Assembly (NCBI GenBank): GCA_021772595.1
Contig: JAJFLS010000378.1
Coordinates: 1-38,438, forward strand
Length of the DNA stretch: 38,438 bases
Direction: 5' to 3'
From: Opitutales bacterium
GTDB lineage: Bacteria > Verrucomicrobiota > Verrucomicrobiia > Opitutales > Opitutaceae
Positions 1 through 38,438 of the stretch are shown here, one piece after another (positions within the stretch are counted from its first letter, which is position 1; every line of letters begins with the position of its first letter). Made by a program: the position numbers and the translations under genes. Under the pieces are notes generated by a model. The model was not told where the DNA came from. It worked only from the letters and a program-made list of their open reading frames with translations, and did not search any database.

Positions 1-931
1 TTCCGCCTGAACAGAGATAGAGGGCCGCCATGCGAGTGGCCAGGCCGTTGGTGACTTGCTCGAGGATGACGGACTGCGTCGAGTCTGCCAGCTCCGAGTC
101 GATTTCCACGCCGCGGTTGATGGGGCCGGGGTGCATGATGATCGCGTTTTCCTTGAGCCAGGAGAGCCGGGTTTTGTTGAGGCCGAACATTCTCGTGTAT
201 TCGTTGAGGGAGGGGAAAGCGGCTGCGTTTTGGCGTTCATGCTGTATCCGCAGGAGCATCACCGCGTCTTTGTCGGCGAGGGCTGATTGGAGGTCGTGCG
301 ACACGGTCACGCCCAGCTGTTCGAATTCGTGGGGAACGAGGGTGGAGGGACCAACGAGCGTGACCTGGGCTCCGAGCTTGGTCATGGCCCAGATATTCGA
401 GCGGGCGACGCGGCTGTAGAGGATGTCTCCGAGAATGGCTATTTTGAGGCCTTCGAGGCTTCCGAATTTCTCGCGGAGGGTGAAGCAGTCGAGGAGCGCC
501 TGGGTTGGGTGCTCGTGGGCGCCGTCTCCCGCGTTGAGGACGGGGATGTCGAGAATTTTGGCGATGTAGGCGGCGGATCCTGGCGCGGAGTGGCGAATGA
601 CGACTATGTCGGCGGCGAGGGCGCGGATGGTCTGGACCGTGTCGCGGAGCGTTTCCCCTTTCGTGGTGCTGCTCGTTTTCATGTCGAGCGACATGACGTC
701 CGCGCTGAGCTTAGTCGCCGCCATTTCGAAGGCGACCCGCGTGCGGGTGCTGTTTTCGAAGAAGAGGTTGACGACGGTTTTGCCGCGGAGAGCGGGCGTT
801 TTAGTGGTCTTTCGATCGAGGATTTTCTTAAACGCCTCAGCTGTTTTGAACAGGGTTAAGATCTCTTCTGGCGAGAGTTCTTCGATCGATATCAGGTCTT
901 TGCGAATCCAAGGCATACCTGAAGTGGCCAT
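1..931 (-). CDS. pyrB: Aspartate carbamoyltransferase catalytic subunit (3' end runs off the window; start ATG 931 or 916)
   Basis: Not in the ORF track. Manual minus-strand translation gives MATSGMPWIRKDLISIEELS...FFENSTRTRVAFE...KGETLRDT...NAGDGAHEHPTQALLD...GDILYSRVARS...IMHPGPINRGVE...QVTNGLATRMAAL, which contains the ATCase STRT, HPTQ and HPGP motifs. Lies directly downstream of pyrR. Confidence 0.97.
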   Translation of the reverse strand, partial: MATSGMPWIRKDLISIEELSPEEILTLFKTAEAFKKILDRKTTKTPALRGKTVVNLFFENSTRTRVAFEMAATKLSADVMSLDMKTSSTTKGETLRDTVQTIRALAADIVVIRHSAPGSAAYIAKILDIPVLNAGDGAHEHPTQALLDCFTLREKFGSLEGLKIAILGDILYSRVARSNIWAMTKLGAQVTLVGPSTLVPHEFEQLGVTVSHDLQSALADKDAVMLLRIQHERQNAAAFPSLNEYTRMFGLNKTRLSWLKENAIIMHPGPINRGVEIDSELADSTQSVILEQVTNGLATRMAALYLCSGG

Positions 932-937
932 CCAGCG

Positions 938-1474
938 CTAAGCCGAGAGAATGTCAACATGCGACTTGTCGGGTCTGTTTGGGTATAGGTGGGCTTCCAC
1001 CTTTTCGGAGCGTGTTGTGGGCTCGGTGATGCCGACGTAATTCGCTTGAATGGGGAGGCGCCGGTTGCCGCGGTCGACTAGGGTCGCGAGCTCGATTCTG
1101 TGGGGGCGTCCAATGGTGTGGACTTCGGCGAGGGCGGCCCGAACGCTGCGGCCGGAGAAGAGGACGTCATCGACGAGGATGATGGTGGATTCTTCGGGAT
1201 CGTGGGCGATTTGGGTGGACTCGACTTCCTTGGCGATGGGATTGACGCCGATGTCGTCCCGGTGGAAGGAGATGTCGATGACCGCGGCGTGGGCTTGGAT
1301 GCCATGCTTGGCGTCGAGCGCGTCGCAGAGCATTTCGGAGAAAGGGATGCCTCCGTTGGCGATAGCGGCTAGGACGAGGTTGCTAGTCGAGGCGTGGGCG
1401 GTGGCGATTTCCGCGGCGACGGACTCGATGGCGCTGTTGATTTCGTCTGAGGAGATGGACTTTCTAATCGGCAC
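938..1474 (-). CDS. pyrR: Pyrimidine regulatory protein / uracil phosphoribosyltransferase PyrR
   Basis: Motifs DISFHRDD, PRPP-binding IILVDDVLFSGRSVRAA and LVDRGNRRLPIQANYVG; adjacent to pyrB. Confidence 0.93.
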   Translation of the reverse strand: MPIRKSISSDEINSAIESVAAEIATAHASTSNLVLAAIANGGIPFSEMLCDALDAKHGIQAHAAVIDISFHRDDIGVNPIAKEVESTQIAHDPEESTIILVDDVLFSGRSVRAALAEVHTIGRPHRIELATLVDRGNRRLPIQANYVGITEPTTRSEKVEAHLYPNRPDKSHVDILSA

Positions 1475-1590
1475 CCACCATTCATTGGCTGGCTAATCGA
1501 GCGAGGTAAAGAAAAACGATGTTCGGAGTTTCTTAATGGGCTGTTGGGCAGGCTGTTTGAAACTGAACAAAAAATTTACACAAATGCTCA

Positions 1591-1618
1591 TAGACAGGGG
1601 AGGTGTTTTAACCATGAT
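1591..1618 (+). promoter_or_regulatory. Putative sigma70 promoter for the cold-shock gene
   Basis: TAGACA (1591-1596), 16-nt spacer, CATGAT (1613-1618), preceded by an A-tract (1568-1574) and followed by a structured leader. Confidence 0.45.
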
Positions 1619-1695
1619 GGCGCCCAATATCTCCGTTGGGCGCTAATTGCCCGGTGGGGCGATCATTAAAAACACAGAAAACACCAAGACAAAAG

Positions 1696-1890
1696 ATGGC
1701 AAAAGGAACAGTAAAATGGTTTAACGATGAGAAGGGCTACGGCTTCATTCAACAGAATGATGGCGGCAACGACTTATTCGTTCATCATTCCGAGACAGAT
1801 GGATCAGCCCTAAATGAAGGCGATCCCGTAGAATATGAAATTGGAGAAGGTAAAAAAGGACCTTGCGCCACGAATGTTAAGAAAGCCTAA
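1696..1890 (+). CDS. Cold-shock protein (CspA family), 64 aa
   Basis: MAKGTVKWFNDEKGYGFI (RNP1) ... DLFVHHS (RNP2) ... KGPCATNV. The true start is ATG 1696, not the track's 1636. Confidence 0.97.
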   Translation: MAKGTVKWFNDEKGYGFIQQNDGGNDLFVHHSETDGSALNEGDPVEYEIGEGKKGPCATNVKKA

Positions 1891-1977
1891 CGATCTGCGT
1901 TAGCGGATTTCAGACTTTCGTGCAGATCCAACCTCGCTCTAGGCGAGCGATCTGCGAATAAGAATTTTATATCTATT

Positions 1978-2009
1978 AAGGAGGAACTTCGGTTCCTCCT
2001 TTTTTTTTT
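1978..2009 (+). terminator. Rho-independent terminator of the csp gene
   Basis: AAGGAGGAAC-TTCG-GTTCCTCCTT stem with a C(UUCG)G tetraloop, followed by a T run to 2009. Confidence 0.92.
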
Positions 2010-2043
2010 GGCAATGTCGGGTTTCTTTAGTGAAACCCATCGA

Positions 2044-2178
2044 TGTAGGAGCCTGCTTGCCCGTTCGAGAACCTTAGGGCCATGAGCGTGTCGAATGGCA
2101 GGTGATCTTTTGCGTTGATCCGGCGGGAATATCGCCTGCAAGCCGCCGACAGGTCGGGGTCAATGACAGGCTCCTACA
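2044..2178. repeat. REP doublet (family A, GTAGGAGCCTGCTTGCAGGCGA) with both arms interrupted by inserted palindromes
   Basis: tgtaggagcctgcttgc[39 nt]aggtgat ... atcgcctgcaagc[24 nt]aggctcctaca, compared with intact copies at 6681, 12269 and 21532. Confidence 0.8.
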
Positions 2179-4537
2179 TGGGAGAGGGCTTAGGTTTCGC
2201 GGTTTGGGCGCACCAGCGTTCGAGGTCTGTGTCTTCAAAGATGTAGTCGAAATCCCGGTATTGGGACGAAAGGAGCGTTTGGGTTCTTTTTTCGGCGAAG
2301 CGTTGGCAGTGGAGGAGCACTTTGACTTTTTGGCCGGGCGCGCGGACGAGGCGACCAAGGGCTTGATTCACTTTCTGGATACCGGGCTGGAGGTAAGCGC
2401 GTTCGAATCCGTTGAGCCCTTTGCTGTCGTAGTAGTCTCGCTTCGCCTGCTGGATGGGGTTCACTTCCGGGAGGGCAGGACTGACGACCATGGCCGCTTG
2501 AATTCTGCCGCCGATCAGATCAATGCCTTCGGCGAAACTCGATCCGAGAACGAGGAAGACGATGTCGTGAAAGCGGATCGCGTCGTCGATGAAGTCGGCC
2601 CGTTCGGCGAGCGTTTCGCTTCCGCCGCGCTCTTGCATTGCGACTCGATAGAAGGGGAAGTTCTGCTCTACGGTCTCCCGCATTTTATCGGCGTAGGCGA
2701 AGGACGGGAAGAAAACGACGACGGGCGCGAACTGCTCGGTGAGCGTGGAGATTGTCGATGCGGTGACGCTGGCGGAGGTTTTGCGTTGCTTCATCCGGGT
2801 ATCGGCTCGTGTGTCGATCGCAATATCGTAGACGCCGTCCAACCAGGGGGCGGGAGGGGTGACGCGATGGGGTGGGGGGAGCCGATCACTCAGGCCGCAT
2901 TGCTCCAGGAAGCCGTCGAAGATCGGGAAGGTGGCGGAGAGGAAAAGGCATTCCTTGAACGGGGCGAGCATGTCTCCGATGGCTTGGGCTGGATCGATGC
3001 AGGTGATTCTGATTTGGCCGTTTCTGGGAACCCAAGCGATGAAGCGTTCCGCGGATTCCTTCAGCACTGCAGTTCCCGAAGAGAGCGACCAGAGCGTTTC
3101 TAGAGGCTCGGGCATCATCTCTTCGTACGGTAAGGCTTCGCCGGATACGGTGGTTATGAAGGATGACAGGAGTTCCGCTAGATCGTCGAGTTGACCGAGG
3201 CTGAGCACGTCTCCTTTCGTATAGGCGACGCATTCCGATAGGATGCTTGAAATCAGATTTCGAATACGTCGACTGGCTCCGATTTCAGCGAGCTCTTCGA
3301 GCAGCGCGTTCAGGGCGAGCGCGTTGAGTTCCTTGCTTTGATTAGACTCGACGCGAGAGGGAAGGTTGTGGGCTTCGTCGATGATGAGAAAGGAACGGCT
3401 GGGATCGAAATCGGTTTGCTCGGAAAGCAGGCGGGCGCTTTTGGAGGAGAATAGGTAATTGTAGTCTCCGATCCAGATGTCTCGATATCCAAGCGCGGTC
3501 CGCATTGTTTCGTAGGGACAGATTTGGGCGGCGGCGCTTTGTTCTTTTAGCGTTTCGATGGGAATGGGTTGTTGCGAAAACAGGAAGTGTCGGTCGAGCC
3601 CGGAGCGTTTCCATTTTTCGTCGAGATCGACGATGTAGGAGCAGACGCGGGGCGAGCAGCGAAACTCGGAATTGACGCAGTGTTCGGCCTTGTTTCGGAT
3701 TTGCCAGTAGGACGCGGCGGAGTGGTCGCCGAGCAGCGCTTCCAAACGCTGGGTGGCTTCGAGTTGTCCGGTGGCTTTGCTGGTGAGGTAGACGATGCGG
3801 TCGACTTGTCCTGTGGCTAGGCGTTGCAGGCCGATTTCCCAGGCGACTCCGGTTTTACCATATCCGGTCGGCGCTTCGAGGCAGACGATTGGTGAGGTTT
3901 CGAACGCGGCTTTGAGATCGGCTTGAACGGTCTCCTGGCCGGGGCGTGGCGTTTCGTAGGCGGGCTTGAACTGCAGCGAACGCAGCCGGGCAAGCCGTGC
4001 GCTTTTCCGGTCGAGGTAGCTGGCCAGAAGGTCGAGATGCTCGACGATAAGCGGGTCGAAACGACCGTCCAGCGGCACGCTCTGGGTGATTCCGGAGGCG
4101 AGCTCGACGAGGTAGAGCTCGAGATCGATATTCTCCGCGATTTCGTTTCGGGTCCGAATAAGCAATTCCCGATAGGCGAGGAGCTGGAGGCAGTAGCTTT
4201 TGTAGCGGGAGCCGATTTCGTTGGGATCGATCGGCAGGGGGCTGGTGACCGTTTTTATTTCGCGAACTCGGATGTTGCCGGGCTCGTCACGGATTTGGTC
4301 GATACGGCCGGAGATGCGGAGAGTCCAGCCGCTCCAGAGGATGTCGCCGCTGATTGACTGTTCGTTGGTGAGGCCTTCCTGAGGGGCATTTTCCTGGATG
4401 GCCTGGTGCCATTGCTGTCCGGCTTGGGCCCGCCAATTGCCGATCCCGAGCGAATCGGTTCGTTGGGAGTACGGGGAGAATCGCGCGAACTCGCCCACGC
4501 TTAACGTGACTAGCCGGAGTTTCGCATCGATTTCCAT
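2174..4537 (-). CDS. DinG/XPD (Rad3)-family Fe-S DNA helicase with an N-terminal PD-(D/E)XK nuclease domain, about 787 aa
   Basis: N-terminal GRID...REIKT...QLLAY (RecB/Cas4-like nuclease); Q motif RPGQ; Walker A EAPTGYGKT; four Cys (HCV, RCS, VCS, ICPYE); DEAH; SAT; FFPSF; FAEGID; QALGRLVR. Start taken at ATG 4537. Confidence 0.88.
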   Translation of the reverse strand: MEIDAKLRLVTLSVGEFARFSPYSQRTDSLGIGNWRAQAGQQWHQAIQENAPQEGLTNEQSISGDILWSGWTLRISGRIDQIRDEPGNIRVREIKTVTSPLPIDPNEIGSRYKSYCLQLLAYRELLIRTRNEIAENIDLELYLVELASGITQSVPLDGRFDPLIVEHLDLLASYLDRKSARLARLRSLQFKPAYETPRPGQETVQADLKAAFETSPIVCLEAPTGYGKTGVAWEIGLQRLATGQVDRIVYLTSKATGQLEATQRLEALLGDHSAASYWQIRNKAEHCVNSEFRCSPRVCSYIVDLDEKWKRSGLDRHFLFSQQPIPIETLKEQSAAAQICPYETMRTALGYRDIWIGDYNYLFSSKSARLLSEQTDFDPSRSFLIIDEAHNLPSRVESNQSKELNALALNALLEELAEIGASRRIRNLISSILSECVAYTKGDVLSLGQLDDLAELLSSFITTVSGEALPYEEMMPEPLETLWSLSSGTAVLKESAERFIAWVPRNGQIRITCIDPAQAIGDMLAPFKECLFLSATFPIFDGFLEQCGLSDRLPPPHRVTPPAPWLDGVYDIAIDTRADTRMKQRKTSASVTASTISTLTEQFAPVVVFFPSFAYADKMRETVEQNFPFYRVAMQERGGSETLAERADFIDDAIRFHDIVFLVLGSSFAEGIDLIGGRIQAAMVVSPALPEVNPIQQAKRDYYDSKGLNGFERAYLQPGIQKVNQALGRLVRAPGQKVKVLLHCQRFAEKRTQTLLSSQYRDFDYIFEDTDLERWCAQTAKPKPSPM

Positions 4538-4651
4538 TGGCGGAACGCTGCGCGCTTGAAGGATCGATATCAAGCTCGGTCAGGAGAATCGCCGGCTTCG
4601 AGGCCCCGGCCCGACTCCCGCGGCAGGCCCGAGAAAAAGCCGCCAATCGCT

Positions 4652-4695
4652 CCACGACCGTTTAAATTACAACGTTGTAAATTAAACGGTCGTGG
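4652..4695. repeat. 44-bp near-perfect spacer-less palindrome between divergent genes
   Basis: CCACGACCGTTTAAATTACAAC|GTTGTAAATTAAACGGTCGTGG: 22-bp arms with one mismatch. Confidence 0.9.
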
Positions 4696-4840
4696 CTTGG
4701 TCTTTGCCTGTGGAAGCGGATGGTGTTGGACACGGCTCGGGTAGGAGTTGGGAAACGGCGGGAGTTGCGACTTCGGTCGGAAAAGGGCTGGCCTTGAACC
4801 GCTTAATATAGAAGCTCGTCAGTCGAATAGTACTATTAGT

Positions 4841-5338
4841 ATGAAATTCGTTGCCCTAGCCTCATTGCTCGCGCTTTTCGCCGTTTCGGAGACGCGGGCG
4901 GATTATAGCGAGACTCTTTTGAAGGGATTGCAGGGCGTCGGGCTGAAAATCCGCCCGATGAGCATCCGGTCGGACGCCTTCGTTCTGGATGAAACGGCGC
5001 TTGAGGAGCATGTCCTTCAGAAGTTGGAGGAGCTACATTTGCGCCTGCTTACCGAGGAGGAGGTCGCGGTGATGCCGGGACAGCCATTTTTAGAAGTGGT
5101 GATCAACATCGCTCATGCCCAGGGGCCGAGCCATATTTATTCGGTGTCATTGGAGTTGCGGGAAATGGCGGAACTAGAGCGTCCCAAAGACAGCATCGTG
5201 ACGATCGCGGCGAGTACTTGGAAGCGCGAGTCGCTCGGGATCGCGAATCGGCCCGAAGCGATCATTGTAATCGTTGATCGCCTGCTTCACTTGTTTTCCG
5301 ACGAGCTTCACAAGGCGAACGTTTCCGAATCGCAGTGA
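4841..5338 (+). CDS. Uncharacterised exported protein, 165 aa
   Basis: ATG 4841 gives the signal peptide MKFVALASLLALFAVSETRA|D followed by a globular alpha/beta-like sequence. No family recognised. Confidence 0.7.
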   Translation: MKFVALASLLALFAVSETRADYSETLLKGLQGVGLKIRPMSIRSDAFVLDETALEEHVLQKLEELHLRLLTEEEVAVMPGQPFLEVVINIAHAQGPSHIYSVSLELREMAELERPKDSIVTIAASTWKRESLGIANRPEAIIVIVDRLLHLFSDELHKANVSESQ

Positions 5339-5344
5339 GAAACG

Positions 5345-5420
5345 GTTGGGCTGACTATCCTTAGTCAGCCGCGAAATTGGGGACAACCGTTGTCGGCTGA
5401 CTAGAGATAGTCCGCCCTAC
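5345..5420. repeat. REP doublet (family C variant, GTAGGGCGGACTATCTCTAGTCAGCCG)
   Basis: gttgggctgactatccttagtcagccg (5345-5371) is inverted against cggctgactagagatagtccgccctac (5394-5420); each arm is itself palindromic. Confidence 0.8.
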
Positions 5421-5488
5421 GTTGCTGCGGTGAAAAATGAGGCTCCGCGCTTGATCTCGCTCGAAGAACTTTCCAATCTGCTGCGCTT

Positions 5489-6632
5489 ATGATCAAGTCA
5501 GAGACGAAAGCCTTGCACAATGAGATAGAAAAGCGCGCGGGATACCTATGGAGGTATCTTTGACGTCGATGGCAAACGCGACGAGATCGCAGCTTTAGAT
5601 GAGAAGATGGTTGCGGAAGGTTTTTGGAATGACCAGAAAGCAGCCCAGGCCATTATTGGAGAAGCGAACATGCTCAAGCGGGTCGTCAACGGACTGGCCC
5701 AATTCAAGTCTAAGGTCGACGACGCCCGAGCGATGGAGGAGTTGCTGGAGGAGGAAGAGGTCGACGAAAATTCCGATGAAGCGGTCGAACTCCACGAGGC
5801 GGCGGAAACCTTGAAGGGCGAACTCGACGACCTCGAAATCCAGTGCTACCTGAAGGGCGCACACGACCACTGCAACGCCATCCTAAGCGTGAACGCGGGA
5901 GCGGGCGGAACGGAATCATGCGATTGGGCGGACATGCTTTTCCGCATGTACACTCGCTGGGCGGAACGGCGCGGCTTCAAGTGCGAGATCATCGACATTC
6001 TTCCGGGCGAAGAAGCGGGTCTCTCGAAAGTGACGTTGCGGATCGAAGGGCCTAACGCCTTCGGTTACGCCAACGCCGAGCGAGGCGTGCACCGACTGGT
6101 GCGGATCAGCCCCTTCGACTCCAATGCGCGCCGCCACACCTCCTTTTGCGCGGTGGATGTTGTCGCGGAAATCGAGGACGACGTTGAGATCGAACTCGAC
6201 GACAAGGACCTGCGCGAAGACACCTATCGGGCGAGCGGCAAAGGCGGTCAGCATGTCAACAAGACGGACTCCGCCGTGCGTTTGACTCACCTCCCAACGG
6301 GCGTGGTCGCCGCTTGCCAGACGGAGCGGTCACAGCACAAGAATCGCGCGACCGCCATGAAGATGCTGAAAGCGCGCCTCTACGAAAAACAAGAGGACGA
6401 GAAGCGCTCGGAGATGGAGAAGGTGTACGGCGAAAAAGGGGAAATCGGCTGGGGCAATCAGATCCGAAGCTACGTCTTCCAGCCCTATCAGATGGTTAAA
6501 GATCTGCGCACCGGGGTGGATACGGGAAACATCCAAATCGTAATGGACGGCGATATCGACATGTTCATCAACGCCTGGCTCCGCGCCGGCTCACCACGCC
6601 ACCGCAACAAGGAAATCCAGATGGATGATTGA
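5489..6632 (+). CDS. prfB: Peptide chain release factor 2, translated via a programmed +1 frameshift (24 + 356 = 380 aa)
   Basis: Frame 1 reads [27 protein letters not shown]. The +1 frame continues [22 protein letters not shown]... and contains the SPF (ISPFD) and GGQ motifs. Confidence 0.97.
5550..5564 (+). promoter_or_regulatory. RF2 autoregulatory frameshift site
   Basis: GGAGG-TAT-CTT-TGA-C: internal Shine-Dalgarno 3 nt upstream of the canonical CTT TGA C slippery stop. Confidence 0.96.
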
Positions 6633-6680
6633 TGGAGCGGGAACAACAGTGTCGTATGGTGAGGCGTAAATCAGCTGAGC

Positions 6681-6753
6681 GTAGGAGCCTACTTGCAGGC
6701 GCTTCTCCTCTGGTATGCGAGCATTTGAAAATCGCCTGCAAGCAGGCTCCTAC
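6681..6753. repeat. REP doublet (family A)
   Basis: gtaggagcctacttgcaggcg ... tcgcctgcaagcaggctcctac. Confidence 0.9.
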
Positions 6754-6764
6754 ATTATAGAGCG

Positions 6765-8165
6765 ATGGATTTTAAAGATCTACAGGAAGCGTTCGCGCGT
6801 CAGGAGTTGTTCGAAGGGAAGACCTGGCGGACTTCTCCGGAACCGTGGCCGCTCCCTGCGGAAATCGTGGAGAAACTGCAGCAGATCGGTCAAGCGAGTC
6901 TGGATTTCTACAAGGCGCTCGAAGTGCTGTATTCACGATCCGCCGACGGGAAGAAGCTGCTCCGCAACAAGGAAGTCTATGCGCCTTGGGTGGCGGAGTA
7001 TTTGGATCGGGGGAAGCCGAGCGAGCTGGTTGCCATCAGTCGAAGCAAGGCCTGCAAGGGGCGCATCCCGCCGGTTATTCGTCCCGATCTTCTGGTTACA
7101 CAAGATGGATTCTCGATCACGGAACTCGATTCGGTGCCTGGAGGGATTGGGCTGACGGCGTACTTAAATGCTCTTTACGCGAAGACTTCGGAGCATCCGA
7201 TGCTCGGCGAGGACGGAGCCATGGAAAACGCGTTTTATCGGCGCTTGGCGTCATTGGCCCCAGAGAAGGACCATCCGGTAATCGCGATCGTGGTCAGCGA
7301 GGAGTCGGCTACCTACAAGCCGGAAATGGATTGGCTGGCGGAGCAACTCCAGTTGAAGGGGCTTCGGGTTTTCAGTTTGTGGACGGATCAGGTATTTCCG
7401 CTCGGGAGCGGTCTCTATTTCGATATCGACGGCAATCCCGAGAAAATCGACGTGGTGTATCGCTTTTTCGAACTGTTCGATTTGGCGAATATCAAGACCT
7501 CCCAATTTATCATCGAGGCCTGGGAGAACGGGGAGATCGCGCTGGACCCGCCCTTGCGGCCCTTTTTCGAAGAAAAGGCGGCGATGGCCCTTTATCACCA
7601 TCACTTGCTTCGCGAGTTCTGGGAGGAGAGCGTTCCGAAAAAATCCCGAAAGACGCTCGACAAGCTGATCCCGAAATCCTGGATAGTCGACCCGGCTCCG
7701 CTTCCGCCTGGAGCGGTTATCGACGGGCCGCTCGCTCAAGGCAGGCAACTGCACAGTTGGATGGATCTCGCGGAAGCGAGCCAGAAGGAGCGTAACCTGG
7801 TTTTGAAGATTTCCGGATTCCACGAGACCGCCTGGGGTTCCCGGAGCGTGGTGATCGGAAACGACGTTTCCCGGGACGACTGGTCCGAGAGCCTGAAGGA
7901 AGCCAGCTCCATGTCGGATACCCATCTGCATGTGATTCAAGAGTTTCGCAAATCGATTCGACTGAAGCATCCTCTGTACTCGGCGGAAGGCGAAGTCTAC
8001 GAGGCGTCGGGTCGGCTCAGGCTGAACCCCTACTATTTTGTCAATGGAGACACCGTCGAGCTGGCTGGGGCCCTGGCGACCTTTTGCCCACCGGACAAGA
8101 AGATCATCCACGGAATGGAAGACGCCGCGATGCTGCCCTGCTGCGTGGTGCCGGCGAAGGATTAG
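6765..8165 (+). CDS. Glutathionylspermidine-synthetase-like (circularly permuted) ATP-grasp amide ligase, substrate unknown
   Basis: The RxD...ExD/N motif (IRPDLLVTQDGFSITELDSVPGG) precedes EEK, LVLK...GSRSVVIG, VIQEF and RLRLNPYYF, the motif order typical of permuted ATP-grasp ligases. Confidence 0.62.
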   Translation: MDFKDLQEAFARQELFEGKTWRTSPEPWPLPAEIVEKLQQIGQASLDFYKALEVLYSRSADGKKLLRNKEVYAPWVAEYLDRGKPSELVAISRSKACKGRIPPVIRPDLLVTQDGFSITELDSVPGGIGLTAYLNALYAKTSEHPMLGEDGAMENAFYRRLASLAPEKDHPVIAIVVSEESATYKPEMDWLAEQLQLKGLRVFSLWTDQVFPLGSGLYFDIDGNPEKIDVVYRFFELFDLANIKTSQFIIEAWENGEIALDPPLRPFFEEKAAMALYHHHLLREFWEESVPKKSRKTLDKLIPKSWIVDPAPLPPGAVIDGPLAQGRQLHSWMDLAEASQKERNLVLKISGFHETAWGSRSVVIGNDVSRDDWSESLKEASSMSDTHLHVIQEFRKSIRLKHPLYSAEGEVYEASGRLRLNPYYFVNGDTVELAGALATFCPPDKKIIHGMEDAAMLPCCVVPAKD

Positions 8166-8169
8166 GGCT

Positions 8170-8302
8170 TTTCCCACACCGGGTTCCCGGTGTAGCTACG
8201 GCGGGCCGCATTGAGAAAACTCGGACCGCCTGGCAGTCGGGCCCTACCTTTTGAGAATAAATGTAGGAACTTATCCCCAGGTTATTCTTCGACTTATTCA
8301 CA
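8170..8302. promoter_or_regulatory. Cluster of DnaA-box-like 9-mers upstream of smc
   Basis: TTATTCACA (8294-8302, fits TTWTNCACA), TTATCCCCA (8271-8279), minus-strand TTATTCTCA (8252-8260) and TTTCCCACA (8170-8178). Confidence 0.5.
8222..8248 (-). repeat. Solo GTAG-type REP (GGTAGGGCCCGACTGCCAGGCGGTCCG)
   Basis: GTAG head followed by an internal palindrome (gactgcc/ggcggtc). Confidence 0.6.
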
Positions 8303-8358
8303 ATCGCGCGTTTGGGGTTGTCAGGCTTCCGTGAGGCCGTTCATTTTCTGCCCCTTAC

Positions 8359-11300
8359 ATGTATCTGAGCGCACTCAAAGCAAACGGTTTCAAAAGTTTC
8401 GCGGACGCAACGCACCTAAGGTTCGAACGCGGCGTGACCGCGGTTGTCGGGCCGAATGGCTGCGGCAAGAGCAATATCGCCGACGCGATTCGCTGGGTTC
8501 TCGGCGAGCAGAGCGCGAAAGCCCTGCGTGGCGGTAGAATGCAGGACGTCATTTTCGAAGGCACCGACAAGCGAAAACCAGTCAACATCTGCGAAGTGTC
8601 GATCATCCTCACCGATTGCGAAAAGGAGCTCGGTCAGGATTTTCACGAAGTTGAGCTGACCCGCCGCGTGCATCGCGATGGCGGGAGCAATTATTTCATA
8701 AACGGAAAAGCTTGTCGCCTGAAGGACATACAACGTCTATTTATGGATACAGGCGTGGGGCGCACGTCCTACTCGATCATGGCCCAAGGTCAGATCGACC
8801 AGATTCTTTCGTCGAAGCCGGAGGAGCGCCGCGCGGTCTTCGAAGAGGCTGCGGGTATTTCGAAGTACAAGGCGCAGCGCAAAGAGGCCTTGAACAAGCT
8901 GGGCCACGTGGAAACGAACTTGGATCGCGTGACCGATATCATTGGCGAGATCGGTCGGCAGATCGGTAGTCTCAAGCGCCAGGCGACGAAGGCGATTCGC
9001 TACAAGAAATTGAGCCACAAGCTGCGGCATTTGGATGTTGGATACAGCGCTCACCAATACGGCACGCTTAGCCATTCGCTTGGCAACATCGACAAGAGCG
9101 CGGGCTCGCTGCAAGGCGAAGTCGAGGAGTTTCAAAAGGATCTGGGGAACAAGGAAAACAGTCTGATCGTCTACAAAGAGGAGCGGCAGACCTTGATTCA
9201 GAAAGTCCAGGATTCCCAGCAGGCGGTTTTCGATCTGCGCAGCCTGAAGGAGCAGGCGACGAATCAGTCGCACATGGCTGATATCAAGATCAACTCCATG
9301 CGCGAGCGAATCGAGCAGGCTCGCGAGGAGATGGGCTCGTTTGAGGGTCAGATCGGCGAGTTTGCTACTCGTCTAGATGAGCACTCCCAAGACAAGCAGC
9401 TCCACCTAGACGTGCTGGGCAATTCCGACGAAATTTTCCAGGAGCGTAATCGCGAGCTCGCGGAGATCGAGGCCCAGCTGGAATCTGCGGAGCGCGAGAT
9501 CCAGCAGCTCAAATCGCAGTCGCAGGAAGCGGAAAGCCGCCTCCACCAAAGCCGCGAGCAGATGTCTCTGCTGGAAGTCGAGGCCGGTACGAGCTCGAAT
9601 CGATTGGTCCGTCTCGAAGAAGAGCTCGCCGAACAGTCCGATGGCCAGACCGAGGCGCAGAAGGCGCTCGAAACCTTTAACGCGAGCGTCGACGAAACGC
9701 AGCAACGACAGTCCCAGCTTGAAACGGAGCTAGAAGCGGCTCGACAGAATGTCTACGAAACGAGGGACGCATTCCGCGCGGCTCAAACGCGTATTCAGGA
9801 ACTGGATCGAACGGTCGCCCAAAAGACCGCTCGAGTGAAACTGCTCCAACAACTCCAAGAAAAACTGGAAGGATACGGCGAAGGAGCGAAAGCTTTGCTC
9901 AAAGGCAAGATGCAGGGCGATTTGAGTGATCGATCGTTTTCCGCATTGGCTTCGAATTTGTCGGTGAAAGAGGGATACGGCCAAGCGTTGGAAGCGCTGC
10001 TCGGTTCCGCGGTCGAAGCGGTTTCGGTGGGCGATGCGGTTACCGTGATAGAAGTGTTTCGACAGCTCGAGGAGCGCAAGATCGGTCGCGCGTGCGTGAA
10101 GCTGAATTTGGGCGGTCGTTCGGGCGAAGCGACGGAATTGCCGGATTGGTTGAAGCCTGCATCGGAGTTTATCGAATTGGGAGACGGAAACGATGCGTTG
10201 AGTTCCGTGCTTTCCGCCAGCTACGTCGTCGAAGATATCGCGGAGTTTTTGAAATGGTGGGAGAGCAATTCGGATTTCCGGTTCCTCCAAGTCGCCTCTC
10301 GAAAAGGAGAATCTGTCGATAGTCGCGGTCTCGCGAATGGCGGTTACAAGAAGGCCAAGAACTCGAGCATTCTCCAGAGAGAGATCGAGCTGCGGCAGAC
10401 GAGCGAAGAGGTTAAGGCGGATCAGAAGGCCTTGGATAAGGCTCGGGCCGAAGCAGAGAAAATCAATCAGCAACTCGAAGCGTCCGAGGAAGCAGTGGAA
10501 ACGCATCGTCGCGCCATTGGCGAAGCGAGCCAGGAGCTTTCCCGTTTGCAGGCGGAAGCGCGCAACGCGGAAAAGACGCTGCAAGACCAGAAGTTGAAGG
10601 CGGAGCGTCTTGAGCGTGAAAAAGACCTTCTTGAAGAGACCCGTTCGCGAGCGACGGAAAAGCTGGACTCCGCGCGGACGCGTTCTACCGGCGAGCAGGA
10701 AATCCTAGACGACGCCCGCCGAAAACTCGAAGAGATCGAGCAAGGCATTAGCGTTATTAGAGGAACGCGTGACGAGAAGCGGGAAGCGCTTTCGCAAGCG
10801 AAATTCGATTTGCAGGAGAAGAAACAGAAGCTCGACATGCTTGAGCAGGGTCTTGTCGAGATTGAGCAGCGCCGCTCGGAATTGACTCGTCTGATCGAAT
10901 TCAAAACTGCGGATATCGCGCAGTGGGAAACTCAAATCGTAGAGCAGCAGCAGGAGATCGAAAGCGCCAAGGCTCGCAGCGAATCTGTAGATGCGGAATT
11001 GGAGGAAGCGAAAAAGATCGTCGAGACCACTCGCGAGTCGCTGGTTTCGATTGAAGATAAAGTTGGAATACTGGAAAAAGAGCAGACTTTCGTGCGCGAG
11101 AAAGTAGATGGATTGCGTTCGAATCTGAGCAATCAGCAAGTGCAGATTGCGGAAAAGCGTTCTCGGCTGCAATTCGTGCAAGAGGAAATCGAACGCGAGT
11201 ACGGCATCGATTTGCGATTGGTCGATTGGAAATTCGAAATGTGGAAGGCGCGTCAGCCCGTCGAAAATCTGCCGAAATTCGATCTCGACGGGAGCGGATC

Positions 11301-12219
11301 GGACGAGTCCGAGGAAGCGCAAAGCGGTTCTGCGGAAGCGGGCGCCGAAAGCGAGTCCGACGACGAAGCGGCGTTGGAGGAATTTGTTAACGGCGCGAGC
11401 GTCGCCGATGAGGAATCAGCGGAAACCCAGGAAACCGGAGAGGAATTGACTCCGGACCACGCGGTTTCGAAAGGGCCGACTGAGGAGGAGTTAGAAGAAC
11501 TCGAGTCGACCGTCTGGAGCAAAATCAAATCTGAAATCCAGTCCTTGCGCAAACGCGTGAATGGTATGGGAGCGGTGAATACCGATGCGATCGAAGAGTA
11601 CGGCGAATTGCGCGAACGGCATTTGTTCTTGAAAACGCAATACGACGATTTGGTCACTTCGCGCGACAAGCTCGTGGCCGCGATCGACGAGATCAACACG
11701 AAATCCCGCGAGCAATTCTCGGCGACCTTCGAGCAGATAAAAGAAAACTTTAAGCACACTTTCGAGACCTTATTCAGCGGCGGAAAAGCGGACCTGCAGC
11801 TCATCGAGACGGAGGACGTGCTCGAGAGCGGCATCGATATCGTGGCCCAGCCTCCGGGCACGCGCTTGAAGAACATCTCGCTGCTTTCGGGCGGCCAAAA
11901 GACTATGACAGCGGTGGGTCTGCTCTTCGCGATCTACATGGTCAAACCGAGCCCGTTCTGTCTTCTGGACGAATTGGATGCGCCGCTGGACGAGTCGAAC
12001 ATTGGCCGCTTCACAGCGCTGCTAAAGCAGTTCACGTCGCAGTCGCAGTTCATCATCATCACGCACAACAAACGCACGATCCAAGCGGCTAACGCGATCT
12101 ACGGCGTGACGATGGAAGAGAAGGGCGTCTCCAAGGTCGTCTCCATGAAGTTCCATTCGGAGCACGAGGACCAAGATCTCGTAAGTCTGCATATCGAAGA
12201 ACCTGCGGTGCTGGCGTAG
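8359..12219 (+). CDS. smc: Chromosome segregation protein SMC
   Basis: GFKSF; Walker A GPNGCGKSN; Q-loop; long coiled coils; hinge GX6GX3GG (GESVDSRGLANGG); signature LSGGQ; Walker B/D-loop LLDELDAPLD; ITH. Confidence 0.98.
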   Translation: MYLSALKANGFKSFADATHLRFERGVTAVVGPNGCGKSNIADAIRWVLGEQSAKALRGGRMQDVIFEGTDKRKPVNICEVSIILTDCEKELGQDFHEVELTRRVHRDGGSNYFINGKACRLKDIQRLFMDTGVGRTSYSIMAQGQIDQILSSKPEERRAVFEEAAGISKYKAQRKEALNKLGHVETNLDRVTDIIGEIGRQIGSLKRQATKAIRYKKLSHKLRHLDVGYSAHQYGTLSHSLGNIDKSAGSLQGEVEEFQKDLGNKENSLIVYKEERQTLIQKVQDSQQAVFDLRSLKEQATNQSHMADIKINSMRERIEQAREEMGSFEGQIGEFATRLDEHSQDKQLHLDVLGNSDEIFQERNRELAEIEAQLESAEREIQQLKSQSQEAESRLHQSREQMSLLEVEAGTSSNRLVRLEEELAEQSDGQTEAQKALETFNASVDETQQRQSQLETELEAARQNVYETRDAFRAAQTRIQELDRTVAQKTARVKLLQQLQEKLEGYGEGAKALLKGKMQGDLSDRSFSALASNLSVKEGYGQALEALLGSAVEAVSVGDAVTVIEVFRQLEERKIGRACVKLNLGGRSGEATELPDWLKPASEFIELGDGNDALSSVLSASYVVEDIAEFLKWWESNSDFRFLQVASRKGESVDSRGLANGGYKKAKNSSILQREIELRQTSEEVKADQKALDKARAEAEKINQQLEASEEAVETHRRAIGEASQELSRLQAEARNAEKTLQDQKLKAERLEREKDLLEETRSRATEKLDSARTRSTGEQEILDDARRKLEEIEQGISVIRGTRDEKREALSQAKFDLQEKKQKLDMLEQGLVEIEQRRSELTRLIEFKTADIAQWETQIVEQQQEIESAKARSESVDAELEEAKKIVETTRESLVSIEDKVGILEKEQTFVREKVDGLRSNLSNQQVQIAEKRSRLQFVQEEIEREYGIDLRLVDWKFEMWKARQPVENLPKFDLDGSGSDESEEAQSGSAEAGAESESDDEAALEEFVNGASVADEESAETQETGEELTPDHAVSKGPTEEELEELESTVWSKIKSEIQSLRKRVNGMGAVNTDAIEEYGELRERHLFLKTQYDDLVTSRDKLVAAIDEINTKSREQFSATFEQIKENFKHTFETLFSGGKADLQLIETEDVLESGIDIVAQPPGTRLKNISLLSGGQKTMTAVGLLFAIYMVKPSPFCLLDELDAPLDESNIGRFTALLKQFTSQSQFIIITHNKRTIQAANAIYGVTMEEKGVSKVVSMKFHSEHEDQDLVSLHIEEPAVLA

Positions 12220-12268
12220 GCGGGTGTTCTATAGGTTCGCGAATCGTTTGTGGAAGCGGTTCGCCGAT

Positions 12269-12343
12269 TGTAGGAGCCTGCTTGCAGGCGATAAATTCCC
12301 CTGGGTGATGGCGAAGGAAATCGCCTGCAAGCAGTCTCCTACA
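12269..12343. repeat. REP doublet (family A) between convergent genes
   Basis: tgtaggagcctgcttgcaggcgat ... atcgcctgcaagcagtctcctaca. Confidence 0.9.
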
Positions 12344-12357
12344 TTTGAAAAAGCGCC

Positions 12358-12687
12358 TTAGACTTCGGTTTCGTCTTCGACCTTGACCGCGGTGCCGTAG
12401 GCAACGAGCTCGGCCGCTCCTTGCATTACCATCGACGTGGTTAAGCGTGTTCCGACTACGGCATTCGCTCCCATGCGTTTTGCCTCCGCGATCATTCGGT
12501 CGATGGATTGCTCGCGTACTTCACCCATGAGCTTTGAGTATTGGTGAATTTCGCCTCCGACGATTGACTTGAAACCAGCCATGATATCGGTGCCGATGTG
12601 CCGAGCGCGAATGCCGCTGCCTCGCACAAGTCCATAGGTCGCGACGATTTTCTTATTGGGAATACTGTCTGTTGTGGATACGATCAT
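12358..12687 (-). CDS. YbjQ/UPF0145 family protein
   Basis: MIVSTTDSIP...GLVRG...DIMAGFKSIVGGEIHQY...RMIAEAKRMGANAVVG...AYGTAV; 4-nt ATGA overlap with the upstream gene. Confidence 0.93.
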   Translation of the reverse strand: MIVSTTDSIPNKKIVATYGLVRGSGIRARHIGTDIMAGFKSIVGGEIHQYSKLMGEVREQSIDRMIAEAKRMGANAVVGTRLTTSMVMQGAAELVAYGTAVKVEDETEV

Positions 12688-13133
12688 TTTTCGATGTCTT
12701 TGTAAGGATCTTTAGAATACGTGGAGACACGCTTGATAACAGTGAGGATAAAAAGAAGGGCGAAGCCTGAGAAAATGGCGGTTATCAGCGTCTTGATACT
12801 CAGCCCGAAAGGTCCGCTGTTGAAGAGAAAGTTGTAGCCTGCCACTCCCAGAATGATGCCCACGCTTCCCAGGATGAGTGTCCACGCGAAGCGGTAGACG
12901 AAGGTGGTGAAAGGATTTTTCCAGAGTTTTCGAAGTTCCGCTTCGTCTGGCATGTCGAAATGCAGTCTATCCAGTTCTCCGCAAGCTCGACACAATTCCT
13001 CGTATTCGGCCCGTAGCGCGGCGTCGCGCATCAGGAGGTTGTTGACCTCCGCGGTTTCCTCTGGCGAGAGTTCGCCATCCATGAAGCCCATGAGTTGGGC
13101 TTTGCGATCATCGATATTGTTTTGGTCGGACAT
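12684..13133 (-). CDS. Membrane-bound anti-sigma factor (ZAS/zf-HC2-like N-terminus lacking the Zn ligands, two TM helices)
   Basis: LMGFMDGELSPEE...LRAEYEEL anti-sigma-domain pattern, two hydrophobic segments, directly downstream of an ECF sigma. Confidence 0.8.
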   Translation of the reverse strand: MSDQNNIDDRKAQLMGFMDGELSPEETAEVNNLLMRDAALRAEYEELCRACGELDRLHFDMPDEAELRKLWKNPFTTFVYRFAWTLILGSVGIILGVAGYNFLFNSGPFGLSIKTLITAIFSGFALLFILTVIKRVSTYSKDPYKDIEK

Positions 13134-13140
13134 GGCTATG

Positions 13141-13686
13141 CTATTGGTTGAGTGATTCCACTGCGTTTTTAAATGCGGTGCGGGCGTGATAGAGTCGGCT
13201 CATTACGGTGCCGCATGGAATTTGCAGTGTATCGGATATTTGATGATAATTGAATTCAGAGTAATATTTCAGGACGAGTATTTCGCGAAAATCCGGTTTG
13301 AGTGTGGCTAGGGCAGCCTGGATAGACGCGATCGCCTCGGAGTGTTCGAGTTCTCCGCGAGGCGTAGGAGAATGCCGCTGAGCATTCTCGGTTTCTAGAA
13401 TGTCGCGATGCGTCTCCACGGTTTTCTTACGACTGAGCAGATTGAAGCAATGGTTGCGCAAGATGGAGTAAAACCACGGATAGAAGCGATCGAGGCGTTC
13501 TAGTTTGGGTATCGAGACGAACGCTTTCTTGAAGGAATCTTGGCAGGCGTCGGCAGCGTCTTCGCGATTGCCCATAATGCCGTATGCGTGGCAGAAGGCT
13601 TGTTTGCGGTAGCATTTGACGAGGAATTCGAAGCCCACGGCGTGGCGTCGCTTGATGCAGAGTTGTATGGCTTTGGCTTCGTTCAT
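13141..13686 (-). CDS. ECF-type RNA polymerase sigma factor, about 181 aa
   Basis: Region 2 DAADACQDSF...FYPWFYSILRNHCFNLL; region 4 REILVLKY...YHQISDTLQIPCGTVMSRLYHAR. Start taken at ATG 13686 (MNEAKAIQ). Confidence 0.92.
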   Translation of the reverse strand: MNEAKAIQLCIKRRHAVGFEFLVKCYRKQAFCHAYGIMGNREDAADACQDSFKKAFVSIPKLERLDRFYPWFYSILRNHCFNLLSRKKTVETHRDILETENAQRHSPTPRGELEHSEAIASIQAALATLKPDFREILVLKYYSEFNYHQISDTLQIPCGTVMSRLYHARTAFKNAVESLNQ

Positions 13687-13824
13687 TATGTCGTGCGGAG
13701 GATCTTCTACTCTATCAAACCGGAGAAGTCGTTCATTATTCAAAATTGGGTCGATTTTTTTGCCGTTGGATCGCTCCTCCAACTGTTTTGAAGAGGACTT
13801 GCTGTTCGGAAAAGCGCGATTAGC

Positions 13825-14259
13825 TTGGAATCTGTGTTATCCTGGATCCGGCGATTGTTTTCCAACAATGAAAAGGCGACTGCTAGTTCGATTGGCGTCG
13901 CGGGCGAGCGCGAAGCCGAACGTTTGCTCAAGGCGAAGGGGTATCGCGTGCTCGCTCGAAACTGGCGGTCGGGGAAGGACGAGATCGACCTGATTTGCGA
14001 AGATGAGACGACCTTGGTCTTCGTCGAAACGCGCACGCGCCGAGCTGGAGCGTTGGTGGGTGGATACGATTCGATTAACAAGCGGAAGAAGGATGCGCTG
14101 CGTCGCGTTTGCGGGGCGTATCTGGCGAAATTGAAGCCGCCGGTGAAAACCTACCGTTTCGATGTGGTGGGAGTGGAGCACGAAGACGGCGAGATTCTCG
14201 TCGCGCGGCATTTCGAAAACGTTCCTCTATTTCCCAAAGCGAGGGGTCGGGGAGTCTAG
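13825..14259 (+). CDS. yraN: YraN/UPF0102 family putative endonuclease (start TTG 13825 or GTG 13834)
   Basis: GVAGEREAERLLKAKGYRVLARNWRSGKDEIDLI...LVFVETRTR...YRFDVV. Confidence 0.9.
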   Translation: MESVLSWIRRLFSNNEKATASSIGVAGEREAERLLKAKGYRVLARNWRSGKDEIDLICEDETTLVFVETRTRRAGALVGGYDSINKRKKDALRRVCGAYLAKLKPPVKTYRFDVVGVEHEDGEILVARHFENVPLFPKARGRGV

Positions 14260-14339
14260 CGAGTCAATCGGCTTTACAAGCTTCGAAGCGGTGCCCACTT
14301 TGTCGCTTCTTTCCTACATCCAAATTTCAGAACACTGAC

Positions 14340-15881
14340 ATGTCAGAAGATACTCGTCATCCATTTTTGAAAGGCTTGAGCAAGCATCGCGGAGCGCAGC
14401 CGACCGTGATTACGATTTTCGGAGCTTCGGGAGATCTTTGCGCCCGCAAGCTCGTGCCGGCGATCTACAATCTCGCCGTAGACAATCTGCTTCCGGCGGA
14501 CTTTTCTCTCATAGGCTTTGGCCGCAAGCCGATACCGGATGCGGAGTTTCGGAAGCTGGCTTTCGATTCGATCGAGAAGTTTTCTCGTCGTCCGCTAAAC
14601 GAGGACATCTGGAAGCGCATTGAGAGCAAGACCTACTACTGCAGCGGGGGCTACGACGAGCTCGAGGCGTTTAAGGCGCTCAAGTGCAAGGTCGACGAGA
14701 TCGAAAAGGATCTCGGGCGCGAGACTCAGAGCGTGTTCTACATTTCGACGCCTCCGTCCGTTTTCGAGCCGATCATCAAGAATCTCGGCGCGAGCGGTCT
14801 GGCGACGCGCTATCAAGAGGAGGATAGCCATACCAAAGTGGTCATCGAGAAACCGTTTGGAAAGGATCTCGAGTCGGCGCGTCATCTCAACAAGGTCATC
14901 CAAGGCGTTTTTCAGGAGCGCCAAGTGTATCGGATCGACCACTACCTTGGCAAAGAGACGGTGCAGGATCTTCTCGTCCAGAGATTCGCGAACTCGATTT
15001 TCGAGCCGCTCTGGAATCGGCAGTACGTGGACAATGTTCAGATCACCGTAGCCGAATCCCTAGGAGTGGGCACGCGCGGCGGCTACTACGAGCAAAGCGG
15101 CGCGACCCGCGACATGATCCAGAATCACACGATGCAGCTGCTCGCGCTTACAGCCATGGAGCCGCCCGTGTCGCTCGATCCGGAATCGATTCGCGACGAA
15201 AAGGTGAAGCTGCTAAAAGCGATCAAGCCTTTGCGATTGGATTACGATCACGGTGACGTGGTTCGAGCTCAGTACAAGGAGGGCCTGGTCGATGGCGAGA
15301 AAGTCGAAGGCTACCGCCAGGCGGAAGGCGTGTCGCCGGAATCCGAAACGGAAACCTACGCGGCGCTTCGCCTGAATATCAACAACTGGCGTTGGGAAGG
15401 GGTGCCTTTCTATCTACGCTCGGGCAAGCGTATGCCTCGTCGCGTAACGGAAATCGCGATACAATTCAAACGCCCGCCATCGACGCTTTTCAGCGAGAAC
15501 GAGATGCTGAACCTGGCGGCGAATTCGCTGGTATTTCAGATCCAGCCGGATGAAGGCTCTACGGTTCTGTTGAATGCTAAGATCCCTGGCCTGCAGACGA
15601 GAACGCAGCCGGTTAAAATGCACTTTAAGTACAGCGCGACTTTCGGCTCGAATACGCCGGAAGCTTACGAGCGGCTCGTGCTGGACGCGATGCTTGGCGA
15701 TGGGACGCTTTTCATTCGCGGAGATGAAACGGAGGCATCGTGGAATCTGATCTCTCCGCTCCACGAGTTCTGGGCGAGCGAAGGGCAACGCGGCATGGAG
15801 AGCTATGTAGCGGGATCTTGGGGACCCTTGGCGGCCGACCGGCTGCTTTGGGACAACTCCGATGAATGGCGCAGGCCGTAG
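14340..15881 (+). CDS. zwf: Glucose-6-phosphate 1-dehydrogenase, 513 aa
   Basis: IFGASGDL, EKPFG, RIDHYLGKE, RDMIQNH, RWEGVPFYLRSGK, EAYERL; start ATG 14340. Confidence 0.97.
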   Translation: MSEDTRHPFLKGLSKHRGAQPTVITIFGASGDLCARKLVPAIYNLAVDNLLPADFSLIGFGRKPIPDAEFRKLAFDSIEKFSRRPLNEDIWKRIESKTYYCSGGYDELEAFKALKCKVDEIEKDLGRETQSVFYISTPPSVFEPIIKNLGASGLATRYQEEDSHTKVVIEKPFGKDLESARHLNKVIQGVFQERQVYRIDHYLGKETVQDLLVQRFANSIFEPLWNRQYVDNVQITVAESLGVGTRGGYYEQSGATRDMIQNHTMQLLALTAMEPPVSLDPESIRDEKVKLLKAIKPLRLDYDHGDVVRAQYKEGLVDGEKVEGYRQAEGVSPESETETYAALRLNINNWRWEGVPFYLRSGKRMPRRVTEIAIQFKRPPSTLFSENEMLNLAANSLVFQIQPDEGSTVLLNAKIPGLQTRTQPVKMHFKYSATFGSNTPEAYERLVLDAMLGDGTLFIRGDETEASWNLISPLHEFWASEGQRGMESYVAGSWGPLAADRLLWDNSDEWRRP

Positions 15882-15896
15882 AAAAGGAGAACTACG

Positions 15897-16922
15897 ATGG
15901 CTGAGATGCTAGCGACGGAAAAGAACGAGATTTACTGCGAATTGCCGGGATTCGAGGTTCCGGTAGGCGATGCGCTTTGTTCGCTCTCCAATATGTGGGA
16001 CGCGCCTGCTTCATCGGAAGGCGTTCGCCCGCCCTCGGAATTTCGCGCGTCGCGGATGAACCTGATTTTGCATTTCGGCTTTGACGCGTCTCTCGACCAA
16101 GCGAAAGCGCTCTTCCGCTCGGTCATCGATTTTTCGCGCCGCTATCCGTGTCGCATCCTCGCCTTGTGTCCCTCGAAAGACGAAGATGCGACGGGTCAAG
16201 GCATTGTCTGCAAGATTTATTCGGAGTGTTACATTGGTGAGGGGGGCGACGACATGAGCTGCTGCGAAGCCTTGATTTTCGGATACACGCTCAAGGAGAA
16301 GCAGTACTTGGAGGATCAAGTATCCATTTTTCTAGAGAGCGACTTGCCGACTTACTACTGGCCGTATCGATTCGATTCATCGGACAATCTTTCCGCGTAT
16401 CAGTCGTTCTTCAAAAACGTGGATCGGATAGTCATCGATACCGGCGAGGAATCGTATTCGCCGAAACAGTTGAAGATTCCCCAGCCAGAGAAACTGCACG
16501 ATTTGGCTGCCGCGCGAACGCTTCCCATTCGACAGAGCATCGGGCAGTTTTTTAGCACATTATCAGTGGAGGATATTGTCAATGGCCTCGTACGGGTTGA
16601 ATTCACCGCGCCGGTTGCGTTTAAGGCGGAGTCGGAATCGCTCCTCGTTTGGCTTGAAGGCGTGTTGAAGGATTGCGATGAATTTCAGGATGGTGAAGCG
16701 GTCGCGAGAGAGTTCGCTTTTAACGCTTCGGTGGATGCTGAATCGCCTCCTTGGCTTTCTTTTTCCTACGAAAATGCGAATTCTGTGGAGTGCTTTTTGG
16801 ATCTGGATGCGGGGCTCGCTCAGATTAGCGCTCGGATCGATAATGAATCGCACGCGATGACCGCCGCGATCAAGTTGCTCGAGCCCGATGACGCTCTCGC
16901 GGAAGCGCTGTTTTTCGGGTAG
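15897..16922 (+). CDS. opcA: Glucose-6-phosphate dehydrogenase assembly/activator protein OpcA
   Basis: Directly downstream of zwf; motifs RASRMNLIL, YPCRILALCP, CCEALIF, SDLPTYYW, DRIVIDT, DL...R...RQ. Confidence 0.82.
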   Translation: MAEMLATEKNEIYCELPGFEVPVGDALCSLSNMWDAPASSEGVRPPSEFRASRMNLILHFGFDASLDQAKALFRSVIDFSRRYPCRILALCPSKDEDATGQGIVCKIYSECYIGEGGDDMSCCEALIFGYTLKEKQYLEDQVSIFLESDLPTYYWPYRFDSSDNLSAYQSFFKNVDRIVIDTGEESYSPKQLKIPQPEKLHDLAAARTLPIRQSIGQFFSTLSVEDIVNGLVRVEFTAPVAFKAESESLLVWLEGVLKDCDEFQDGEAVAREFAFNASVDAESPPWLSFSYENANSVECFLDLDAGLAQISARIDNESHAMTAAIKLLEPDDALAEALFFG

Positions 16923-16955
16923 GCGGATAATAGCGGTCGTTTGGCATTGAAAAGT

Positions 16956-16980
16956 CGGGACGACGCAGTCGTTCCGCTAC
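16956..16980 (-). repeat. Solo GTAG-type REP (family D, GTAGCGGAA...)
   Basis: cgggacgac-gca-gtcgttccg hairpin followed by ctac; related copy at 21626-21650. Confidence 0.65.
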
Positions 16981-17088
16981 GGGAGATTAGTTGCCATCTT
17001 TTGGCATCCTAGGACTGCGCTTGTCCGGGCGAATGAAATAGATTGATTGTCGAAGACGCCTCAGGCTGACAATTTCATTTTCCGTAGA

Positions 17089-20000
17089 ATGCCTCCAAAA
17101 CTTGAAAGCAGATTATCTTTGTTCCACCCGACGGTTCAATCCTGGTTTGAACGGAAATTTGGAGTGCCGACTGATATTCAGGAGAAGGCCTGGGAATTGA
17201 TCGCAGCCGGGGACCACGCGCTCATGTCGGCCGCGACGGGGAGCGGAAAAACCTTGGCGGCGTTCCTTTGGGCGCTCAATCAGCTGGCCTCGAAGGAATG
17301 GGAATTGGGGCAAACGCGGGTGGTCTACATCTCGCCGCTGAAGGCGTTGAACAATGATATTCGCCGCAATTTGCTGGAACCGTTAGCGGAGTTGCAAACC
17401 GCGTTCGAGAAGGAAGGGATCGCTTGGCCGGAAATCCGTGTGATGACGCGAAGCGGGGACACGGCCCAGAACGATCGTCGCAAGATGCTTCGAAAGCCGC
17501 CGGAGATTCTGATCACGACGCCGGAGAGCTTGAATCTCATGCTCACGTCGCGAGACGGGCAGCGTGCGTTGCTCGGAGTGAAGTCTGTCATCTTAGACGA
17601 AATCCATTCGGTGGTGGGAAGCAAGCGCGGCGTCTATCTGATGACGGCGATTGAGCGGCTGGCCAACATGAGCGGCGAGTTCCAGCGCATCGCTTTGTCG
17701 GCGACGGTGCGGCCGATGGAGACGGTGGCGGCGTTCGTGGGTGGGTTTTCGATTGAGGATAACGGCTTTGTTCCTCGTCTCGTCAAATGCGCGAACGCGT
17801 CGCAGAAAAAGGAATACGTGATCGATGCGCGTTTTCCACAAGAGGCGAATGAGGATCTGCCGGACGACGATTTCTGGCATCCGATCGTTCAGGACCTGAA
17901 GAAGATCGTGGCTGCGAATCGGTCGACTTTGATTTTCGTTAATAGTCGGCAGTTATGCGAAAAAATCACTCACAAGATAAACCTCGATGAAGCGGTTCCT
18001 GTCGCCTATTCGCATCATGGCTCGCTTTCGAAGGAAATACGCTACGCGGTCGAGCAACGTCTGAAGAATGGGGAACTGAAGGCGATTGTCGCCACGAGTT
18101 CGTTGGAAATGGGCATCGATGTGGGCGCATTGGATCGAGTCGTTTTGGTCCAGTGCCCGGGTGTCGTGTCTTCGGCGATTCAAAAAGTCGGGCGAGCGGG
18201 CCATCAGGTGGGAGTGGCCAGCGAAGCGACATTGTTTCCTTCGCATTCGCGCGACTTCCTGGAGGCGGCTGTGCTTATGAAGGCGATTCAAGAGCGCGAT
18301 ATCGAGCCGGTGAAACCGGTTGATTGCCCGCTGGATGTGCTGGCCCAGATAATCGTCTCCATCGTCGGGTCGCAGCCTTCGGATATTGACGCGCTCTTCC
18401 GTTTGATCAAATCGAGCTATCCTTATCGCGACCTTCAGCGAGAGCCCTTCGATCTAGTGCTGAACATGCTGGCGGGAAGGTACGAGGCCAGTCGCTTGCG
18501 GGAGCTGAAACCGCGCATATCGATCAACCGTACCGAGAATTCCGTTACGATTCGAAAAGGGGCATTGCTGGCTTACTATTTTTCGGGGGGCGTGATTCCG
18601 GATCGCGGCTATTTTCATCTTCGCCTCGAAGGTCCGGGCTCGCGGATTGGCGAGCTTGACGAGGAATTCGTTTGGGAGCGGAGCATTGGCGACACATTTA
18701 CGCTCGGCGCCCAAAGCTGGCGGATCGAGCGAATTACCTACAACGATGTCTTCGTGACTCCGAGCGCGGGCGCGGGTCCGATGCCGCCGTTTTGGAAGGC
18801 GGAGGAATTCAATCGCGATTTTCATTACTCCACGAAAATCGGCGAGTTTCTCCAGTGGGCGGACGAGCGGATGGAGAACGAGGATTTTGTGGAAACGCTT
18901 CAAGCGGAATGCGCATTCAGCGAAATCACAGCGAAGACCTTAGCTAGCTATTTGCGTAGTCAAAAAACGGCGACGCGGCAGTCATTGCCGCATCGGAATC
19001 AAATTCTTGCCGAGCTTGTCAATGCGGCTCCTGGCGGCGCTCCGGGTCAGCAACTGATCTTGCATACGCATTGGGGCGGGCGAGTGAATCGGCCTTTCGC
19101 CCTGGCTTTGGACGCGGCCTGGGACGAGCGGTTTGGGCATCGGGCCGAGGTTTATGTGAACAACGATTGCGTGGTGGTAACGGTTTCGGAGGATGTGCCG
19201 ATCGACGAGGTACTTCGATTGGTTACGAGTTCGAATGTCGAGGCGATGTTGAGGAAGCGGCTCGAAGGGTCGGGCTTTTTCGGGGCTCGCTTTCGCGAAG
19301 CGGCGGGAACGGCGCTTCTAATCACGCGGCAAAAGGCGGGCCAGCGATTGCCGCTGTGGCTGAGCAGAATGCGGTCTAAAAAGCTTCTCGAATCGGTTCG
19401 GCGCTACGAGGATTTTCCAATGATGCTAGAAGCGTGGCGGACTTGTTTGAAGGACGAGTTCGACATGGAATCCTTGCGGCAGGTTTTGGCGGAACTCGAG
19501 CAGGGGGTGATTGATGTTTCGTTTACCAAGGTTTCGGTGGCGAGTCCTTTTGCCCGGTCGGTCGCGTGGCGTCAGATAAACGACCAGTACATGTACGACT
19601 CGGATGATCCACGAGGGAGCGAACAGTCGAAGTTGCGCGAGGATCTTATCCAGTCGGTCGCGTTCGATGACGCGTTGCGCCCGACTGTGTCGAGAAAGAT
19701 AATACAGGAGTACGAGGCGAAGCGACAGCGACTTGCGCCTGGGTACGCTCCCAGCGACGAGATCGAGTTGAAGGAGTGGTTGCGCGATCGGATCGCGTTG
19801 CGAGTGGAGGAGTGGGAGGCTCTGTTGGAGAGGGTAGGGACGGACTACCAGGCCGTCCGCGATGAGGGTGGATGGCCAGACCGTCCGTCCCTACCTGTTG
19901 AGAGGGCGGACGGTCGCGTTTTTCTGGAGGAGGAGTCTGGGCGTGTGAAGGCTCTGTTTTCGCCGGAGCCGGACGCAGAGCTTTTTGTCGAATGGCTGTC

Positions 20001-21474
20001 GTATTACGGTCCGGTGTCGGTTGAACGCTTGCAAGATTCGTTCCCGGCACAGCCACAGAATTTGGATACGCTTGTGGGCGCGTTGGTTGATGATCGGCGA
20101 TTGGTTCTCGGCAGACTGGTCGAGGATTCCGACAAGATATTCGTCTGCGAGTACGAGAATTTTGAATCCTTGTTGCGCATGCAGCGGGCTCGAAACCGTC
20201 CGACATTCGATCCGCTGCCGATCGAATCTCTGGGGCGTTTCCTCGCGGAGCGTCAGGGGGTTATTAATTCAGGCGAGAACGAGATCGGCGTTTCGGAATC
20301 GCTAGAGAGATTGACGGGCTACGGGGAGCGAGCGGCCTTGTGGGAAGAGGATTTTCTTCCATCTCGAATCGCTCACTATCGGACGTCGTCGATGGATAGT
20401 TGCATGGTCGAGGAAGAAATCGAATGGTTGGGTGTTGGTGAAGGGCGAATCGCGTTTGGCTATAGCGATGAGCGGGATCTCGTGCGTGCTGAACAGAAAG
20501 AAGGTTTGAGCAGCGAGGAGCGGATAGTCTTTGAGATATTGGCGTCATCTTCCGGAGGTCGCTTCGCATTCCATGCGTTAGTGAAGGAGTCGGAGCTGGA
20601 TGTGAGCGAGTTGGAGGCGGCGCTTTGGTCGCTGGTTTGGAAGGGGAAGGCGAGCAATGATTCGTTTGCGTCGGTCCGTCGCGGCGCCTTGACGAATTTT
20701 TCAATTGCTCAAGCCACGCAATCGCAAAACCGGAGACGTGAAGCTGTGTCTGTGGCGCGAGCGCGTATTGGAAGGCGGACACGTATATTGTCAGCCGCGA
20801 ATACCATTGTGTATCCAGGGAGTTGGTATGCGTTTCCGGAAGAGGTATTGGACGACGATGTCATAGCGTCGCTTGAGCGTCAGAAAGAACGCGTCCGGAT
20901 TTTGCTAGATCGTTACGGCGTGGTTTTTCGAGAATTGCTGAAGCGGGAGTTGCCCGAGTTTCAATGGAAGAGCGTATTCAAAGCCTTGAGGCTGATGGAG
21001 CTTTCGGGAGAGATTTTATCAGGAGTTTTCTTCGAAGGGATACCTGGATTGCAATTCGCGTCCCACGACGCTTTTCGGAGGTTGAGGAGCGAGATAAAGG
21101 GACAGCCGATATATTGGCTCAATGCGGCCGATCCTGCTTCGCTCTGCGGTATTGGTTTGGAGGAGCTGAAAGGGAAGCTGCCGAAACGTCTCGCATCGAC
21201 GCGGCTGGTCTATCGTGGCAGCTCACTTGTAGCCGAGGTGCTTAGGAACGGGAAGGCGCTTGTGTTTCACGTTTCGCCGGAAGATGAGGACATGCCGCGT
21301 TTAGTGGAAGCGTTGCGTCACATGCTGACTCGTTCTTTCAATCCTGTGGGGACGATCCACCTTGAAACGATCAACGATGAAGATGCACGAAGCAGTCTGT
21401 ATCTGGGTTCGCTGGATGGCTGTTTCCGGCTGCACAGCGATCACAAACGCGTTGTGGTCGAAGGGGTGAGGTAA
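17089..21474 (+). CDS. lhr: Lhr large SF2 helicase, full length with C-terminal winged-helix/AlkZ-like domain, about 1461 aa
   Basis: ATGSGKT, YISPLKAL, ITTPESL, DEIH, LSAT, HHGSLS, ATSSLEMGID, GRAGH, IGELDEEF, LLDRYGVVFRE, AADPA; start taken at ATG 17089. Confidence 0.93.
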   Translation: MPPKLESRLSLFHPTVQSWFERKFGVPTDIQEKAWELIAAGDHALMSAATGSGKTLAAFLWALNQLASKEWELGQTRVVYISPLKALNNDIRRNLLEPLAELQTAFEKEGIAWPEIRVMTRSGDTAQNDRRKMLRKPPEILITTPESLNLMLTSRDGQRALLGVKSVILDEIHSVVGSKRGVYLMTAIERLANMSGEFQRIALSATVRPMETVAAFVGGFSIEDNGFVPRLVKCANASQKKEYVIDARFPQEANEDLPDDDFWHPIVQDLKKIVAANRSTLIFVNSRQLCEKITHKINLDEAVPVAYSHHGSLSKEIRYAVEQRLKNGELKAIVATSSLEMGIDVGALDRVVLVQCPGVVSSAIQKVGRAGHQVGVASEATLFPSHSRDFLEAAVLMKAIQERDIEPVKPVDCPLDVLAQIIVSIVGSQPSDIDALFRLIKSSYPYRDLQREPFDLVLNMLAGRYEASRLRELKPRISINRTENSVTIRKGALLAYYFSGGVIPDRGYFHLRLEGPGSRIGELDEEFVWERSIGDTFTLGAQSWRIERITYNDVFVTPSAGAGPMPPFWKAEEFNRDFHYSTKIGEFLQWADERMENEDFVETLQAECAFSEITAKTLASYLRSQKTATRQSLPHRNQILAELVNAAPGGAPGQQLILHTHWGGRVNRPFALALDAAWDERFGHRAEVYVNNDCVVVTVSEDVPIDEVLRLVTSSNVEAMLRKRLEGSGFFGARFREAAGTALLITRQKAGQRLPLWLSRMRSKKLLESVRRYEDFPMMLEAWRTCLKDEFDMESLRQVLAELEQGVIDVSFTKVSVASPFARSVAWRQINDQYMYDSDDPRGSEQSKLREDLIQSVAFDDALRPTVSRKIIQEYEAKRQRLAPGYAPSDEIELKEWLRDRIALRVEEWEALLERVGTDYQAVRDEGGWPDRPSLPVERADGRVFLEEESGRVKALFSPEPDAELFVEWLSYYGPVSVERLQDSFPAQPQNLDTLVGALVDDRRLVLGRLVEDSDKIFVCEYENFESLLRMQRARNRPTFDPLPIESLGRFLAERQGVINSGENEIGVSESLERLTGYGERAALWEEDFLPSRIAHYRTSSMDSCMVEEEIEWLGVGEGRIAFGYSDERDLVRAEQKEGLSSEERIVFEILASSSGGRFAFHALVKESELDVSELEAALWSLVWKGKASNDSFASVRRGALTNFSIAQATQSQNRRREAVSVARARIGRRTRILSAANTIVYPGSWYAFPEEVLDDDVIASLERQKERVRILLDRYGVVFRELLKRELPEFQWKSVFKALRLMELSGEILSGVFFEGIPGLQFASHDAFRRLRSEIKGQPIYWLNAADPASLCGIGLEELKGKLPKRLASTRLVYRGSSLVAEVLRNGKALVFHVSPEDEDMPRLVEALRHMLTRSFNPVGTIHLETINDEDARSSLYLGSLDGCFRLHSDHKRVVVEGVR

Positions 21475-21531
21475 GGGCCCGATCCCGCAGGCGTGCTTCT
21501 CAACTTGAGTGGAAATCTAGGATTCGTCGAG

Positions 21532-21686
21532 TGTAGGAGCCTGCTTGCAGGCGATTCTTCCTTGGGCAATCGGCGACGGAAATCGCCTGCAAGCAGGCTC
21601 CTACAATTTGGTAATCGTGGGAATTCAGAATGTCACAGACATTCCGCTACGGGAGTTGCGGCTGCTTAGCGATTAGCAGCCCTACC
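21532..21686. repeat. Mosaic REP cluster: family A doublet (21532-21605), family D solo (21626-21650), family C solo (21659-21686)
   Basis: tgtaggagcctgcttgcaggcgat...atcgcctgcaagcaggctcctaca; cagaatgtcacagacattccgctac; cggctgcttagcgattagcagccctacc. Confidence 0.85.
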
Positions 21687-21687
21687 T

Positions 21688-22386
21688 TTAAGCTGCCTGG
21701 CGATTTCGTATCGCTATGAAAATGGAGAGGGCGAAGATGATCGAGTGCGTGACGTTCATCGCTGCAGGCAATAGCCAGACGCCAATTGCTGGGGAGATCT
21801 TGAAGTAGATCAGAAAAATAGTGCCTAGCAGAAGGATTGGGCTGAATATTGCCATCCAGCGTGGGTATAGGCTTTTGCCTCGGGCGATCAGAGCGATCCA
21901 GATTGCGGATACGACTAGCATCGCGAAGCGCAGCGCATTTATTAACGGTTCGTTGTGCTCGGCGAAGCTCGTCAATAGAGCCTGAAGGCTTGCTGCGAAT
22001 TCGGGCGAATCGGTTTCGGCGATGGCATGAGCGGTGAGCGCGAGATAGATGCGTCCGCCTAGCCATGCGGTGCCGACTACGAACGAATAGCCGCCGATCA
22101 AGGTAATCGCCCAGCCCGCTTTCTTGCTTCCGCCGCGTGCGAACATTTGGCCTATATGCCAGTACCCGACCAGATAAAGCGGCGCGGCGAGAACGCTGAA
22201 GAAATGCCCCGCGGTCAGTCGCGCATGGGAGATGCGGGCGAAGTAGTTGTAGTCAATAGCGTCGTATCCACCTTCTTGAGAAAACTGCAATGTGAATTCG
22301 CCGACTCCTACCAGCAATGCGCCGGCGAGTCCCGCCCAACCAGCGAGTATGAGAAGTCGATCGCAGGATGCTTTATTGTTTTCCAT
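21688..22386 (-). CDS. Uncharacterised multi-pass membrane protein (DUF6796-like)
   Basis: About six hydrophobic segments; 18 nt downstream of the FG-GAP gene, so probably co-transcribed. The family name is from recollection only. Confidence 0.7.
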   Translation of the reverse strand: MENNKASCDRLLILAGWAGLAGALLVGVGEFTLQFSQEGGYDAIDYNYFARISHARLTAGHFFSVLAAPLYLVGYWHIGQMFARGGSKKAGWAITLIGGYSFVVGTAWLGGRIYLALTAHAIAETDSPEFAASLQALLTSFAEHNEPLINALRFAMLVVSAIWIALIARGKSLYPRWMAIFSPILLLGTIFLIYFKISPAIGVWLLPAAMNVTHSIIFALSIFIAIRNRQAA

Positions 22387-22404
22387 TTTTTTGGTTGGGC
22401 TGAA

Positions 22405-24021
22405 TTACTGACCTGCGTTCGCGATAATGAGAGTATCGACGTCCGGTTGGTCAAAGGTTTTGACGCTGCCGTTCTGAAATTTTATCGTGACCTTCTTGAC
22501 TGAATCTTCATCTCCCAATCCGAAAAAGAGTTCGTTGCCCTGGTCGGATCCTAAGCCTTCGCTGGTGAAGAACTGGTTTACGTATCGTTTGCCGCTGGCG
22601 GTTTCCAATTCGGCGATCGCGCCGATGGACGCGGGGGCATCCGGCAGGCGCACTTTTAGCCAATGGTTAGATCCGCCTTCGTTTATGAATGCGCGGGCTT
22701 CGCTGTCGAGATTGCCCAAGACCACGTCTGGCCAACCGTCTTGGTTGAAATCGGTAACGACCATGTTTACACCGAACTTCTTGTTGGCGATGCCAGCCTT
22801 CTCTTCGACAGGCTTGAATTTGCCGTCGGGATATTGCTGTAGAAGGCGTCCCGCGTATAGGTCGAACAATCCGGGAATTTGTACGCCAGGAAATCTAATA
22901 TAGTTCTGGGAAATAAGATAGTCGGCGAGCGTGTCGTTGTTGAAGTCGTAGGATACTAGTCCCCAGCCGAAACCGAACACGGCTGCGTCGTGTTCTTTTG
23001 CGACATCCTTGAATACGAAGTCTCCTTGGTTTTCGAGCAGGATATAATCCATATTCAAAACCTGATCTTCTCTCAAGTCTCCAGCCAGAAGGCTGCGGGG
23101 AAGCGTGTTGCCGACATTGCTGAAATATAAGTCCAATCGGCCGTCGTTGTTGTAGTCGCTGACAGCGATGCCCATTGGATAACTGTAGGTTACGGGCAAC
23201 TCCATGTCGGTGAAAGTCATGTCGCCATTGTTTCTATACACAGTGGGAACGCCGGTATCGTGGGCGACCACGAGGTCGCTATGTCCGTCGTCGTTGAGAT
23301 CCACGAAAATGGAGAGAAAGCTATTGTGCTTATGATATACGCCGGCACTTTTCGTGATGTCGGTGAAGGTGTTGTCGCCGTTGTTCAATAGGAGATTATT
23401 GATGCCGCCGTAGTCGAGATCGTTGAAGATGGTTTCGCCTTCGACGAATTCGATTCTGATGTAGTTGGATAGATATAGATCGACGGCGCCGTCGTTGTTG
23501 ATGTCGCCAATCGCGACCGAGAGAGGCAGCGATTTTCTGTCTAGCGGAAAGTCGATCTTTCGTCCGCTGAAGCCCTTGCCGGTGTTTTCGTAGAAGTATA
23601 ATCCCGAGGACCGGGTCACGAAAAGATCGGCTAATCCGTCACTGGTCGCGTCGATCGAAGCCGCGCCGTATGTGGGGTCGTCATTGTCTTTTGTGATTCC
23701 ACCGCCATACGCGCTGGTCTTGAGGCTAGTCCCGTTATAGGCAAGCAATGCATCTTGCTGTCCGATACCGCCTCCGGCGAAAATCTCGTGGACACCGTCA
23801 TTATCTATATCGATGGCGGATAGAGCCATGAACGGTAGTGCGGCTACGAAGTCGGAGGTATGTTTAAAGTCGCTAGGGATTTCATTGAATCGAAGCTCGG
23901 TCTCACCCTGCTTTAGTGCCTTGCCTTGAACGACGCGTTCGACGCCTTTTTTGAATACAAATAGAAATGCTAAGATTCCAACGAAGATTAGAAGTCCGCA
24001 GCTGAGAAATATTTTTTTCAT
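22405..24021 (-). CDS. CRTAC1/ASPIC-UnbV family FG-GAP repeat beta-propeller protein with an N-terminal membrane anchor, 538 aa
   Basis: Repeated DxNNDGxxD Ca-binding motifs (DIDNDG, DINNDGAVD, DLNDDGHSD, DYNNDGRLD, DFNNDT, DFNQDGWPD); C-terminal NHWLKVRL...IGA...LFFGLG UnbV domain; start ATG 24021. Confidence 0.88.
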   Translation of the reverse strand: MKKIFLSCGLLIFVGILAFLFVFKKGVERVVQGKALKQGETELRFNEIPSDFKHTSDFVAALPFMALSAIDIDNDGVHEIFAGGGIGQQDALLAYNGTSLKTSAYGGGITKDNDDPTYGAASIDATSDGLADLFVTRSSGLYFYENTGKGFSGRKIDFPLDRKSLPLSVAIGDINNDGAVDLYLSNYIRIEFVEGETIFNDLDYGGINNLLLNNGDNTFTDITKSAGVYHKHNSFLSIFVDLNDDGHSDLVVAHDTGVPTVYRNNGDMTFTDMELPVTYSYPMGIAVSDYNNDGRLDLYFSNVGNTLPRSLLAGDLREDQVLNMDYILLENQGDFVFKDVAKEHDAAVFGFGWGLVSYDFNNDTLADYLISQNYIRFPGVQIPGLFDLYAGRLLQQYPDGKFKPVEEKAGIANKKFGVNMVVTDFNQDGWPDVVLGNLDSEARAFINEGGSNHWLKVRLPDAPASIGAIAELETASGKRYVNQFFTSEGLGSDQGNELFFGLGDEDSVKKVTIKFQNGSVKTFDQPDVDTLIIANAGQ

Positions 24022-24241
24022 ACAGTAATTTTGTCTAGGTATTGCACGCGCTTTGCGAGGCCGACAATGCGACAACCGAAAGGTTGAGAGCTTCGAGGTA
24101 TTGAGTGGTAGAAGCGCGTGCGTTAAGAGGGTTTATGTGTGGTGAGGATTTGAGGAGCAAAAGAACAGAATACGCTCGATTGTGTCGATAACGTTCCCGG
24201 TTTCAGCTTGATTTCAAGAATATTTCAGGTTCGCGGATTCG

Positions 24242-24459
24242 GTAGCTCGGAGTTTCCGCCTGAGCAACATAAGGCTGAAGAGGGCGTCCAATAATTAGTG
24301 TAGGAGCGGGTTTACCCCGCGATATAGCAGGCCTGCACAAGATAGGGTCGGAGGAATCGCGGGATAAACCCGCTCCTACAATTAACTAAACGATAATTAT
24401 GGACTTATTGGAAAGTCTTTAAGGCAGGTTGCGATGCTCAGGCTGAAGCTCTGAGCTAC
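24242..24459. repeat. Nested REP structure: outer GTAGCTC-family doublet enclosing an insert that carries a GTAGGAGCGGG-family doublet
   Basis: Outer arms 24242-24265 and 24436-24459; inner doublet 24299-24380; TAAGGC direct repeats at 24270-24275 and 24420-24425. Confidence 0.8.
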
Positions 24460-24472
24460 TGACGGCTATGGG

Positions 24473-25351
24473 CTAGAGCGTACCCAGATGTTGGATGCTT
24501 TGCTGGATGCTCTTGATTGGATGGGGCGATTGATCTTGTTCCACGTGGCAATGGGCGACGCCCGCTTTCTGGGCAGCCTGGATGATTGGCTCCATGGGGA
24601 TCATGCCATCGCCGAGCTCTTGGAACGCGTCGTTGGGCACTTTGCCGAAATCCGGTAGGGACATCCCTTTTTTGAGATCCTTGAGGTGAAGCTGGGAAAC
24701 GCGGCCTTTGAGCTTCTTGATGATATTCACGGGATCCTCTCCTCCGACGACGACCCAGAAGACGTCTACTTCAAATTTCATCTCTGGAGCGAATTCGCTC
24801 ATCAGCACCTGGTAGCCGGTCTTCCCGCCTTCCTTCGGCTGGAACTCGAACGCGTGGTTGTGATAGGCTAGCTGGATGCCGGCTTCCTGCGCTTTGACGG
24901 CGGCTCGGTTGCAGTTCTCGGCGAGGCGTTTGTAGTCGTCGAGAGTCTCGCGATTGGGTTCGTGAATATAGGGGACGACGAGGTGCGTGAGGCCCGTCTT
25001 CTTGGCCGCCTCGAGGATTTCACCGAAAGGCCTAACTCCGTCTTTGGTTGGATTGGTGACGGATTCCCAGTCGAAATGGGTGGAATTGACGGCCATGCCG
25101 TGGTCTTTGGCCGCTTGGATCATCGGGCCCGCATTGGGGAAACCGTAGGGCTCGACCTGCTTGTAGCCGGCTTCGGCCACGGCTTTGATGGTGCCGACGG
25201 TGTCTTTAACCAGTTCGTTGCGGAGTGTGTAGAGCTGGATGCCGATCTCCTTGCGATAGCGATTGTTCTTGCCCAGCGCCATGGCTTGGAAAGCGGCGGT
25301 TGAGGCGAGTGAAGAGGCGAGGGCGGTTCTTAGGAATTGGCGTCGTTTCAT
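24473..25351 (-). CDS. Tat-exported sugar-phosphate isomerase/epimerase-family TIM-barrel protein (AP endonuclease 2/xylose isomerase-like)
   Basis: Twin-arginine signal MKRRQFL; GIQLYTLR, YHNHAFEF, FEVDVFW, LHLKD, HVEQD. Confidence 0.9.
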   Translation of the reverse strand: MKRRQFLRTALASSLASTAAFQAMALGKNNRYRKEIGIQLYTLRNELVKDTVGTIKAVAEAGYKQVEPYGFPNAGPMIQAAKDHGMAVNSTHFDWESVTNPTKDGVRPFGEILEAAKKTGLTHLVVPYIHEPNRETLDDYKRLAENCNRAAVKAQEAGIQLAYHNHAFEFQPKEGGKTGYQVLMSEFAPEMKFEVDVFWVVVGGEDPVNIIKKLKGRVSQLHLKDLKKGMSLPDFGKVPNDAFQELGDGMIPMEPIIQAAQKAGVAHCHVEQDQSPHPIKSIQQSIQHLGTL

Positions 25352-25464
25352 AGCTAATAGGGTGGAATGAGAGGCGATTCTTCAACGAAGCGATGCGAAG
25401 GCAAGGTCTTAAGCTATCCCACTCTTACACGGCCGATCCAAATTCTGATTTCAATTTTTGAATT

Positions 25465-25501
25465 TTCTTTTAGTGTGTTTTCGCGATTCGTTCGTCGCAG
25501 G
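25465..25501 (+). promoter_or_regulatory. Putative ECF-sigma autoregulatory promoter (copy 1)
   Basis: TTCTTTTAGTGT-N16-CGTCGCAGG; the same motif and spacing occur at 27477-27513. Confidence 0.7.
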
Positions 25502-25561
25502 TTTAATGGTAAAGTCTCTTTCTCATTTCGATCGCCGATTTCTTCGCAACGTTTAATCCCT

Positions 25562-26104
25562 ATGCCCCCAGAATGCTCAGATCAGTCCCGATGGTTTTCG
25601 GAACACCTCCAGCCGCATGAGGCGATGCTACGGGGCTGGTTGCAAAGCCGTTTCCCCACGGAGTGCGATATCGACGACGTTTTGCAGGAGTCGTATCTCA
25701 GAGTACTGAAAGCAAAGGAACGGGATGAGGTGCAGTCACCCAAGGCGTTTCTGTTCGCAACGGCCCGTAACTTGGCAGTCGACCGCGTGCGGAGGCTGAA
25801 CATCATTCGCGCGGAATCTTTAATGGAAAACGACGCCTTGTCCGTCTTAGATGAAGGCGAGGACATTTCCGAGACGGTCTCTCGCAATCAGGAATTAGAA
25901 ATTTTGACCGAAGCAATACAGGCTCTCCCAGATCGCTGCCGTAGAATATTCACGCTGCGGAAGGTCTACGGTATGTCGCAAAGCGACATTGCCCGGAAGA
26001 TGGGAGTTTCGGTCTACACGGTGTCGGCTCAACTGACAATAGGGGTGCGCAAATGCACGGATTTTATGGAGTCGCGTTGCGATAGAGGGAAACGAATTTC
26101 ATGA
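25562..26104 (+). CDS. FecI-like ECF sigma factor, 180 aa
   Basis: DDVLQESYLR...SPKAFLFATARNLAVD...ALPDRCRRIFTLRKVYGMSQSDIA; ATGA overlap with fecR; start ATG 25562. Confidence 0.92.
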   Translation: MPPECSDQSRWFSEHLQPHEAMLRGWLQSRFPTECDIDDVLQESYLRVLKAKERDEVQSPKAFLFATARNLAVDRVRRLNIIRAESLMENDALSVLDEGEDISETVSRNQELEILTEAIQALPDRCRRIFTLRKVYGMSQSDIARKMGVSVYTVSAQLTIGVRKCTDFMESRCDRGKRIS

Positions 26105-27144
26105 GTGTAAGAGAATTTAATTCGGGAGACGACTCTCGCATCGAAGCAGAAGCAGCCGAGTGGCTCATCAAGCGCGACCGTGGATTCACGGCGGAAGAGC
26201 AGGACGCGTTTTTCCAATGGCTCGGCCAAAGCGCGGTTCACGGCGATTGCTTTGCGAGGCATCAGAAGACCTGGAAGGAGTTTGATTTCCTGGCCCAGTG
26301 GATGCCCGAGCATAGCGGGGAGCCCAATCCGGATTTGCTGGCGAACGGGATGCCTCGGAAATGGTGGAAGTCATGGCGGCCCTATATGGCGCTCGCTGCA
26401 TCGCTAGTGATAGCTATTACGCTTTGGTCGCTGCGGGATGAGTTTGGCGGCTTGCCGGAAAGGCCGGCTCTGCATATCGTCGCGAGTGACTATGGATACC
26501 ATGTCCTGGAAGACGGCTCGGAATTGGATATGAATCGCGGAGCTGAGGTGTCGGTCGAATTCTCGGAAGGGATTCGATTGGTGAAGCTGCTCGCGGGCGA
26601 AGTTCATTTTACAGTGGCCAAGAATCCGAACCGGCCGTTCGTGGTAAGAGCGGGGGGAGCAGATGTACGCGCTGTGGGGACGGCCTTCAACGTATTGCTC
26701 GGTTCCGATTCGTTGGAAGTGTTGGTGACAGAAGGCAAAGTGCGCGTGGAGCAAGCGGTCTTGTCGGATGATCTTAAGGTTGATACGGATGCGGTTCCGA
26801 TCGGTTTGGACTTGGTTCCCGGTCAGCGTTCGGTGGTGCCCTTCGACCTGGATGCGTCTGAGTTTGAGACTACAAATGTCGATGAGGAGGAAATGGGGCT
26901 GCTATTGTCGTGGAAGCATGAATTGCTGGATTTCGACACGACGCCGTTGAGAGAAGCGGTGATAGAGTTTAATCGCCGTAACGATGTGCAACTAGTGATT
27001 GCCGATGATTCGTTGGGCGATCTGCCGATTGTGGTATCTTTTCGATCCAACAACGTCCAGGGTTTCGCCCGTCTTCTGGAACTAACCTTCGAAATCGAAG
27101 TGGAGAGAACAAGCGAACTGGAGATTGTATTGAGGAAGCGTTAA
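26101..27144 (+). CDS. FecR-family anti-sigma/transmembrane sensor
   Basis: EAAEWL...FFQWL N-terminus, one TM helix, LEDGS, GEVHFTVAKNPNRPFVV, VRAVGTAFNV, VTEGKV, SW...LDF...PLREAVIEFNR. Confidence 0.94.
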   Translation: MSVREFNSGDDSRIEAEAAEWLIKRDRGFTAEEQDAFFQWLGQSAVHGDCFARHQKTWKEFDFLAQWMPEHSGEPNPDLLANGMPRKWWKSWRPYMALAASLVIAITLWSLRDEFGGLPERPALHIVASDYGYHVLEDGSELDMNRGAEVSVEFSEGIRLVKLLAGEVHFTVAKNPNRPFVVRAGGADVRAVGTAFNVLLGSDSLEVLVTEGKVRVEQAVLSDDLKVDTDAVPIGLDLVPGQRSVVPFDLDASEFETTNVDEEEMGLLLSWKHELLDFDTTPLREAVIEFNRRNDVQLVIADDSLGDLPIVVSFRSNNVQGFARLLELTFEIEVERTSELEIVLRKR

Positions 27145-27476
27145 GCGTAGCTCTTGAATTGGCGAGGCCGTAAGGCGGAGCGTGGAAAAGTGTACTTATA
27201 AGCCCGATTGTGAAGAGGGCCGTTCGTATGGGCTTCGACTTATTGTACACTCTCTCAGACGATAGTTCCGTTATGCGTATCCAAAAATTTGTTATAAGCG
27301 ATATTGACGCAGCGATAATAGCGATTTCGAGGAATTTGCGCGGTTGTAATTGCAATGTTCAATGCATGATGAAATCGCATCGTCGGTTCGAGTGAGGGTA
27401 GTTATCCATGTGAGCATTGGACGCATTAAACCGTTTTCTGCATCTCTTGCTGGACAGTGAAGCAATACCCTAATAA

Positions 27477-27513
27477 TTCTTTTAGTGTAATTCTAATGTT
27501 CAAACGTCACAGG
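27477..27513 (+). promoter_or_regulatory. Putative ECF-sigma-dependent promoter (copy 2) of the TonB-dependent transducer
   Basis: TTCTTTTAGTGT-N16-CGTCACAGG, 30 nt upstream of ATG 27544. Confidence 0.7.
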
Positions 27514-27543
27514 GGCCACGCGCAAGCGCCCCTATGTCAAACT

Positions 27544-30500
27544 ATGTCCCATTCGAGATTTCTGCGTTTGCAGGTATCCCATCTGAATATCAGATGGGTG
27601 GGTCGTATGCTGGCATTGGGGGTCTTGTTAAACGGCTTGGTCCTTTTCGCGGAAGCGGAAGAGACCAGCCGAAACTACGACATCCCAGAGGGCAAAGCGA
27701 TCAAGACTCTCAAGCTAGCAGCGCTCCAAGGCGAAGTGGACATTATGTTCGCCGCCAGCGTCGCGAAAGGCGTGAGAACCCGATCCATCGAAGGGGAGTT
27801 CACAGTGAGCGAAGCGCTCGATCATATGCTGGAGGGCTCTTCGCTCTCTGTTGTCCAGGACGAAGATTCTGGCGCGTTTGCGATCGTTCGTATTGCGGCT
27901 GACAAACTCGACCACGAATCGGCCTCTAGGGATTCCACAACCCCAATAGCTGAACCTAGAAATACGACTAAAATGAACGAAAAGAAACGAAATATCCGCG
28001 GCCTATTCAAAGGGCTGCTCGCGCTTGCGGTTGCAGGCGCACCTAATCTCTCCGCCCAAGATGGAGGCGATGAGGAAGTGATTGAGCTATCGCCATTTAT
28101 GGTAAGCTCCAGTGATGATACCGGATACCGGGCTACCTCGACCCTGGCGGGTTCTCGCCTTAACATGCAGCTGAAGGACGTTGGTTCTGCGGTCTCGGTT
28201 ATGACGGAGGAATTCATGGACGATACCGGCGCCACCGATGCGGGGACGCTGCTTTCCTATGGACTGAGTACCGAGGTGGCCTCAGGCGATCAGGGAAACT
28301 TCTCAGCTTCTAGTACATCTGGCGATGGCAGGCAGTCTCAAAAATCTGCTCGCGTAAATCCCCAAGGGGGTCAACGCATACGCGGACTGTCTTCGGCGAC
28401 TCTGACCAGAGGATATTTTCTAACCAGCATCCCTTTCGACAAATATAACACGGGTGCCGTAACCATCAATAGAGGGCCTAACTCGCTTCTGTTCGGCATT
28501 GGCAGTCCAGGTGGTGTTATCAATAGCGGTATAAAAGGGGCCACTGTTGGAAGTGAGTTCGGCGAAGTCGAAGCCCGTCTAGGCGAACGTGGAAGCTATC
28601 GCGTTTCATTGGACTACAACAAAACGCTGATAGAAGATCGCCTTGCCTTAAGATTCTCGTTGCTGGAATCGGATACGCAATACCAGCAGAGGCCCGCCTA
28701 TCAGGAAACTTCGCGGCAGTTCTTCGCTTTGCAGGCGAATTTGGCCAAGAACGATAACGTCGACTGGCTGGGGGCGACCACCCTGCGAGCCAATTATGAG
28801 AACGGGACTATTAAAGGCGCTCCAGTAAATAATATTTCAATGTATGATGCGGTGTCCCACTGGTTTGGATTGCCGGACAATATCGACCAGGTGCACGCGA
28901 TAACGGGTGTCGCAAAGGCTCCTTTTGTTGCGAACTATCAGCCCAAGTGGACAGTGGATAACAGTCAAGGGGCGTTTGGGGCTCCAGATTTGGAGAATTT
29001 CGGTCCTAATCGCAATGCCTACTGGGAGCATCTGCCCGTAGTCTTTAACGACCCGTCCGCCACCGAGAGTTCGGTGGGCCTGCCCGATGCCTCCATCGAC
29101 GGCGTGCTTGCTCGCGTGCAGTGGGCAAAAACAAGCGATGATCCCGGTTATGGTCGAGCTGACTTGATCATGAGCGAAAGCTACTTCGGGCAGAACCGTT
29201 CTGGTAGCGGGCTTAGAGCCCCTGGGTTTTCATATCCCAATATTATCGATACAAACGTTTACGATAACCGCCGCATGCTTCTAACCGGCACGAACCAATG
29301 GGTGGAGCACGATTTCGATGTTAAAAACATCAGGCTCGAGCAGACCTTTCTGGACAACAAAGCGGGAATCGAATTGGCCTACAATGCTGAAAACTACGCG
29401 CGTCAGGAGCATATGCCGGCATCCAACGGACACCGGCAAAGCATTATGGTGGACCTTAACGAGAGACTTTCAAATGGCATGGTGAACCCCAACGTCGGTC
29501 GACCGTTCCTTTTCGATATGGGAACCGATGACCGGAATATCAATCACACGGATCGGGAAGCCTATCAAGCCACTGCCTTTTATGAGATCGATTTCAGCAG
29601 CAGGGGCGACGGGTGGACCAGCTGGTTGGGACGCCATGTTCTCACAGGATTCGCTGGCTCCCAAACGATTGACAATAAGAGCTTTCAATATCGCCCGGTG
29701 ATGATGGATATCGATGGTAGCACCGACATCGCGTCCTACCAGAATAATAAGCTTAATGCGTGGCGCCGGAATATTCCCAGCGTGGTTTACCTTGGGCCGT
29801 CGATGCTCGGATCGGAATACCAATCTCTCTCCGATGTGCAGATCGACAATTATTGGCATGGACGCACGCCGCAAACGGGGGATATCGTGACCGAGCAGTA
29901 TCAAACCTGGACCCCGACCTGGAAGGGCGATGGGTTTGAGCAAGACCTGTTCTTTCAAGACGACTTCGTAGTCGAGGAATTCCTCATCAACGGCGGCCGC
30001 TCGCGCCGCGAAATCGATTCGGAAGTCATCAGTTCCCAGAGTCACTGGCTTAACGGCAATGTCGTCACGGTTGTCGGCTGGAGGAGCGATGAAATGACGG
30101 ACACCCGTCGAATCCAAAACTCCGTTTACAATGATTTGGCGCCGGACACCAATAACTTCCGTTTCGCAAACGGGGCTATGGATCCGGGTTCTTTCGTTCT
30201 TGGTGAATTGGAGGATGATATGACGTCTCAATCCGGAAACACCTTTTCGGGAAGCATCGTTGCCCATGTGCCGAAGAATTGGTTGAAGCTTCCTTACGAT
30301 TCCCGTTTGAGCTTCCACTATAGCGAGTCCGAGAATTTCTCGGCTTCAGGAGTCCGCAGAAATGTTCTAGGAGAACTCGTTCCAGCGCCGACAGGGGAAA
30401 CCACTGATCAAGGCTTCACGCTGAACACCTTGAACAATCGGTTATCTATCCGTTTGAATTGGTTCGAAACCTCGAGCAGTTTTGCAAGCGGAACGGGCGT

Positions 30501-31434
30501 TGGGGCGCCCGGTTGGGTTAACGGCGGCATGCAGCGTTGGAGAGATGCGGAAACCGGTGGCATGACCTTCGCAGATGCTATGGCATTGAATACCGATTTA
30601 ACAGGCACCGACGTATCCCATCTATTCAGCAGCTACCAGGACGTTTACGACGAAGCGTTGAGCATGCTTCCCCAGCAGGTAAAGGATCGCTGGGAAGGGT
30701 GGGATGAGAACGGTACAGGCAAGTTTGGCGTTTGGACTCCGAATCCGGGCCAGTCGGCAACCCGAGACTTCGTTGCCGAAGGTTTTGAAGTGGATATCAC
30801 TGGGAAACTGACAGAAGGCTGGACCGTTGCTCTGAATGTGGCCAAACAGGAAACCGTCACATCCAACTCGTCGCCTGTAGCCTCGGAATTCGCGTTTACG
30901 GTAGCCGAGAACTATGCGAATTCCCCGCTGGGAAATATGATCGACTCGCCTAACCTTTCAGAGCCGCAGACTTGGTCGCAGCGCTGGGTTACCTCCGCGA
31001 TAAATCCGATGGTTGCAGCCATCGCAAAGGACGGTCAGGTTTCCCAGGAGCAAAGGAAATGGCGCGCTAATTTCATCACCAACTACACCTTTACCGAAGG
31101 CTTTCTAAAAGACTTCCAAATTGGTGGGGCGCTTCGGTGGCAGGATAAGATCGCCACAGGCTATCACGTAACAGTCACTGGAGATGGCCGCGTGTTTCCA
31201 ATTATAGATGATCCATTTTTTGGAGAAGCTGAAATGAATGGAGACCTTTGGCTCAAGTACGGCCGGCCTATTCTCAATGATAAAGTCGATTGGAAGGTAC
31301 AGCTTAATTTGAGAAATATCTATCGGAGCAATAGTGACTTTATTCCTATTCTGACCAATCCGGATGGCCGGCACGCGATATACCGGAATGCTAATCCAGA
31401 GGAGATATTCCTGACCAACACGTTTAGTTTTTAG
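27544..31434 (+). CDS. TonB-dependent receptor/transducer with an STN domain and a second, internal signal peptide (possible second start at ATG 27973)
   Basis: Signal peptide, STN domain (YDIPEG...IEGEFTVSEALDHMLEGSSL), plug (ELSPFMV...GYRATSTLAGSR...IRG...INRGPNSLLFG...PGG), beta-barrel and C-terminal LTNTFSF beta-signal. Start 27544 is chosen because earlier starts fall within or upstream of the putative promoter. Confidence 0.9.
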   Translation: MSHSRFLRLQVSHLNIRWVGRMLALGVLLNGLVLFAEAEETSRNYDIPEGKAIKTLKLAALQGEVDIMFAASVAKGVRTRSIEGEFTVSEALDHMLEGSSLSVVQDEDSGAFAIVRIAADKLDHESASRDSTTPIAEPRNTTKMNEKKRNIRGLFKGLLALAVAGAPNLSAQDGGDEEVIELSPFMVSSSDDTGYRATSTLAGSRLNMQLKDVGSAVSVMTEEFMDDTGATDAGTLLSYGLSTEVASGDQGNFSASSTSGDGRQSQKSARVNPQGGQRIRGLSSATLTRGYFLTSIPFDKYNTGAVTINRGPNSLLFGIGSPGGVINSGIKGATVGSEFGEVEARLGERGSYRVSLDYNKTLIEDRLALRFSLLESDTQYQQRPAYQETSRQFFALQANLAKNDNVDWLGATTLRANYENGTIKGAPVNNISMYDAVSHWFGLPDNIDQVHAITGVAKAPFVANYQPKWTVDNSQGAFGAPDLENFGPNRNAYWEHLPVVFNDPSATESSVGLPDASIDGVLARVQWAKTSDDPGYGRADLIMSESYFGQNRSGSGLRAPGFSYPNIIDTNVYDNRRMLLTGTNQWVEHDFDVKNIRLEQTFLDNKAGIELAYNAENYARQEHMPASNGHRQSIMVDLNERLSNGMVNPNVGRPFLFDMGTDDRNINHTDREAYQATAFYEIDFSSRGDGWTSWLGRHVLTGFAGSQTIDNKSFQYRPVMMDIDGSTDIASYQNNKLNAWRRNIPSVVYLGPSMLGSEYQSLSDVQIDNYWHGRTPQTGDIVTEQYQTWTPTWKGDGFEQDLFFQDDFVVEEFLINGGRSRREIDSEVISSQSHWLNGNVVTVVGWRSDEMTDTRRIQNSVYNDLAPDTNNFRFANGAMDPGSFVLGELEDDMTSQSGNTFSGSIVAHVPKNWLKLPYDSRLSFHYSESENFSASGVRRNVLGELVPAPTGETTDQGFTLNTLNNRLSIRLNWFETSSSFASGTGVGAPGWVNGGMQRWRDAETGGMTFADAMALNTDLTGTDVSHLFSSYQDVYDEALSMLPQQVKDRWEGWDENGTGKFGVWTPNPGQSATRDFVAEGFEVDITGKLTEGWTVALNVAKQETVTSNSSPVASEFAFTVAENYANSPLGNMIDSPNLSEPQTWSQRWVTSAINPMVAAIAKDGQVSQEQRKWRANFITNYTFTEGFLKDFQIGGALRWQDKIATGYHVTVTGDGRVFPIIDDPFFGEAEMNGDLWLKYGRPILNDKVDWKVQLNLRNIYRSNSDFIPILTNPDGRHAIYRNANPEEIFLTNTFSF

Positions 31435-31460
31435 ATCTTCTTTTTAGATCGTTTTTCCTG

Positions 31461-31494
31461 AGGTCCCGCGCGTTTTCGCGCGGGGCCTTTCTTG
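31461..31494 (+). terminator. Rho-independent terminator after the TonB-dependent receptor
   Basis: AGGTCCCGCGCG-TTTT-CGCGCGGGGCCT followed by TTCTT. Confidence 0.75.
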
Positions 31495-31753
31495 CGAAAT
31501 CAAGCAGTCGCTAGGTTGTCGCCGCTGCGCGGGTACAAATAGCTTGGCTACTCGCCCCGTGTTGGAACCCCTTAGCTAAGGGATTCGCCAAGGTTTTTCA
31601 CAAAAGGCTCTGCGAGCATTGAGTGAAAATTCGTGTCTAATTCCCCAATTTCGATGCTGCTCGCCAAATCGCGCCCGAAAACGGGGGTCTGTTTCTTGCA
31701 GTCGCTACTGATGGCGCCAGTTCATCGAAGGGAGGCTTCCTTCGAGCATTTTG

Positions 31754-31824
31754 CTGTAGCCGCGATCGTCGTTGGACCCCGATAGTTGGGTAGTTAGCAG
31801 TGCGAACCGCGATCGCGGCTACAG
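31754..31824. repeat. GTAG-headed inverted repeat (REP doublet, family E)
   Basis: ctgtagccgcgatcg ... cgatcgcggctacag, perfect 15-bp arms. Confidence 0.75.
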
Positions 31825-32012
31825 AGAAAGCTTGTTTGTGGGTCGGCGCTTCGAGCTGTCGGAATAACGACAGAATGAAACGCCCCCCGAAGACGGATCG
31901 GATGAAGGCTTGGCTGGACTTTGAGATGTATTTCCGTTTTCTTTGACGTCTTAGCTTTCAGATTCGAATTTTGAATCTCAACCGAAACGTTTAAACCACA
32001 CCCATCAAGAAG

Positions 32013-33302
32013 ATGATGAATCTATCACGACGAAAATTCGTTCAAACAGCGGCGACTTCTGCAATAGCTGCCAACGCGCTGCTCTCTAAAGCGGGAGCCT
32101 CTGACTCCACGGCCAGCAAGACCGTGAAGGTCGCGGCCATCGGCTGCGGCGGTCGCTCGAATCGGGACATCCCGAATTTCATAAAAGCCTGCGACATGCT
32201 GGGGCTGAAGGCGGAATTCGTCGCCTTGGCGGACGCTTTTGAGGACAAGGCGTTTGAGCAAGCGGACAAATACGAGATCGACCGCAGCCGCTGTATCGTC
32301 GGCTGGGACTCGTACCAGAAGGTGGCCGAATCCGACGCGGAGTTCGTGATGCTGATCACGCCGCCGGTTTTCCGCCCGAAACATTTGGAAACGCTCGTCG
32401 AAGCAGGAAAACACGTGCTCATGCAAAAGCCCGTCGCTGTGGACGCCCCCGGTTGCCGCAAGGTGATCGAAGCCGGTGAACGCGCGAAGAAGAAAGGTCT
32501 GGCGATTCTGGCCGGCACGCAGCGCCGCCACACGGTCGGCTATATGGAGAACGCCGCGAAAATCGAAAACGGCGCGATCGGCGAAATCCTTGGCGGAACG
32601 GTCAGCTGGAACGGAACCGTGCCGTGGATCTGGGAACGCCAGAAAGGCTGGAGCGACGCGGATTACCTCGCTCGCAATTGGCTCAACTGGTATCAGATGT
32701 CTGGAGACCATCTCGGTGAGCAACACGTCCACAACATCGACGTTGCCAACTGGTATCTGGGACGCACGCCTCAGTCGGCAATCGGCTTCGGTGGCCGCGC
32801 GCGTCGCGAGACGGGTAACAACTACGATTTCTTCAGCCTCGATCTCGACTATGGAAACGGCGTGCACATTCACAGCCAATGCCGTCAGATCAGCGGCACC
32901 TATCCTCGCGTCGGCGAGTTCTTCCGCGGAACGAAAGGCGAAGTCCAAGGGGGCGGAAAATTGAAAGGCGTCGATGTATCGATCCCGAAATTCGACGTGA
33001 TGGACAAGGACGGAAACGTGCAGGAATTGTTAGACTGGATACAAAGCGCTCGCAGCGGAAATCCGATCAACGAAGCCCGCCAGATCGCCGAGTCGACAGC
33101 GACTGCCATAATGGGACGCTACGCGGCCTATACCGGCAAGTTCGTTCGGTTTAGCGATCTGATGGCGAATCCGAAATCCGAGTTCTACGATTTGAAGGTC
33201 AGCATCCAGCCCGAGCATTTCGAAAAGGGCATCGTCGCTCTGCCGCCCGAAAACGAAGTCCCCGTCCCCGGCGACGGCAAAGAGATCCGGCGACGGGTTT
33301 AG
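32013..33302 (+). CDS. Tat-exported Gfo/Idh/MocA-family oxidoreductase
   Basis: SRRKFV Tat signal; IGCGGR nucleotide-binding motif; KHVLMQKPVA; GTQRR; GDHLGEQHVHNID. Confidence 0.93.
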   Translation: MMNLSRRKFVQTAATSAIAANALLSKAGASDSTASKTVKVAAIGCGGRSNRDIPNFIKACDMLGLKAEFVALADAFEDKAFEQADKYEIDRSRCIVGWDSYQKVAESDAEFVMLITPPVFRPKHLETLVEAGKHVLMQKPVAVDAPGCRKVIEAGERAKKKGLAILAGTQRRHTVGYMENAAKIENGAIGEILGGTVSWNGTVPWIWERQKGWSDADYLARNWLNWYQMSGDHLGEQHVHNIDVANWYLGRTPQSAIGFGGRARRETGNNYDFFSLDLDYGNGVHIHSQCRQISGTYPRVGEFFRGTKGEVQGGGKLKGVDVSIPKFDVMDKDGNVQELLDWIQSARSGNPINEARQIAESTATAIMGRYAAYTGKFVRFSDLMANPKSEFYDLKVSIQPEHFEKGIVALPPENEVPVPGDGKEIRRRV

Positions 33303-33317
33303 ATTTGTTTGCTAAAT

Positions 33318-33393
33318 GGTAGGGCTGCTTGTCCTCAAGCAGCCGAAAAGTATTGGTACGATCTGCGGCTGCTTAGGGATAAGCAGCCCTACC
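33318..33393. repeat. REP doublet (family C, GTAGGGCTGCTT...AAGCAGCCG)
   Basis: ggtagggctgcttgtcctcaagcagccg ... cggctgcttagggataagcagccctacc. Confidence 0.88.
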
Positions 33394-33446
33394 TTGCTGC
33401 AAACTACGAAGACCGAAAAAAGCGTATAACTAATACGATCCTTGAG

Positions 33447-34556
33447 ATGAAATGGAAATGCCACGCAGCTACTTGGTTGCTTACTGCTCTTGCGTTTTTC
33501 TCGATTGTCGAAGCGACTCCCGATTCAGAGGAAGCCGCGGAACCCTGGACCTTCGTCAGTATTCCCGACTTTCTGAATTTCGATATAGAGTACCCGCAGG
33601 TGGGTTGGGAGGACGCGCTGGGATTCATTTTGGACTCCATGAAAAGCGAGGAGCCCGCTTTCGTTATGGTTGCGGGCGACTTGGTTATGGGGCATTGGGG
33701 GACGGTCGAGGAAGAAGTCGATAAATGGGCGGATCAATATTATCCGCAATGGATAAACCGCTTCAAGGATCACGGCCTAAAAGTCTACACGGCGCTTGGT
33801 GACCATGAGATCGGCGACAATCCGTGGCGGAACGAAAGGGCGAAAGCAGTTCCCTTCTATAAAGAGGCCTTCAAGCGTCACCTCCAAATGCCTCTCAACG
33901 GACCAGAACATATGAAAGGCACCGCATTTCATTGGCGGCACAAGAATGTTCTATTCGTGTCCGTCGATGTCTTCGAAAAAGGGAACGGGCAGGAAGGCGA
34001 AATCGTCGCGCAAGTTACGGGCAGGCAACTGGCGTGGCTCGATGATGTATTGAAAACGCATCGCGAAGAGGTCGACCACTTCGTTGTAATGGGCCATACT
34101 CCAATCTTGCGCCCGGTTCGGATGTTTAGCTCGAGCGGCATGCTGCTAGAAGTGGGCCGCGAATCGGATTTATGGAAGACCTTCGTGAAGTACAATGTAG
34201 ATTTATATATTTGCGGCGAAGTCCATGCGGTGACCTGCACGGAGATTGACGGTATTCAGCAAGTTGCGCACGGCGGGCTGATCGGTCGAACGACGAAACC
34301 AAACTACATGGTGGTCACGGTACATAATGATCGGCTCGAGCTTGAACTCAAGGAGATAGACCTGATCAACGGCGAAGGGATGCTCTGGCAGCACGACAAG
34401 AAACGCGGCCCATACGATACGATACAAATAACCGAGGCCCGCAAGCGGGAAGGGTTCAAGTCGATCGGCTTTGCGTGCATCGACAAGCGAGAAGGCGAAA
34501 GACGATTCGAATCCGTATCCGGATTCTTCGACGAAACGAACAATCCTGTTGATTAG
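33447..34556 (+). CDS. Exported calcineurin-like metallophosphoesterase with atypical metal ligands, 369 aa
   Basis: Signal peptide from ATG 33447; motifs SIPDF, VAGDLV, LGDHE, QLAWL, MGHTP, ICGEVH. Confidence 0.8.
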   Translation: MKWKCHAATWLLTALAFFSIVEATPDSEEAAEPWTFVSIPDFLNFDIEYPQVGWEDALGFILDSMKSEEPAFVMVAGDLVMGHWGTVEEEVDKWADQYYPQWINRFKDHGLKVYTALGDHEIGDNPWRNERAKAVPFYKEAFKRHLQMPLNGPEHMKGTAFHWRHKNVLFVSVDVFEKGNGQEGEIVAQVTGRQLAWLDDVLKTHREEVDHFVVMGHTPILRPVRMFSSSGMLLEVGRESDLWKTFVKYNVDLYICGEVHAVTCTEIDGIQQVAHGGLIGRTTKPNYMVVTVHNDRLELELKEIDLINGEGMLWQHDKKRGPYDTIQITEARKREGFKSIGFACIDKREGERRFESVSGFFDETNNPVD

Positions 34557-34562
34557 AAACTA

Positions 34563-36158
34563 ATGAAGAAAACTTGCTCACTAGCGGCCGCGGTTATCCT
34601 TTCGAGCGTTCTGACTCAACCTTGTTTTAGCGAAAGCGAGTCGGATGTCTTTAAAGAAGCCCTACGTAATGGCGAGCTGGCCAACGAAGGTTTCCGTCGT
34701 TGCGACCACTATGTGGAAGGTTGGCTACGACTGGCTGATCCCGAGACAGGACTGCTTCCTCGAAACAGGAAAGACCAATTTTGGAACGCGAAGGACTCAG
34801 CGGCGGACAATTATCCGTTTATGGTCCTGACGACGAGCTTCACGAACCGCCCGATGTTTGAGGGCAGGATGAAGGCTATGCTGGCTACGGAAATCAAACT
34901 GACATCCCGGATAGACAGTCTTCCGGATACATACGACTTTGTGAAGCGAGGCTTCCAAAGCGAAGAGACCGACTTAGATAGTATAATGTTCGGATCTTCT
35001 GAGTACATTAAAGACGGACTGCTTCCGCTCGCCGAGTGGCTAGGTCCGAGTCCGTGGAGTGAGCGGATGATTAGCATTCTCGATGACATGTGGAAACACG
35101 CTCCAGTGGATACTCCCTACGGGAAGATCGTCTCGACCAACGTGGAGGTGAATGGCGAGATGCTTCAAGCCCTCTCGAGAATCTACTGGATGACAGGCAA
35201 ACGAAAATATCTCGATTGGGCAGTTCGGCTAGGCGACTATTACCTTCTCGGCAACCATCACCCGACGCGGGACACGAGCCAGCTCAGACTGCGCGATCAC
35301 GGATGCGAGATCGTTTCCGGACTTTGCGAGCTGTACGCGGCGGCGAGTTTCGCCCTGCCCGAGAAGAAGAAGGCGTACGAAAAACCGATCCACGAAATGC
35401 TGGACCGCATTCTGGAGGTGGGAAGAAACGAGCACGGGCTTTTCTACAATGTTGTCGATCCTCTTGAGGGAGCTCCGACCAACGAAGGAATTGCGGACAC
35501 GTGGGGCTACACCTACAATGGATTCTATATCGTCTACCTTGTGGATGAAACTGAATCCTATCGCATTGCCGCTATTGAAGCATTGTCGAACATAAAAGAG
35601 CACTACCGTAGCTACGATTGGGAGCACGGCAGTGCCGACGGTTACGCGGACTCTATCGAGAGCGCTCTTAACCTGTACAATCGAGAGCGCATTGCCTACG
35701 CTGCGCAGTGGATCGACAGCGAAATCAAGGTTATGTGGGAAATGCAAAAAGAGGACGGAGTCATCGAAGGCTGGTATGGCGACGGCAACTTCGCGCGGAC
35801 ATCGATCATGTACTGTCTGTGGAAAACTCAAGGCGTGTCTGTGCAGCCCTGGAGAGAAGATCTAATATTCGGCGCTGTTCAGAAAGGGGACACTCTTTAT
35901 ATATCTCTAACCGCTGAGAAAGACTGGATGGGGAGGCTGATTTTCGATGCCCCTCGGCACAAATCCAACATGGGGCTTCCGATCGACTGGCCGAGGATCA
36001 ACCAGTTTCCAGAATGGTTCACAGTGGATGAAGATAAAACCTATATCCTGTCAGAGTCGAAAATTAGACCAATTAAATATACAGGAGCCAATTTACATCA
36101 GGGAGTTGAAGTGAATCTGGGAAAGGGTGAAGTTAATCAGATAACGGTTCACCGATAG
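34563..36158 (+). CDS. Exported putative (alpha/alpha)6-barrel glycoside-hydrolase-like protein, family unassigned
   Basis: Signal peptide; helical repeats such as 'LSRIYWMTGKRKYLDWAVRLGDYY' typical of six-hairpin glycosidases; C-terminal beta-rich domain; glycan-locus context. Confidence 0.6.
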   Translation: MKKTCSLAAAVILSSVLTQPCFSESESDVFKEALRNGELANEGFRRCDHYVEGWLRLADPETGLLPRNRKDQFWNAKDSAADNYPFMVLTTSFTNRPMFEGRMKAMLATEIKLTSRIDSLPDTYDFVKRGFQSEETDLDSIMFGSSEYIKDGLLPLAEWLGPSPWSERMISILDDMWKHAPVDTPYGKIVSTNVEVNGEMLQALSRIYWMTGKRKYLDWAVRLGDYYLLGNHHPTRDTSQLRLRDHGCEIVSGLCELYAAASFALPEKKKAYEKPIHEMLDRILEVGRNEHGLFYNVVDPLEGAPTNEGIADTWGYTYNGFYIVYLVDETESYRIAAIEALSNIKEHYRSYDWEHGSADGYADSIESALNLYNRERIAYAAQWIDSEIKVMWEMQKEDGVIEGWYGDGNFARTSIMYCLWKTQGVSVQPWREDLIFGAVQKGDTLYISLTAEKDWMGRLIFDAPRHKSNMGLPIDWPRINQFPEWFTVDEDKTYILSESKIRPIKYTGANLHQGVEVNLGKGEVNQITVHR

Positions 36159-36187
36159 GATCGCTTTTTGTAGATTATTGAAACGCG

Positions 36188-37612
36188 ATGAAAATCTTGA
36201 GTATATATGGGCTGTTGTTCATACTCGTTTTCGCTAACTCGATAAGCCAGGCGGACGATTTCGAAACGGGAAGGATACAGCCAGGTTCAGCGCATCCGCG
36301 TTACTGGCAATACCACTGTAAGCCAGTATTGCTGCTGGGCGGAACCAAGGACGATAACCTGTTTCAGATCGCTGACGTCGAGGAGCACCTCGACTTGCTC
36401 GTCAGCGTTGGCGGGAATTACATACGCTGCGTGATGAGCGGTCGCGACGAAGGGAACGTCTGGCCGTTTGCCCAAGACGACGATGGGCAATACGATCTTA
36501 CGCGTTTCAACGCGGAGTATTGGAATCGTTTCGATAGATTGCTGAAACTGACGCACGAACGACAGATCATCGTGCAGATTGAAGTATGGGCGTTTCACGA
36601 CTTCTTCGATCAATACGGAACCTGGGGCGCGAATCCGTGGCATCCCGCCAATAACGTCAATTACACTCCCGAGCTGTCGCGCCTAAAAAAAGCCTATTCG
36701 ACGGCCAACAATGTGCACCATGACTTCTTCTTCACAGTCCCGAAACTGAACGACAATCAAATCATGCTGGAGTATCAGCAGCGGTTTGCCGATCGGTTAT
36801 TAGAATCGACGCTGCGGTACGATCATGTCCTATATTGCATGACAAATGAGATTCACCCGCTCTACCCGCCTGAATGGGGCTGGTATTGGGCCGACCATAT
36901 TCGGCGGCAAGCGAGCGAAGAGGGGAAGCGGGTGGAGACTAGCGAGATGTACTGGCAGACTGATCTCAAGCACTCCCGGCATCGCCAGTCGATTGATCAT
37001 CCGGAAACCTATACCTTCTTTGAAGCATCGCAAAACAGCGCGCTGAAAGGACAGCAGAGTTGGGAAAATCTGCAGCATGTATGGCATGCTCTAGCAGAAC
37101 ATCCAAGGCCCATCAATCATACCAAGATCTACGGCGCCAATACGGGACGTGGCTGGGAAGGAAGCGACGATAACGCCACCGCGCGTTTCTGGAGAAACAT
37201 CATTGGCGGGTCGGCATCGAGCCGGTTTCACCGGCCATCGTCTGGTCTCGGATTATCGGCCGTCGCTCAGACTCATATCCGCAGCATGCGGATGCTGACT
37301 TCCGAATTGGATTTAGTCCGCTGCGTTCCGGACAGCGAGAGTCTATTGCTGTCAGATAGGGAGCCAGACGAGGCCTACCTGACGAGAGTCGACGGTCGGC
37401 AGTATGCCGTTTACTTTCCCAACGGCGGCTCCGCGCGGCTCGACCTTTCCGCGGCGCAAGGCTCGTTCACCCTGAAATGGCTCGACGTTGCGAACAGTCG
37501 CTGGGAAGAGCCCCAGACCATCGAAGCGGGTCAGCGAGTGGTACTGACGTCTCCCGGTAAAGGACATTGGGGCGCCTTCCTCCTGCGGCGGAAACCCGGA
37601 GCGTTGCACTAG
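36188..37612 (+). CDS. Exported clan GH-A-like TIM-barrel protein (DUF4038/GH140/GH5-like) with a C-terminal beta-sandwich ('putative collagen-binding') domain
   Basis: Signal peptide; HPRYWQY...LLLGG; GGNYIR; YDLTRFNAEYWNRFDRLL...IIVQIEVW; YCMTNE acid/base-like motif; C-terminal YAVYFPNGG...LKWLD...W. Confidence 0.65.
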   Translation: MKILSIYGLLFILVFANSISQADDFETGRIQPGSAHPRYWQYHCKPVLLLGGTKDDNLFQIADVEEHLDLLVSVGGNYIRCVMSGRDEGNVWPFAQDDDGQYDLTRFNAEYWNRFDRLLKLTHERQIIVQIEVWAFHDFFDQYGTWGANPWHPANNVNYTPELSRLKKAYSTANNVHHDFFFTVPKLNDNQIMLEYQQRFADRLLESTLRYDHVLYCMTNEIHPLYPPEWGWYWADHIRRQASEEGKRVETSEMYWQTDLKHSRHRQSIDHPETYTFFEASQNSALKGQQSWENLQHVWHALAEHPRPINHTKIYGANTGRGWEGSDDNATARFWRNIIGGSASSRFHRPSSGLGLSAVAQTHIRSMRMLTSELDLVRCVPDSESLLLSDREPDEAYLTRVDGRQYAVYFPNGGSARLDLSAAQGSFTLKWLDVANSRWEEPQTIEAGQRVVLTSPGKGHWGAFLLRRKPGALH

Positions 37613-37642
37613 AGAATATCCAATGAAAATTCTATTTGAAAA

Positions 37643-37712
37643 GTTCGGGACGGCGCCGAACGCTACCTATTAGGTTCTAGCATTTGGTAGCGTCCGGGCG
37701 CTGTCCCGGACG
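37643..37712. repeat. REP pair (family F, GTAGCGT(T/C)CGG...) with heads inward, between convergent genes
   Basis: gttcgggacggcgccgaacgctacc ... ggtagcgtccgggcgctgtcccggacg. Confidence 0.7.
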
Positions 37713-37727
37713 AAAGGCGTGTGTCGG

Positions 37728-38438
37728 CTACTGCCTCAGCAGCCAGTCGCGGCAGAGGTCGGTCCAGTTGGAGACGGGATAGGGTGAGGGACGGAGTCCG
37801 TAGCCGTGGCCTCCTGTGGGGAAAATGTGGATCTCAACGGGAATTCCGGCCTTGTGCAGCGCGGTGTTGTAGGCGATGGCACTGGCGACGTACTTGCGGT
37901 CGTCTTGAGTCTGCACGATGAATGCGGGCGGCGTTTGAAGGGTGACTTTGATTTCCTTGATCAAGTCGAGGTTTTCGTCGCCCAGGTAGGCGGGGTAGAT
38001 AAGCACTGTAAAATCTGGGCGGCAGGATACGCTGTCGGCGTCATCGATTGCTGGATACGTTCGCTTTTGCCAAGTGTTGCTGAGAGTGGCGGAAAGGTGG
38101 CCGCCCGCCGAGAAGCCGAGCACGCCGACGCGTTCAGGATCGATGTTCCAGTCGGTGGCCTTGTATCGGAGAAGACCGAGCGCGCGTTGCGCGTCTTGGA
38201 GCGCACCTTCGCGGTTTTTGGGCGTGCGGTATTTGAGCACGGCTGCGGAGAATCCGATGGAGTTGAGCCATTCCGCGATTTCGGTTCCTTCCAAATCCCA
38301 GGCTAGGATATTGTATGCGCCGCCTGGGCACACAAGAACGGTTGGGGCGGGGCCACGGGATTTCGCTTTGTAGAATGTGATCGATGGAACGGCGACATTG
38401 GAAATGCGGGTTACGCCGTTGTTCCTTGGGCTTGTTTC
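37728..38438 (-). CDS. Alpha/beta-hydrolase esterase (acetyl-esterase/BD-FAE-like); 5' end outside the window
   Basis: The frame is open to the window edge (ETSPRNNGVTRISNVAVPSITFY...VLVCPGGAY); nucleophile GFSAGG, Asp in QTQDD, His in GGHGYG. Confidence 0.9.
   Translation of the reverse strand, partial: ETSPRNNGVTRISNVAVPSITFYKAKSRGPAPTVLVCPGGAYNILAWDLEGTEIAEWLNSIGFSAAVLKYRTPKNREGALQDAQRALGLLRYKATDWNIDPERVGVLGFSAGGHLSATLSNTWQKRTYPAIDDADSVSCRPDFTVLIYPAYLGDENLDLIKEIKVTLQTPPAFIVQTQDDRKYVASAIAYNTALHKAGIPVEIHIFPTGGHGYGLRPSPYPVSNWTDLCRDWLLRQ

Follow-up and report, generated by a model that had tools for sequence, protein, structure and literature searches.

Why should the gene of a TonB-dependent transducer carry a second start codon and a second signal peptide in the middle of its reading frame? 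One such gene lies in the window, by which we mean the whole 38,438-nt stretch of Opitutales DNA analysed here. The first-pass annotation had described a single frame with a first signal peptide (SP1), an STN signalling domain, a polar linker, a second signal peptide (SP2) and a receptor N-terminus, and had derived from it precursors of 1296 and 1153 aa. Both frames are read directly in the sequence: the gene is one open frame on the + strand (27544–31434, 1296 aa), and the ATG at 27973, its M144, begins the in-frame 1153-aa product. Open reading frames, Pfam, structure models and fold matches together bear out the layout, in which SP1, STN, linker, ATG 27973, SP2 and a complete plug-and-barrel receptor follow one another downstream of an ECF sigma/FecR gene pair.

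Parts of the reference locus

The FecI-like ECF sigma factor gene (25562–26104, + strand) has Pfam matches to Sigma70_r2 and r4_2 and exceeds the cut-off of TIGR02937; the FecR-like anti-sigma factor gene that follows (26101–27144, +) matches FecR, DUF4880 and FecR_C. The long start of the receptor gene at 27544 is conserved in an alignment with two close loci, has a start context at the 99.5th percentile of internal ATGs, and opens SP1 (residues 1–38; 27544–27657, +). The STN domain (residues 43–118; 27670–27897, +) matches Pfam PF07660 weakly, with an E value of 2e-4 that is below the curated cut-off. Its structure model has a pLDDT of 94–98, with the linker and SP2 of low confidence or disordered in that model, and a fold comparison pairs it with the signalling domains of PupB (6OVK chain B, rmsd 1.6 Å), FecA and PupA. 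The polar in-frame linker (27898–27972, +) ends in an A/C-rich, G-poor, unstructured 3' part that appears to be the initiation region of the inner start. The inner ATG and SP2 (residues 144–171; 27973–28056, +) were recognised from the sequence and a context score; SP2 is weakly hydrophobic and amphipathic, with a basic n-region, an h-region and an L-S-A end followed by Q.

The mature receptor (residues 172–1296, 1125 aa; 28057–31434, +) closes on a C-terminal Phe. Pfam places the plug at residues 210–325, and a Pfam scan of the gene with the barrel model gave no match; the barrel is seen in the structure model, in which the mature part is predicted to fold as a complete TonB-dependent receptor (pLDDT 88, pTM 0.87) with Fiu, FhuE and FpvA as best PDB matches (E about 1e-35). 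A 13-bp GC-rich hairpin 3' of the stop codon (31460–31489, +; folding z −4.9) is a likely terminator and was not on the list of the consensus scan. The neighbouring genes encode a Gfo/Idh/MocA oxidoreductase, a metallophosphoesterase, a weak GH127-like match and a sugar-isomerase barrel. Because these look carbohydrate-related, the substrate, judged only by its neighbours, is likely a carbohydrate rather than iron.

The predicted interface between STN and FecR scored 0.68 against 0.11 for the best control, a value possibly helped by the solved PupR–PupB complex, and the predicted contact maps to the C-terminal part of FecR. The interface mark is reached by 116 of 157 solved pairs and by 2 of 215 mismatched pairs; in the STN–FecR runs at least 70% of contacts agree and the partner pLDDT is at least 65. 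Docking of the SP2 helix on STN, plug or FecR gave a low-confidence fold, and the helix was not among the confident STN–FecR contacts, neither of which argues against contact. Across the loci with an SP2 described below, a FecR gene lies at most 1500 nt upstream in 137 of 148.

Distribution of the two-signal layout

We searched 251 genomes of the order and 17 of the genus with a profile of STN alone, blind to the linker. The matches listed include 228 distinct STN matches, with 33 further matches of the order search outside this set. An automatic rule that makes no use of the Met divided the 228 into 148 with SP2, 34 without SP2, 41 free-standing and 5 truncated; correction by eye dropped three rows from the 148 and added four, giving 149. 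Among the matches listed, the two-signal layout is thus found in 149 of 182 long STN ORFs, in 40 Opitutales genomes, locus counts that include kin and paralogues and are hence non-independent. By group, again among the matches listed, it is present in 74 of 75 ORFs of the own genus and in 39 of 44, 27 of 30, 3 of 3 and 2 of 3 of other families; the other Opitutaceae genera have it in 4 of 27 and plain linkers in the remaining 23. The layout spans five GTDB families and includes a cultured relative, Pelagicoccus mobilis (P0008). It is not a matter of chance, since all 11 readable STN-receptors of the genome itself have it.

Among 150 representatives (50%-identity clusters), 72 had a tail long enough to judge; SP2 was present in 37 of these, 35 of them with the Met. 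In a held-out set of more divergent loci, all 33 automatic SP2 calls had the ATG, about two of the calls looking false. Outside the Opitutales, SP2 was seen in 3 of 21 loci judged by eye, all three in Gammaproteobacteria; a phylum-wide search with PF07660 returned many frames of 500–700 aa that are probably secretins. These counts indicate that the two-signal receptor is a family design in the Opitutales.

Selection on the inner start

We wondered whether the inner ATG bears the marks of a true start. The first-pass annotation had suggested surveying the internal Met and the signal region for conservation, and both are conserved: an ATG precedes the h-region in 143 of the 148 automatic SP2 loci. 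The five loci lacking it comprise two errors of the classifier and three with TTG, GTG and GTG at the homologous place. Linkers classed as SP2-less contain an ATG in 12 of 34 cases, four of which were later re-classed as SP2.

With a start-context matrix trained on half of the 391 unambiguous starts of the own genome, 145 inner starts scored 4.0 on average. The 195 held-out true starts averaged 2.3, whereas the mean was −2.3 for ATGs in the mature parts of the same receptors (281 of them) and −2.9 for internal ATGs of the genome. ATG 27973 itself scored 6.1, above 99.9% of internal ATGs. The A/C-rich leader that had been pointed out before this codon therefore stands as described; the leader at 32013, to which it had been likened, has only a middling score. 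Over the last five codons upstream of the inner start, four-fold sites carry G at a frequency of only 0.04, compared with 0.27–0.28 in the mature part, a drop present in 30 of 31 genomes, and codons for Lys, Glu and Gln end in A in 86–91% of cases against about 50%. Folding energy in 40-nt windows is −0.9 kcal/mol on the inner codon and about −9 on either side; SP2-less linkers show no such dip. Where SP2 is lost the start can decay with it, as in L104, which has CTG where L095 and L097 have ATG. Because only ATG, GTG or TTG occurs at the position, G is lost at synonymous sites and the folding minimum sits on the codon, we conclude that the pattern reflects a start that is selected at the DNA level.

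The genome as a whole has no enrichment of Shine-Dalgarno words (46 of 391 starts, 503 of 4000 internal ATGs). A perfect Shine-Dalgarno-like word 40–80 nt before the inner ATG was considered as a general part of the design and rejected, being present in 25 of 72 own-genus loci and in 1 of 38 and 2 of 26 in two other families. The three gammaproteobacterial cases do have a Shine-Dalgarno-like word, with ATG, GTG or TTG as inner start. An internal promoter in STN or linker was also sought and is not supported: no two-part motif is shared there, a sigma-70 scan gave nothing on the + strand, and the locus's own promoter motif precedes the inner start in 0 of 87 loci. Internal initiation, one of three options that the first-pass annotation had offered, is the reading best supported by the start codon, its context, the synonymous G, the folding and the 149 of 182 loci.

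An overlapping reading frame over SP1 and STN

In the alignment of the reference locus with two relatives, an out-of-frame ATG is conserved 10 nt before the long start. It opens a −1-frame ORF of 122 codons (27534–27902, +) that runs over SP1 and STN and stops 73 nt 5' of the inner ATG; under the null, the probability of such an open frame at this locus is 0.002. In SP2 loci generally, −1-frame stops occur at 0.42 of expectation over SP1 and 0.53 over STN, compared with 0.77 in the mature part, and the other alternative frame shows no stop depletion over SP1 and STN. We tested openness from 90 nt before STN to 186 nt into it, an end point chosen after many stops had been seen at 191. By this test, the frame is open in 88 of 115 loci that have no accessory STN gene, where 3.5 are expected after correction for junction bias; counting one locus per genome, it is open in 20.8 of 30 against 0.97 expected. 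Among ordinary genes the corresponding frame is open in 41 of 391, and an ATG-led frame of this sort exists in 2 of 391. T is depleted only where a stop would arise (0.05–0.07 vs 0.28–0.41), and of 86 loci, 72 have an ATG in the expected window for the −1 frame but only 10 for the other. These patterns indicate that the −1 frame over SP1 and STN is kept open by selection against stops, and we consider it very likely that the ORF is translated.

The frame is not universal. It is open in 0 of 28 loci with an accessory STN gene and shut in 27 others; the accessory-STN loci form one FecR clade, and we discarded a Fisher test of the exclusivity between ORF and accessory STN as a measure of co-evolution, its p value being overstated because the contrast is that single clade. 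In held-out, more divergent SP2 loci the frame is open in only 13 of 29, in held-out SP2-less and mostly high-GC loci in 10 of 29 (3 of them with an upstream ATG), and in two of the three gammaproteobacterial cases the ORF was not seen. Identity at four-fold sites over STN is not above that of ORF-less loci, and so no constraint on the peptide is detected; a NCBIfam search with the overlapping peptide gave no match.

Just upstream lies a hairpin (27511–27533, +) that ends directly before the out-of-frame ATG. Taken alone it is weak here (z −1.2 to −2.1), and its case comes from comparison of stem position and pairing: the stem ends at most 2 nt from the out-of-frame ATG in 58 of 74 loci vs 31 of 150 control starts, where each locus was represented by its best candidate ATG out of several, and several pair types occur at each stem position across loci. 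Rfam gave no match in 27100–28100. Upstream of the hairpin, alignment conservation marks a two-part promoter motif for the receptor transcript (27481–27508, +), present in 57 of 87 overlapping-ORF loci vs 9 expected after shuffling, with the pattern derived from the same loci. A pattern scan found a copy with the same −35 and −10 words before the sigma gene (25469–25496, +), a putative promoter that likely reflects autoregulation. We take the motif to be ECF-like from the −10 words usual in ECF promoters and from this second copy. The overlapping ORF, the hairpin and the promoter motif had all been absent from the first-pass annotation.

What might the overlapping ORF do? In 80 of 87 loci it leaves 30 nt or more between its stop and the inner ATG, and the median gap of 85 nt is long for classical coupling. 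The out-of-frame ATG itself looks weak, with a median start context of 0.29 and a folding value of −6.2, and the long start has an ordinary score of 3.2, so context alone does not predict a scarce long form. We lean slightly towards the view that the ORF represses the long start. It is possible, if less so, that two isoforms are made and that the ORF mainly guards the transcript against Rho or nucleases or feeds ribosomes to the inner start. Selection holds about 105–130 codons open, which is beyond the need of occlusion, and the first possible stop after STN codon 62 is the one used in 44 of 87 loci; the genome encodes Rho, and the linker is C-rich, G-poor and unstructured. Against this, most loci have the out-of-frame ATG 10–46 nt ahead of the long start, with 20 of 74 at 10 nt, a distance short enough for competition. 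The two roles are not exclusive, and protection of the transcript and repression of the long start could both apply.

SP2 and the link between STN and receptor

If the inner start is used, SP2 must work at an N-terminus and yet be tolerated inside the long form. We judged it from rules based on hydropathy and charge. Its hydrophobicity is below that of SP1 and equal to that of stand-alone signals, its amphipathicity is above both, and 4 of the 22 STN-less receptors of the own genome use a signal of the SP2 type as their only one. Being weakly hydrophobic and more amphipathic, SP2 would fit passage through the translocon in the long form and function when N-terminal. The amphipathic helix persists in about five marine linkers that have no start, and for this reason SP2 may have a second role.

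Free-standing STN genes bear on whether the long form matters. Of 41 such genes, 30 precede an STN-bearing receptor, 1 a truncated receptor and 7 a sigma gene, the remaining 3 lacking an identified neighbour; a split of STN from its receptor, with the free gene preceding an STN-less receptor, was found in 0 of 41. A neutral linker would, by computation, be stop-free about 37% of the time and, by simple reasoning, in frame one third of the time. In L095, L101 and L216 the locus is broken, either within the linker or beyond it. Because no split of STN and receptor is seen, the long form is probably also selected, and both forms are probably made.

A different division of labour would follow if the long precursor were cut at or near SP2 in the periplasm, the freed STN holding FecR in trans and the barrel being the short form. 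This we consider unlikely. According to the available part of PMC11637429, the signalling domain of FoxA is lost in vivo and the free domain protects FoxR; free-standing STN genes exist in loci of the present kind, linker and SP2 are disordered in the model, and an A/G/S-Q cleavage end is kept in 143 of 145 SP2s. That end is, however, already required by the short form, and the orientation of SP2 in the long form would be wrong for signal peptidase I. Complete constitutive release would make a stop in the linker neutral, yet no free STN gene precedes an STN-less receptor, and cutting leaves the start signals in the DNA unexplained.

Could SP2 and the inner start instead be relics of repeated recent fusions, in which sigma–FecR–STN cassettes were joined to intact receptor genes? 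Recent fusion, another option of the first-pass annotation, has lost ground and seems to us most improbable. STN, SP2 and mature domain are shuffled between loci (rank correlation of STN and mature part 0.11, −0.12 and 0.28), so that a history of fusion stays plausible, and STN-bearing and stand-alone receptors intermingle on a tree built by a quick method, from which about 41 rows without anchor motif or length were left out. Against a relic, synonymous start signals persist across five families, and the start can decay where SP2 is lost, as in L104; stand-alone receptors with mature domains 66–79% similar mostly carry a different type of signal peptide, and the selected overlapping ORF is left unexplained. 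It is scarcely credible, finally, that the overlapping ORF is a functional small protein replacing the accessory STN lipoprotein: its start and length are conserved, its C-terminal residues recur and it is absent where an accessory STN gene is present, but synonymous-site identity over STN is no higher than in ORF-less loci, no family matches it, its shared C-terminus is a by-product of the STN sequence encoded in the other frame, and the exclusivity with accessory STN amounts to one clade.

A proposed model for sensor and transporter from one transcript

We think it highly probable, from the sequence evidence, that two isoforms, long and short, are both made. It is also probable that one transcript gives a long sensor and a short transporter, and that the overlapping ORF restricts the long form and ends clear of the inner start. 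A single ECF-driven mRNA would then be read three ways: the long form from 27544, the short form from 27973 and a likely decoy peptide from 27534. The long precursor would be exported by SP1; its SP2, too weak and too charged to stop transfer, would become a periplasmic part of the STN–plug tether, and its STN would bind the C-terminal domain of FecR. The short precursor would be exported by SP2 and would serve transport only. Ribosomes entering at 27534, 10 nt before the long start, would compete with that start; in the available text of PMC13285730, an upstream ATG 7–16 nt before a main start represses the main start. Ribosomes in the decoy frame would cover SP1 and STN without making STN and would exit before the inner start, which would stay free or be re-used by them. 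After induction the outcome would be much transporter and little STN, and such scarcity would matter because signalling of this kind reportedly fails when the signalling domain is in excess: its overproduction blocks CSS according to the part of PMC11637429 available.

In its fullest form the model is more tentative, and we place it a little short of probable. A hairpin-capped ECF transcript would carry most ribosomes in a throw-away frame that masks the start of the signalling domain; they would cover about 350 nt and be released before the nested second gene, giving few sensors and many transporters and avoiding a shut-off of the system's own sigma factor. In a sister clade, a separate STN lipoprotein may be the answer to the same problem. 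If the three-way reading is true, marine glycan-using Verrucomicrobiota would have in it a general way of keeping sensing apart from uptake. Evolution appears to have separated the sensing and transport forms genetically, and the overlapping ORF is unusual as a long frame kept open with no constraint on its peptide detected. The design also bears on annotation, since such genes are listed by gene callers with a single product.

Comparison with known systems

The locus has the same organisation, an ECF sigma factor, a FecR-like protein and an STN-plug-barrel receptor, as FecA–FecR–FecI of E. coli, FpvA and FoxA of P. aeruginosa and PupB–PupR of P. capeferrum. Classical transducers of the FecIRA type have one precursor, one signal peptide and a plain linker between STN and plug; the present gene departs from this in having a second start and signal peptide between the two, and it further differs in the ORF that overlaps STN, in its larger receptor (1125 aa mature) and in its carbohydrate-type neighbours. 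In transducers of this type the substrate induces activation of the sigma factor, and control by iron and Fur is a feature of the classical CSS members; the neighbours here suggest carbohydrate use. Two forms have reportedly been described for BhuR of Bordetella avium, which we did not use as evidence. Among the main texts of the largely open-access literature searched in full, we found no TonB-dependent transducer with a second start and signal peptide.

Parts of the proposed mechanism have precedents. SpaO, CheA and SseL, as far as they are covered in the available part of PMC13515050, likewise have one gene with two in-frame starts and products of differing roles (L and S forms for SpaO and CheA), and that part of the paper, which treats proteoforms from internal initiation, contains no TonB case; here, unlike in those examples, both predicted products have their own Sec signal and would be bound for the outer membrane. 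The uRBS10/lacR and uRBS12 cases of S. meliloti, in the available text of PMC13285730, likewise have a uATG that sits out of frame, a few bases upstream of the main ATG, with a reading frame that overlaps the gene. Unlike in those cases, the frame here appears selected to stay open over more than 100 codons across many genomes; it also stops ahead of a second in-frame start and belongs to a host without Shine-Dalgarno enrichment. VreA of the PUMA3 system of P. aeruginosa (PMC2729926, part available) has an STN that acts without a barrel and is nearest to the free-standing STN genes of related loci; it has a TolA/TonB-like C-domain in place of the complete barrel predicted here.

A further parallel is FoxA. 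In the available part of PMC11637429, its short form is attributed to a periplasmic protease and the free domain stabilises the anti-sigma factor; receptor forms with and without the signalling domain occur in the FoxA model as they would in the locus described here. The difference lies in how the short form arises: that of FoxA is ascribed to proteolysis, and that of the Opitutales gene would be encoded by its own start and signal peptide. We therefore regard the receptor as a putative variant of the FecA/FoxA-type transducer, set apart by that second start and signal peptide.

Sequence context of the inner start

In 25 of 72 loci of the window's genus (L023, L032, L034, L038, L040 and others), the stretch 40-80 nt 5' of the inner ATG, from which the second signal peptide (SP2) is read, contains a perfect Shine-Dalgarno-like word, and this word occurs in two different frames. 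Shine-Dalgarno use was not seen in the genome, despite these words at 40-80 nt before inner ATGs. In 17 of 48 cases the word is placed between the stop of the overlapping ORF (the -1-frame ORF covering the first signal peptide, SP1, and the STN domain; 27534-27902 in the window) and the inner start. The overlapping frame is shorter in seven surveyed loci (L170, L171, L223, L224, L225, L075 and L152), stopping 98-113 nt into the STN domain.

Variants of the receptor gene

Four stand-alone receptors in the window's genome (L043, L044, L045 and L046, on contigs C131, C50, C193 and C463, respectively) carry an SP2-type signal and an A/C-rich leader, without an STN domain or fecR. Judged by sequence, these are natural genes for the predicted short form only. 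L102 (contig C4 of genome G220) is a fusion in which the SP1-STN-linker cassette, together with the inner start and its signal peptide, precedes a protein whose beginning is not receptor-like. Three proteins (P0024, P0121 and P0198) contain two to four STN-like repeats each.

SP2 or the inner start has decayed in L095, L097, L104, L112 and P0179; the inner ATG has become CTG in L104, and the SP2 methionine is gone in P0179. Six marine receptors without a working SP2 (L074, L115, L125, L156, L184 and L218) still have an amphipathic helix in the linker, hinting at a role for this helix in the long form. The frame breaks soon after SP2 in the STN-receptors L038 (contig C661 of the window's genome), L101 and L216, reflecting either pseudogenes or assembly errors.

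Gene neighbourhood and free-standing STN genes

Probable carbohydrate-use genes flank the receptor system on both sides (24473-25351 and 32013-38438), encoding a Tat-type Gfo/Idh/MocA oxidoreductase, a metallophosphoesterase, a GH127-like protein (weak match), a DUF6298 protein and a sugar-isomerase barrel.

Free-standing STN genes were found at L002, L006, L022, L025 and about 26 other loci, and at L031 in the window's genome (contig C428, 36017-36370). Most carry a lipoprotein-type signal. The order is fecR, free-standing STN gene, STN-receptor for 30 of 41 such genes, and seven of the 41 are located 5' of the sigma gene. The loci with a free-standing STN gene between fecR and the STN-receptor make up one FecR clade. 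By analogy with VreA, the barrel-less STN protein of P. aeruginosa, or with the cleaved FoxA domain, the free-standing STN proteins may hold FecR at rest.
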